A DNA stretch of 36,308 nucleotides from a virus (Duplodnaviria; Heunggongvirae; Uroviricota; Caudoviricetes), in the IMG/VR virus record IMGVR_UViG_2563366905_000008. The stretch is one strand, 5' to 3'. The notes under the pieces are model-generated. The model saw only the letters and a list, made by a program, of their open reading frames with translations, had not been told where the DNA came from and did no database searches. Below, piece after piece: positions 1-36,308 of the stretch. How positions within the stretch are numbered: the stretch's first letter is position 1; the number at the start of each line of letters is the position of its first letter. The position numbers were made by a program, and so were the translations under genes.

Positions 1-906
1 ATGAAAATAATACTTCTGTTTTTAGCAGCCCTGGCAAGTTTTACCGTACACGCACAGCCCCCCTCACAGACCGTAGAACAAACAGTCCGGCATATTTATC
101 AGAACTATAAATCAGATGCCACTGCCCCTTATTTTGGTGAAACCGGAGAGCGAGCGATAACTTCTGCGCGTATTCAACAGGCGCTTACCCTGAACGACAA
201 TCTTACGCTGCCGGGCAATATTGGCTGGCTGGATTATGATCCGGTTTGTGATTGTCAGGATTTTGGCGATCTGGTGTTAGAAAGCGTAGCGATAACCCAA
301 ACTGACGCCGATCATGCCGATGCCGTTGTGCGCTTTCGTATCTTTAAAGACGATAAAGAAAAGACCTCGCAGACACTGAAAATGGTGGCGGAAAATGGTC
401 GTTGGGTCATTGGCGATATTGTCAGCAATCATGGCAGCGTCTTACAAGCGGTTAATAGCGAGAATGAAAAAACGCTGGCCGCTATAGCTTCGTTGCAAAA
501 AGAACAGCCGGAAGCCTTTGTTGCCGAACTCTTTGAACATATTGCTGATTATAGCTGGCCGTGGACGTGGGTGGTTTCCGACTCTTACCGCCAGGCGGTC
601 AATGCCTTCTATAAAACCACCTTCAAGACGGCCAACAATCCCGATGAAGATATGCAAATAGAACGGCAATTTATTTACGACAATCCGATCTGTTTTGGCG
701 AAGAGTCGTTATTTTCACGCGTTGATGAAATTCGAGTCCTGGAGAAAACCACCGATTCCGCCCGCATTCATGTTCGCTTTACGCTGACCAATGGCAACAA
801 CGAAGAGCAAGAACTGATTTTACAGCGGCGCGAAGGTAAGTGGGAAATCGCTGATTTTATCCGCCCGAACAGCGGCAGCCTACTTAAGCAGATTGAGGCA
901 AAATGA
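1..906 (+). CDS. Secreted/periplasmic protein of unknown function; probable host chromosomal flank
   Basis: 301-aa ORF starting at window position 1. N-terminus MKIILLFLAALASFTVHA looks like a Sec signal peptide. The two halves of the protein look like a duplicated domain (DYDPVCDCQDF... vs IYDNPICFGEE...). No phage hallmarks. Confidence 0.6.
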   Translation: MKIILLFLAALASFTVHAQPPSQTVEQTVRHIYQNYKSDATAPYFGETGERAITSARIQQALTLNDNLTLPGNIGWLDYDPVCDCQDFGDLVLESVAITQTDADHADAVVRFRIFKDDKEKTSQTLKMVAENGRWVIGDIVSNHGSVLQAVNSENEKTLAAIASLQKEQPEAFVAELFEHIADYSWPWTWVVSDSYRQAVNAFYKTTFKTANNPDEDMQIERQFIYDNPICFGEESLFSRVDEIRVLEKTTDSARIHVRFTLTNGNNEEQELILQRREGKWEIADFIRPNSGSLLKQIEAK

Positions 907-1100
907 TCAGACATGAGATAAATGAAGGGGAATCCGTGAGATAAATAACGAATTGGAGTGGGTTACCACGGGTTCTGGTGAACAAAACTGAAATTCTTTT
1001 CCGCTATACGATAGATAAGTCGGGCATTGAAATCATCCTTCCTGGCAACTTAGAATCGAGTTTGCTGAAACATGATCCGTAACAAAAAAGGATGATTCCA

Positions 1101-1253
1101 ATGGCCACTAACAATAACAAACGTGACACTTTTGACTCCAGTGAAAAGCCTGAGGGCCTGGTTGTTGCAACTGTCATCAACTCGCGCAAGAAAAAGAGTT
1201 CGTCAGACACATCAAACAAGCCAGAGCAATCGTCACTCAAAGATAAGAAGTAG
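1101..1253 (+). CDS. Small hydrophilic 50-aa ORF (MATNNNKRDTFDSSEKPEGL...KDKK), hypothetical
   Basis: ATG at 1101 preceded by AAGGA about 9 nt upstream; in-frame TAG at 1251-1253. Low-complexity, Lys/Ser-rich. Below the ORF-track size cut-off, so found by reading the sequence. Confidence 0.25.
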   Translation: MATNNNKRDTFDSSEKPEGLVVATVINSRKKKSSSDTSNKPEQSSLKDKK

Positions 1254-1271
1254 TGTTCATGCCTGATGGTA

Positions 1272-1895
1272 TTACCGACAAACTCGTCGGATATCAACTC
1301 TGGCAATCTGTTCTGCAGGTATATAGGTTGCCAGAGTTCCCCATCCGTCATCTGCCACACCACTATCGCATTCTGTCCAGATATTGCTCCCGACTGTAGT
1401 CCGGTGCGTGACGTATAAGATTATATCTCCCTTATTACCTAACGTGACAGGACCGTTAGGCCGTCCTGCAAATCGCCCGGGTGCTCGTGAAAGTAAAACA
1501 GAGCCATCCTTAAGATATACATAGATTTCAGAAAAAGTGAAATCCATCTGATTGAACAATGACTGCCATGCTGAGCTGGTGTCATCAGACCACGAAATAT
1601 CATGATTCCACAGGAATCTGTACATCCATTTGCGACCGTATCTGCGCCACAATGCACCGTAAATAAAAGCGCAAAGAAGCGCTGGTGGTGTCGCAAGCCA
1701 CGAATTCAGACCTGCCCACATAACAGCCTGGTAAACCATCATTGACAGCAGGCCAAAAATCAGCGTCGTAAATGTCACCTCGATGGGCTTGTGATGGTCT
1801 TTCAGGCCCACGTTCGCAATAAAATAGCCGATGTATCCACTGGTCAGTGTCACCAGTGTTGCCCACGGCAGATTCAGCAGGGATGCATCAAACAT
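1272..1895 (-). CDS. Membrane protein, three N-terminal TM helices plus ~110-aa soluble C-terminal domain; possible prophage-edge cargo or host gene
   Basis: Track ORF 1272..1925; I place the start at the ATG at 1895 (MFDASLLNLPW...) because GGAGG sits 4-5 nt upstream. Hydrophobic segments at roughly residues 8-30, 44-64 and 75-95 of that product. Confidence 0.55.
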   Translation of the reverse strand: MFDASLLNLPWATLVTLTSGYIGYFIANVGLKDHHKPIEVTFTTLIFGLLSMMVYQAVMWAGLNSWLATPPALLCAFIYGALWRRYGRKWMYRFLWNHDISWSDDTSSAWQSLFNQMDFTFSEIYVYLKDGSVLLSRAPGRFAGRPNGPVTLGNKGDIILYVTHRTTVGSNIWTECDSGVADDGWGTLATYIPAEQIARVDIRRVCR

Positions 1896-1920
1896 ATTTC
1901 CTCCGGTGATATGCTTTTCC

Positions 1921-1962
1921 TGCAAGAATAAAAAAAGCGCAACAGGTTATCCATTGCGCTTT
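1921..1962 (-). terminator. Intrinsic terminator for minus-strand early transcript
   Basis: Perfect 9-bp stem AAAGCGCAA (1934-1942) / TTGCGCTTT (1954-1962) with 11-nt loop. On the minus-strand RNA it is followed by UUUUUUAUUCUU. Lies between the Cys-rich ORF and the membrane protein gene. Confidence 0.5.
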
Positions 1963-1990
1963 CTGAAAAACAGATATTTATTAAAGGGCA

Positions 1991-2233
1991 TTAATCCCTG
2001 GGTGGCGGGCTGTCACCAGTCAGACCTTTCCTGCAGTTCAGTACACACTTACCATTATTATCCAGGGAAAGGGATGCCCGATTAATTGCCTGTTCACATT
2101 TATGCAGAATTTCTCGTGCCCTGGCAACAGACAAACCGCAAAGGTGATGCCTGATAATGTCTTCTGCCACTTCTGTGCTGTCAGGTTCACTGTAAGCGAT
2201 ACAACCACGTAACCCACAGTTGCGCATAAACAT
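1991..2233 (-). CDS. Small Cys-rich protein (80 aa), hypothetical; last gene of early operon
   Basis: ATG at 2233 with GGAGG 4 nt upstream, directly after the mor stop. Six Cys residues. Followed by the terminator at 1921-1962. Confidence 0.5.
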   Translation of the reverse strand: MFMRNCGLRGCIAYSEPDSTEVAEDIIRHHLCGLSVARAREILHKCEQAINRASLSLDNNGKCVLNCRKGLTGDSPPPRD

Positions 2234-2251
2234 AAAGCCTCCGCGTTATAA

Positions 2252-2638
2252 TTAATCCCGGTCGTCATCCGGTTCGTCATCGTCTTCAAATAACTGCCCC
2301 TGTAACCGGCTGATTTCTTCTTTTCTTACACGCTTCACCACGCTGTAGACCCACTGAAGCGAAACACCAAATTTGCGGGCCAGTTCGTGGTGGTTGCGTC
2401 CGTTAAACTCCCTGAAGATTTCCCGGTCGCGCTGACTGACCTTCCATACCATGCCCATCGGAAAATAAACGTTTTGCCCGCCCCAGACCTGCATCATGCG
2501 GTTCGCGACGGCCTGACCAATCTGGTCGGCAACTTCGGGCTCAATATCAATAATCTCGCGAACGGTCTCAGAGGTATGCTGTGCCAGTTCCACCAGGAGT
2601 TCCGGCCCTTTACTTCGAAACTGATTCAGGTCGCTCAT
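2252..2638 (-). CDS. mor: Mor/C-family transcriptional activator (Mu middle operon regulator-like)
   Basis: 128 aa; C-terminal HTH region REIFREFNGRNHHELARKFGVSLQWVYSVVKR and acidic tail typical of Mor/C proteins; sits after the GemA-like gene as in Mu. Confidence 0.75.
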   Translation of the reverse strand: MSDLNQFRSKGPELLVELAQHTSETVREIIDIEPEVADQIGQAVANRMMQVWGGQNVYFPMGMVWKVSQRDREIFREFNGRNHHELARKFGVSLQWVYSVVKRVRKEEISRLQGQLFEDDDEPDDDRD

Positions 2639-3059
2639 GTTTGACTCCCGCAGCTCTGTGCTGCCACTTCTTCAGTTTCTCAATAACACTGCTTGCCTGT
2701 TCAGTACTGAGCCAGCGCAGGGCGCTGATGCCCGTTTCCCGCTTGATCCACCTCGCTAATGCATTTTCTGAACGGTCACGAACAATGCCGGCAGCAGCCA
2801 TTTCAAGCCATAGCGCACGAATTTTCCTGGACTGCGGATGGTTATCCAGCGGTAAACCGGAGCTGGCTTTTCTGGCTGGTTTAACGCGAAAGCCTTTCTT
2901 TTTCATGGATTCCAGCACGCAGTTTAGTTGTGTGGTATCCATTCCTTTGGTTGAGGCTTTACCGGTCAGCCCCTGTAACATCTGGCGGTAGGTGTCTTCA
3001 TCCATACCCAGTTCATTACGGGCAATATGGATAAGCTGTATCAGGCGTTTTTTCTGCAT
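2610..3059 (-). CDS. gemA: GemA-like protein (Mu gp16 / DUF1018-like)
   Basis: 149 aa; N-terminus MQKKRLIQLIHIARNELGMDEDTYRQML matches the GemA-family pattern as I recall it; positioned immediately upstream of mor. Confidence 0.65.
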   Translation of the reverse strand: MQKKRLIQLIHIARNELGMDEDTYRQMLQGLTGKASTKGMDTTQLNCVLESMKKKGFRVKPARKASSGLPLDNHPQSRKIRALWLEMAAAGIVRDRSENALARWIKRETGISALRWLSTEQASSVIEKLKKWQHRAAGVKHERPESVSK

Positions 3060-3060
3060 A

Positions 3061-3267
3061 TCATCTCCTTTTTTTCAGTCTGTCGGCAACAATGTCGGTT
3101 GCAGCTGGCAGGGTGACTGGCCAGAACAACATGACGGCGGTCATGTACAGGATGTAATGCGCGGTGTCGTAGTGCCTGCCATAGCCCAGGGAACGATGAA
3201 GTCTTGCGCTGCATGATCCTGCGTACATATACCAGAAAAGAAAACAGACAATGGTTTCAGTAGTCAT
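3061..3267 (-). CDS. Small membrane protein (68 aa), hypothetical
   Basis: Internal ATG at 3267 of track ORF 3061..3423, preceded by GGGGAGG about 8 nt upstream. Product MTTETIVCFLFWYMYAG... has two hydrophobic helices. Confidence 0.45.
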   Translation of the reverse strand: MTTETIVCFLFWYMYAGSCSARLHRSLGYGRHYDTAHYILYMTAVMLFWPVTLPAATDIVADRLKKRR

Positions 3268-3487
3268 TCTGAATACCTCCCCATTCGATATGAATATTAC
3301 GGGCAGCAATGACAGGGTCGTTATTCCACCATGCACCTGACATGTATTTTTCAACCTGTTCGCGTCCGGCAATAACACCAATTGTGATCCCCGGCCTGAC
3401 GTTCTTAAAAAAGGCGCGGGCAAAAAGGTATCTGGCAGATATTCGGCAGGCTTTTAATTTCCGGCTTTTACCTGATAGCGTAATCAT
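3257..3487 (-). CDS. Hypothetical early protein (76 aa)
   Basis: ORF tightly packed between neighbouring early genes on the same strand. Confidence 0.4.
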   Translation of the reverse strand: MITLSGKSRKLKACRISARYLFARAFFKNVRPGITIGVIAGREQVEKYMSGAWWNNDPVIAARNIHIEWGGIQNDY

Positions 3488-4167
3488 CTGGCCTCCAGTT
3501 TCTGTTGTGCCTGCCCACTGACCGGGCGGTGCAGTCTGACGTTCTGCCCTTCACGAAACCCCGCATAGCGCGAGGCGTCGCCATTGCGGCTTCTTCCCGG
3601 TTTACGCGCTCTGGTGGTTTGCGTTTGCGGGTATTTATGTTCCAGCCACTGCTGCATCAGTTCACGTTCGTCATCGGTCAGGGCGAAGGACTGTATTTCA
3701 CTGATAACGGCCAGCACCCAGCCTTCAGCAAACTGGTCACCACGGCTGGTACGGGTGGCAGTTTTTATTCTTTTGTTCTGTGTGCTGATATACTGCTGAC
3801 GCGCCTTTTTCAGCTGACGGGCCAGCACTTCCCAGGTGTATGCAGCCAGTGCCGCACGTTCCCGGTTGCCGTAGAACCCCACACCCGGATATGTGCCGGG
3901 GTGAATGATGGAGTTAACACCAAATGCCTCGCGGATGATGTTCATCAGGCCCAGCATGTAGCGCGGTGGACGGAGACTGCCTGTCGGCCAGTAATGACTG
4001 ATGGTTTCATCAATATCACTCATGGCAATGTCGGAATGTGTGATGCCGTGAACATCCATCAGTTTACGGGCACGGCGCAGTGCCAGAGCGGCCTCGTGTG
4101 GGTTGCCGGATGCGGCCAGCGCCAGCAACTTTTTCAATTTCTCAATGTGTTTATTCTGGTCTGTCAT
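3484..4167 (-). CDS. Hypothetical early protein, possibly DUF2786-like
   Basis: 227 aa; N-terminal KLKKLLALAASGNPHEAALALRRARKLM motif; stop overlaps next gene start (ATGA-type coupling). Confidence 0.6.
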   Translation of the reverse strand: MTDQNKHIEKLKKLLALAASGNPHEAALALRRARKLMDVHGITHSDIAMSDIDETISHYWPTGSLRPPRYMLGLMNIIREAFGVNSIIHPGTYPGVGFYGNRERAALAAYTWEVLARQLKKARQQYISTQNKRIKTATRTSRGDQFAEGWVLAVISEIQSFALTDDERELMQQWLEHKYPQTQTTRARKPGRSRNGDASRYAGFREGQNVRLHRPVSGQAQQKLEAR

Positions 4168-4469
4168 TGTTCAGTATCTCCGGTGTACATGACGCCCAGC
4201 CGTGCGGCAAGGCGTTCCAGTTTTTTCTGTTTGTGGAAGTCAATCAGCCGGCCCATCCCCTGAAGGCGCAACTGCTCTGTCATGATTTCCAGGTCTGCCA
4301 GCTCTGCCGCGAGGTCACTTTCGCTGCCCTGTCCGTTCAGGTTGCGGGCGGCACTGGCCGCCAGTTCAGCGGCCTCTTCTGTCAGTTTCAGGGCCTGTGC
4401 GTCCGGCCCGAAACGCTGCAGGGCCAGACGATAGAGGGCAGTGCGTGTGAGTATGGTGTTCCGTGTCAT
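4164..4469 (-). CDS. MazG-like nucleotide pyrophosphohydrolase domain protein (101 aa)
   Basis: Two acidic helix motifs, LTEEAAELAAS and SDLAAELADLEIMTEQL, resembling the EExxE/ExxD metal-binding motifs of all-alpha NTP pyrophosphohydrolases. Confidence 0.5.
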   Translation of the reverse strand: MTRNTILTRTALYRLALQRFGPDAQALKLTEEAAELAASAARNLNGQGSESDLAAELADLEIMTEQLRLQGMGRLIDFHKQKKLERLAARLGVMYTGDTEQ

Positions 4470-4478
4470 ACCGCGCCC

Positions 4479-4751
4479 TCAGTGCTTCCGGTCAACAATG
4501 ATGTGCAGATCGCCTTCTGCAGTGATTTCCATCCGGTACGGCACCTCGTGCTCTGCCGCGTGGGTGAGTGTGTTCACCAGTATCTGCAGGGCGGCCTCCT
4601 TTCCGTTAGTCGCCACAATGGCCTGCGTGGCCATGCTGATTAACGCCGTCAGGGCGCACATGATATCGGTGAGGTCACGGCATTCACACTCGTTGAGGTA
4701 CCGTTCAACAAGGGCGCGGGCGCGCTGATGTGCTTCCTGTGGGGTAATCAT
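4479..4751 (-). CDS. Hypothetical early protein (90 aa)
   Basis: ORF in the early operon with 4-nt overlap to the upstream gene. Confidence 0.5.
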   Translation of the reverse strand: MITPQEAHQRARALVERYLNECECRDLTDIMCALTALISMATQAIVATNGKEAALQILVNTLTHAAEHEVPYRMEITAEGDLHIIVDRKH

Positions 4752-4942
4752 TGCGCGTCCTCCCTGTCCGGGCGTGAGAACTCCATAACGGGCACATCTG
4801 CCGAAAAATGCTGGCTGCAGTACGGGCAGACCAGGGTGACGCGTACCGCAGGGATGTGGTATTTACCGGACATCACGGCGATGGCGCTGTGAAAACGCAG
4901 GGTTGTAATATCTCTTTCGCACTGAATACATTTAAATATCAT
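4748..4942 (-). CDS. Zinc-ribbon protein (64 aa), hypothetical
   Basis: CxxC ... CxxC arrangement (CIQC ... CPYC); AGGAG RBS upstream of ATG at 4942. Confidence 0.5.
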   Translation of the reverse strand: MIFKCIQCERDITTLRFHSAIAVMSGKYHIPAVRVTLVCPYCSQHFSADVPVMEFSRPDREDAQ

Positions 4943-5036
4943 GATGAATTCTCCTGTTTCCGGCGTGCAGAAGCCCGCGGCGCTGACGCCGGAATAAAAA
5001 AGAAAATGTTTTTATTAAATAATTAACGTGGTGTGT

Positions 5037-5567
5037 TTACTGCACATCCTGCTCAAAAGGAATTATTGAAAAATCCTCAATATCGCTTTTTATGGTAATA
5101 CCGGGAATATTTTTCACGGCCTCTTTTTCATTCAGGATGGCGTCTTTATTTATTTCCTCTTTTACACGAATAAAGCGCTCAAGCCCCAGACGTCTCAGTA
5201 GTTCAATAACATTATCCGCTCCGCGAATGCTGACTGACGGCGGACGGTTTCGCCACTGCACCTCGCCGGTGGTGAGGTTAGCAAACTTCACCTTCCCGTT
5301 GCCGGTCAGTTCATCACGGTGTGCCTCACACCATGTCTGAATACCGGACTGCAGTTCGGCCATGCGTTTTTTCAGGCTCTCGGTGAGCGGGGCATAACGT
5401 GCGGTGATATCGCCAATGGCGTCATTCATTTCTGTTTCAGCCCTGACCAGTTCACGTTGTGCGTCACCGAGCAGTCTGATGCCCTCAATGACCTCTTCGC
5501 GTGTCCCTGGTACCCAGAGTGCCGCTGCGGACTTGATACGTTTTGCCCCTTTTGTACTTTTTGCCAT
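5037..5567 (-). CDS. gam: Gam-like host-nuclease inhibitor / DNA end-binding protein
   Basis: 176 aa; long stretches match Mu Gam as I remember it (RIKSAAA, ETEMNDAI, WCEA.RDELT, RPPSVSIRG, ERFIR, DFSIIPFEQ). Confidence 0.85.
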   Translation of the reverse strand: MAKSTKGAKRIKSAAALWVPGTREEVIEGIRLLGDAQRELVRAETEMNDAIGDITARYAPLTESLKKRMAELQSGIQTWCEAHRDELTGNGKVKFANLTTGEVQWRNRPPSVSIRGADNVIELLRRLGLERFIRVKEEINKDAILNEKEAVKNIPGITIKSDIEDFSIIPFEQDVQ

Positions 5568-5594
5568 ATTTTATGATTTCTCCGGTTATGCTGA

Positions 5595-5864
5595 TTACCA
5601 CAAAGATTCCGGCCACACGACGCGACAGCCGTGCAGTTCGAAAACGCCCTGACGGAAACGTCCCCTGTTGTCATGTCCGGTATACAGATAACAGGCCTTT
5701 CCCTGCTCAAGCATGCGCATGCAATGCGCACTCCGGGAAACGCGGATGACAGGTTTGTTACCCCTGATGGTGATGCTTTGTACATCCGTGTTCGTCGCCT
5801 TAAGCGCCATAATGGCTGACTGCACTTTGCTGATTTGCTGGTTGATACCTGTGGTGGATTTCAT
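5595..5864 (-). CDS. Hypothetical early protein (89 aa)
   Basis: ORF immediately downstream of the B gene on the same strand. Confidence 0.45.
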   Translation of the reverse strand: MKSTTGINQQISKVQSAIMALKATNTDVQSITIRGNKPVIRVSRSAHCMRMLEQGKACYLYTGHDNRGRFRQGVFELHGCRVVWPESLW

Positions 5865-5866
5865 TA

Positions 5867-7033
5867 TTAAACCCCTTTGACAACGTCAGCGTTGACCTGT
5901 GGAACCCCGATTTCAGCGGCCAGATTCATGGCGGCTATTACCAGGTTACTGACGGCCAGCGGATACAGCAGGCTGACCATATTTTTACGATGACTTCCCG
6001 GATTGCTCAGGCGGGCGCGTATGGCATCCACTGCGCTGGCGTCCATAATGTCCGTCAGTTGTTTACCGGCCCGTTGCAGTTTGAACGTCAGAAACTCTTC
6101 AAGGTTATTGTCCAGAGGCAGAAGTTCGACCACCTCACAGCGCTGAACGACTTCACGGACTTCCATATTGCGTTCAGACAGTTTTGTCGCCAGTTCCGGC
6201 TGGCCAATCAGCACGATGGACAGCAGTTTTTTGAAACCGGACTCCAGCTCAAAAAAGCGTTTGAGGTGTTTCAGTGTCGGAATAGGCAGACTGTGGGCCT
6301 CCTCAATCACCAGAACGTGGCTGAACCCCGCCTGGCTGCTGTCTTTCAGGACGCGATGCAACTGGCGAAAGCGGGCGTCCTGACTGCGTCTGATGCTTTC
6401 CAGTGGTGCGATGGTACTGATAATGGCTTCGGCAATCGCTGCTGCCTTCAGGGTTTTCCCTTTCACATCGTTGTCTTCCATAGCGATGATGTATGGCTCG
6501 ATAACAATTACCGGCGCATTCTCGCGGTTGATACGTTCAGTCAGGTCGCGGCGCAGCGTGGATTTACCCGCACCGGACTCACCGATGACGGCCATAAACC
6601 CACCATGACGGGCTGTCTGGTACAACGCCTCACGCACGTAGCGAATGTCCGGGGTGGTGAACACATCATCAGAACCCTGCATGGCTTCGTCGGCGAACGG
6701 GTCACGGAAAAGACCAAACGCTTTTTTGGTTGCCGGGAATAACACCTGTTTTTTGAGTAACATATTCTCTTCCTCACTGAGGCTCGTTTTATCTGTGGTA
6801 CCCGCTGTACGGGGCGTGGTCGCGCCCTGTACAGCATCAAAACTCTTCGCTGTATCAATCCCCTGACTTTCCAGCCAGGACGCAAGACGCCGGCGCACTT
6901 CTCCGGGGCTGGTGCGGGGCCACGCGTTATGATTCACAATCTGGGCCAGCGTGGCCTCAGAAACATCGACAGCTCTCGCCACCACCGCCTGTGGAATACG
7001 GGCCTCTTTCAGTTGCTGCTTCAGTACCAGCAT
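5867..7033 (-). CDS. Transposition ATPase (Mu B-like AAA+ protein with N-terminal HTH)
   Basis: Walker A GESGAGKST and Walker B VLVIEEAH. I place the start at the ATG at 7033 (MLVLKQQLKEA...), which has GGAGG upstream and sits just after the transposase stop. Confidence 0.85.
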   Translation of the reverse strand: MLVLKQQLKEARIPQAVVARAVDVSEATLAQIVNHNAWPRTSPGEVRRRLASWLESQGIDTAKSFDAVQGATTPRTAGTTDKTSLSEEENMLLKKQVLFPATKKAFGLFRDPFADEAMQGSDDVFTTPDIRYVREALYQTARHGGFMAVIGESGAGKSTLRRDLTERINRENAPVIVIEPYIIAMEDNDVKGKTLKAAAIAEAIISTIAPLESIRRSQDARFRQLHRVLKDSSQAGFSHVLVIEEAHSLPIPTLKHLKRFFELESGFKKLLSIVLIGQPELATKLSERNMEVREVVQRCEVVELLPLDNNLEEFLTFKLQRAGKQLTDIMDASAVDAIRARLSNPGSHRKNMVSLLYPLAVSNLVIAAMNLAAEIGVPQVNADVVKGV

Positions 7034-7043
7034 GTTTCCCTCC

Positions 7044-8813
7044 TCAGTTGCCGTTAACAATGCTGATAACACTGCTGCGGGCCGGTGTGGTCAGCGTGGC
7101 CATGACTTCATCCAGTGCGGCTTCCGGTACGCCGTCCGGGTACTGTGCCGTTAACTGGCGGTAATGTTCCGGCGTCCAGGTAAGGCCGTCGGCGCTGAAC
7201 TTATCGCGCAGGGCTTTCGCGGCCTCCACATGAGTCATGGGACGTTGTTCAGTGCGCGGCCCGCGTACGTCAGAGGCCTGACCACGCTTCGGCATATAGG
7301 CCGGAAGTGTGGTGTCGTCGATATGTTTATACGGGTCAAGCTGCCCGCCGAACGGCAGCGCCTTCGCCTTGCGTGCGGCGGCTGCATCTGCGGCGTTGTC
7401 TGTACCGGTAACCAGCGCTTCGGTTTCTTTTGCCGCCATCTGTGCCGGGGTTTCCGGCAGGGCTTTGTAACTTTCGCCAAATACCGCCGCGCCTTCAGCA
7501 AAGCCAAACTCGTTCTTTCTGACCTCTTCGACCAGGAAGAACGTCTCGTGGCCGTCCTCACCGGTCAGAACCACCTGTGCCACATCGCTGCGCCACGGGT
7601 TACGGGTAATCATCAGTTTTTCACCGACCAGTACGTCAGGTACCGTTGATACGTCAAATTCAGTGCCCCGGAACGAGACACGAAGTTTTGGCGTGACTTT
7701 GCGGAGTTCTGGTGCCGCCACAGCCAGTTCACGGCATACCTCAACGGAAGGCGCTTTTTTCAGCTGCTCAGCAGTAATCTTCAGCCAGATATCCGTGCGG
7801 GTTTTACCGTGGCGGCTGTGAACAGCCGTGGCGTTAAAGTGGCTGCGCCATTTCGCGGCCAGCGCGTTGAGTTCTTCCAGACTGTGAACCGGCCGGAACT
7901 TCAGACCCGGCTCCAGCTTGCGTTCGATAATGTCACGCGCCTTTTCCACCTGTCCGGTGGCGCGGGCGTTATGCGGCTTGTGCGCTATCAGGTCGATGCC
8001 CAGTGAGCGGCACATGTTTTTCGTCATACCCGCGGTGTTTGCCGAGCCGGGGTCGAGATAGAGTATTTTCGGCACGCCGTGCAGCACGTCTGCGCCGCCA
8101 CGCTCCTGCATGGCGTTGATAAGCACAGAACACAGGTTCTCACCGGATTCCGCGCCCGTCACATACTCAACGTAAATCCAGCCGCTGGCATGGTCGGTAA
8201 TCTCGTAACTCCACACGCGGTCACTGGCGATACGGGCAAGGTTAGCGGGCTTGTTCTTGTAGAACTTCGCGCTGTCCATCACCTGCAGCCCTTTATGTCC
8301 ATTGCTCAGGTAGTAAAGCGTGCAGAGTGAGGCGTCAATCTGCCAGACATGATTGGGATGCAGACTGGCCACTTCGGTATGCGGCGCAGGGGCATCCAGT
8401 TGTTCCGGGTGCAGGCCATAGTTACGCAGGGCACGACTGATGGCATCTTCGGACAACGGGAAAAACTCACCGGTGGTTTCATCTGTTCTGCCTGCGGTGA
8501 TAAAGCCGTTAGCCCGCAGGGTTTCCACTGCATCTGCGATGGAATAGAGACGCTTACCGTTCTTGCGGGTGGCCTCACGCAGTGTGGCAGATATCAGCGC
8601 GGCTTCGTCGCGGGTCAGGGCGCTGCGCCCGGCATCGGCGCGTTTTTTGCGTTTATCAGTCACAGAGACCTCCTTCAGCCTGCGCAGCAGAGTGGCGCGG
8701 GACATGCCAAGTTCAGCACAGGCAGCGTCATATATTGCACCGCGTTTACCATGCCCCGCGTCACGTGCCGCGCGGGCGACATAAACCAGTCGTTCAGTCA
8801 GGGCAGCATTCAT
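7044..8813 (-). CDS. Mu-type DDE transposase (A protein)
   Basis: 589 aa; N-terminal HTH (GMSRATLLRRLKE); integrase-core motifs VWQIDAS, LYLDPGSANT and QVEKA; GGAGG RBS. Confidence 0.9.
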   Translation of the reverse strand: MNAALTERLVYVARAARDAGHGKRGAIYDAACAELGMSRATLLRRLKEVSVTDKRKKRADAGRSALTRDEAALISATLREATRKNGKRLYSIADAVETLRANGFITAGRTDETTGEFFPLSEDAISRALRNYGLHPEQLDAPAPHTEVASLHPNHVWQIDASLCTLYYLSNGHKGLQVMDSAKFYKNKPANLARIASDRVWSYEITDHASGWIYVEYVTGAESGENLCSVLINAMQERGGADVLHGVPKILYLDPGSANTAGMTKNMCRSLGIDLIAHKPHNARATGQVEKARDIIERKLEPGLKFRPVHSLEELNALAAKWRSHFNATAVHSRHGKTRTDIWLKITAEQLKKAPSVEVCRELAVAAPELRKVTPKLRVSFRGTEFDVSTVPDVLVGEKLMITRNPWRSDVAQVVLTGEDGHETFFLVEEVRKNEFGFAEGAAVFGESYKALPETPAQMAAKETEALVTGTDNAADAAAARKAKALPFGGQLDPYKHIDDTTLPAYMPKRGQASDVRGPRTEQRPMTHVEAAKALRDKFSADGLTWTPEHYRQLTAQYPDGVPEAALDEVMATLTTPARSSVISIVNGN

Positions 8814-8816
8814 TGG

Positions 8817-9728
8817 TTATGCCTCCAGCCCGTTAATCTGTGGCGTCGGCTCAGTCAGCCATGAAGGCGCGACATCGCCTGTTGGCTCGTCCGGCAGGTC
8901 AAATGTGGAGCGCAGGCTACGCGCTGTGCTTTCCAGTTGACAGACCAGGCCTGCCATGAAGTCTCTGGGGGTATCAATCATGTTTTCAGCACAATATGCA
9001 CACAGCGTCTCAAAAGCGCTGGACAGTCGGACGGCGATAGCTGATTCCGCCTCAACCGCTAACGCTGTCACTTCCGCCCGCAGTTTCTTCACCTCTTCGT
9101 CAGGCTCAGGCGGCTGAATACGGGATTTCTTCTCCAGTCTGGTGGAGAGTGAGTCTATTTTTTCATTTTTGTCGGCCAGCACGCGCTGTTGTGCTGCGTT
9201 GGTTTCGCGGGCTTCGCGAAGAGACTGACGCAATTCACGTACTGACATGCGATCAACGTCGTCAAGCGTCAGTCCGGCAACTGTGCCACCGTCGGCCAGT
9301 TCGGCAAGGTCTTCATCATCCTCTAACATCAATTCGTACAGTTTTGATCTTCCCAAATGCGAAAACGTTTTCGCTTTTGATGTCAGCTCTGGAGATAAAA
9401 ACTTCAGAGCAGCTTGGGCCATTTTTTGGGCTATGCGTGGCTCAAGGTTCAACTGTTCTTTGACGATTTGTACGTATTCTCCATGAGGTTCATTTTCCTT
9501 CAGGATAACCAAACGTTTACCTGCCTCCAGCATAGCCTCCGCACTCTGGTCCATATAAAACCGAGTTTCGTGAACGATGCGATTACGTTCATAGGGCAGG
9601 CCGTCGCCGAACTGCTGCATGATCTCCATACGATGCTGTGTCATGGCATTCAGGCTGACGTTGAGATCATCAGACAGCGGTATCTCGGCGTTCAGTTCAG
9701 TGCTAACCGGTGATTTGGTGCGTCCCAT
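8817..9728 (-). CDS. Hypothetical protein (303 aa) upstream of transposase
   Basis: AAGGAG RBS; stop is tightly coupled to the transposase start; coiled-coil-rich middle region. Confidence 0.55.
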   Translation of the reverse strand: MGRTKSPVSTELNAEIPLSDDLNVSLNAMTQHRMEIMQQFGDGLPYERNRIVHETRFYMDQSAEAMLEAGKRLVILKENEPHGEYVQIVKEQLNLEPRIAQKMAQAALKFLSPELTSKAKTFSHLGRSKLYELMLEDDEDLAELADGGTVAGLTLDDVDRMSVRELRQSLREARETNAAQQRVLADKNEKIDSLSTRLEKKSRIQPPEPDEEVKKLRAEVTALAVEAESAIAVRLSSAFETLCAYCAENMIDTPRDFMAGLVCQLESTARSLRSTFDLPDEPTGDVAPSWLTEPTPQINGLEA

Positions 9729-9738
9729 TGATTACTCC

Positions 9739-10047
9739 TTACAAACGACTACCTGAAATGACACGTTGGTTGATTTCGTTAATACGATCCTGCGCTCGTG
9801 CCATCTCGTTACTGTGAGCCATGGCGATCTGCAGTAACTGGATGCCAGGAGCAAAACGTCCATTCTCCAGTTTCAGGGCCAGCCCTTCTTCAATGAGGGT
9901 GTTGAGTGCCCGGTTGATGTTTGCCGGTGACTCGTGCAGTGCTGCTGCCAGTTCACCGTTGGAAATACCGTTCAGGGCATGACCGCGCAGCGCTTTGAGT
10001 ACCCGGAGGATGCGACTGCCGGAGCTTGAAACATTCGTCTTACTCAT
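9739..10047 (-). CDS. Winged-HTH DNA-binding protein, hypothetical regulator
   Basis: Track ORF 9739..10053; the ATG at 10047 has better SD spacing. Product contains an HTH-like segment ISNGELAAALHESPANINRALNTLIEEGLA. Confidence 0.5.
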   Translation of the reverse strand: MSKTNVSSSGSRILRVLKALRGHALNGISNGELAAALHESPANINRALNTLIEEGLALKLENGRFAPGIQLLQIAMAHSNEMARAQDRINEINQRVISGSRL

Positions 10048-10099
10048 CTGCATACCTCTTTTTCAATATGTGATAATCTTTTTCGCATGCTGTATCTTT

Positions 10100-10288
10100 T
10101 TAAGCGGCGTCAGTGATGGTTTTTAATCCCAGCTTGACGGCGATTTCATGGGCTTTGCCATAGTTCGCTTTTACCTGTCCATTCAGTACGCGGTAAACCT
10201 CTGCTCGGGTGTAGTTGTTCTGTTTTGCCCACTGGGTAAAGGTGATTCCGTTGCGGCGGAAATGGGCTTTGACCTGCTCTGCAGTCAT
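10100..10288 (-). CDS. Small HTH DNA-binding protein (Cro/Ner-like early regulator)
   Basis: 62 aa; divergent from the repressor gene; AAGGAGG RBS; first gene of the minus-strand early operon. Confidence 0.6.
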   Translation of the reverse strand: MTAEQVKAHFRRNGITFTQWAKQNNYTRAEVYRVLNGQVKANYGKAHEIAVKLGLKTITDAA

Positions 10289-10340
10289 TGTTGCCTCCTT
10301 TATTAACGCAATGATGTTTGCTCTATATATGTTAGATTAT

Positions 10341-10358
10341 TATCCCAAAAATGGGATA
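10341..10358. promoter_or_regulatory. Candidate operator: 18-bp palindrome TATCCCAAAAATGGGATA
   Basis: Perfect inverted repeat TATCCCA-AAAA-TGGGATA in the divergent region between the Cro/Ner-like and repressor genes. Confidence 0.4.
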
Positions 10359-10728
10359 TGTAAATAGGTATTGGACAAAAATGTCACTTGGCTCACGATT
10401 AAAAGAAGAAAGAAACCGCCTAGGATTTAGTCAGTCTGAGTTTGCTGAATTGGTGGGGGCATCCTATAAAAGCCAATTGCGGTGGGAAAAGGATGAATCC
10501 GCTCCCGGAGCAGATGCTTTGGCAATTTGGGCTACTTTAGGGCTTGACGTGCTTTACGTTGTTACAGGACAGAGAGGGGATGTAATGACCAATGTTGTCC
10601 CAAAAATGTCACCAGAAAAACAAAAATTAATGGACGCATTTGATGAAATGACTCCGGAACAACGACGCTCATTTCTTGAGGTTGGGCGATTCTATACTCA
10701 ACCCAAACCAAGTAAATTTACAGGCTGA
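10351..10728 (+). CDS. XRE-family HTH repressor (immunity repressor candidate)
   Basis: HTH motif LGFSQSEFAELVGASYKSQLRWEKDE; divergent from the early operon. Alternative start at ATG 10381 (MSLGSRLKEE...) is plausible because the first start lies inside the palindrome. Confidence 0.7.
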   Translation: MGYVNRYWTKMSLGSRLKEERNRLGFSQSEFAELVGASYKSQLRWEKDESAPGADALAIWATLGLDVLYVVTGQRGDVMTNVVPKMSPEKQKLMDAFDEMTPEQRRSFLEVGRFYTQPKPSKFTG

Positions 10729-10814
10729 TTCTGACCCGGACACAAAGGACAGGTGGTTGATCTGGACGCTTTCAGAAAGCGCCGTCAGTAGCATGGCAGG
10801 AATGGGCTGATTTA

Positions 10815-10845
10815 CCGGAAAGCATTGTGCTTTCCGGTTTTGTTT
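10815..10845 (+). terminator. Intrinsic terminator downstream of repressor gene
   Basis: Perfect 9-bp stem CCGGAAAGC / GCTTTCCGG with 5-nt loop, followed by TTTTGTTT; abuts the stop of the convergent methyltransferase gene. Confidence 0.55.
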
Positions 10846-11609
10846 CAGAAGTTGCAGATTACCAGTTCACGGCGCGGCGTGGGTTTACCCGCCAGACTGT
10901 AGTTGATATTCACCGTCTGTATGTTCAGTTCAGTGAACACCCGACGCATCTGCGGAATGTCGTTCACCGAGATAATCATCTTTCCTCTGATGCACCGGGC
11001 CAGTTCTGCGAGTAGTGTGTAGTTCTCTTCAGGAAAATCCACACCATAGCCTTCCGTACCCAGGTACGGTGGGTCGCAGTAGAACAGCGTGTGCGGACGA
11101 TCATAACGCTCAATGCACTGTTGCCAGTCCATGTGTTCTATGACTGTTCTGGAAAGCCGCAGGTGTGCTGCTGACAGTTCTTCTTCAATACGCAGCAGGT
11201 TGAAGCGTGGCGGGGATGTGGTGGAGGTACCGAAGCTGTGCTCTGCCACCTTGCCGCCAAACGCCTGCTTCTGAAGGTAGTAGAACCGTGCCGCACGCTG
11301 GATATCCGTCAGTGTTTCTTCCGGGGTGATCTGCAGCCATTTGTAGATCTGACGGCTGACCAGCGCCCATTTGAACTGGCGGACAAATTCTTCCAGGTGA
11401 TGCTTTACCACCCGGTACAGATTCACCAGTTCACCGTTGATATCATTAATGACTTCGATCTTGCCGGGTGTCTTAAGAAAATAGAGCGCTGCTGCCCCAC
11501 AGAACGGCTCCACATAACATTCATGCGCCGGAAACAGCGGCAGAATGTGTTTTGCAAGGCGGCGTTTGCCACCAATCCATGGAACGATGGGTAATGTCTG
11601 CATTTTCAT
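10845..11609 (-). CDS. DNA N6-adenine methyltransferase (Dam-like, D12 class)
   Basis: 254 aa; AdoMet-binding motif EPFCGAAALYF near the N-terminus and catalytic DPPY motif (FYCDPPYLGTEGY). Confidence 0.85.
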   Translation of the reverse strand: MKMQTLPIVPWIGGKRRLAKHILPLFPAHECYVEPFCGAAALYFLKTPGKIEVINDINGELVNLYRVVKHHLEEFVRQFKWALVSRQIYKWLQITPEETLTDIQRAARFYYLQKQAFGGKVAEHSFGTSTTSPPRFNLLRIEEELSAAHLRLSRTVIEHMDWQQCIERYDRPHTLFYCDPPYLGTEGYGVDFPEENYTLLAELARCIRGKMIISVNDIPQMRRVFTELNIQTVNINYSLAGKPTPRRELVICNF

Positions 11610-11800
11610 AATCTGTAAGCCTTTTACAATTATTAAAAATATGGCAGGCTAGTCTGGTCTCGCGAGACTGACTGAACCTCGGTCGGCTCACAGCCACTTC
11701 TGTGGGACGATGGCCAGTCCGGTGGGTCCGAAGCACCGGGCTGGTCGTTCTTTCATGATGCGGCAGGGATAGTGGGATTTCTGTTAATGTGGTTTAGGGA

Positions 11801-12016
11801 TTATCCGGGGTGATTGTCTGCCTTTATCTGGTCCAGGGCATAAGTGATCCCTTCTGCAAAAACAGAAGTATCGAACTGCTTTTGTATTTCCTGAAAATGA
11901 ACAGTGGCACGACAGATACTCAGTTCTCCGCGATGTAACCGGATAATATCTTCCAGAACATTGTTCACTGCTTCGGCACGGCGCTGATGTTCTGTTAACG
12001 TTAATCGGGGATTCAT
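11801..12016 (-). CDS. Hypothetical small protein (71 aa)
   Basis: AAGGAG RBS 6 nt upstream of ATG at 12016; AT-richer than surrounding phage genes. Its start codon overlaps the divergent plus-strand ORF. Confidence 0.4.
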   Translation of the reverse strand: MNPRLTLTEHQRRAEAVNNVLEDIIRLHRGELSICRATVHFQEIQKQFDTSVFAEGITYALDQIKADNHPG

Positions 12017-12419
12017 GATGCACTCCTTAAATGATGATTTTTATGTACTCACCGGCAAAATATTCTGCCGATTACTGAACACGCATCCGGCACCTCAGGT
12101 TTTGATTTATTCTGGTTTTTTCCATATCCCGGACCAGGTTGATCACGACCAGAAAAAGTGCCGGTATTTTATTGATACGCTGATATGGCTTCGGGATAAC
12201 AGCTATATTCGTTACTCTCAGTTGCTGGCTGTGGGAGCGGCTGATGTCGTCCTCACGGAAAAAACGCTCTGTCTGCTCAATGCCATGCCGACCTTTCTGC
12301 AGCCCCGGCCCGTACCATTTAAAGAGTTGCTTCTGGATGCAGTAAAAACCGGCGAAAATGCAGTCATCGCTGAATGCGTATCCCGGATTATGCGTTACGT
12401 GTTTAATGAACGTAAGTGA
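12015..12419 (+). CDS. Hypothetical protein (134 aa)
   Basis: Uninterrupted 134-codon ORF in an AT-richer stretch where no minus-strand ORF exists. Weak RBS. The 3' end overlaps the convergent P-loop gene by 25 bp. Confidence 0.4.
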   Translation: MMHSLNDDFYVLTGKIFCRLLNTHPAPQVLIYSGFFHIPDQVDHDQKKCRYFIDTLIWLRDNSYIRYSQLLAVGAADVVLTEKTLCLLNAMPTFLQPRPVPFKELLLDAVKTGENAVIAECVSRIMRYVFNERK

Positions 12420-13138
12420 GGTTTATCTGCTGTCTGCATAATCCCGATAGCCAGTGCGAGGGGAAGTAATTCCGGGGAAACTCTTTCAAACAGCGATGCC
12501 CATTCTCCTCTCGCCATCACTCTGTCCAGCCCGCCCCCCAGCTGCATTTCAGCAATCTTCCTGATTTCCCGGAACAACGCCGCTTTGATCTCTTCATGCT
12601 CAGCTTTATTTTCCGGTGTCAGAATGTATTCGTCGAAGAACCGGGGAGGCTGGTTAACGGGGATTGTGTTTACCGGGATGTGTTCCTGTTTCCCGTACTT
12701 CGGGGACGAACAACATTCTGTTGGCTGACCGGTGAGTTTACGTAACTCCTTCATGAGCAGCTCCTGATCGTAAACTGTCATCAGTGCCGCAATGGTGGCA
12801 TGCAGTGCATCGGGCAGTATCCAGGGTTGCCGGCCCGTGGGGCATATAACATCCAGTAGCTCATTCGTCCGACAGATACGCTCCTCGCCGTATGACAACA
12901 GGCCCTGTCCCGTGTATTCCTCCAGCCTGATCACTGTGCCAGCCCGTGGCTTCTGCCAGGTCGTCAGATCATCGCCACTCATACGGCGCTCACCGTCCAC
13001 GTCTGCGGCATCGACAATGACGCTGTTTCCGAGTTCCTGTTTCACCACTTCCTCTATCCGCGCCAGTACGTAACTTTTACCGCTGCCCACAGGACCGGAC
13101 ACGGTGACAGTGATGACCGGATTCAGTGTATGTGTCAT
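12395..13138 (-). CDS. P-loop NTPase, small kinase-like protein, function unknown
   Basis: 247 aa; Walker A GPVGSGKS at residues 15-22, followed by an hhhhD-like VIVDAAD; GAGGAGA RBS 7 nt upstream of ATG. Confidence 0.6.
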   Translation of the reverse strand: MTHTLNPVITVTVSGPVGSGKSYVLARIEEVVKQELGNSVIVDAADVDGERRMSGDDLTTWQKPRAGTVIRLEEYTGQGLLSYGEERICRTNELLDVICPTGRQPWILPDALHATIAALMTVYDQELLMKELRKLTGQPTECCSSPKYGKQEHIPVNTIPVNQPPRFFDEYILTPENKAEHEEIKAALFREIRKIAEMQLGGGLDRVMARGEWASLFERVSPELLPLALAIGIMQTADKPHLRSLNT

Positions 13139-13198
13139 GTTGCATTCTCCTCTGTGAATAATTCATCGTTTATCCTGCACATCCCGTATCCCCGGCTC

Positions 13199-13218
13199 TC
13201 TTAACGCGCTTTAAAATC
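13199..13218 (+). promoter_or_regulatory. Candidate late promoter element, copy 1 of TCTTAA-N5-TTTAAWATC
   Basis: TCTTAAcgcgcTTTAAAATC, 50 bp upstream of the first lysis gene; same motif and spacing recur at 26296 and 32647. Confidence 0.35.
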
Positions 13219-13268
13219 CTTCGCGCCCTGTATTTGTGATGCTGTCTCCACCAGACAAGGAGACACAC

Positions 13269-13619
13269 ATGAAAAACCTGAAAAAATTCATTCCCCCTGT
13301 TAAAAAACCTCGCCTCAGCGGCTGGCTGCTGACCTCAGTGCTGTTGCTGGGCACCATCGCTCTGGTCTCACCACAGCAGTTACCTGTTGTGATCTACAAG
13401 CTGGCACTCATCACACTGGCAGCAGTGCTGGGTTACTGGCTTGACCGTTCGCTCTTCCCCAAAGCCCGTCCCGGTCAGTACCTGAAACATGACGACAGGC
13501 TGATGGCTGAAGGGCGTTTCCCTGTGCAGACCGGCCTTCACCTTGTATTTTCTGCTGCGTTAATCCGCCGTGCACTGATTGTTGCAGCGGTCTGTCTGGC
13601 TGTGGCAACAGGACTGTGA
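13269..13619 (+). CDS. Membrane protein, holin candidate
   Basis: AAGGAGA RBS 5 nt before ATG at 13269; about three hydrophobic helices; immediately precedes the endolysin gene. Confidence 0.5.
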   Translation: MKNLKKFIPPVKKPRLSGWLLTSVLLLGTIALVSPQQLPVVIYKLALITLAAVLGYWLDRSLFPKARPGQYLKHDDRLMAEGRFPVQTGLHLVFSAALIRRALIVAAVCLAVATGL

Positions 13620-13621
13620 CC

Positions 13622-14350
13622 ATGAACTGGCCTCAAATCACCCTCATTATTCTGTTCGCCTTTGGTCTGGGCGTAACCGCCATCAGACACGGCGAACCAC
13701 GTAACGATAAATACAGCTTCTGGTGGCAGCTTGCTGGCAACCTGGTGATTGTCTGGCTGCTCTGGTGTGGCGGCTTTTTCAGCCAGGCATGCGCAGCACA
13801 ACCTCCGCAGGCTGCGCTGCAGTATCGCGATGATGTGATCCGTAATGCCCGGCTTGAATGGGGACTGTCTGCGCCGGTGGCCGATTTCGCCGCGCAACTG
13901 CATCAGGAAAGCGGCTGGCGACCTGATGCGGTCTCGCCGGCTGGCGCTCAGGGACTGGCGCAGTTCATGCCCGCCACTGCTGACTGGATAAGTCAGCTGA
14001 TGCCGGGGCTTAACAGCCGTGAGCCGTTTAATCCGGCATGGGCCATCCGGGCGCTGGTCAGCTATGACCGCTGGCTGTGGCAGCGCGTCAGCGCCGCCAG
14101 TGACTGCGAGCGTATGGCCATGACACTGTCGGGCTATAACGGTGGTCTGGGCTGGGTACAACGGGACAGGCGGCTTGCATCACAGAAAGGTCTGGACAGC
14201 ACCCGCTGGTTCGGACATGTCGCCACGGTGAATGCCGGACGCAATGCGGCCAGCTGGCGGGAGAACCGCCATTATCCGCAGCGCATCCTGCGCGAACTGG
14301 CACCGCGATATCTCACATGGGGAGGCAGCAGTTGTGTGGCATCTGGTTAA
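13622..14350 (+). CDS. Lytic transglycosylase endolysin (SLT domain) with N-terminal signal-anchor
   Basis: N-terminal hydrophobic segment ITLIILFAFGLGVTAI; SLT-type catalytic region QLHQESGWRPDAVSPAGAQGLAQFMPAT. Confidence 0.8.
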   Translation: MNWPQITLIILFAFGLGVTAIRHGEPRNDKYSFWWQLAGNLVIVWLLWCGGFFSQACAAQPPQAALQYRDDVIRNARLEWGLSAPVADFAAQLHQESGWRPDAVSPAGAQGLAQFMPATADWISQLMPGLNSREPFNPAWAIRALVSYDRWLWQRVSAASDCERMAMTLSGYNGGLGWVQRDRRLASQKGLDSTRWFGHVATVNAGRNAASWRENRHYPQRILRELAPRYLTWGGSSCVASG

Positions 14351-14984
14351 AAAGCTGCCGTGGCGCGGCATTCTGCTGGTCATTCTTATCAATGCCTTTC
14401 TGGTCGGCCTGTATGCCATGGGATACAGAAGTGGTCATGACTCTGCAAAGCGTGACGGTGATACCGCGCTCAGTCAGTTGCAGTCAGCATTTGACGCGTA
14501 CAAAACGGAGCAGGCAACGCTTGAGAATGCTGCGCTGCGGGCCTGGGCCAGACGGTATCAGGAGCAGGTGGCTGCCGGGCAGCGGGCTGAAGCCGGTTAT
14601 CTTGAGCAGATTGCTCAACTGGAGAGCCGGAATAAACAACTACAGGGGCAAATTAACGATGTCACACAGCGCTGGATTGATGAAAAAGGTAAGAGCCATC
14701 CCATTGAGTGCGTGTTTACTCGCGGTTTCGTGCGCCAGTACAACGCCGCACTCGGATATGACAACGCATCCGTCGACAGCGGTCATTCAGACTCAGTTGC
14801 CGCCGCTGGCACCCGCTCTGGCACAGCGACCGGGCAACCTGAAACCGCTGACGCCCGGTTACGCAATTCGGGTGTCTCCCAGCGTGACGTCCTCGCCAAC
14901 ATCATCGACAACGCAGGGCAATGTCGTCGCTGGCGAAACCAGATAAACGCGCTGCTGGATGAACGGGAAGGATTACAGAAATGA
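14334..14984 (+). CDS. i-spanin (Rz-like): N-terminal TM plus coiled coil
   Basis: GTG at 14334 with GGAGG 8 nt upstream; N-terminal TM WRGILLVILINAFLVGLYAM followed by a Gln/Ala-rich helical region. Confidence 0.55.
   Translation: MWHLVKKLPWRGILLVILINAFLVGLYAMGYRSGHDSAKRDGDTALSQLQSAFDAYKTEQATLENAALRAWARRYQEQVAAGQRAEAGYLEQIAQLESRNKQLQGQINDVTQRWIDEKGKSHPIECVFTRGFVRQYNAALGYDNASVDSGHSDSVAAAGTRSGTATGQPETADARLRNSGVSQRDVLANIIDNAGQCRRWRNQINALLDEREGLQK
14680..14946 (+). CDS. o-spanin (Rz1-like lipoprotein) nested in the +1 frame of the i-spanin gene
   Basis: MKKVRAIPLSACLLAVSC: signal peptide with lipobox-like AVSC, then a proline-rich mature region (PPLAPALAQRPGNLKPLTPGY). Confidence 0.55.
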   Translation: MKKVRAIPLSACLLAVSCASTTPHSDMTTHPSTAVIQTQLPPLAPALAQRPGNLKPLTPGYAIRVSPSVTSSPTSSTTQGNVVAGETR

Positions 14985-15307
14985 CACTGCAGGTTGAATT
15001 CTGGACGGTGGTGGGCTTTCTCATCACCTTCATGAGCTTTGTTGGCGGTATGGCCAAATGGCTGTTCAGTAAAGCGGAGGAACGTCAGGCTGCACGATTC
15101 GCCTCCCTTGAACAGGCCCTGCAACAGTCCGCCTCCAACTGGGGCGAGCTGGAAAAGGAATTTATGCGATTTAAAGCGGATTTACCGCTGAATTATGTCC
15201 GTCGCGAGGATTATATCCGTGGCCAGACAGTCATCGAGGCCAAACTGGACGCACTTTACAACAAACTGGAAGTGGTACAGCAGTACCGCAATACCGGAGG
15301 TCAATAA
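14981..15307 (+). CDS. Membrane protein (108 aa), lysis-associated candidate
   Basis: N-terminal TM FWTVVGFLITFMSFVGGMA followed by a coiled-coil region; ATGA overlap with the i-spanin stop. Confidence 0.5.
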   Translation: MTLQVEFWTVVGFLITFMSFVGGMAKWLFSKAEERQAARFASLEQALQQSASNWGELEKEFMRFKADLPLNYVRREDYIRGQTVIEAKLDALYNKLEVVQQYRNTGGQ

Positions 15308-15618
15308 TGGTCGATATTACCCGGGTACGCCGCGAATCCCTGCGCTGGAGTCTGCTGGTTGCCCTGAACAAAACCCGCCCTTACACCGCCAGCGAAACGT
15401 TGCTGCTGGACGTGTCCCGTGCCATCTACCCGGACACCACGCAACTGGAGCTGCGCCGGGAGCTTGATTATCTGGCAGATCGCAAAATGGTGGAGCTGGA
15501 GAAGAGACCGTCCGGTGACTGGTTTGCCGATCTGAGTCGCCTTGGTGTGGATATTGTGGAATACACCGTGGAATGCGGCCCGGGTATTGCCCGCCCGGAA
15601 AAATACTGGAGTGAGTGA
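15307..15618 (+). CDS. Hypothetical late protein (103 aa)
   Basis: ORF with coupled start/stop in the late operon, upstream of the terminase genes. Confidence 0.5.
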   Translation: MVDITRVRRESLRWSLLVALNKTRPYTASETLLLDVSRAIYPDTTQLELRRELDYLADRKMVELEKRPSGDWFADLSRLGVDIVEYTVECGPGIARPEKYWSE

Positions 15619-16169
15619 TTATGGGACGTCGCAGCAGCATTGATTCTCTGCCGACGGAGGTCCGCCGCTGGCTGGAGCGGGCACTGACGGAGAATAACTT
15701 CAGTGGATATGCCCGGCTGGAAGCCCTGCTGAAGGAGAAGGGATACGTCATCACCCGCTCTTCCCTGCAGCGGTTTGGCTACAAAATGGAGCGACAACTG
15801 GCCCGCATCCGCGCCGCCACCGAGGCCGCGCGTCTGATGGCACAGGAAGCCGGTGACGAGGCGGACGATCGTTCTGCCGGGATGATGGCACTGATTCAGA
15901 CCGAGATGCTGGATGTTCTGATGCGTCTGCAGGAAATCGGGGAAAATGATGACCCTGCAAAACGCGCAAAACTGCTGGCCACTGCTTCGGAAAGTATAGC
16001 CACACTGGTACGTGCTTCGGTGACCCACAAGCGATTCCGGGCCGAGGTTCTGGCAAAAATTGAGGCCCGGATGAATGCTCTGGAAAAACAGGCGAAGTCC
16101 GGTGACACCCGCCTGAGTCTGGAAACCCTGAAGATGGTGCGGGAACAGATTTACGGGGTGATCTCATGA
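15615..16169 (+). CDS. Terminase small subunit-like protein (Mu gp27-like)
   Basis: N-terminus MGRRSSIDSLPTEVRRWLERAL matches the conserved start of Mu gp27-family proteins as I recall it; immediately upstream of the large terminase. Confidence 0.6.
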   Translation: MIMGRRSSIDSLPTEVRRWLERALTENNFSGYARLEALLKEKGYVITRSSLQRFGYKMERQLARIRAATEAARLMAQEAGDEADDRSAGMMALIQTEMLDVLMRLQEIGENDDPAKRAKLLATASESIATLVRASVTHKRFRAEVLAKIEARMNALEKQAKSGDTRLSLETLKMVREQIYGVIS

Positions 16170-17482
16170 CAGCGGCCATTCAGCTGTATCCCTACCAGCA
16201 GGCGTGGTTTCTGGATCGTGCCCGTTTCAAGATTGGCATGTTTGCCCGCCAGACGGGCAAGACGTTCACCACCACGCTGGAACTGGTTGATGACTGTTTT
16301 GAAACAGAGGCATCAGGGGGACGCACTCGCTGGGTGATCCTATCGCGTGGGGAGCGTCAGGCAAAAGAAGCCATGGTGGAGGGGGTGAAAAAACACTGCA
16401 GCGCCTACCGGATGGCGGCCCGTGAGGTGGAAAGTTATTACCGTGCTGAAAGCGGCGAACGCTACACCATGCTTGAGGTGGAGTTACCCGGTGGCTCCCG
16501 TATCACGGCCCTGCCGGCAAATCCCGACACGGCACGTGGGTTTGCGGCTAACGTCTTTCTGGATGAGTTCGCCTTCCATGCCGACAGTCGCAAAATCTGG
16601 ACCGCCCTGTTTCCGGTCATTTCCAACGGCTACAGACTGCGTGTGACATCGACGCCGAACGGCAAGGGAAACAAGTTTTATGAACTGATGACCAGCAACG
16701 CCCTTGAAAATGTCTGGTCACGTCACATCGTGGATATTTACCGTGCCGTGCGCGACGGCCTTCCGCGTGACATTGCACAGATGCGACAGGCGCTCAACGA
16801 TGATGACGCCTGGGCACAGGAGTTTGAACTGAAGTGGCTGGATGAGGCATCGGCCTGGCTGACGTTTGAACTGATTGACGGCGTGGAGCACGATGCTGCC
16901 GGACTGCCGGTGCACTATACGGGTGGCCCCTGCTTTGTGGGGGTGGATATTGCTGTCCGTAATGACCTGTTTGTGATCTGGGTGCTTGAACAGGTGGGGG
17001 ATGTCTACTGGACCCGGGAAATCATCACCCGTAAACGGGCCACCTTTGCTGAGCAGGATGCTTTGCTGGATGACGTATTTTTCCGTTATCGCGTGCTGCG
17101 CTGCTGTATGGATCAGACAGGAATGGGGGAAAAGCCTGTGGAAGATGCTCAGGAGCGCCACGGCAGGAGTCGTGTGGAGGGGGTGATATTTAACAGCCCG
17201 AACAAGCTCACCCTCGCGACCCGTGGCAGGGAGATGTTTGAGGACCGCCGCCTGCGTATTCCGGCGGGAGATGTGGTACTGCGCAGTGATCTGCATAAAC
17301 TCCGTAAGATCACCGGACCTACCGGAGCGCCTCGCTTTGTGGCGGAAAGTGATGCAGCAGGTCACGCCGACCGTACATGGGCCTGTTTTCTGGCTATTAA
17401 CGCCACTGACGGACCGTCAGGGCCGGTGGTGGCGCGTTCGCGCCGCCGCCGTGAAGCCGCCCGCATGCTGGAGGGATTCTGA
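16166..17482 (+). CDS. Terminase large subunit
   Basis: 438 aa; Walker A-like ARQTGKT near the N-terminus; acidic nuclease-type motifs in the C-terminal half; position between small terminase and portal. Confidence 0.85.
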   Translation: MTAAIQLYPYQQAWFLDRARFKIGMFARQTGKTFTTTLELVDDCFETEASGGRTRWVILSRGERQAKEAMVEGVKKHCSAYRMAAREVESYYRAESGERYTMLEVELPGGSRITALPANPDTARGFAANVFLDEFAFHADSRKIWTALFPVISNGYRLRVTSTPNGKGNKFYELMTSNALENVWSRHIVDIYRAVRDGLPRDIAQMRQALNDDDAWAQEFELKWLDEASAWLTFELIDGVEHDAAGLPVHYTGGPCFVGVDIAVRNDLFVIWVLEQVGDVYWTREIITRKRATFAEQDALLDDVFFRYRVLRCCMDQTGMGEKPVEDAQERHGRSRVEGVIFNSPNKLTLATRGREMFEDRRLRIPAGDVVLRSDLHKLRKITGPTGAPRFVAESDAAGHADRTWACFLAINATDGPSGPVVARSRRRREAARMLEGF

Positions 17483-18975
17483 TGGCAAAAGGTATCTGGG
17501 TTTCACCCGATGAGTTCGTGGCGTTCACCGAACCCAAAAAATCACTGACCGCGCAGATTGCCTCGCGCAGTCGCGCCATCGACTTTTACGCTCTGGGAAT
17601 GTACCTGCCCAACCCTGATCCCATTCTCAAGGCTCAGGGACGGGATATCCGTATCTACCGCGAACTGCGCACCGACCCGCTGGTCGGGGGCTGTATCCGC
17701 AGACGTAAAGCAGCGCTCAAATCACTGGAGCGTGGACTGGAGCGCGGTCACGCTTCTGCCCGGGTCTTCCGTTTCATCCGCGACATGCTCGACGATCTGG
17801 ATCTGTCCCGCATCATCGGTGAGATGAGCGATGCCGTGCTCTACGGGTATCAGCCCTGTGAAATCATGTGGGGCCGTTCGGTCAGGGCGTGGGCGGTGAC
17901 GGATATTGTCGGCAAACCGCCTGAGTGGTTTCAGTTTGATACGGACAACTGCCTGCGCTTCCGGGCGCGTGATGCGGGTGTGGAGGGTGAGCTGCTGTCA
18001 CCGTCAAAATTCGTGGTGCCGGCACAGGATGCCTCGTATGACAATCCTTACGGTTTCCCTGACCTGTCCATGTGCTTCTGGCCGGTCGCCTTCAAGAAAG
18101 GCGGGATGAAATTCTGGCTCCGCTTTGCCGAAAAGTTTGGCTCCCCATGGGTGATCGGTAAGCACCCGAGGGGTGCAAATGATGCAGAGATTGAAAAACT
18201 GCTGGACTCCATGGAGCAGATGGTGGAGGACGCGGTGGCCGCCATCCCTGATGACAGCAGCATCGAACTCAAAGCAGCGGATGGCAAGGCGGACAGCAGC
18301 GAGGTATTCCGCGAGCTGATCACACTGTCACGCAGTGAGATCTCCATTGCATTACTCGGTCAGAATCAGACCACGGAAGCGAACAGTAACAAGGCCTCTG
18401 CACAGGCCGGGCTGGAGGTGACGGCTGATATCCGCGATGCGGATGCGGACATCATTCAGGCGGCAGTGAATCAGGTTATCAGAACGGTGGTCACCCTGAA
18501 CTTCGGCGATGTGCCGTGTCCGGTCTGGGCCATGTGGGAACAGGAGGCCATTGATGACACCCGCGCCACCCGCGACGAAAAACTCACCCGGGCGGGTCTG
18601 CGTCTGACCCCGCAGTACTTCATGCGGGAGTACCAGCTGCAGGAGGGGGATATTGACCTCTCTGATGCACCGGTTGCGGACGGGGCAGTGCCTGCGGAGT
18701 TTGCCGAGGCGATAAGCGCCGATCATGATGCACAACAGCAGCTTGACGACGCGCTGGACATTCTGATGAACGGAGGTGTGTTAAATGGCACGCTGGACCC
18801 CGTCCTGGCACCTCTGTTTAAGCGGGTCGAAAACGGGGTTAACCCGACTGAGCTGCTGGGCGAACTGGCGGAGCTCTACCCTCAGATGAACACGGACGAT
18901 CTGCAGGAACGGCTGGCCCGCATTCTCTTTGTGGCAAATATCCGGGGGCGTCTGCATGAGCGTGACAACGGCTGA
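17482..18975 (+). CDS. Portal protein (Mu gp29-like)
   Basis: 497 aa directly after the terminase with ATGA overlap; size and position typical of Mu-like portal. Confidence 0.8.
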   Translation: MAKGIWVSPDEFVAFTEPKKSLTAQIASRSRAIDFYALGMYLPNPDPILKAQGRDIRIYRELRTDPLVGGCIRRRKAALKSLERGLERGHASARVFRFIRDMLDDLDLSRIIGEMSDAVLYGYQPCEIMWGRSVRAWAVTDIVGKPPEWFQFDTDNCLRFRARDAGVEGELLSPSKFVVPAQDASYDNPYGFPDLSMCFWPVAFKKGGMKFWLRFAEKFGSPWVIGKHPRGANDAEIEKLLDSMEQMVEDAVAAIPDDSSIELKAADGKADSSEVFRELITLSRSEISIALLGQNQTTEANSNKASAQAGLEVTADIRDADADIIQAAVNQVIRTVVTLNFGDVPCPVWAMWEQEAIDDTRATRDEKLTRAGLRLTPQYFMREYQLQEGDIDLSDAPVADGAVPAEFAEAISADHDAQQQLDDALDILMNGGVLNGTLDPVLAPLFKRVENGVNPTELLGELAELYPQMNTDDLQERLARILFVANIRGRLHERDNG

Positions 18976-19777
18976 ACTGGCGTACTGCATGACGCTTCCC
19001 CCGAAGCGGGCAGTCAGTTACCTGAAGTCCAAAGGGTATCAGATTACCTGGGACTGGGAAGAAATGTGGCAGGAGGCCCATGCCCGCGCCTTTACCGTTG
19101 CTAAAGTGACCCGCCTGGATATCCTGGAAGATATTCGCGGGGCACTGCAGCAGGCTGTCGATGAAGGAAAAACCGATCGCTGGTTCCGGCAGGAGCTGGA
19201 GCCGGCGCTGAAGCGCAAGGGATGGTGGGGACCGCGTGACACGACTGACCCGGTAACGGGTGAACCGGTCACCATTCAGCAGGGCAGTCCGTGGCGGCTC
19301 GATACCATCTTTCGCACCAATATGTCCGTACTCTACAGCGCTGGTCGTTGGGCGGAGCAAATGGAAAACGTCGACGACAGGCCGTACTGGATGTATACCG
19401 GCATCAACGACAGCCATACCCGCAGGAGCCATCTGGCGCTGCATGGTCTGGTGCTGCGCTGGGATGACCCGTTCTGGCAGGCATTTTACCCGCCGAACGG
19501 CTGGCGCTGCCGCTGTAGTGTGATTGCCCTGAGTGCGGCGGATGTACGTGCCCGTGGCCTGAAGGTTATCAGCTCCGGCTCTGCCATGGGCCAGGAACTG
19601 AAACTGGTCTCAGAGAAAACCGGCGAAATGCGGAACGTGGCCACCTTTAATACCGGCACCACGAAGGTGACCACCGACGTCGGCTGGTCTTATGCACCGG
19701 GGGCAGCATACCGTCCCGACCTGGCCCGCTATCAGGGTACGCTTCAGCCACTGGCACAACAGGAACTGAGAGGATAA
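18956..19777 (+). CDS. Head morphogenesis protein (Mu F-like)
   Basis: ATG at 18956 (MSVTTAELAY...) overlapping the portal stop; Mu gene order portal then F. Confidence 0.7.
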   Translation: MSVTTAELAYCMTLPPKRAVSYLKSKGYQITWDWEEMWQEAHARAFTVAKVTRLDILEDIRGALQQAVDEGKTDRWFRQELEPALKRKGWWGPRDTTDPVTGEPVTIQQGSPWRLDTIFRTNMSVLYSAGRWAEQMENVDDRPYWMYTGINDSHTRRSHLALHGLVLRWDDPFWQAFYPPNGWRCRCSVIALSAADVRARGLKVISSGSAMGQELKLVSEKTGEMRNVATFNTGTTKVTTDVGWSYAPGAAYRPDLARYQGTLQPLAQQELRG

Positions 19778-19779
19778 CA

Positions 19780-20238
19780 ATGGCTTCCGATAACCTGGTC
19801 AGTATCACCATTAACGATAAATCCCTGCGCCGGAGCCTCCGTGCGCTGGACCTGGCTGCCACAGACCTGGAGCCCGCGATGCGCAAAATCGCCGGAACCC
19901 TGCTGGCGGAAACACAGTTTAACTTTCTTGATGAGGGGCGTCCGGGGTGGATCCCCTCGCTGGCAGCGGAAGAGCGTGACGGGCAGACACTGCAGGATAC
20001 CGGACGTCTGATGGGGTCAGTATCAACCGACCATGATGACCGGCAGGCTGTTGTGGGGACCAACGTTGTTTACGGTGCCATTCACCAGTTCGGGGGTAAA
20101 ACGGGGCGTAATGAGTCTGTTGAACTTCCGGCCCGCCCGTTCCTGCCGGTGACGGGGGATGGAGAACTCCAGCCTGAAGTGGTAATCCCCATCCTCGATA
20201 CCATTGTCCGCCATCTTGAATCAGCGGCCCGTCTCTGA
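19780..20238 (+). CDS. Virion morphogenesis protein (Mu G-like)
   Basis: 152 aa; position after the F-like gene; size as expected for Mu G. Confidence 0.7.
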   Translation: MASDNLVSITINDKSLRRSLRALDLAATDLEPAMRKIAGTLLAETQFNFLDEGRPGWIPSLAAEERDGQTLQDTGRLMGSVSTDHDDRQAVVGTNVVYGAIHQFGGKTGRNESVELPARPFLPVTGDGELQPEVVIPILDTIVRHLESAARL

Positions 20239-20282
20239 GGTTTCTCCCTTCAGGCGGGTGATTTATCATTGCCAGCGGATGA

Positions 20283-20326
20283 GGGGCTGTATTACCTTTA
20301 TAAAGGCTTTACAGCCTCTGTTTTAT
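20283..20326 (+). terminator. Candidate intrinsic terminator after G-like gene
   Basis: Stem GGCTGTA / TACAGCC with an inner CCTTTATAAAGG palindrome, followed by TCTGTTTTAT. Confidence 0.45.
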
Positions 20327-20377
20327 AACCGCCTCCGGTTCACCGCATTGCTTTCCCTGTCCTTCTCCCCTGATGTT

Positions 20378-20397
20378 TTCTAAAGCAGATTAAAATC
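20378..20397 (+). promoter_or_regulatory. Degenerate copy of the late-promoter motif upstream of the scaffold/protease gene
   Basis: TTCTAAagcagaTTAAAATC, about 55 bp upstream of the ATG at 20453; 4/6 and 8/9 matches to the two halves of the motif. Confidence 0.3.
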
Positions 20398-20452
20398 GCC
20401 GGGCCTGCATTTCTCACAAACTGTCTCCGACAACATAACGCGGGACAGCAAA

Positions 20453-21568
20453 ATGTCAGCCATTCACATTTTTAAAGCCGGTACTCATACCGATATGCAC
20501 GGCAAAAAACTGCCGTTCACGCCAGACGATCTTGCCGCCTGCGTGAAAGCCTATGACCCGTCCGTCCATGAAGCACCACTCGTGATTGGTCATCCCAGAA
20601 CGGAAGACCCGGCGTGGGGCTGGGTGAAAACCCTGTCGCTCAGCGGTGTCGATCTGATGGCAGAGCCTGCCCAGCTGGATCCGCAGTTTGCTGAGATGGT
20701 CACCGACGGACGATTCAAAAAAGTGTCCGCCTCTTTCTATCTCCCGGATTCACCGTCCAATCCGAAGCCCGGCGTGCTCTACCTTCGCCATGTGGGCTTT
20801 CTCGGGGCACAGCCACCTTCCGTCAAGGGGCTGAAACAGGTGTCCTTCAGTGAGCAGGAAGAAGGTGTGGTGGAGTTCGCCGACTGGCAGGCAATCACGA
20901 ATGCCTCCCTGTGGGGAAAGCTGCGCGATTTTCTGATCGCCCGCTTCAGTCTGGACGAAGCAGAAAAAGTCCTGCCGGAATGGCAGCTCAACAGTCTGCG
21001 CGAAGAGGCGTACCGCGACACACTGTCGCAGGATGCAGCAGGTGCACAATTCAGTGAGACAGGCCAGGTGCCGTCTTCCGCAAGTAACGAGGAATCATCG
21101 ATGACAAAAGAAGAGATTGAAGCCCTTCAGGAGGAGAACCGCCGCCTGAAGCAGCAGGCTGCTGATCGCGATGCGCGTGATGCACAGGTCAGACAGGAGC
21201 AACTGCATAAGGACAATGTGGCCTTTGCAGAAAAACTGGTCGCAGAGGGCCGTCTGGCTCCCCGCGCCTCCTCCGTGGTGGTTGCCCTGCTGGATGCCGT
21301 CGCCGGTGGCGACAAGCCGGTGGAGTTTGCTGAGGGGGAAAGCCGCACGCCGCTGGCCACCGCCTTCCGTTCATTGCTCTCCGACGGGGAGCCGGTGATG
21401 AATTTCGCCGAACAGGCCACAAAAGAGCGTGTCGGCGACACGGTGAAGGTGGATGTGGCGGAGTTTGCGGAAGCCGATCCTGAGCGTCTGGCCCTGCATC
21501 AGAAAGCAGTGGCCCTGTCGAAAAAAGAAGGCATCAGCTATGAGGCTGCTGTCGCACGCTGCCTGTAA
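20453..21568 (+). CDS. Head protease/scaffold protein (Mu I-like)
   Basis: 371 aa; central charged coiled-coil (EEIEALQEENRRLKQQAADRDARDAQVRQEQ); position immediately before the major capsid gene. Confidence 0.75.
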   Translation: MSAIHIFKAGTHTDMHGKKLPFTPDDLAACVKAYDPSVHEAPLVIGHPRTEDPAWGWVKTLSLSGVDLMAEPAQLDPQFAEMVTDGRFKKVSASFYLPDSPSNPKPGVLYLRHVGFLGAQPPSVKGLKQVSFSEQEEGVVEFADWQAITNASLWGKLRDFLIARFSLDEAEKVLPEWQLNSLREEAYRDTLSQDAAGAQFSETGQVPSSASNEESSMTKEEIEALQEENRRLKQQAADRDARDAQVRQEQLHKDNVAFAEKLVAEGRLAPRASSVVVALLDAVAGGDKPVEFAEGESRTPLATAFRSLLSDGEPVMNFAEQATKERVGDTVKVDVAEFAEADPERLALHQKAVALSKKEGISYEAAVARCL

Positions 21569-21582
21569 TTTAAGGAGAAATC

Positions 21583-22536
21583 ATGTCTGATTACTTAAAA
21601 GGTAAACGTGTCGTTGATCCGGTACTGACCAGTATCGCCCGAGGCTATAAAAATGCCGCATTCATTGGCGAACGTATTTTCCCCGTCGTGCTGACGGACA
21701 AGGAAGGCGTGCGTGTGCCGACCTTCGGGAAAACCGCCTTTGTGGAATATGACACCGAGCGTGCCGTCGGGGCAGACAGTAATGTTCTGGTCCGTGAGAA
21801 AACCGGCACGCTTGATCTGGTGCTGGGTGAGCACGATCTGGCTGCGCCGGTGGACTATCGCGAGCAGGCGGAGTCCATGTTTAACGAGGAGAGCAAGGCC
21901 ATCCGTCGCGCCACGAATGGCGTGAATCTGCGCCGTGAACTTATCGCCGCCCGTCTGGCTCAGGATGAAAAGGTCTACCGTACCGGGCACGTTAAAAAAC
22001 TGACAGCCAGTGATCGCTGGGCCGGTGGTAAGGGGGACCCCATCAGGGTGATTGAAGCCGGTATGGAAGCGGTCCGTACGGCCACGGGGCTGCGTCCTAA
22101 CCTGATGACCATGGGTGCCGGCGTGATGGCGCTGCTGAAGTTCCACCCGGCGATTCAGGCTGCCATCGGAGCCAACGAACGCAAGCGCATCACCACGGAG
22201 ATCCTGCAGGACCTCTTTCAGATCGAAGAGATCGTCATCGGTGCCCCTGTCTCCCTGCCGTCCATGAAAGCGGCGATGGATAAGGACAGCGTGCCGGCGG
22301 ATATCTGGGGAGATAATCTGATGCTGCACTATGTCGGCAAACCACAGCCGGGGGCGGACAGCGCGGACGAGAACGAGCCGTCCTTCGGCTACACCCTGCG
22401 TCGTAAGGGGATGCCTGTTGCTGACAAATACGACGGAGCCGGCGGCAAGGTGAAGTACTGCCGTTATACCGATATCTACAAAGTCGCCGTGGTTGGTGGC
22501 GATGCCGGGTATCTCATTACCGGTATCAGTAAATAA
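21583..22536 (+). CDS. Major capsid protein (Mu T-like)
   Basis: 317 aa, AAGGAG RBS, follows the scaffold gene; size typical of Mu-like major head subunit. Confidence 0.8.
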   Translation: MSDYLKGKRVVDPVLTSIARGYKNAAFIGERIFPVVLTDKEGVRVPTFGKTAFVEYDTERAVGADSNVLVREKTGTLDLVLGEHDLAAPVDYREQAESMFNEESKAIRRATNGVNLRRELIAARLAQDEKVYRTGHVKKLTASDRWAGGKGDPIRVIEAGMEAVRTATGLRPNLMTMGAGVMALLKFHPAIQAAIGANERKRITTEILQDLFQIEEIVIGAPVSLPSMKAAMDKDSVPADIWGDNLMLHYVGKPQPGADSADENEPSFGYTLRRKGMPVADKYDGAGGKVKYCRYTDIYKVAVVGGDAGYLITGISK

Positions 22537-22545
22537 GGAGGCGTT

Positions 22546-22884
22546 ATGGGAACCACTCAGCAGGTCATTCTGATCACAACCGTAACGGCAGGGGCCGCAC
22601 TGACACAGCAGCGTTTTGTCGGGGCAGATAATACCCCCTGTAAAGCCGGTGCCGCAGCGCTCGGGGTTGCCGAAGTAGATGCTGTTACCGGCGACAGCAC
22701 GCCGGTGAGCGTTCTGGGCATTATTGCTGTCGAGGCCGGGGCCGCTGTCAGCCGTGGTGTGGCTGTTCAGTCAGATGCTCAGGCCAGAGCCGTGCCGCAG
22801 TCCGGCGACGGTAAATCCTGTGGTATTGCACTTGATGAAGCCGGGGGTGAAGGCGACGTCATTCGTATCCTGCGCGGGGTGTGA
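22546..22884 (+). CDS. Small Gly/Ala/Val-rich head protein (112 aa)
   Basis: Position between the capsid and head-completion genes; composition typical of small capsid-associated proteins. Confidence 0.55.
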   Translation: MGTTQQVILITTVTAGAALTQQRFVGADNTPCKAGAAALGVAEVDAVTGDSTPVSVLGIIAVEAGAAVSRGVAVQSDAQARAVPQSGDGKSCGIALDEAGGEGDVIRILRGV

Positions 22885-22885
22885 C

Positions 22886-23332
22886 ATGTACTGCACCCTG
22901 GAGGATTTGCTTGCGCAGGTGCCGGAGCGGACGCTTATCGAGCTCACCAGTGAAGAGATGGACTTCGACTCGCCTGCAACAGTGAATACCCGTGTGGTGG
23001 ACAGCTGTATCCGCTATGCCGACGAGCTGATTGATGCCCATCTGCGCGGACGCTATATCCTGCCACTGGCAGAGATACCGACTGTTCTGCGGGACATTGC
23101 CATCACGCTGGTCCGTTACCGGCTCTACGCCCGCCGCCCGGAAGGTGACCTCCCGGATACGGTGAAGGATGACCACAAAGAAGCGCTGCGGCAACTCAGG
23201 GAGTTACGTGATAACAGGCTCACGCTGGGGCTGCCGTCCACTCAGAAAGATGTGCCTGAGCCTGGCGAGTTTCGTGTACGCAGTCGCCCGGCCACTTTCG
23301 GCGGTCGTGACGGTTTACTGGAGAAATACTGA
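22886..23332 (+). CDS. Head-tail joining protein (Mu gp36-like)
   Basis: ATG at 22886 (MYCTLEDLLAQ...). The track ORF extends upstream to 22724 in an implausible overlap with the preceding gene. Confidence 0.6.
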   Translation: MYCTLEDLLAQVPERTLIELTSEEMDFDSPATVNTRVVDSCIRYADELIDAHLRGRYILPLAEIPTVLRDIAITLVRYRLYARRPEGDLPDTVKDDHKEALRQLRELRDNRLTLGLPSTQKDVPEPGEFRVRSRPATFGGRDGLLEKY

Positions 23333-23796
23333 TGAACGTTCTGCCCGTCCTTGATGCGGTACTGGCCCGGTTACGCGAGAAGCTGCCGCAACTGCAGGTG
23401 GAGTACTTCCCGGAGAAACCGGCTGAATATCGCCTGAACCATCCGGTTGGCGCGTTGCTGTTGAGCTATGCCGGTTCGCGCTTTGACAGGCCGGATGATA
23501 CCGGTGCGGTGATCCAGCCTCAGACTATCCAGCTCTGCGTCACGGTGGTCTTCCGCCAGCTCAACGGTAAAAAAGGGGCGATTAATGTCCTGGATGCTGT
23601 CCGTCGCATTCTCGGTGGCCACACCCCGCCCGGCTGCCGCCGCCGTATCTGGCTGACCCGCGAGGTGTTTATCGGTGAAGTCAGGGGGCTGTGGCAGTAC
23701 GCTCTCGACTTCGCGACTGAAAGCGTCTTTATCGAAGACAGCGATTTACCGTCCGGCCCGCTGTTAACCGAAGTGAACTATGAGGAAAGCGAGTGA
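23332..23796 (+). CDS. Head/tail completion protein (Mu gp37-like)
   Basis: 154 aa, ATGA-coupled to the previous gene; position before the sheath gene. Confidence 0.6.
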   Translation: MNVLPVLDAVLARLREKLPQLQVEYFPEKPAEYRLNHPVGALLLSYAGSRFDRPDDTGAVIQPQTIQLCVTVVFRQLNGKKGAINVLDAVRRILGGHTPPGCRRRIWLTREVFIGEVRGLWQYALDFATESVFIEDSDLPSGPLLTEVNYEESE

Positions 23797-24047
23797 TGAA
23801 AGAATACCGCTATTCCGGCCCGGCCAGCGGCGTCACGCTGTCGGACGGAACCGAAATCCTGCTCTGGCCGGGGAAGACGGTTTCCCTGCCGGAGGAGCAT
23901 GACTACGTGAAGGTACTGGTGGCGCTGAAGCATCTGACGCCGGTACCTGAAGAGACTAAACCCGCCGTCACACCGGCTGTGCAGTCACCAAAGCGCAGAA
24001 GCAGCAGTGACAGCGAAGTGAAAACGGAGGACTCCCATGGCAGCTAA
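23793..24047 (+). CDS. Small hypothetical structural protein (84 aa)
   Basis: Coupled ORF directly upstream of the sheath gene. Confidence 0.5.
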   Translation: MMKEYRYSGPASGVTLSDGTEILLWPGKTVSLPEEHDYVKVLVALKHLTPVPEETKPAVTPAVQSPKRRSSSDSEVKTEDSHGS

Positions 24048-25464
24048 CTATCTGCATGGCGTCGAAACCATTGAGGTGGAAAACGGTGCCCGCCCGGTTA
24101 AAACGGTGAAATCTGCCGTTATTGGCCTGATTGGTACCGCACCAATGGGGGACGTCAATACGCTGGTGCAGTGCCTGTCTGAGAAAGATGCTGCTGCGTT
24201 TGGCAACCAGCTCACCGGCTTTACCATTCCGCAGGCGCTGGATGCGATTTATGACCATGGTGCAGGCACCGTTCTGGTCATTAACGTCCTCGACCCGGCG
24301 AAACATAAAACGGCGATCGAGGATGAGGTGGTTACCTTTGACAAATCGACAGGGCAGGCCAGACTGGCGCATCCGGTTGTCGCTAATGTGGTGGTGAAAA
24401 ACAGTGAAGGCAGCACCGCCCACACGGCGAACACGGACTACCGTGTTGATGCGCAGGCGGGTGTGCTCACGAACCTGGGCAAGGCTATTGAAGCCGGTGG
24501 CAGCGTGAAGGTGAGCTATGAGTACGCGGACCCGTCGAAGGTGACTGCGGCGGACATCATCGGCGGGGTGAACAGCGCCGGAAACCGTACCGGCATGAAG
24601 CTGCTTAACGACAGCTTTAACCTGTACGGCTATTTCGCCAAAATTCTGATTGCGCCAGTGTTCTGCACCCAGAAGAGTGTCGCAGTTGAGCTTATCGCCA
24701 TGGCAGAGAAGCTGGGCGCGGTAACCTACATTGATGCTCCTGTCGGTACCACCTTTGCACAGGCTCTGGCAGGTCGTGGCCCGGAAGGCACCATCAACTT
24801 CAATACCAGCTCCGACCGCGTCCGTCTGTGCTATCCGCACGTCAAGGTGTACGACGCGGTCACCAACAGCGAACGGCTGGAGCCGCTGAGCCAGCGTGCT
24901 GCAGGTCTGCGTGCCAGGGTCGACATGGACAAGGGTTACTGGTGGTCGTCCTCCAACCAGGAGATTCTGGGTATCACTGGTGTGGAGCGCCAACTGTCAG
25001 CAATGATTGACGACCCGCAGAGCGAGGTGAACCTGCTCAACGAACAGGGGATCACCACGGTATTCAGCAGTTACGGCAGCGGCCTTCGTCTGTGGGGTAA
25101 CCGGACGGCAGCATGGCCAACGGTCACCCATATGCGTAACTTTGAGAACGTTCGCCGCACCGGTGATGTGATCAACGAGTCCATTCGTTATTTCAGCCAG
25201 CAGTACATCGACATGCCGATTACTCAGGCGCTGATTGATGCACTGACGGAGTCGGTCAACGCCTACGGTCGCAAAATGACTGGTGATGGTGCGGTACTGG
25301 GCTTCCGTTGCTGGTTTGATCCGGCCCGCAATCCGGAGACGGAGCTGGCCGCCGGGCACCTGTTGCTTAGCTACAAATATACGCCACCACCGCCGCTGGA
25401 GCGACTGACGTATGAGACTGAGATCACCTCGGAATACCTGTTAACCCTGAAAGGGGGCAACTGA
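24037..25464 (+). CDS. Contractile tail sheath protein
   Basis: 475 aa; position before the tube gene; size typical of P2 FI / Mu L-like sheath. Confidence 0.85.
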   Translation: MAANYLHGVETIEVENGARPVKTVKSAVIGLIGTAPMGDVNTLVQCLSEKDAAAFGNQLTGFTIPQALDAIYDHGAGTVLVINVLDPAKHKTAIEDEVVTFDKSTGQARLAHPVVANVVVKNSEGSTAHTANTDYRVDAQAGVLTNLGKAIEAGGSVKVSYEYADPSKVTAADIIGGVNSAGNRTGMKLLNDSFNLYGYFAKILIAPVFCTQKSVAVELIAMAEKLGAVTYIDAPVGTTFAQALAGRGPEGTINFNTSSDRVRLCYPHVKVYDAVTNSERLEPLSQRAAGLRARVDMDKGYWWSSSNQEILGITGVERQLSAMIDDPQSEVNLLNEQGITTVFSSYGSGLRLWGNRTAAWPTVTHMRNFENVRRTGDVINESIRYFSQQYIDMPITQALIDALTESVNAYGRKMTGDGAVLGFRCWFDPARNPETELAAGHLLLSYKYTPPPPLERLTYETEITSEYLLTLKGGN

Positions 25465-25985
25465 TGTCAAAGATTGAGATAAACCGAATCACGAATGCCA
25501 ACATCTATCTGGATGGTACTAACCTGCTGGGACGGGCTGAGGAAGTTAAACTCCCCGATGTCTCCATGATTATGCAGGAGCACAAGGCACTGGGGATGGT
25601 GGGTAAGGTGGAACTCCCGGCTGGTTTTGACAAACTGGAAGGCGAAATCAAATGGAACAGCTTTTACCGCGATGCGATGCTGTCTGCCGCGAACCCGTAC
25701 AGGTCGCTGGCACTGCAGTGTCGTTCCAGCGTCCAGCGCTACAGCTCGCAGGGGCTGATCGACGAAATCCCGCTGGTCACCTTCCTGACGATTATGTTCA
25801 AGAAGAACCCGCTGGGGACGTTCAAACAGCACGAGAACGCCGAGTTCTCCAGTAGCTTCACCTGCACGTATATCAGACAGGTACTGGATGGTGAAGAGCT
25901 GCTGCAACTGGACTATCTGGCCAACATCTTCCGGGTCGGCGGTGTTGATCAACTGACTGACTACCGCATCAATATCGGGGGCTGA
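25464..25985 (+). CDS. Tail tube protein
   Basis: 173 aa, ATGA-coupled to the sheath gene; P2 FII / Mu M-like size and position. Confidence 0.8.
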   Translation: MSKIEINRITNANIYLDGTNLLGRAEEVKLPDVSMIMQEHKALGMVGKVELPAGFDKLEGEIKWNSFYRDAMLSAANPYRSLALQCRSSVQRYSSQGLIDEIPLVTFLTIMFKKNPLGTFKQHENAEFSSSFTCTYIRQVLDGEELLQLDYLANIFRVGGVDQLTDYRINIGG

Positions 25986-25987
25986 CG

Positions 25988-26269
25988 GTGACCGTCGAGA
26001 TTGAAGATAAAGGCGGAAACTGTGGTTCGATTGGTATGGGGAATGGCACGTGGTTTACCCTCCTTGATATTCCGGGGGTGGAACACCTTTTTAATACCCA
26101 GAAAACCAATGACCCGATTGACTGCACACGTTCAAAGGCCCGCAAACTGGCGGATTTGATTGAGGCATGGGAGCCTCCCGACCACTGGTTCTCCGGCACC
26201 GGCAAATCTGAAGGAAAGGCACTTCTCATCGCCTTCCTGCGTAACTGCAAAGGCTTTCGCACTCGCTGA
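25988..26269 (+). CDS. Hypothetical small protein (93 aa), possible moron inside the tail operon
   Basis: GTG at 25988 two nt after the tube stop with a G-rich RBS; complex, non-repetitive product; followed directly by an intrinsic terminator. Confidence 0.4.
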   Translation: MTVEIEDKGGNCGSIGMGNGTWFTLLDIPGVEHLFNTQKTNDPIDCTRSKARKLADLIEAWEPPDHWFSGTGKSEGKALLIAFLRNCKGFRTR

Positions 26270-26275
26270 CATCAC

Positions 26276-26299
26276 AGGGGCTTCGGCCCCTTTCTTCTT
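26276..26299 (+). terminator. Intrinsic terminator after the 93-aa ORF
   Basis: GGGGC-TTCG-GCCCC hairpin followed by TTTCTTCTT. Confidence 0.55.
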
Positions 26300-26315
26300 A
26301 ATCCCCTTTAATATC
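26296..26315 (+). promoter_or_regulatory. Candidate late promoter element, copy of TCTTAA-N5-TTTAAWATC
   Basis: TCTTAAtccccTTTAATATC, 52 bp upstream of the tail chaperone start; overlaps the T-tract of the preceding terminator. Confidence 0.35.
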
Positions 26316-26367
26316 TGCCAGCCTCACCACCGGACATACTGCTCTGAACTTACACAGGAGCACGATC

Positions 26368-26703
26368 ATGTCACAGACCCAGTCCGATACTTTTACGCTG
26401 TCTTATCCCTTCACCACTGCTGCCGGTACCAGAATTGAGCAGGTTGAACTGAAACGCCTGACGGTAAAAGACCTGAAGCAGGTGCGCAAAATCAGCAAAA
26501 ACCCGGCAGACTGGGACGAACCGCTGATTGCCCGCAGTACTGGTCTTCTCCCGGAAGATCTCGACAATATGGACCTGGCTGATTACCTGCAGTTACAGAA
26601 ACGATTTCAGCTCATCACGGGGATGGGTGAGAGCGACAAAGGCGCTGACGCAGGCGCAGGGGCTGCTGGCGAGATGGTTCCGGTTTCAGCCGGGGGAGAT
26701 TGA
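26368..26703 (+). CDS. Tail assembly chaperone, short form (P2 E-like)
   Basis: 111 aa with AGGAG RBS; position between tube and tape measure genes. Confidence 0.7.
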   Translation: MSQTQSDTFTLSYPFTTAAGTRIEQVELKRLTVKDLKQVRKISKNPADWDEPLIARSTGLLPEDLDNMDLADYLQLQKRFQLITGMGESDKGADAGAGAAGEMVPVSAGGD

Positions 26704-26785
26704 TGCCCTCGATACTGACGATCTGGAGATGTGGCTGGAGCAGGCTGAAGAGCAAATCAAAAGCGAGTACGGCGACAAATCATAG
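26368..26785 (+). CDS. Putative frameshifted long form of tail assembly chaperone (E+E'-like), +1 frame extension
   Basis: A second ORF (track 26528..26785) in the +1 frame overlaps the 3' end of the chaperone gene. Only its C-terminal part (EIDALDTDDLEMWLEQAEEQIKSEYGDKS) looks protein-like. The -1 frame gives an Arg-rich, implausible peptide. Confidence 0.35.
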
Positions 26786-26860
26786 TACAGACAGCCGCCA
26801 GTAGCGGCTGTTCTGCGTTATCCCCTCACGTCTTTTCACCTTCCCCGGAGGTTAACCACT

Positions 26861-29812
26861 ATGTCGGGACAGTTTTCAGTCGGCGTTGTTATCGGCGGGA
26901 TGATTGGCAGCACATTCCGTTCTGCAATGAGCGGTACCCGCCGTGCGCTTGATTCCCTGAGCGATACCTCACGCCGCCTGCAGGAACGTCAGAACGCTTT
27001 AACCCGTGCAACAGAACGTTATGGTCAACTGGGTTCTTCCCGGATGCAGCATCTCAACAGCGAGCTGCTGCGGGTAAGCCGCACCATGGAGCAAATTGAG
27101 CGCCAGCAGCGCCGTCTGTCAGCGGCATCCGCTACCAGTGATGCGCTGAAAGCTAACCGCATGGCGCTGTATGGTCAGGGGATTGAAGCATATGGCATGG
27201 CACAGACTGTTTATCATACGGTTTCCCCTGCCGTTCAGCAGTCCATGTCTTTTCAGGACAAAATGATTGATATGTCGATCACCGCAAAATATGACAATAA
27301 AACGCGGGATGCACTTGCCGGACAGATAAAAGGCTGGGCGCTTAAATACAATCAGTATCAGGATGAGCTGCAGGAGGCGGTGGGTTCGCTCATCAGCGAC
27401 AATATTGATAACTTGTCAGATATCGGTTTTCTGATGCCGGATATTGCCCGCGCGGCAACGGCAACACGCACGTCATCTCAGGACTGGGCAAAAGTGGCCG
27501 CAGTCTGGCAAAACTCCCTGAAAGGTGCCGCCAGAGATTTTGGTGCCGTTCAGAATATTATGGCTTATGCCGGTGACCAGGGGTCATTTGAAATCCCGGA
27601 TCAGGTCAAATGGATGCAGTCCCTGGCCCCAATGATGGCGGGCGTTGCCAGTGGAAAAGAGGCTGTTGCTGAAATCGGAGCCAGTCTCCAGATAGCAAAA
27701 ATCGGTGCAGGTTCCACCGACGAAGCAGCCAATAATTTTAAAAACTTTCTTACCAAAATTTTTGCCCGCGATACTCAGAAACAGTTTGCTGATCTGGGTA
27801 TTGATTTGCAGGGATCTATTGCGAGTTATAAGGCTGCGGGGATCTCTCCGATTGAAGGGATGTTGAGTGTTATAGAACGTTACCTCAATGCCAAAAGCCC
27901 CGAAGCGCTGGCCGGCTTCAAATCTGCCATGAAAATAAAGAATGATACGGCAAGAGATGAGGCACTTCAGGCTCTGGCGAAAAACTTTGGTCTGGGTGAT
28001 ATGTTCGCGGATATGCAGGTCATGGCATTTATCCGCCCGATGCTGGCCAACATGGACAGATATCGCGAGATCCGCGCCGGTGCTCTCAGGGCTGCGGATA
28101 ACGATTTGCTTGCCAGTGCTTATGATCAGCGGCTGAAATCTCCCCTTGAAGCCACTAAAGCACTTATGGTCAGCAGTCGCGATCTGGCTATTACGCTGGG
28201 CGATCAACTCGCCCCCTCTTTTATTTCTCTGACTCAGGAGTTGATCCCACTCATTCAGGGGACAAAACACTGGGTAGCGACTCACCCGCAATTTGTCAGT
28301 GGGGCTTTTAAGCTCATCAGTGCGCTCCTTGCGATTAAGATAGCGACTGTTGGTCTCAAACTGGGGCTGAATCTCCTTATTTCCCCCTTTGTGAACGTCT
28401 GGAAAACTGCTGTTTTACTTCGGGCCAACTGGCTTCGTCTGTCGCTCGCACTGGGGCAAGGCGGTAAGCTCCGCTGGCTGGTGACCGGATTTAGCGCCGT
28501 CGCCAGAGGAGCCAGAACACTGAGTGGCGTGCTCTCCGGGGGGCTGGTTCGCGGAATTATGCTCGCCGGACGTGCTGTTCTCTGGATTGGACGTGCGCTG
28601 ATGATGAATCCCATCGGTCTCGTTATCACCGCTGTCGCGGCAGCAGCTTACCTTATCTACCGCAACTGGGGGGCAGTCAGTGGCTGGTTTAAACAGCGCT
28701 GGGCAGACATTCAGGAAGCCTTTAACGGCGGCATTGTGGGAACTGGTAAGTTGCTGATTAACTGGTCGCCGGCAGGCCTGCTCTATAAAGCCTTTGCGGC
28801 TGCGCTGAAATATTTCGGCGTTGCTCTGCCGGCAAAGTTCACCGACTTCGGTGGCCATCTTATCGACGGTCTGATTAACGGTATCAAAAACAAATGGGGG
28901 TCGCTCAAATCCAGTGTAACCGGAATGGGTGACAGCATCAGTAGCTGGTTTAAACAGTGCTGGGCTGACATTCAGGAAGCCTTTAACGGCGGTATCGCGG
29001 GAACTGGTAAGCTGCTGATTAACTGGTCGCCGGCAGGTCTGCTCTGTAAAGCCTTTGCAGCTGCGCTGAAATATCTTGGTGTTGATCTGCCGGCAAAGTT
29101 CACCGACTTCGGTGGCCATCTTGTCGACGGTCTGATTAACGGTATCAAAAACAAATGGGAGTCGCTCAAATCCAGTGTAACCGGAATGGGTGACAGCATC
29201 AGTGGCTGGTTCAGCGAAAAGCTGGGCATTCATTCGCCGAGCCGCGTGTTTATGGGCTTTGGTGACAATATCGCGCAGGGGGCCGCCATTGGCCTGCAGC
29301 GGACCACTCCGCTTGCAGCTCTGGCCGGGCAGCGAATGGCCAGTGAACTGCTCCCCAGAATGCCCGTGAGCATTCAGGGGCCAGAAATACGGGATAACAC
29401 TTCAGGTGTTCGCTTCAGTATGCCGTTGCCCGATATCAACGGGTTTATGTCGTCTGCTAAAAATGCGATCGGAGCCGTAATCAATAGTTTGTCTTCCATG
29501 CCCGTTATTCCGCTCTCCACCCGGGCATCGGTTTTACCAGGGCAACGTCTGGCAAATGAGATGACACCGGATGTTCCCCGTATCCCCTCGCCTGAAATCC
29601 TGGCTGCCGGATATTCAGGCCGTGGTGCAGCTGCAACCGGCGGTGGAACGTCTGGTGGTATCCAGGTCAGCTTTAATCCTCAGTTTTTCCTCAATGGCAG
29701 GGAAACCACAGCGCCTGCAGGACTGACTGGTGCCCTGAATATGAGTCTGCATGAGCTGGAAAAAATGCTGGAGCGTCTGCTGGCTCAGAAACAACGTAAG
29801 GAGTACCGCTGA
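26861..29812 (+). CDS. Tail tape measure protein
   Basis: 983 aa, largely helical, central hydrophobic segments and Gly-rich C-terminal part; follows the chaperone pair. Confidence 0.85.
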   Translation: MSGQFSVGVVIGGMIGSTFRSAMSGTRRALDSLSDTSRRLQERQNALTRATERYGQLGSSRMQHLNSELLRVSRTMEQIERQQRRLSAASATSDALKANRMALYGQGIEAYGMAQTVYHTVSPAVQQSMSFQDKMIDMSITAKYDNKTRDALAGQIKGWALKYNQYQDELQEAVGSLISDNIDNLSDIGFLMPDIARAATATRTSSQDWAKVAAVWQNSLKGAARDFGAVQNIMAYAGDQGSFEIPDQVKWMQSLAPMMAGVASGKEAVAEIGASLQIAKIGAGSTDEAANNFKNFLTKIFARDTQKQFADLGIDLQGSIASYKAAGISPIEGMLSVIERYLNAKSPEALAGFKSAMKIKNDTARDEALQALAKNFGLGDMFADMQVMAFIRPMLANMDRYREIRAGALRAADNDLLASAYDQRLKSPLEATKALMVSSRDLAITLGDQLAPSFISLTQELIPLIQGTKHWVATHPQFVSGAFKLISALLAIKIATVGLKLGLNLLISPFVNVWKTAVLLRANWLRLSLALGQGGKLRWLVTGFSAVARGARTLSGVLSGGLVRGIMLAGRAVLWIGRALMMNPIGLVITAVAAAAYLIYRNWGAVSGWFKQRWADIQEAFNGGIVGTGKLLINWSPAGLLYKAFAAALKYFGVALPAKFTDFGGHLIDGLINGIKNKWGSLKSSVTGMGDSISSWFKQCWADIQEAFNGGIAGTGKLLINWSPAGLLCKAFAAALKYLGVDLPAKFTDFGGHLVDGLINGIKNKWESLKSSVTGMGDSISGWFSEKLGIHSPSRVFMGFGDNIAQGAAIGLQRTTPLAALAGQRMASELLPRMPVSIQGPEIRDNTSGVRFSMPLPDINGFMSSAKNAIGAVINSLSSMPVIPLSTRASVLPGQRLANEMTPDVPRIPSPEILAAGYSGRGAAATGGGTSGGIQVSFNPQFFLNGRETTAPAGLTGALNMSLHELEKMLERLLAQKQRKEYR
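28685..29206 (+). repeat. In-frame tandem duplication (2 x 261 bp) inside the tape measure gene
   Basis: Copy 1 28685-28945 and copy 2 28946-29206 encode 87-aa units differing at 8 residues (WFKQRWADIQEAFNGG... vs WFKQCWADIQEAFNGG...). Confidence 0.8.
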
Positions 29813-30696
29813 TGTTTGCCGTACTGGGTGATATTGAGTTTGAGCTGATTACCTACTGGGACGGCTTCGAGGCCACGTTCGGCGTCGATTATGCGGAGCA
29901 TGCCCGCATCGGGGGTAAGCCTGGCCTGCAGTTCGTCGGCGACAGGCTGGACGAAATCCAGATAACTCTGGTTTTCCATCAGCATTATTGTGTACCCGAC
30001 GTGGAGCTGGCGAGACTGCGAACAGCCATGAAAGCCCATCAGGCACTGGCGCTGGTCTTCGGCAACGGTGACTATCGCGGCTGGTTCGTGATTACCGATG
30101 TGACTGCAACCAGCGAGCAGACTGACAGTACCGGCAACGTGCTGGCTGTCAGTGCCACCGTGTCTCTCCGGGAATACACCGGTGACCCGAAAAATCCTCT
30201 GCAACCACCGGCAATACGCACGAAGCTCCCGGGTGTCGGGGCGGTCTCCGGTGCCATTCCTTCACCTTCAGGGGTGGCGCAGTTCATCCGCAACGGCGTC
30301 AACTATGCGAAACAGGCGCAGTCTGTACTCCAGACCACTATCAGCGCCGTTCGGGTGACACAGAAAATGAAGGATAACCCCGTTGTCGCACTGACCCGTG
30401 TGCCGGGGCTGATGAGCGGACTGGGTAATATCTCCGGGGCTCTGGGGAAAAGTGTTCCGGCGTTTAACGCACTCTCTGAATCCATGCCCGATGCCATCAG
30501 TCTGGCCAGAACAGCCAGCGAAGCAGCCACGTATGTACAGCAGGCACAGTCTGCGCTGAGTGGTGTGGACAAAAGAAATATTGCAGGTGCTCTGGATACC
30601 GTTTCCGGGCAGCTTAACGCCGCCGGCACAGCATTCAACCGCATGTCTCCGGGATTAAGTGCAATGGCCGCCAGAATACTGACGAGGAGTGTGTGA
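29812..30696 (+). CDS. Tail protein with P2 gpU-like N-terminal domain and Ala/Ser-rich C-terminal extension
   Basis: ATGA-coupled to the tape measure gene; N-terminal ~130 aa resemble gpU-type tail proteins; position after the tape measure gene. Confidence 0.6.
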   Translation: MFAVLGDIEFELITYWDGFEATFGVDYAEHARIGGKPGLQFVGDRLDEIQITLVFHQHYCVPDVELARLRTAMKAHQALALVFGNGDYRGWFVITDVTATSEQTDSTGNVLAVSATVSLREYTGDPKNPLQPPAIRTKLPGVGAVSGAIPSPSGVAQFIRNGVNYAKQAQSVLQTTISAVRVTQKMKDNPVVALTRVPGLMSGLGNISGALGKSVPAFNALSESMPDAISLARTASEAATYVQQAQSALSGVDKRNIAGALDTVSGQLNAAGTAFNRMSPGLSAMAARILTRSV

Positions 30697-30908
30697 TGTT
30701 TCTTGAACATGTTACCCGTGACGGAGAGCGCTGGGATTCGCTGGCATGGCAGTACTACGGTGACCCGCTGGGCTATCCCCGGATTATTGCCGCCAATCCG
30801 CACGTGGCCATCACGCCGGTGCTGCCCTCCGGGCTGTTGTTACTGATCCCGGTGATTGAGGCTGAAGAAGCCCGTACAGAAGAGGATATTGCCCCATGGC
30901 TGAGATAA
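30693..30908 (+). CDS. Tail protein X-like (P2 gpX family)
   Basis: 71 aa; motif WDSLAWQYYGDPLGYPRIIAANPHV resembles gpX-type tail proteins. Confidence 0.65.
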   Translation: MMFLEHVTRDGERWDSLAWQYYGDPLGYPRIIAANPHVAITPVLPSGLLLLIPVIEAEEARTEEDIAPWLR

Positions 30909-32050
30909 ACAGCACTGCGCAAGTCACATCAGCGTTAACCGGCGTCAGCGATGTGCTGACACCGGTGTTCACTCTGTGGTATCTGCAGAAAAACATCACC
31001 TCTGATATCGCGCCTTATGTCACCCGTGTGACCTGGAGCGATAACATCAAAAATGAGTCCGATACCATTGAGGTGGAACTGGACGACACCGATGGCCGCT
31101 GGCTGGATAAATGGTATCCGGGCAAGGGTGACACGCTGACGCTGAAAATGGGCTATCAGGGCGAGAAGCTGCTGTCCTGCGGTACGTTCTCTATAGACGA
31201 GATCGAAGTGAGTTCGCCCGCTTCCGTTGTTTCTATCCGTGGGGTGGCCACCTCGGTTAACAGTGCCCTGCGGACTAAAACCAGTCGTGGTTTTGAGAAC
31301 ACCACGCTGGCGGCCATCGCGGGAAGGATTGCCCGAAAGCACCGGCTGAAACTGGTGGGCAGCATTGAGACCATCAGAATCGACCGGGTGACCCAGTATG
31401 CTGAAACCGACGTGGGTTTTCTGCGCCGGCTGGCCAGCGAGTATGGTTATGCAGTGAAAGTGGTCAGTGACCAGCTGATTTTTTCTCATCTGGCCACACT
31501 GCGCAGTCAGGAGCCGGTCAGGCAGTTAAAACCGCAGGATGTGGCCCGCTTTTCCCTGCGTGACACCATCAACCGGGTCTATAAATCTGCAAAGGTAAAA
31601 CACCAGAAAAGCAGCAGTAAAAAACTGATCGTCTACGAAGCTGATGGTGGCACCCGTGAAAGCGACAAAAAGCTCAAAGGTGGTAAGGTTACCAGCGCTG
31701 ACTCACTTAAAGTTAACAGCCGCGTCAGCGACCCGGACAGTGCCCGGATTAAAGCGGATTCAGCACTGGCCAGACATAACGAATACCAGCAGAACGGCTC
31801 CCTGACGCTGACGGGAACACCTCAACTGACAGCAGGCAACAAAATTGAACTGGTGGGTTTTGGGCAGTTATCCGGGCCATGGCTCATAACCACTGCCCGC
31901 CATGCGTTTGACCGTAACAGCGGCTACACCACAGAGCTGGAAGTGGCACGGGGGCCAGTCACAAGAGGGAAAAAACAAAAAACTCAGAAACTCACGGTTT
32001 ATCACCCGGATGGCAGTACATCGACGGTGATTAAGGAGAAGAAAAAATGA
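30896..32050 (+). CDS. Tail protein D-like (late control D family)
   Basis: 384 aa; position after the X-like gene and before the spike gene; basic C-terminal tail. Confidence 0.75.
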   Translation: MAEINSTAQVTSALTGVSDVLTPVFTLWYLQKNITSDIAPYVTRVTWSDNIKNESDTIEVELDDTDGRWLDKWYPGKGDTLTLKMGYQGEKLLSCGTFSIDEIEVSSPASVVSIRGVATSVNSALRTKTSRGFENTTLAAIAGRIARKHRLKLVGSIETIRIDRVTQYAETDVGFLRRLASEYGYAVKVVSDQLIFSHLATLRSQEPVRQLKPQDVARFSLRDTINRVYKSAKVKHQKSSSKKLIVYEADGGTRESDKKLKGGKVTSADSLKVNSRVSDPDSARIKADSALARHNEYQQNGSLTLTGTPQLTAGNKIELVGFGQLSGPWLITTARHAFDRNSGYTTELEVARGPVTRGKKQKTQKLTVYHPDGSTSTVIKEKKK

Positions 32051-32643
32051 CTGGTGTCACTCGTCAGGTCGGTACGGTCAGTGCCGTTGATGCCGACAGG
32101 GTTCAGGCCCGCGTTCGTCTGCCTGAATGCGATAACCTGCGCACAAACTGGCTTAACGTGCTGCAGCGCAATACCCAGGATAACAAAGATTACTGGCTCC
32201 CTGACGTGGGGGAGCAGGTTGAGGTGCTGCTCGATGCCAACGGCGAGGATGGTGTTATTCTGGGCGCGGTGTATTCAGACGTCGATAAACCACCGTTCAG
32301 TGACAAAAATATCCGGGGAACCCGGTTTGCTGATGGTGCAGAGTACAGCTACAACCGGAAGACGCACACTCTGACCATCCGGGGCGGCATTGAGCATATT
32401 GTCATTGAGTGTGGTGCTGATGTGGTATTGAAAACACAGAAAGCCACGATTGACGCACCAGAAACCGAACTTACCGGAGATCTGCGTGTCAGGGGTAAGC
32501 TGATTTACGAAGGAGGCATGGCGGGTTCTGGTGGTAAAGGTGTTACCGCGACCATCCATGGCAATATCGAGATTAAAGGGAATGCCCACTCCACAGGTAG
32601 CATGCTGTCTGACGGCCAGAACTCTAATCACCATTCCCACTGA
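32047..32643 (+). CDS. Baseplate spike/assembly protein V-like
   Basis: 198 aa, AAGGAG RBS; Gly-rich C-terminus; position before the W-like gene. Confidence 0.75.
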   Translation: MTGVTRQVGTVSAVDADRVQARVRLPECDNLRTNWLNVLQRNTQDNKDYWLPDVGEQVEVLLDANGEDGVILGAVYSDVDKPPFSDKNIRGTRFADGAEYSYNRKTHTLTIRGGIEHIVIECGADVVLKTQKATIDAPETELTGDLRVRGKLIYEGGMAGSGGKGVTATIHGNIEIKGNAHSTGSMLSDGQNSNHHSH

Positions 32644-32646
32644 CCT

Positions 32647-32666
32647 TCTTAAACGCCTTTAATATC
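32647..32666 (+). promoter_or_regulatory. Candidate late promoter element, copy of TCTTAA-N5-TTTAAWATC
   Basis: TCTTAAacgccTTTAATATC, 32 bp upstream of the W-like ATG. Confidence 0.35.
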
Positions 32667-32697
32667 GGCGTTCCCGCACAGGGGCAATACTGCCCCC

Positions 32698-33045
32698 ATG
32701 AAAACAACCTCAGTATTCTGGCAACCGACCCTGCAGGCTCCCGGCGAAATTGTCCGGGGGCTGGATGATATCCGGCAGGCGATTCAAATTATCCTGCGGA
32801 CTCCCCGCGGCAGCGACCCGCATCGCCCGGAGTTCGGCAGCAATCTGCATCTTTATATCGACTGGCCTGTAGACCGGGCCATTCCGCATGTGGTGCGCGA
32901 ATCCGTCGATGCCATCCGGCGCTGGGAGCCCCGCTGCCAGCTTATGTCAGTTAAACCCGCCGTCGACGGCGAACATCTTACGCTCCGGGTGAGCTGGAAA
33001 GGCTCAGACGGACAGACCCGGACTCAGGAGCTGCTATGGCGCTGA
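32698..33045 (+). CDS. Baseplate protein W-like (gp25/lysozyme-like fold family)
   Basis: 115 aa; motif GSDPHRPEFGSNLHLYIDWP typical of gpW/gp25-family baseplate wedge proteins. Confidence 0.75.
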   Translation: MKTTSVFWQPTLQAPGEIVRGLDDIRQAIQIILRTPRGSDPHRPEFGSNLHLYIDWPVDRAIPHVVRESVDAIRRWEPRCQLMSVKPAVDGEHLTLRVSWKGSDGQTRTQELLWR

Positions 33046-34139
33046 CAGAACCCGATTTTATTGAACGCGATGCCGACAAAATCACGGCAGAAATGATTGC
33101 GAAGTATGAAGCGGATACCGGCAAAACGCTGTACCCGGCACAGGCAGAACGTCTGCTGATTGATCTGTGGGCCTATCGCGAAATGCTGGTCAGGGTTGCG
33201 GTACAGGAGGCAGCAAAGCAGAATCTGGTCGCCTTTGCCCGTGAGCCGATGATTGATTACCTCGGTGAACTGGTCGGTGTATACCGTCTTGCCGCGCAGC
33301 CTGCCACCACCACGCTCCAGTTCTCCGTAGATGAGGCACTGGCCATTGATGTGCTGATCCCGGCAGGCACCCGCGTCAGCGCTTCCGACAGCGTTATTTT
33401 TGCCACCGATACAGATGTGGTACTGAAGGCCGGATTGCTGCTGGTCAATGTCACGTCCACCTGTACCGAACCCGGTACCGCTGGTAACGGCTGGCAACCG
33501 GCGCAGGTCAGTCAGTTACTCGATGAGATTGATAACGTCGACCTGCTGGTGAGCAATCTGACGGCCAGTTCCGGCGGTTCAGAACAGGAAGACGATGACA
33601 GGCTCCGGGAGCGTATCAGGCTGGCCCCGGAGTCATTCACCAATGCCGGAAGCCGTGGCGCATACCGCTTTCATGCCATGCAGGCCCATCCCAACATTGT
33701 CGATGTTGCTGTGCTTTCCCCGGTTCCCGGGACCGTAGATCTGTATCCGCTGCTCAGTACCGGTCTGCCGGACGGCGGTGTTCTCACGCTGGTAGAGAGT
33801 TTCTGCTCTGATGAGAAAGTCAGGCCACTCACTGATACAGTGCGGGCTAAAACACCAGTGAAGGTGGATTACACCATTGAAGCCAGGATTACGATCTATC
33901 GTGATCAGGATGCCAGGTCTGTAAAAGATGCCGCTAACAGCGCCATCCAGAACTGGGTGGCATCACGTGCCGCCACGCTGGGGCGTGATATTGTCCCCAG
34001 CCAGATTATCAGTGCATTGTCCGTTTCCGGGGTGTACCAGGTTGAACTGGTGACACCGGCACTGAGGGTAGTGGCAGAAAACGAATGGGCAAACTGTACG
34101 GCGATCACACTTAACATGAGTGGAGTGTCTGATGACTGA
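33036..34139 (+). CDS. Baseplate protein J-like
   Basis: 367 aa, overlaps the W-like stop; size and position match P2 gpJ. Confidence 0.8.
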   Translation: MALTEPDFIERDADKITAEMIAKYEADTGKTLYPAQAERLLIDLWAYREMLVRVAVQEAAKQNLVAFAREPMIDYLGELVGVYRLAAQPATTTLQFSVDEALAIDVLIPAGTRVSASDSVIFATDTDVVLKAGLLLVNVTSTCTEPGTAGNGWQPAQVSQLLDEIDNVDLLVSNLTASSGGSEQEDDDRLRERIRLAPESFTNAGSRGAYRFHAMQAHPNIVDVAVLSPVPGTVDLYPLLSTGLPDGGVLTLVESFCSDEKVRPLTDTVRAKTPVKVDYTIEARITIYRDQDARSVKDAANSAIQNWVASRAATLGRDIVPSQIISALSVSGVYQVELVTPALRVVAENEWANCTAITLNMSGVSDD

Positions 34140-34710
34140 GCCATTACAACTCCCGCCACCGCTTGAGGGTGATATCAGTCTCAGGACGCTGGGAAGACTG
34201 GCAGGGCGGCTGGATAACATCGACCTGAGCGTACTGATGGTCTTTCTCGTCGATATCGTCGACAGTTCTGCGCTGCCATGGCTGGGCGAGCAGTTCTCAC
34301 TGTCTGGCGATGGCTGGGAGCTGGCGGAATCGGACGATGTTCGCCGCATGCTTATAAAAGCAGCCATCGAACTACACCGGTATAAAGGGACGCCGTGGTC
34401 AATCCGGGAAGTTATCCGCCGTTTTGGCTTTGGTGAAGTGGATCTGATTGAAGGCACAGGTCGTCTCAGTTACGACGGCAATCGCAGCTATAACGGACTG
34501 TTTGTTCATGGAGATGCAGCCGCCTGGGCGGTTTATCGCGTTATTCTGAAACAGCCCATTACTAACGATCAGGCCGCGATGCTGCGTCAGACGCTCGCTG
34601 CATTTGCACCGGCCCGCTGCCATCTGGCCAGCCTGGAGTATCAGTCTGTGGCTATTCGCTATAACAATACCGCCATCCATGATGGCAGTTATAACCACGG
34701 GAGCAGTTGA
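34132..34710 (+). CDS. Tail protein I-like
   Basis: ATG at 34132 (MTEPLQLPP...) overlapping the J-like stop; conserved HRYKGTPWSIREV-type segment. Confidence 0.65.
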   Translation: MTEPLQLPPPLEGDISLRTLGRLAGRLDNIDLSVLMVFLVDIVDSSALPWLGEQFSLSGDGWELAESDDVRRMLIKAAIELHRYKGTPWSIREVIRRFGFGEVDLIEGTGRLSYDGNRSYNGLFVHGDAAAWAVYRVILKQPITNDQAAMLRQTLAAFAPARCHLASLEYQSVAIRYNNTAIHDGSYNHGSS

Positions 34711-36308
34711 TTATGGGAAACCTGAATGAAACAGAAAAGTGGGAAGAAAATATCTATCAACTGGAGACATCAGATCCGGTTCTGGGTGGTGCTGACGGGA
34801 TATCAAATCGAGCCCCCCGGCAACTGGCAAACAGGACGAAATGGCTGAAGAAGAAAACGGAGGAAGCCGCACAGTCACTGGCTGAACACGTGCGTTCCCG
34901 TAACCACCCGGACGCGACACTGACAGCTAAGGGGTTCACCCAACTGAGCAGTGCCACCAACAGCACCTCTGAAACGCTGGCCGCCACACCAAAAGCCGTC
35001 AAGGCTGCATACGACCTTGCAGCCGGCAAGGCGCCTGCCAGCCACACTCACCCGTGGAACCAGATAACGGGAGTGCCTGCTGCTTCGCTGACGGCAAAAG
35101 GCACCGTACAACTGAGCAGCGCCACGGACAGTCAATCAGAAACTGAGGCTGCCACGCCGAAGGCTGTGAAAATCGCGTATGATCTGGCCCGGGGAAAATA
35201 CACAGCCCAGGATGCAACAACGACCCGTAAAGGGATCGTACAACTGAGCAGTGCCACTAACAGCACGTCTGAAACGCTGGCCGCCACACCAAAGGCCGTC
35301 AAGGCTGCATATGACCTGGCTGCCGGCAAGGCCCCCGTCAGCCACACTCACCCGTGGAGTCAGATAACGGGAGTGCCTGCTGCCTCGCTGACGGCAAAAG
35401 GCACCGTACAACTGAGCAGCGCCACGGACAGTCAATCAGAAACTGAGGCTGCCACGCCGAAGGCGGTCAAGGCTGCATACGACCTTGCAGCCGGCAAGGC
35501 GCCCGTCAGCCACACTCACCCGTGGAGTCAGATAACGGGAGTGCCTGCTGCCTCGCTGACGGCAAAAGGCACCGTACAATTGAGCAGTGCCATCAACAGC
35601 ACGTCTGAAATACTGGCCGCCACACCGAAAGCGGTCAAGGCTGCATACGATCTGGCAAACGGAAAACAACCGGCAGATGCCACGCTCACTGCTCTGGCAG
35701 GGCTTGCCACTGCAGCAGATCGGTTGCCTTATTTTACCGGAGCAGACCGCGCAGCGCTGGCAACCCTTACAGCTATTGGTCGCGCTATTATCGCTAAGGG
35801 CAGTATAAAAGATGTCCTCAATTACCTTGGTTTGGGGGAAGGCTCTGCACTGCCTGTTGGTGTGCCTGTTCCATGGCCCACCGCCACGCCGCCAGCAGGC
35901 TGGTTGAAGTGCGACGGACGCTCCTTTACAAAAGAACAATATCCTGTTCTGGCCCGAGTCTACCCGACCCTCCGCCTGCCTGATTTGCGCGGTGAGTTTA
36001 TCCGTGGATGGGACGACGGACGAAAGGTTGACACCGGGCGTGCCCTGCTAAGCAGCCAGAGCGGAATGATTGAAAAACACCGTCATATTGTTGTTGCCAA
36101 TGATGGTTACGACACAAAAGATGAATGGGAACTGGCTGCGATTTTCAAAAAGACATACACACAAGGACGGGGACTTGATGCCACAAATACAGGAGGGAGT
36201 CTGATCCCATCACCGACACTTCATTCACGAGGGAGTATCGGTAATACTGGCGGGAGTGAAACCCGTCCACGAAATATTGCCTTTAACTACATTGTCAGGG
36301 CGACCTAA
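34707..36308 (+). CDS. Tail fiber protein with tandem fiber repeats and C-terminal tail-collar-like domain
   Basis: 533 aa ending with TAA at the window edge; five repeats of [LT]TAKG.VQLSSAT...ATPKAVK.AYDLA; C-terminal YPVLARVYPTLRLPDLRGEFIRGWDDG resembles the phage tail collar motif. Confidence 0.8.
   Translation: MIMGNLNETEKWEENIYQLETSDPVLGGADGISNRAPRQLANRTKWLKKKTEEAAQSLAEHVRSRNHPDATLTAKGFTQLSSATNSTSETLAATPKAVKAAYDLAAGKAPASHTHPWNQITGVPAASLTAKGTVQLSSATDSQSETEAATPKAVKIAYDLARGKYTAQDATTTRKGIVQLSSATNSTSETLAATPKAVKAAYDLAAGKAPVSHTHPWSQITGVPAASLTAKGTVQLSSATDSQSETEAATPKAVKAAYDLAAGKAPVSHTHPWSQITGVPAASLTAKGTVQLSSAINSTSEILAATPKAVKAAYDLANGKQPADATLTALAGLATAADRLPYFTGADRAALATLTAIGRAIIAKGSIKDVLNYLGLGEGSALPVGVPVPWPTATPPAGWLKCDGRSFTKEQYPVLARVYPTLRLPDLRGEFIRGWDDGRKVDTGRALLSSQSGMIEKHRHIVVANDGYDTKDEWELAAIFKKTYTQGRGLDATNTGGSLIPSPTLHSRGSIGNTGGSETRPRNIAFNYIVRAT
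34920..35663 (+). repeat. Tandem repeat array inside the tail fiber gene (about five ~37-aa units; higher-order ~300-bp period)
   Basis: Near-identical DNA segments beginning caactgagcagtgcca at 34941 and 35241, with a further copy near 35577. Confidence 0.8.

Follow-up and report, generated by a model that had tools for sequence, protein, structure and literature searches.

A selectively maintained but dispensable DUF7739 gene between the tail tube gene and a putative terminator and late promoter in a BcepMu-like prophage of Escherichia coli

Burkholderia phage BcepMu (Bcepmuvirus) joins Mu-like transposition and head genes to a P2-like tail module. Late promoters of the P2 Ogr type follow the pattern TGT-N12-ACA. 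The late promoters of Mu contain a -10 hexamer and no -35 element, and a dimer of the C protein occupies a 16-bp dyad centred at -43.5 (PMC2582627). A moron is by definition an independent transcriptional unit (PMC3594210). Here, we describe ORF93, a 93-codon gene located between the tail tube and tail assembly chaperone genes of an E. coli prophage. Our explanation, to which we assign a probability of roughly 70%, is that in this BcepMu-like prophage ORF93 is a selected but dispensable cargo gene at an ancestral junction of a terminator and a Mor-type promoter.

The window that we analysed, meaning the whole 36,308-nucleotide stretch of DNA of IMG/VR virus record IMGVR_UViG_2563366905_000008, is a BcepMu-like transposable E. 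coli prophage with a P2-type tail module. A prophage of E. coli strain A20 is identical to the window across this segment, Escherichia phage PhiKM, classed as Bcepmuvirus, is ~95% identical, and the phages closest to the window are Bcepmuvirus by classification. The initial annotation had spoken of a P2-like phage. This description holds for the tail module, which encodes a sheath of FI type (PF04984/PF17482), a tube of FII type (PF04985), chaperone E (PF10109) and gpU (PF06995), but not for the rest of the phage, which is of Mu type, with an rve transposase, a Mor-family activator, head genes of the Mu F/G type and a Mu-type portal. A holin and an SLT lysin are also encoded in the window. The late promoter type here would likewise be that of Mu Mor/C and not that of P2 Ogr. 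The prophage family occurs in ~12% of complete E. coli genomes, ST131 among them. The genes and elements referred to below are as follows.

2255..2638, minus strand: gene for a Mor/C-family transcription activator (PF08765, E 9e-44)
about 13269 (true start), plus strand: holin gene (Holin_2-3, E 1e-40)
24037-25464: sheath gene
25464..25985, plus strand: tail tube gene, P2 FII type (PF04985, E 3e-53)
25988..26269, plus strand: ORF93, GTG start, 93 aa, DUF7739 / phrog_1239 (phrog_1239, E 2e-45)
26276..26300, plus strand: intrinsic-terminator-like element, a stem-loop at 26276-26291 and then the T-tract TTTCTTCTT
26356-26360, plus strand: AGGAG ribosome-binding site of the chaperone gene
26368-26703, plus strand: gpE-like tail assembly chaperone gene (PF10109, E 2e-22), with an overlapping E' frame
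26861-29812: tape measure gene
29812-30696: gpU gene

Several other features of the tail and terminase genes were seen. The E' frame of the chaperone (26528-26785) is offset by +1, and not by -1, from the E frame (26368-26703), and a GGGGG run just ahead of the E stop codon (GCC GGG GGA GAT TGA) could be the shift site. Between the E' stop and the start of the tape measure gene (26786-26860) lies a second hairpin, CAGCCGC-CAGTA-GCGGCTG, with a poor T-tract. Part of the tape measure gene, at about 28600-29150, encodes a near-perfect tandem duplication of ~88 aa, in which SWFKQ.WADIQEAFNGGI...GMGDSIS occurs twice, and the tape measure protein is 983 aa long in the window versus 821 aa in phage KP12; the longer tape measure would predict a longer tail than that of KP12. 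The large terminase ORF (16166-17482) encodes 438 aa, compared with annotated lengths of 531 aa (PhiKM) and 507 aa (KP12). As neither Pfam terminase domain is truncated, the gap in length is probably a matter of start-codon choice or of an N-terminal extension.

ORF93 is a real gene. As first described, it is a GTG-initiated ORF of 93 aa that follows the tube stop, its start codon lying 2 nt past that stop and its end 6 nt ahead of the hairpin. In order to follow it in relatives, we considered the 72 IMG/VR loci at which an orthologue lies beside a nearly identical tube gene. Intact copies, each exactly 282 nt in length, are found at 64 of these, and all 64 start at the same codon position, with GTG in 49, ATG in 13 and TTG in two, which fixes the start of ORF93. 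The median dN/dS across 44 alleles (881 pairs) is 0.087, with a mean dS of about 0.7. A reverse-strand ORF at 25969-26262 (97 aa) was dropped from consideration, as homology and codon-level selection are all on the plus strand. Homology searching and structure prediction had both been proposed as checks in the initial annotation: the phrog_1239 match is full length, spanning residues 1-92 of 93, and the AlphaFold2 model is a compact and confident alpha/beta fold (pLDDT 89, pTM 0.80). It could be argued that the 282 nt are instead a non-coding spacer or decayed remnant next to a hairpin that alone is functional, given that the start codon is GTG and that the ORF is missing or broken in some close relatives that still have the hairpin. 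However, the identical length of 64 of 72 copies, the low dN/dS at a mean dS of that size, and the relatives found by profile, among them full-length homologues of 40-55% identity in unrelated phages, refute this reading, the confident fold also counts against it, and we give it practically no weight.

The family to which ORF93 belongs is already catalogued as DUF7739, and ORF93 itself is labelled hypothetical in hundreds of genomes. In a direct Pfam scan ORF93 matched PF24881 (DUF7739) with 20.9 bits (E 5.5e-4) over residues 16-65 only, which is below the Pfam gathering cut-off of 27 bits. Relatives of 87-88% identity carry precomputed PF24881 annotation. A profile built from ORF93 and its phage homologues finds 172 relatives, many of them named DUF7739, and the alignment profile retrieves 'DUF7739 domain-containing protein' records with E-values from 1e-40 to 1e-44; the clade found in the tail operon forms a divergent branch within DUF7739. 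A scan of 1.84 billion representative proteins gave 82 clusters at 50% identity, nearly all of which consist of proteins of 90-100 aa that stand alone. We also considered P0144, P0151, P0139, P0148 and other members of greater length as informative fusions and set them aside, since most look frameshifted or mis-called; one of them, judged by eye, may have a YopX-like C-terminal part fused to it. The ORF93 product has a pI of 6.7, with 12 acidic and 12 basic residues, whereas most family members have a pI of 8-9.7.

That ORF93 is inserted between the tube and chaperone genes had been proposed at the outset, along with a comparison of synteny among related prophages, and the comparison upholds the proposal. 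The tube gene adjoins the chaperone gene, and ORF93 is missing, in BcepMu (tube protein 67% identical to that of the window), in a Salmonella STM4212-type prophage (74%) and in Pseudomonas phage Bise (53%), as well as at nine IMG/VR loci that encode tube proteins sharing 91-97% identity with that of the window. A Photorhabdus prophage carries a 67% identical copy of ORF93 in exactly the same slot, indicating that the acquisition is old within the enterobacterial branch. Among 641 complete E. coli genomes that carry the segment, 632 cover at least 80% of a 1.5-kb query, which is impossible without the ORF; ORF93 is therefore present in those 632 genomes. About eight of the 72 orthologues are disrupted, three by nonsense mutations, four by frameshifts that may be sequencing errors, and one by an in-frame deletion. 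In all, the ORF is absent or interrupted with the hairpin kept at about 17 of 81 IMG/VR loci. The initial annotation had held that such a pattern would indicate only a terminator. The pattern itself is there, but this conclusion is not borne out, because purifying selection acts strongly on the intact copies, and what the pattern does indicate is dispensability and not absence of a gene. ORF93 is dispensable for virion production, yet selection maintains it.

The slot between the tube stop and the hairpin has variable content in relatives: it is empty, or it holds DUF7739 alone, a Phage_gp49_66 gene together with DUF7739, or a phrog_9518 ORF. At ten loci (L061 and nine others, with a tube-chaperone gap of about 665 nt), a 97-aa Phage_gp49_66 (PF13876) gene lies upstream of DUF7739, and at L083 (gap of 336 nt) an unrelated 66-aa phrog_9518 ORF takes the place of DUF7739. 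ORF93 is a horizontally acquired accessory gene, an instance of the ordinary kind of phage mosaicism. Phage Bise has a reverse-strand ORF of 96 aa at 3463-3753, between its chaperone and tape measure genes, which is likely a further case of inserted cargo, at another junction within this tail module. What the slot illustrates is how accessory genes can join a tightly packed tail operon without control signals of their own, by entering the short stretch that separates the last strongly expressed structural gene from a terminator already in place.

A clean GC-rich hairpin followed by a T-tract had been reported at the end of the ORF, and folding agrees with that report. The hairpin at 26276-26291, AGGGGC-UUCG-GCCCCU, has a 6-bp stem (5 GC) and a UUCG loop, folds at -11.8 kcal/mol (z -2.6) and ranks first among the plus-strand terminator-like sites of the 20-kb late region. 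Its U-tract is interrupted, with 7 U in 9 nt, and given this and the short stem, termination may be partial. At junctions that lack the ORF, a GC-rich hairpin and T-tract come directly after the tube stop, as in BcepMu (GGCCCGC-TTCG-GCGGGCC-TTTTTT), in the Salmonella prophage (TTCGGGGC-TGC-GCCCCGAA-TTT) and at L057 (GGGGGCC-GCAA-GGCTCCC-TTTCTTCTT), L069 and L074. We compared seven junction hairpins that differ in sequence, from loci with and without the ORF; their stems are of unequal length and not alignable by column, so each hairpin was folded separately, and all of them fold, at -11.8 to -24.1 kcal/mol. At L078 and L085 the promoter motif described below is kept and no hairpin was found at the junction. 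Since relatives without the ORF have a hairpin, a T-tract and the same motif, the putative terminator and promoter are ancestral. The hairpin is thus older than ORF93 at this junction, and only the ORF was added, upstream of the hairpin.

The sequence beyond the hairpin contains a conserved element, copies of which occur elsewhere in the window. Its parts and copies are as follows.

26296..26315, plus strand: conserved block TCTTAATCCCCTTTAATATC, from the footprint of 49 unique junction sequences
26316..26334, plus strand: spacer of variable sequence and constant length, sitting where a -35 hexamer would be
26335..26348, plus strand: conserved block CATACTGCTCTGAA, with a candidate -10 hexamer CATACT (26335-26340) and a predicted start at A 26347/26348
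13201..13244, plus strand: putative late-promoter motif upstream of the holin gene
20304-20317: weak hairpin preceding the 20380 motif copy
20380..20423, plus strand: weaker motif copy, with 2 mismatches, upstream of the protease/scaffold gene at 20453
26298-26341, plus strand: putative late-promoter motif upstream of the chaperone gene
32649..32692, plus strand: motif copy between baseplate gene V and gene W (32698)

The initial annotation had noted a late promoter-like motif after the hairpin, and the conservation of the block ending at 26315 across 49 unique junctions, together with the four copies in the window, strengthens that observation. The footprint of these 49 junctions consists of a conserved TCTTAAT(Y)(Y)CCTTTAATATC, a 20-nt spacer, a conserved CATACTGCYCTGAA and then the chaperone ribosome-binding site; the spacer is free in sequence, and its length never changes. 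Relatives without ORF93 have the same CCCTTTAATATC...CATACTGCTCTGAA motif after their hairpin. Block TCTTAATCCCCTTTAATATC contains two TTAA half-sites spaced by 10 bp, or one helical turn (26298-26301 and 26308-26311), and the centre of this TTAA-N6-TTAA dyad, at 26304.5, falls at -42.5 or -43.5 depending on whether the predicted start is A 26347 or A 26348. No -35 element is recognisable in the spacer at 26316..26334, a region that varies in sequence among relatives. The block is a candidate binding site for an activator of the Mor/C family, centred about -43 from the predicted start.

A search with the 12-mer turned up related copies ahead of the holin gene and gpW, both with TCTTAA at a distance of exactly 5 nt on the upstream side and ATRCTG at exactly 20 nt on the downstream side. 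With up to 2 mismatches allowed, TTAA-N6-TTAAWATC-N20-ATRCTG is matched four times in the window and not once in 100 shuffles, a comparison to be read with the knowledge that the pattern was derived from three of its four sites and that the 20380 copy and the V-W site of BcepMu are only semi-independent. All four copies are on the plus strand and intergenic, ahead of the holin, protease/scaffold, chaperone and gpW genes, and the candidate -10 hexamers among them are CATACT, AATACT and GATGCT. The V-W junction of BcepMu keeps GCTTTAATATC / CTTTAATATC. The motif looks like an activator-dependent late promoter of the Mor/C type, the product of the gene at 2255-2638 is the presumed activator of the four late promoters, and the four copies look like the complete set of such promoters for the prophage family. 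Inspection by eye of 26293-26367 revealed no P2 Ogr-type late promoter, and none would be expected, because the encoded activator is of the Mor type. We found no description of BcepMu late promoters in open papers, nor an open paper describing the copies that make up the four-promoter set of this prophage family; the present comparison provides a testable map of four putative Mor/C-type late promoters for this E. coli prophage family.

A terminator-like hairpin followed by a late-promoter-like element agrees with the earlier suggestion of a transcription-unit boundary at this site. We propose that the tube-chaperone junction is an ancestral boundary of two late transcription units. The head-sheath-tube message would probably begin at the 20380 promoter and would stop, at least partly, at the 26276 hairpin. 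About 5 bp beyond the terminator, the Mor/C-type promoter at 26298, composed of the TTAA-N6-TTAA dyad near -43, a CATACT -10 and no -35, would restart transcription for the chaperone, tape measure and later tail genes. ORF93 was inserted into the short gap that separated the tube stop codon from this hairpin and, as the final cistron on the abundant sheath-tube message, it would be transcribed at a late stage. The last codons of the tube gene, ATC GGG GGC TGA, hold a Shine-Dalgarno-like GGGGG run (25977-25981) 6 nt upstream of ORF93, and translation could start at the GTG 2 nt past the tube stop with this run as ribosome-binding site. Given this place at the end of the message, with the tube stop 2 nt and the GGGGG run 6 nt upstream of its start, ORF93 should be made late and in quantity. 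Terminator activity, promoter activity, the timing of expression and function are all inferred here from sequence and comparison.

The same evidence bears on whether ORF93 is a moron, which the initial annotation had suggested on the strength of a gene-terminator-promoter layout. A canonical moron would be transcribed autonomously, between a promoter and a terminator that belong to it, and the repressed prophage would express it for the benefit of the lysogen, for example as a superinfection exclusion or fitness factor. ORF93 has some of the expected attributes: its flanking genes are neighbours in relatives, a terminator-like element stands downstream, the DUF7739 family moves between unrelated phage types, and 632 of 641 E. 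coli genomes that carry the segment have kept the gene. However, a moron is required to be an independent transcriptional unit (PMC3594210), and a consensus scan found no promoter of its own directly upstream of ORF93, where the tube stop codon is merely 2 nt away, and no sigma-70-like promoter in the 3' half of the tube gene; the sole sigma-70-like site that the scan detected on the plus strand of 24000-28000 is at 24200, although a scan of this kind may miss weak or unusual promoters. Insertion between the tube stop and an older terminator would leave ORF93 without a promoter of its own, as it appears to be. Co-acquisition of the terminator with ORF93 is contradicted by the relatives without the ORF, which already have the hairpin, T-tract and motif at the junction, so the putative terminator is ancestral to the junction and was not brought by the gene. 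The GC content of ORF93, at 52.5% versus 53-55% in neighbouring genes, is not atypical. The layout therefore does not make ORF93 a moron, and we consider the canonical moron reading unlikely.

Lambdoid and P22-like phages carry homologues of ORF93, at 40-55% identity, in their early-left accessory region, where these adjoin recombination genes, RdgC, Ea22, Lar and Abc2; examples are those in Sf6 (gene 22), HK75, CUS-3, EPP-1, an Enterobacter phage, and prophages of Plesiomonas and others. Late expression of ORF93 fits poorly with this early-operon position of most family members. A further homologue, at 3001-3309 of Yersinia phage fHe-Yen8-01, an SSU5-like phage-plasmid, is annotated 'particle associated protein'. 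Its neighbours include other particle-associated proteins, and a gene for a giant ADP-ribosyltransferase toxin lies nearby. If that annotation rests on virion proteomics, it is relevant to the function of DUF7739; no supporting paper was found for it, and our search found no papers containing 'DUF7739', 'phrog_1239' or 'fHe-Yen8-01'. Together with the late operon, the position straight after the tube gene and the presumably high expression, this annotation could point to a morphogenetic or virion role, with ORF93 encoding a tail-assembly accessory factor or minor virion protein of the enterobacterial lineage, such as a tube-associated or injected protein. Nevertheless, ORF93 is missing from BcepMu and from nine relatives with a 91-97% identical tube, about eight of 72 orthologues are disrupted, the fHe-Yen8-01 annotation has no paper that we could find behind it, and most members of the family lie in early-left operons, including that of the podovirus Sf6, which has no tail tube. 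A morphogenetic role is improbable given this absence from close relatives and presence in a podovirus.

Searches of PADLOC and NCBIfam with ORF93 gave no matches, a sequence search of the PDB with the family profile gave none even at E 10, Foldseek gave no match below E 0.08 against the PDB, and its matches in BFVD are uncharacterised phage proteins only. Tentatively, the product of ORF93 may be a small soluble alpha/beta protein that binds and modulates a host or defence protein. A more specific and considerably more doubtful suggestion is that DUF7739 is a new counter-defence or host-takeover family of small proteins, and that in this Mu-like lineage its gene left an early operon and settled behind the sheath and tube genes, at the end of their transcript, for co-production with structural proteins. 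The product might then neutralise a host immune sensor that responds to late virion proteins (the tail tube, for example), or it might be packaged in virions ready for the next infection. Mobility among unrelated phages, the anti-restriction and anti-RecBCD gene neighbours in lambdoid phages and the one 'particle-associated' homologue fit such a role, as do the nearest structural neighbours, which are protein-binding inhibitors and immunity proteins at non-significant Foldseek scores. If DUF7739 is an anti-defence factor, the slot would be useful for finding others. One of these neighbours is Neisseria DMP12, and it is conceivable that the ORF93 product is likewise a DNA mimic that binds HU or another DNA-binding protein. 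However, the Foldseek E-value to DMP12 is 0.29, no PDB chain has sequence similarity to ORF93, and whereas DNA mimics are acidic, the ORF93 product (pI 6.7) is balanced in charge and most of its family is basic (pI 8-9.7), making such a function very improbable.

Comparison with described systems places the features of this locus in context. Small alpha/beta proteins such as Neisseria DMP12, E. coli YfbM and CdiI(E479) differ from ORF93 in lacking any sequence similarity to it, and their Foldseek matches are non-significant. The proteins of DUF7739 (Pfam PF24881)/PHROG 1239, for example the gene 22 protein of Shigella phage Sf6, are homologous over their full length, are about 93-102 aa long, and have in common with ORF93 the invariant residues N19, W22, A55 and F83 and a C-terminal C-x-G-F-R motif; most of them, however, belong to early-left (PL-type) regions of lambdoid and P22-like prophages, whereas the ORF93 clade resides in a Mu-like late tail operon. 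As with the morons of lambdoid phages (Juhala/Hendrix; Cumby et al. 2012, PMC3594210), ORF93 is an extra, horizontally acquired gene between genes that are adjacent in relatives, a terminator-like element lies downstream, and the content of the slot differs among relatives. Unlike those morons, ORF93 appears to be promoterless, the putative terminator predates the insertion, the base composition is not atypical, and expression is predicted late in the lytic cycle and not from the prophage. BcepMu shares with the window its gene order, a tube protein of 67% identity, and a hairpin and T-tract separating the tube and chaperone genes, but its tube gene leads to the hairpin with no ORF between them. 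[quoted passage not shown] They differ in that the TTAA-N6-TTAA dyad is known, by sequence, from this phage group alone, and in how the late genes are partitioned, with a boundary predicted between tube and chaperone in the phage described here.

Follow-up and report, generated by a model that had tools for sequence, protein, structure and literature searches.

The stretch of DNA analysed here (the window, 36,308 nucleotides) contains the tail module of an E. coli prophage that is BcepMu-like. It is 100% identical to a prophage in E. coli strain A20 and shares 95% identity with Escherichia phage PhiKM, which has been assigned to Bcepmuvirus. The prophage family is widespread, occurring in 637 of the 5426 complete E. 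coli genomes and among isolated Klebsiella, Ralstonia, Burkholderia and Pseudomonas phages. Surrounding the chaperone locus is a P2-like contractile-tail block set within a Mu-like genome. Genes for the sheath (24037-25464) and a P2 FII-like tail tube protein (25464-25985, plus strand; PF04985, E=3e-53) and a small ORF (25988-26269) are followed by a tail assembly chaperone homologous to P2 gpE and Mu gp41 (26368-26703, plus strand; PF10109, E=2e-22), an overlapping open frame in the +1 frame (frame 2, 26528-26785), the tail tape measure (26861-29812, plus strand; PF10145, E=5e-20), gpU (29812-30696), gpX (30693-30908) and gpD (30896-32050). The chaperone ORF and the +1 ORF thus form a pair between the tube and tape measure genes, as in lambda G/GT-type pairs, and Xu, Hendrix and Duda reportedly described such frameshift-linked tail assembly chaperone pairs as a class in 2004. 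The tape measure protein is presumed to be the client of the chaperone pair, and the tail tube protein is presumed to be the partner of its extension.

The chaperone ORF, in frame 1, encodes 111 amino acids. PF10109 (Phage_TAC_7, 'E, or 41 or 14') covers residues 8-81 and scores 79.5 bits against a cutoff of 25, and the E. coli A20 record carries the PGAP name 'phage tail assembly protein' for this gene. The conserved domain ends at F80; beyond this residue the tail of the protein is G/A-rich and varies in length across relatives. An earlier prediction, made from the letters of the window and their open reading frames (the original prediction), had placed the end of this ORF at 26703 and that of the overlapping frame-2 ORF at 26785, and both ends were confirmed. 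It had also dismissed the -1 frame as encoding an Arg-rich, implausible peptide, which agrees with our analysis: this frame is interrupted by stops until 26648 and is open only over 26649-26804, where the Arg-rich peptide RRRRGCWRDGSGFSRGRL... is not conserved among relatives and has a length there of only 13-82 aa. An NCBIfam search returned no match to either the chaperone ORF or the +1 ORF.

The frame of the extension was surveyed across related loci, with the chaperone and E' domains placed in each locus by HMMs. The sample comprised 11 loci from GTDB genomes, approximately 115 from IMG/VR, and phage records that included BcepMu, Ralstonia YO107_2, Pseudomonas Bise and Komp_PAO1_1, Salmonella SARB27, Pasteurella AFS-2018a, Wolbachia WO, P2 and Mu. 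A scan of IMG/VR with P2 gpE returned only near-identical copies of P2 and added no diversity. Of the 133 related loci, 128 have the E' domain in the +1 frame, 3 have it in the -1 frame and 2 have it in-frame. This bears out the central claim of the original prediction, a chaperone with its extension in the +1 and not the -1 frame, and shows that the +1 placement is due neither to chance nor to an error of sequencing. The 128 +1-type loci correspond to 99 unique sequences from Enterobacterales, Ralstonia, Burkholderia BcepMu and Pseudomonas, and the E'-like domain follows the chaperone domain alike in all 99.

Judged by profile comparison, the product of the +1 ORF is homologous to the E' extension of phage P2 gpE+E'. 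PF06528 (Phage_P2_GpE) matches the window's extension at 16-18 bits (E=0.002-0.008), below its gathering score of 23, with the putative domain core LARWFRFQPGEIDALDTDDLEMWLEQAEEQIKS at 26666-26764 (plus strand). The same model finds 6 of 13 clade members at E<=0.01, the best at 2.9e-7. When 13 predicted fusions representing all lineages were compared using hhalign with P2 gpE+E', which is defined by experiment, the match reached a probability of 95.6% (E=1e-8) and was colinear over positions 1-129 and 1-136, so that both halves are homologous to P2 E/E'. No relative of solved structure emerged when PDB sequences were searched with the fusion profile. In some E. coli genomes PGAP names the +1 ORF 'GpE family phage tail protein'; in A20 it is unannotated.

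The original prediction had held that only the distal part of the frame-2 ORF looks like real protein. This proved too narrow, since the +1 peptide is strongly conserved from approximately 26645 (L..QAQGLLARWF) and a +1-frame Trp at 26624-26626 is conserved between distant lineages, in an alignment that spans Enterobacterales, Ralstonia, Burkholderia and Pseudomonas. The best-conserved part of the overlap is QAQGLLARWFRFQP, which lies upstream of a G-run near the end of the chaperone ORF and aligns with the P2 E' core FHWPPSEL. Of the 99 unique sequences, 94 have a +1-frame Trp 3 to 6 residues past the candidate shift site described below; Trp is also fairly frequent in control frames, and this residue provides modest evidence for +1 reading.

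The +1 ORF could instead be translated alone, with no frameshift, as a protein of approximately 52 aa starting, for example, from the GTG at 26627. PGAP annotates such an ORF in some genomes, a GGGG is located four bases upstream of this GTG, and the BcepMu record has the equivalent ORF as a separate gene, gp42. Start codons in the +1 frame are, however, conserved in neither position nor kind. The best position is shared by 39 of the 99 unique sequences, 4 of the 99 have no start at all, and the starts chosen by annotators vary between genomes; an ATG or GTG together with an SD-like motif occurs in only 21 of the 99. In P2, the homologous E' is made solely as the E+E' fusion (PMC3091744). Independent translation would also leave the invariance of a CGA_TTT_C motif at synonymous positions, presented below, unexplained. 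Because no start codon is conserved, the sequence comparison supports the conclusion that the +1 ORF is not an independent gene, as anticipated when frame 2 was first read as one part of a frameshift product, and we consider free-standing translation quite unlikely.

The +1 arrangement could also reflect a decayed or mis-sequenced P2-type gene in which E' left the -1 frame through an indel and no long form is made. Indel variants for this stretch do exist in database assemblies. Nevertheless, the arrangement recurs in 128 loci over four bacterial orders and in the isolated phages PhiKM, KP12, BcepMu, Bise and Komp_PAO1_1, the locus is present in the 637 complete E. coli genomes noted above, and the +1 peptide is under clear purifying selection, all of which make decay or sequencing error scarcely credible. 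Both BcepMu and PhiKM, which exist as isolated phages, form normal tails. Separately, the databases contain annotated 138-aa 'fusions' of the two ORFs. Their junctions are scattered (PVSAG|EIDALD, ESNQ|ALTQ, SDK|TLMQ and ITG|WVRAT), further frame errors accompany them, and they are artefacts that stem from indels in error-prone assemblies. When a protein database was searched for annotated fusions, no entry with a KRF|SSSRGW junction came up.

The position of the shift was narrowed using the permissive interval, defined as the region that lies after the opening of the +1 frame and before the stop of the zero frame. In relatives, frame 0 runs 10 to 36 codons beyond the candidate site, a TTT_C located in the window at the last residue of the conserved chaperone domain. 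One bound comes from 14 unique sequences (Ralstonia-like and Pseudomonas Komp_PAO1_1) in which the +1 frame opens just 2 codons upstream of the TTT. The other comes from 5 unique sequences in which frame 0 ends 10 to 11 codons downstream of it; these are Bise-like phages and an E. coli TAG variant, which was found at 100% identity in 6 complete genomes among the matches listed. Within the resulting interval of approximately 13 codons, TTT_C is the only invariant feature. The GGG codons in this interval are not conserved, and one locus (L099) has GGC instead. The exact slip codon is therefore a prediction from motif invariance combined with frame bounds taken from different relatives, and it assumes that the site is homologous among them.

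Exactly one TTT_C is present in each of the 99 unique +1-type sequences, which are related and so do not amount to 99 independent observations. It occupies the final residue of the chaperone domain, a position favoured by the chaperone HMM seeds, which were cut at the slip Phe, and agreed on by unbiased hhalign and MAFFT alignments only within 3 residues. In all 99 an in-frame UUU followed by C stands at the 5' end of the conserved +1 ORF, as in known UUU_C sites. The motif occurs in 12 codon contexts, namely CGA TTT CAG (64 unique sequences), CGA TTT CTG (13), TCC TTT CGC (7, BcepMu among these by sequence), GCC TTT CGC (5) and 8 others that account for 10 sequences together. The residue following the Phe is Q, L, R or H, and its codon always begins with C. 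In GC-rich loci the TTT is kept in 27 of 27, though TTT makes up only about 22% of the Phe codons in their long open frames. An Arg that precedes the TTT is encoded by CGA without exception (80 of 80), whereas CGA accounts for approximately 3% of the remaining Arg codons of those genes and 4% of Arg codons in the window's tail genes. The window's own CGA_TTT_C motif (26602-26608, plus strand) consists of CGA at 26602-26604, TTT at 26605-26607 (Phe80) and C at 26608.

Conservation changes frame across this region. Upstream of the site, frame 0 is better conserved than the +1 frame (0.79 versus 0.54), and from codon 17 onward the +1 frame is ahead, with a mean pairwise identity of 0.94 versus 0.76 for frame 0. 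A 16-codon linker after the site shows weak conservation in either frame, and over codons +1 to +12 past the site neither frame is clearly better conserved (0.57 versus 0.63). By profile alignment, F80 of the window is at most 3 residues from the slip Phe of the verified -1 site of P2, T_TTT_TTG. At that spot P2 and Wolbachia WO have GGT TTT TTG and locus L138 has AGT TTT TTC, with E' in the -1 frame; Pasteurella AFS-2018a, which also has E' in the -1 frame, carries A_AAG_GGA. The comparison suggests that the place of the shift is conserved within the gpE/E' family and that its direction differs, P2-type members moving backward on a U-rich heptamer and BcepMu-type members forward on UUU_C.

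The original prediction had placed the shift near the stop of the chaperone ORF, around CCGGGGGAGATTGA. The end of this sequence had been given correctly as 26703, and its start is at 26690 rather than 26689 (plus strand). A +1 or Mu-like -2 shift on the G-run at the zero-frame stop (GCC GGG GGA GAT TGA, 26689-26703) would produce ...EMVPVSAG(G)-EIDALD..., with the junction VSAG(G)EIDALDTDDLEMWLEQAEEQIK. This run resembles the verified -2 site of Mu, CGG_GGG_CGA; re-pairing from GGG to GGG is possible; and the stop two codons away could slow ribosomes. Its codon phase nevertheless differs from that in Mu, and in at least 36 of the 99 unique relatives, among them Buttiauxella, Mixta, Pantoea, Trabulsiella and others, the zero frame ends before the run (26692-26696) is reached, at a GTT TAG seven codons earlier. 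Just 22 of the 99 share the window's frame-0 length, some relatives have CCTGTGGAG or CCGAGTGAG in place of the run, and a product shifted there would be without QAQGLLARWFRFQP, the best-conserved +1 segment. On this comparative evidence the shift must occur well upstream of the G-run, and we regard a programmed shift at the run as highly improbable. An alignment with the chaperones of related phages, which had been proposed as a way of finding the shift site, points to TTT_C at 26605-26608, 95 bases upstream of the site first suggested, and not to the G-run. The original interpretation therefore stands as regards a chaperone with a long form in the +1 frame and falls as regards where the frame is changed.

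The G-run appears to be a place where homopolymer indels concentrate in database assemblies. In-frame 'fusions' of the type PVSAG|EIDALD at this run occur in single assemblies, and one of the two in-frame loci of our survey (L012) is fused there.

Other mechanisms were considered and rejected. A Mu-type site would require a G-run, and the only one is the G5 run at 26692-26696, downstream of the conserved +1 coding region. A Mu-like -2 shift at the conserved site is opposed by the lack of any -2 re-pairing there, and the Mu extension is not homologous. Transcriptional slippage was discarded given that the permissive interval has no homopolymer longer than 5 bases.

A different +1 site within the linker (26609-26640) deserves separate mention. 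The shift might occur at ACG_GGG_A (26617-26623) or AAA_G (26637-26640), and the site might vary by lineage. Conservation in the linker fails to discriminate between the frames, both GGG_N and AAA_G permit +1 re-pairing, and Bise-like phages also have CCC_C plus a UCC_UGA stop context. However, neither motif is conserved, the relatives having ACT GGG CTG, ACA GGC CTG, GAC GAA GGC and similar sequences in their place, and the conserved +1-frame Trp at 26624-26626 lies at or upstream of the linker motifs. A shift in the linker would again leave the invariance of CGA_TTT_C unexplained, and we consider it unlikely.

The reading that we favour, and hold to be probable, is that the long form arises by a +1 P-site slip of tRNA-Phe from UUU to UUC at CGA_UUU_C. 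The event would be ribosomal, in the +1 rather than the -2 direction, and would take place exactly at this codon. In a minority of ribosomes, tRNA-Phe (anticodon GAA) on UUU 26605-26607 in the P site would move one base forward, to UUC 26606-26608, and reading would continue in the +1 frame from AGC 26609 to TAG 26783-26785. The predicted product is a 138-aa fusion of residues 1-80 and a 58-residue E'-like extension (26609-26785, plus strand; 58 codons SSSRGWVRATKALTQAQGLLARWFRFQPGEIDALDTDDLEMWLEQAEEQIKSEYGDKS then TAG 26783-26785), joined as ...LQK-RF|SSSRGWVR..., and the predicted diagnostic Lys-C peptide over the junction is RFSSSRGWVRATK. The only tRNA-Phe of E. coli has the anticodon GAA, for which UUC is a better partner than UUU. 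Fu and Parker in 1994 and Schwartz and Curran in 1997 reportedly observed that UUU-pyrimidine sites are prone to +1 shifting in E. coli. The same argument from the preference of tRNA-Phe for UUC has been made for influenza PA-X, where the +1 slip on UCC_UUU_CGU was demonstrated by mass spectrometry (PMC3498833).

The 138-aa long form would correspond in function to P2 gpE+E' and lambda gpGT. On the model of these systems, both forms may coat the tape measure protein, the extension may recruit the tube protein, and neither form would stay in the virion. The lambda G and GT chaperones are absent from mature virions. Mass spectrometry of virions, which had been suggested for detecting a junction peptide, would miss it for this reason.

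The rare CGA before the UUU is probably part of the signal, and we infer that it would act from the E site through a weak I:A wobble pair. In the RF2 system, weak pairing in the E site is reported to increase +1 shifting. The A-site codon of the window, CAG, is common (86 CAG versus 15 CAA in its tail genes), and the A site of BcepMu is CGC. The codon in the A site is thus neither rare nor slowly decoded, the rare codon being the preceding CGA, and since CAG is common the 'hungry codon' that usually stimulates bacterial +1 shifts is absent. No stimulatory RNA structure was found at the site (z=-1.47; consensus -4.7 kcal/mol, no compensatory pairs), a search of the whole window against Rfam gave no matches, and there was no evidence of an SD-like stimulator at the site. 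Because the A-site CAG is common and neither RNA structure nor an SD-like stimulator is in evidence, the efficiency of the shift is probably low, a few percent at most. The Mu -2 shift has an estimated efficiency of approximately 2.2%.

Extended from the window to its relatives, the data lead us to lean, with some reserve, towards a wider proposal. BcepMu-like phages of Proteobacteria would share a conserved, structure-independent +1 site, CGA_UUU_C or YCC_UUU_CGY, that is a bacterial counterpart of the PA-X site, has replaced an ancestral P2-type -1 site, T_TTT_TTG, at nearly the same Phe, and uses CGA as an E-site stimulator.

A +1-frame extension is uncommon but has precedent. According to reviews, shifts of -1, -2 or +1 serve this gene pair in tailed phages, Mu being a -2 case (PMC5009743). 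The original prediction overstated the case in calling a +1 or -2 event unusual, since all three directions are on record for the gene pair and the Mu -2 shift is verified. What appears to be new here is a forward UUU_C site (CGA_UUU_C) in the gpE/E' family and its positional equivalence to the P2 -1 site; no description of a UUU_C site in this family was found in the literature and databases searched. The long chaperone form was not annotated in the databases searched or the records examined, and the BcepMu reference record proposes slippage for another ORF pair, gp42/gp43. PGAP annotation of this region is either absent or consists of a free-standing 'GpE family' ORF whose starts are arbitrary.

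If the proposed mechanism is true, the site would be among very few natural bacterial +1 recoding sites without a stop or hungry codon, and the family would offer a natural case of frameshift direction switching at a single site. It would show that the direction of a programmed shift can evolve while its position and purpose persist. A UUU_C site with an invariant rare E-site codon would also be a readily testable bacterial model for E-site effects on frame maintenance. Forward and -2 shifts are already documented in this class of genes, and our proposal is a refinement that overturns no existing knowledge.

Of the known systems, P2 is closest in gene content. The two share the gene order sheath, tube, E/E', tape measure, U, (X), D, and both halves of the fusion are homologous and colinear (hhalign 95.6%). 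Product sizes are nearly equal, at 111 and a predicted 138 aa in the window and 91 and 142 aa in P2 (PMC3091744). The slip, predicted in the window, falls on a Phe UUU in both, with the sites at most 3 residues apart, and neither P2 nor the window has a downstream RNA structure. They differ in that the extension is in the -1 frame in P2 and in the +1 frame in the window. P2 uses tandem slippage on the heptanucleotide T_TTT_TTG, which is not present in the window, where the sequence is CGA TTT CAG; the mechanism proposed here is a single-tRNA P-site slip on the tetranucleotide UUU_C. The zero frame also continues for approximately 31 codons past the site in the window, versus 7 in P2.

Mu resembles the window as a transposable-phage relative whose chaperone belongs, by name, to the same Pfam family (E, or 41, or 14). 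Its extension is in the +1/-2 frame, and its motif likewise includes a CGA codon; the Mu GenBank record gives a -2 frameshift for gp41 at CGG_GGG_CGA. In contrast to the window, the extension of Mu gp41 is not E'-like (the E' HMM gave no match), and the G-run slip of Mu has CGA in the A site, whereas CGA holds the E-site position in the window, where the conserved site permits no -2 re-pairing. The gene pair resembles lambda gpG/gpGT in lying between the major tail and tape measure genes and in the logic of the system. In lambda, recoding sets a low, fixed ratio of long to short form, and the same is proposed here. The two have no sequence similarity, lambda shifts by -1 at G_GGA_AAG, and lambda is a siphovirus whereas the tail here is contractile.

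In mechanism, the nearest parallel is with influenza PA-X (UCC_UUU_CGU) and the amalgavirus-type sites (UUU_CGN). The tetranucleotide, UUU_C, is identical, the same P-site movement of tRNA-Phe from UUU to UUC is proposed, there is no RNA stimulator, and the motif is conserved at synonymous positions. PA-X and amalgavirus sites belong to eukaryotic viruses read by eukaryotic ribosomes, and the proteins are unrelated and have another function. Most members of the family described here, including the window, are flanked by CGA in the E site and CAG or CTG in the A site, not by UCC and CGU. The BcepMu lineage, with TCC/GCC_TTT_CGC and, in BcepMu itself, TCC TTT CGC, carries what is essentially the PA-X motif.

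Two related loci (L024 and L025) and six E. coli genomes (H65-H70) represent an E. coli sublineage in which a CAG codon has become TAG, so that the zero-frame chaperone stops at 90 aa (...GESN*) while the +1 frame is unbroken. The change suggests that the G/A-rich zero-frame tail of the chaperone is dispensable. Beside the zero-frame stop, a G5 run (26692-26696) repeatedly shows one-base deletions in public assemblies (P0016, P0022-P0024 and L012), generating 'fusions' in which chaperone and E' are in frame but the conserved LLARWFRFQP segment is missing. These deletions are probably homopolymer errors.

Two hairpins flank the chaperone region. The first, terminator-like (AGGGGCTTCGGCCCCT then TTCTTCTT; 26276-26291), lies between a small ORF and the chaperone start, where it would either separate the transcription of sheath and tube from that of the chaperone and tape measure genes or dampen read-through. 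The second, a perfect 8-bp hairpin (ACAGCCGC-cagta-GCGGCTGT; 26791-26811), occupies the 75-nt gap from the stop of the +1 extension to the tape measure start; it lacks a U-tract and was not called as a terminator.

The tape measure gene itself contains a tandem duplication (28677-29211; 2.0 copies of a 261-nt unit), with copies that are 93% identical and encode about 87 aa each. Tail length is fixed by the length of the tape measure, so the phage in the window should have a longer tail than relatives with a single copy. The record of the related Escherichia phage PhiKM has a sequencing gap at this position.

The small ORF that separates the tube gene from the chaperone gene (25988-26269; 93 aa) is annotated as hypothetical in both E. 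coli A20 and PhiKM, and its sole match was a weak, sub-threshold one to DUF7739 (E=5.5e-4). No gene occupies the corresponding position in P2. The BcepMu reference record (L102, AY539836, 889-1650) names gp42 as the analogue of 'lambda G' and has gp43 arising from it by slippage. Homology instead identifies the E/E' pair of BcepMu as gp41 (PF10109) and gp42 (E'-like, in the +1 frame, at TCC TTT CGC). BcepMu gp43 occupies a 275-nt gap upstream of the tape measure gene, whereas the window has no such gap.

Follow-up and report, generated by a model that had tools for sequence, protein, structure and literature searches.

We consider it very likely that the 261-bp repeat in the tail tape measure gene described here is a minisatellite: it would go back to an old duplication, would have changed repeatedly between one and three copies by unequal exchange, and would add ~13 nm of tail per unit.

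Results

The window, meaning the whole stretch of 36,308 nucleotides that was analysed, is a Mu-like (BcepMu-type) transposable E. coli prophage with a P2-type contractile tail. It contains the Pfam domains rve, AAA_22, Portal_Mu, Phage_sheath_1 and Phage_tube, in keeping with the DDE transposase, MuB-like ATPase, Mu-type portal, sheath and tube that mark BcepMu-type phages, and its closest isolate, Escherichia phage PhiKM, is classified in Bcepmuvirus. The GenBank record of PhiKM has a 100-N sequencing gap precisely at the repeat and lists the tape measure CDS as disrupted. A related prophage was seen to interrupt folM.

A contractile tail follows from the presence of genes for a tail sheath (24037-25464, + strand; Pfam Phage_sheath_1 and Phage_sheath_1C) and a tail tube (25464-25985, + strand; Pfam Phage_tube FII). 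The tape measure gene itself (26861-29812, + strand) is an open ORF of 983 aa, preceded by a tail assembly chaperone gene of the gpE type (26368-26703, + strand; PF10109 Phage_TAC_7, E 2e-22) and directly followed by a gpU-like tail protein gene (29812-30696, + strand; Pfam Phage_P2_GpU, E 7e-39). The resulting gene order (sheath, tube, Phage_TAC_7 chaperone, tape measure, GpU, X, GPD) puts it in the position of a tape measure gene, downstream of tube and chaperone and upstream of the genes for baseplate and hub. Its product matches PhageMin_Tail (PF10145) at aa 159-340, with 72.6 bits against a cut-off of 33.2 (E 5.4e-20); it carries the RefSeq label 'phage tail tape measure protein' in identical and near-identical genomes, and its homologues include gp18 of Burkholderia phage phiE255 and gp44 of BcepMu.

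Tandem Repeats Finder returned a single array in the region, at 28677-29211 (period 261, 2.0 copies, 93% matches, no indels, score 958). Unit 1 ('A') occupies 28685-28945 (codons 609-695) and unit 2 ('B') 28946-29206 (codons 696-782), both in frame on the + strand, and the period-261 identity runs on past 28685-29206, by 8 bases on the upstream side and 5 on the downstream side. As a control we compared the gene with itself at in-frame offsets: 244-245 of 261 bases agree at offset 261, and at most 100 of 261 at any other. These comparisons bear out an earlier note on this DNA, which had described an in-frame tandem duplication of 87 codons within the tape measure gene. Sixteen of the 261 bases distinguish one unit from the other (14 transitions and 2 transversions), as do 8 of the 87 residues (R5C, V18A, Y34C, F44L, A47D, I60V, G72E and S87G), exactly the number of residue differences that had been reported for the two adjacent units. 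Minus-strand ORFs across the repeat (28415-29233, for example) were taken as mechanical ORFs opposite a coding gene.

Repeats this long do disturb assemblies, as the gap in the PhiKM record illustrates, and a second unit could in principle be a spurious duplication or a product of mis-joined reads in the source assembly. The probability of such an artefact is close to nil, and we have ruled it out: the window's two-unit sequence recurs with 100% identity in an independent complete genome (CP116948), and hundreds of further complete genomes, from many laboratories, have it at 95-99% identity, so that it cannot be peculiar to one assembly. The 16 differences between the units, moreover, follow a coding-like substitution pattern.

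The repeat is flanked by two recognisable parts of the protein. Just 5' of it lies a hydrophobic central segment (aa 477-600; 28289-28660, + strand), which is kept in relatives and has Kyte-Doolittle peaks at aa 477-508 and 572-600. Just 3' of it, alignment with relatives reveals the conserved motif LGIHSPSRVFMGFGDNIAQGAAIG (aa 788-811; 29222-29293, + strand), in which 22 of 24 residues are invariant as far as phage phiE255, whose protein is 36% identical overall. A search for solved relatives in the PDB gave none at E <= 0.01. A single-sequence AlphaFold prediction for aa 540-830 was all-helical at a pLDDT of 42, which amounts to a weak hint of helicity only.

Copy number varies among close relatives. 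Complete E. coli genomes hold alleles of the gene of 2691, 2952 and 3213 nt, encoding 896, 983 and 1070 aa and corresponding to one, two and three units. Examples are DLI.5a (CP103972) and F1140 (OY754377) with one unit, CUVET21-PYO5 (CP116948) with two and FDAARGOS_1299 (CP069978) with three. The two-unit form is the majority among the 634 complete E. coli genomes in which the gene family is present: in a systematic spread sample of 60 of the 634, from which copy number was taken, ~43 genomes had two units, 11 had three and 5 had one. Clusters of full-length proteins comprised 24 with one unit, 42 with two, 17 with three and none with four; no four-unit allele occurred among the best 120 protein clusters, where extra units raise the score. 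The alleles differ in unit count although their flanks are 95-99% identical, and all three kinds are mixed within the same flanking haplogroups. Single-copy alleles, which the earlier note had proposed to look for among homologous tape measure genes, thus exist. They are present in 16 complete genomes, and some of those in draft assemblies could be assembler collapses. Within a clone the picture is uniform: all of the ~30 sampled genomes with the ST131-type allele carried the same two-unit allele with the same bit score and identity, and the hypervariability of a contingency locus was not seen among them.

The internal composition of the units indicates how these alleles are related. We polarised the unit states with four single-unit outgroups, which assigned derived states to unit 1 at unit positions 20, 47, 50, 66, 92, 129, 139, 214 and 258, and to unit 2 at positions 12, 52, 100, 113, 131 and 177; the unit 2 state at position 100 (Y34C) was observed solely in L053 and the window-type allele. 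The one-unit alleles (L002, L052, L053, L054) are hybrids, of unit 1 type at the 5' end and unit 2 type at the 3' end, and the switch from one to the other falls at no fewer than three different points. L002, for example, follows unit 1 from position 12 to 100 and unit 2 from 113 to 258, and combines derived states of the two. In the one-unit alleles of complete genomes, switches fall at 12|20, 92|113, 92|100 and 214|258. The reciprocal hybrid is found in the middle unit of the three-unit allele L003, which matches unit 2 at 12-52 and unit 1 at 66-258. The L004-type three-unit allele reads unit 1, unit 1, unit 2, without a diagnostic hybrid.

Judged by these diagnostic positions, the hybrid units are of the exact kind that unequal exchange between misaligned units makes, and they indicate that copy number shifted repeatedly among one, two and three after the first duplication. 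Since the near-identical one-unit alleles carry derived states of both units, they are secondary collapses, not ancestors. The earlier note had also suspected a recombination-prone site. Over evolutionary time scales this is supported, because close relatives hold one-, two- and three-unit alleles with reciprocal hybrid units. The later changes in copy number may have occurred by homologous unequal exchange or by replication slippage, either in the prophage or as the phage replicates. Some switch intervals offer just 7-20 bp of perfect identity; RecA-dependent recombination in E. coli usually needs longer homology. RecA, a phage recombinase and replication slippage are the candidate agents of the exchange.

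The same note had called the duplication recent, a claim that the divergence of the units does not support. Synonymous divergence between unit 1 and unit 2 is dS 0.147 (0.168 in the ST131-type allele); in the flanking gene, the two-unit lineages that lie furthest apart differ by 0.122, and across those lineages orthologous units 1 and 2 can still be told apart. Since the units have diverged at least as much as the lineages, and since each has its orthologue across them, the duplication is an old, maintained polymorphism, not a fresh event here. At dS about 0.15, the two units are old paralogues. Purifying selection acts on both of them, with an omega of 0.28 (about 0.3) as compared with 0.20 in the flank.

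These data also make it very improbable that the duplication was a recent, one-off event private to the window's genome, with single-copy alleles as the unduplicated ancestor. Such an event would fit the high identity between the units (245 of 261 bases) and the existence of single-copy alleles. However, the same pair of units occurs in lineages with a flank dS of 0.12, a value that the unit dS of 0.15-0.17 equals or exceeds; near-identical one-unit alleles join a unit 1 5' part to a unit 2 3' part, with derived states of both; and two units are present in hundreds of complete genomes.

Outside E. coli the unit is single. In 37 genomes of other species we found at most one unit each, with a clear full-length single unit in 30 of the 37, and the proteins of Klebsiella phage KP12, Phi06_2974 B, phiE255, BcepMu and Ralstonia phages are collinear with a one-unit construct. 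In this tape measure family the alignments show the unit as a conserved segment present in single copy, located between the hydrophobic central region and LGIHSPSRVFMGFGDNIAQGAAIG. Because all relatives outside E. coli have one unit, the duplication must have arisen once, in the E. coli prophage clade, and by this distribution it is confined to that clade.

Tandem repeats are frequent in tape measure proteins, and the two units might instead belong to an ancient intrinsic array, like the 11/18-residue repeats of siphoviruses, that is not lineage-specific. We regard this as extremely improbable: besides the limit of one unit in relatives outside E. coli, a BLASTP search of the unit against the masked tape measure protein gave no significant further copy (best E 0.55, over 13 residues), and the aromatic residues of the unit (positions 1, 2, 6, 13, 27, 34, 37, 43, 44, 52, 55 and 71) show no spacing of 11 or 18 residues.

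The borders of the array suggest how the first copy was made. The 13-bp direct repeat TCAGTGGCTGGTT, which encodes S-G-W-F, is read on the + strand at the upstream border (28677-28689) and again at the downstream border (29199-29211), and the unit 1/unit 2 junction (28938-28950, + strand), TCAGTAGCTGGTT, departs from it by one mismatch. Single-unit outgroups keep 10-11 of the 13 bases at both borders, and the AGC codon in the junction is the one at the upstream border of outgroups L005 and L006. The original duplication probably took place between these flanking 13-bp direct repeats, around the ancestral unit, and slipped mispairing or illegitimate recombination would account for it.

The effect on the virion can be estimated from published work on tape measure proteins. 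In TP901-1 the TMP corresponds to ~0.15 nm of tail per residue; a 29% duplication gave a 30% longer tail, and internal in-frame duplications or deletions changed tail length proportionally, those in a hydrophobic region included (Mahony et al. 2016, PMC5099701). The ruler rule is also applied in PMC9928086, and Belcaid, Bergeron and Poisson 2011 (PMC3271669) cite Katsura and Hendrix for it. Because this protein-ruler rule sets ~0.15 nm per residue, each 87-residue unit would add ~13 nm, roughly three tube and sheath rings or ~9% of the tail. The predicted tails are ~134 nm for 896 aa, ~147 nm for 983 aa and ~160 nm for 1070 aa; for comparison, the tape measure of the Mu-like myovirus KS10 is 811 aa long and its tail ~140 nm. 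On this scale, the one-, two- and three-unit alleles should give three discrete tail lengths.

Few parts of the protein are as conserved as the duplicated segment, which lies beside hydrophobic segments and might not be a simple extended-helix spacer. It could be a folded or membrane-active module for the post-ejection DNA conduit, in which case copy number would be real but tail length unchanged, and extra copies would be neutral or affect injection. The unit does lie directly 3' of the hydrophobic region, and its strong conservation reaches down to relatives of 36% identity, with the W, NWSP and FTDFG.HL.DGL.NGI positions all invariant; in a pure spacer that would be unusual. We nevertheless think this unlikely: the tape measure proteins tested by experiment all changed tail length proportionally, a hydrophobic region of TP901-1 included, and the predicted model here is helical throughout, though at low confidence.

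Discussion

The analysis favours a duplication that is old in its lineage, whose copies have been gained and lost by exchange between units and whose product would act as a ruler. Lambda gpH, T4 gp29 and the TP901-1 TMP belong to the same protein class and are encoded at the same gene position. T4 gp29 is a tape measure protein and tail-length ruler, and lambda gpH was reportedly recognised as such a ruler by Katsura and Hendrix in 1984. In those phages the length variants were laboratory-engineered or selected, whereas here a natural series, known from sequence, is found in one prophage lineage. That tape measure genes can be duplicated internally, and that this affects tail length, is textbook knowledge, which makes the finding ordinary in kind.

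Copy-variable tandem units in tape measure genes have been described before (Siponen et al. 2009; Belcaid, Bergeron and Poisson 2011, PMC3271669), and the latter study showed that they vary in number by duplication and loss. Those units have 11 (or 18) residues with W/F markers and form long arrays, mostly in siphoviruses. The repeat here does not have the make-up of such an array: its unit has 87 residues with irregular aromatics, is present in 1-3 copies, and belongs to a contractile-tailed transposable phage. According to a 2026 survey, contractile-tailed phages depend less on tandem repeats. BcepMu gp44, phiE255 gp18 and the proteins of the enterobacterial relatives Klebsiella phage KP12 and PhiKM are homologous over their full length and have the same flanking genes, but each has a single unit, except for PhiKM, whose count is masked by the sequencing gap. 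Our literature search on PhiKM and on the 87-codon repeat found nothing relevant.

Minisatellites (VNTRs), such as those of bacterial surface-protein genes, change copy number by unequal crossing-over. The present repeat resembles them in its in-frame unit, in copy polymorphism among close relatives and in reciprocal hybrids at the points of exchange. Unlike them, it is not hypervariable, with the two-unit allele at the same score in ~30 sampled genomes carrying the ST131-type allele, and only 1-3 copies seen.

The one-, two- and three-unit series may further be a naturally maintained tail-length polymorphism of one widespread E. coli prophage lineage, in which the repeat serves as a length adjuster under selection by host surface layers; we hold this to be quite unlikely. 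Recurrent unequal exchange would then yield virions with three discrete tail lengths, and different lengths would be favoured by the capsule or O-antigen depth of the host. If this holds, the alleles would form a natural isogenic series for testing the role of tail length in infection by a contractile-tailed phage.

A practical consequence is that short-read assemblies break at the repeat, the PhiKM record being an example, and that the tape measure gene can be mis-annotated as disrupted. The repeat offers a clean natural case of a conserved 87-residue segment that was duplicated once in an E. coli prophage clade and then repeatedly expanded and collapsed, with junctions that can still be read. 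Near-identical prophages thereby hold a ready 896/983/1070 aa allelic series, one member of which is common in ST131; with it, the ruler rule could be put to the test, and the influence of tail length on fitness examined, in a contractile-tailed transposable phage.

Results

Tandem Repeats Finder reports a single array, 2.0 copies of a 261-bp period at 28677-29211, free of indels and with 93% matches (score 958). In a base-by-base comparison at offset 261, identity is near-continuous from 28677 to ∼28950 and at background level on either side. Unit 1 (28685-28945, + strand) starts in frame at codon 609 of the tape measure ORF (26861-29812, + strand), and unit 2 (28946-29206, + strand) follows directly, also in frame. 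Of the 16 bases at which the two differ, 14 are transitions and 2 transversions; at the protein level, exactly 8 of the 87 residues are changed. The offset of 261 gives 244-245 identities out of 261, while any other in-frame offset within the gene gives at most 100/261, and a search of the tape measure protein found no degenerate further copy of the unit. The description in the earlier note, an in-frame 261-bp tandem duplication at 28685-29206 made of two 87-codon units with 8 residue differences, is thus right in every detail.

Could the second copy have been created by assembly? We searched a 1301-bp query spanning the repeat against 5426 complete E. coli genomes: 634 match, 469 of them with one place that spans 80% or more of the query, and the complete genome CP116948 is 100% identical to it. 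These matches show that the two-unit structure is real and not an assembly artefact. In the PhiKM record (L001, PQ738613.1; locus ∼4915-5239), a 100-N sequencing gap lies exactly at the repeat and splits the tape measure gene into two CDSs, annotated as disrupted by the gap; the repeat can therefore break assemblies.

The element is an E. coli prophage of the BcepMu-like transposable kind, and its contractile tail is of the P2 type. This identity follows from several observations: the 983-aa ORF matches Pfam PhageMin_Tail over the curated cut-off; the gene order is tail sheath, tail tube FII, gpE-type tail assembly chaperone, tape measure, GpU, X, GPD, baseplate V, W and J; the left part of the window codes for an rve-family transposase, an AAA+ (MuB-like) protein and a Mu-type portal; Escherichia phage PhiKM, the closest isolate at 96% identity, is classified in Bcepmuvirus; and the prophage sits inside folM in one genome whose tape measure segment is identical, an insertion that would be expected of a transposable phage. 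The Jeongeupia wiesaeckerbachi chromosome NZ_CP136946.1 holds a related prophage tape measure region three times (L029, L030 and L031), each with the same match statistics, a pattern that a Mu-like phage would be expected to leave by transposing repeatedly. The chaperone gene (26368-26703) shares part of its length with an ORF in a second frame (26528-26785), their RefSeq equivalents being 'phage tail assembly protein' and 'GpE family phage tail protein'; this is a predicted programmed-frameshift arrangement, usual upstream of tape measure genes. The tail fibre gene (34707-36308, + strand) contains a second tandem repeat at 35229-35657, with 2.6 copies of a 168-bp period and 85% matches; it is an ordinary tail-fibre repeat, since Pfam finds a Collar domain and five Phage_fiber_2 repeats in the protein.

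The number of units varies among E. coli genomes. Fetched loci include a one-unit allele (L002; 2691 nt, 896 aa), two-unit alleles (the window and the ST131-type L008; 2952 nt, 983 aa) and three-unit alleles (L004 and L007; 3213 nt, 1070 aa); a further locus, L003, has three units and a frameshift. The L003 gene (NZ_CP142930.1, strain B20123, 703-3914) is 3212 nt long, one base under the 3213 of an intact gene, and carries a pseudogene annotation; the frameshift is either genuine or due to a sequencing error. From the 634 matching genomes, 60 were sampled systematically and their unit number read from record spans: ∼43 carried two units, 11 a three-unit signature and 5 one unit. The single-copy alleles that the earlier note proposed to look for are present: L002 is one, and a one-unit query detected such alleles in 13 complete genomes at ≥98% identity and in a further 3 at 92%. 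When 5.8 billion proteins were searched, the full-length clusters were of 896 aa (24), 983 aa (42) and 1070 aa (17), with no four-unit allele among the best 120 clusters, although more units score higher and such an allele would rank first. The locus is not hypervariable, because the ∼30 sampled genomes with the ST131-type allele share the same two-unit allele at equal score.

Beyond E. coli, a one-unit construct (182 aa) aligns collinearly and in one piece to Klebsiella phage KP12 and to Phi06_2974 B, with shorter single-piece matches spanning most of the construct in the Burkholderia phages phiE255 and BcepMu and in Ralstonia phages. Relatives occur in 37 non-E. coli species, including Trabulsiella, Pantoea, Erwinia, Dickeya, Pectobacterium, Jeongeupia and Burkholderia; scanned at one genome per species, 30 of the 37 have one clear full-length unit and none (0/37) has more than one. 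The sole two-unit locus outside E. coli (L024, NZ_PJIO01000028.1) is an 8-kb low-coverage contig in the assembly 'Arthrobacter sp. GMC3'; its units, 1 and 4 bases off those of the window, are close to the E. coli type, so the contig probably stems from contamination by E. coli. An E. coli-type tape measure also occurs on a short low-coverage contig of another actinobacterial assembly, 'Arthrobacter sp. Y81' (L026, NZ_PJIL01000085.1), most likely as E. coli contamination too. On these comparisons, one unit is the ancestral state and the duplication is specific to the E. coli clade. Protein alignment places the unit as a well-conserved core segment between the hydrophobic central region and a 24-residue LGIHSPSRVFMGFGDNIAQGAAIG motif, in which the aligned relatives all share 22 residues. 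A 72-residue segment further downstream (29342-29557, aa 828-899) is absent from the 822-aa relatives L005, L006 and KP12; its borders are alike (AGQRMASELLPRMP... vs PGQRLANEMTPDVP...), which suggests an older, by now diverged, length change in the same gene.

The duplication itself is not young. A dS of 0.147 separates units 1 and 2 of the window, and one of 0.168 those of the ST131-type allele, compared with 0.122 between these lineages in the upstream flank of the gene, while orthologous units differ by only 0.089 (unit 1) and 0.070 (unit 2). Because orthologous units diverge less than the two units do from each other, the duplication is older than the split of the known two-unit lineages; together with the uniform ST131-type allele, this speaks against the recent event supposed in the earlier note. 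Gene conversion between units, if any, would make the duplication seem younger. Omega is 0.28 between units (0.20 in the flank), indicating that both units are under purifying selection. The gene is mosaic: dS between the window and the ST131-type (L008) and three-unit (L004) alleles is ∼0.12 upstream of the repeat and 0.007 downstream, which places a lineage recombination boundary at or near the repeat.

The history of later exchanges was read from 16 unit-distinguishing sites, polarised with four single-unit outgroups (L005, L006, KP12 and Phi06_2974 B); nine derived states fall in unit 1 and six in unit 2. One-unit L002 matches unit 1 at sites 12-100 and unit 2 at sites 113-258 (base positions in the unit). 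Since it carries derived states of both units, it is a collapse product and not an ancestor, and it is nested inside the duplicated clade, its flanks being nearer to the window (dS 0.057) than those of L008 and L004 (0.12-0.13). Other one-unit alleles, all from complete genomes, switch elsewhere: at 12|20 in L054, at 214|258 in L052 and at 92|100 in L053, an allele with the 100G that is otherwise specific to the window. These different switches point to at least three distinct contraction events, and additional switch classes are visible in protein signatures. In L003, the reciprocal hybrid stands in the middle, matching unit 2 at 12-52 and unit 1 at 66-258, exactly what unequal exchange of two misaligned two-unit arrays yields. 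The order in L004 is unit 1, unit 1, unit 2, the first two one base apart, reflecting either a different event from that in L003 or later conversion. Each flanking haplogroup mixes one-, two- and three-unit alleles; this interspersion and the hybrid units with their different switches bear out the earlier view of a recombination-prone site.

Identical 13-bp direct repeats, TCAGTGGCTGGTT, mark the upstream (28677-28689, + strand) and downstream (29199-29211, + strand) borders, and the junction between units reads TCAGTAGCTGGTT. Slipped mispairing or illegitimate recombination between two such short repeats may have made the first duplication, which fits the single-unit outgroups: they keep 10-11 of the 13 bases at both borders, with the AGC codon of the junction in the upstream one. 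Perfect-identity blocks between the units reach at most 43, 37, 36, 26 and 25 bp. Because some switches fall in shorter blocks than these, later copy-number changes may have proceeded through RecA, a phage recombinase or slippage.

Discussion

That tape measure genes duplicate and lose units is well established (PMC3271669; PMC5099701; a 2026 survey). Known repeats form arrays of 11- or 18-residue units; here, in contrast, the unit is one conserved 87-residue segment outside any array, it occurs in a transposable phage with a contractile tail, and the recombination history is readable. Our literature search found no paper describing this repeat.

What would the variation mean for the virion? 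The ruler rule, traced to Katsura and Hendrix as cited in PMC3271669, is used in practice (PMC9928086). The tail of TP901-1 grows in proportion to its tape measure, at ∼0.15 nm per residue; a 29% duplication gave a 30% longer tail, and deletion of a hydrophobic region shortened it (PMC5099701). The Mu-like Burkholderia myovirus KS10 has an 811-aa tape measure and a tail of ∼140 nm. A structure search found no solved relative, and a single-sequence model is helical at low confidence (pLDDT 42). The unit may have a role other than that of a pure spacer, because it is unusually conserved and adjoins hydrophobic segments. Under the ruler rule, each 87-residue unit should add ∼13 nm to the tail. 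With a ring rise of ∼4 nm in contractile tails, this would be about three tube and sheath rings, and the 896-, 983- and 1070-aa alleles would give tails of ∼134, 147 and 160 nm.
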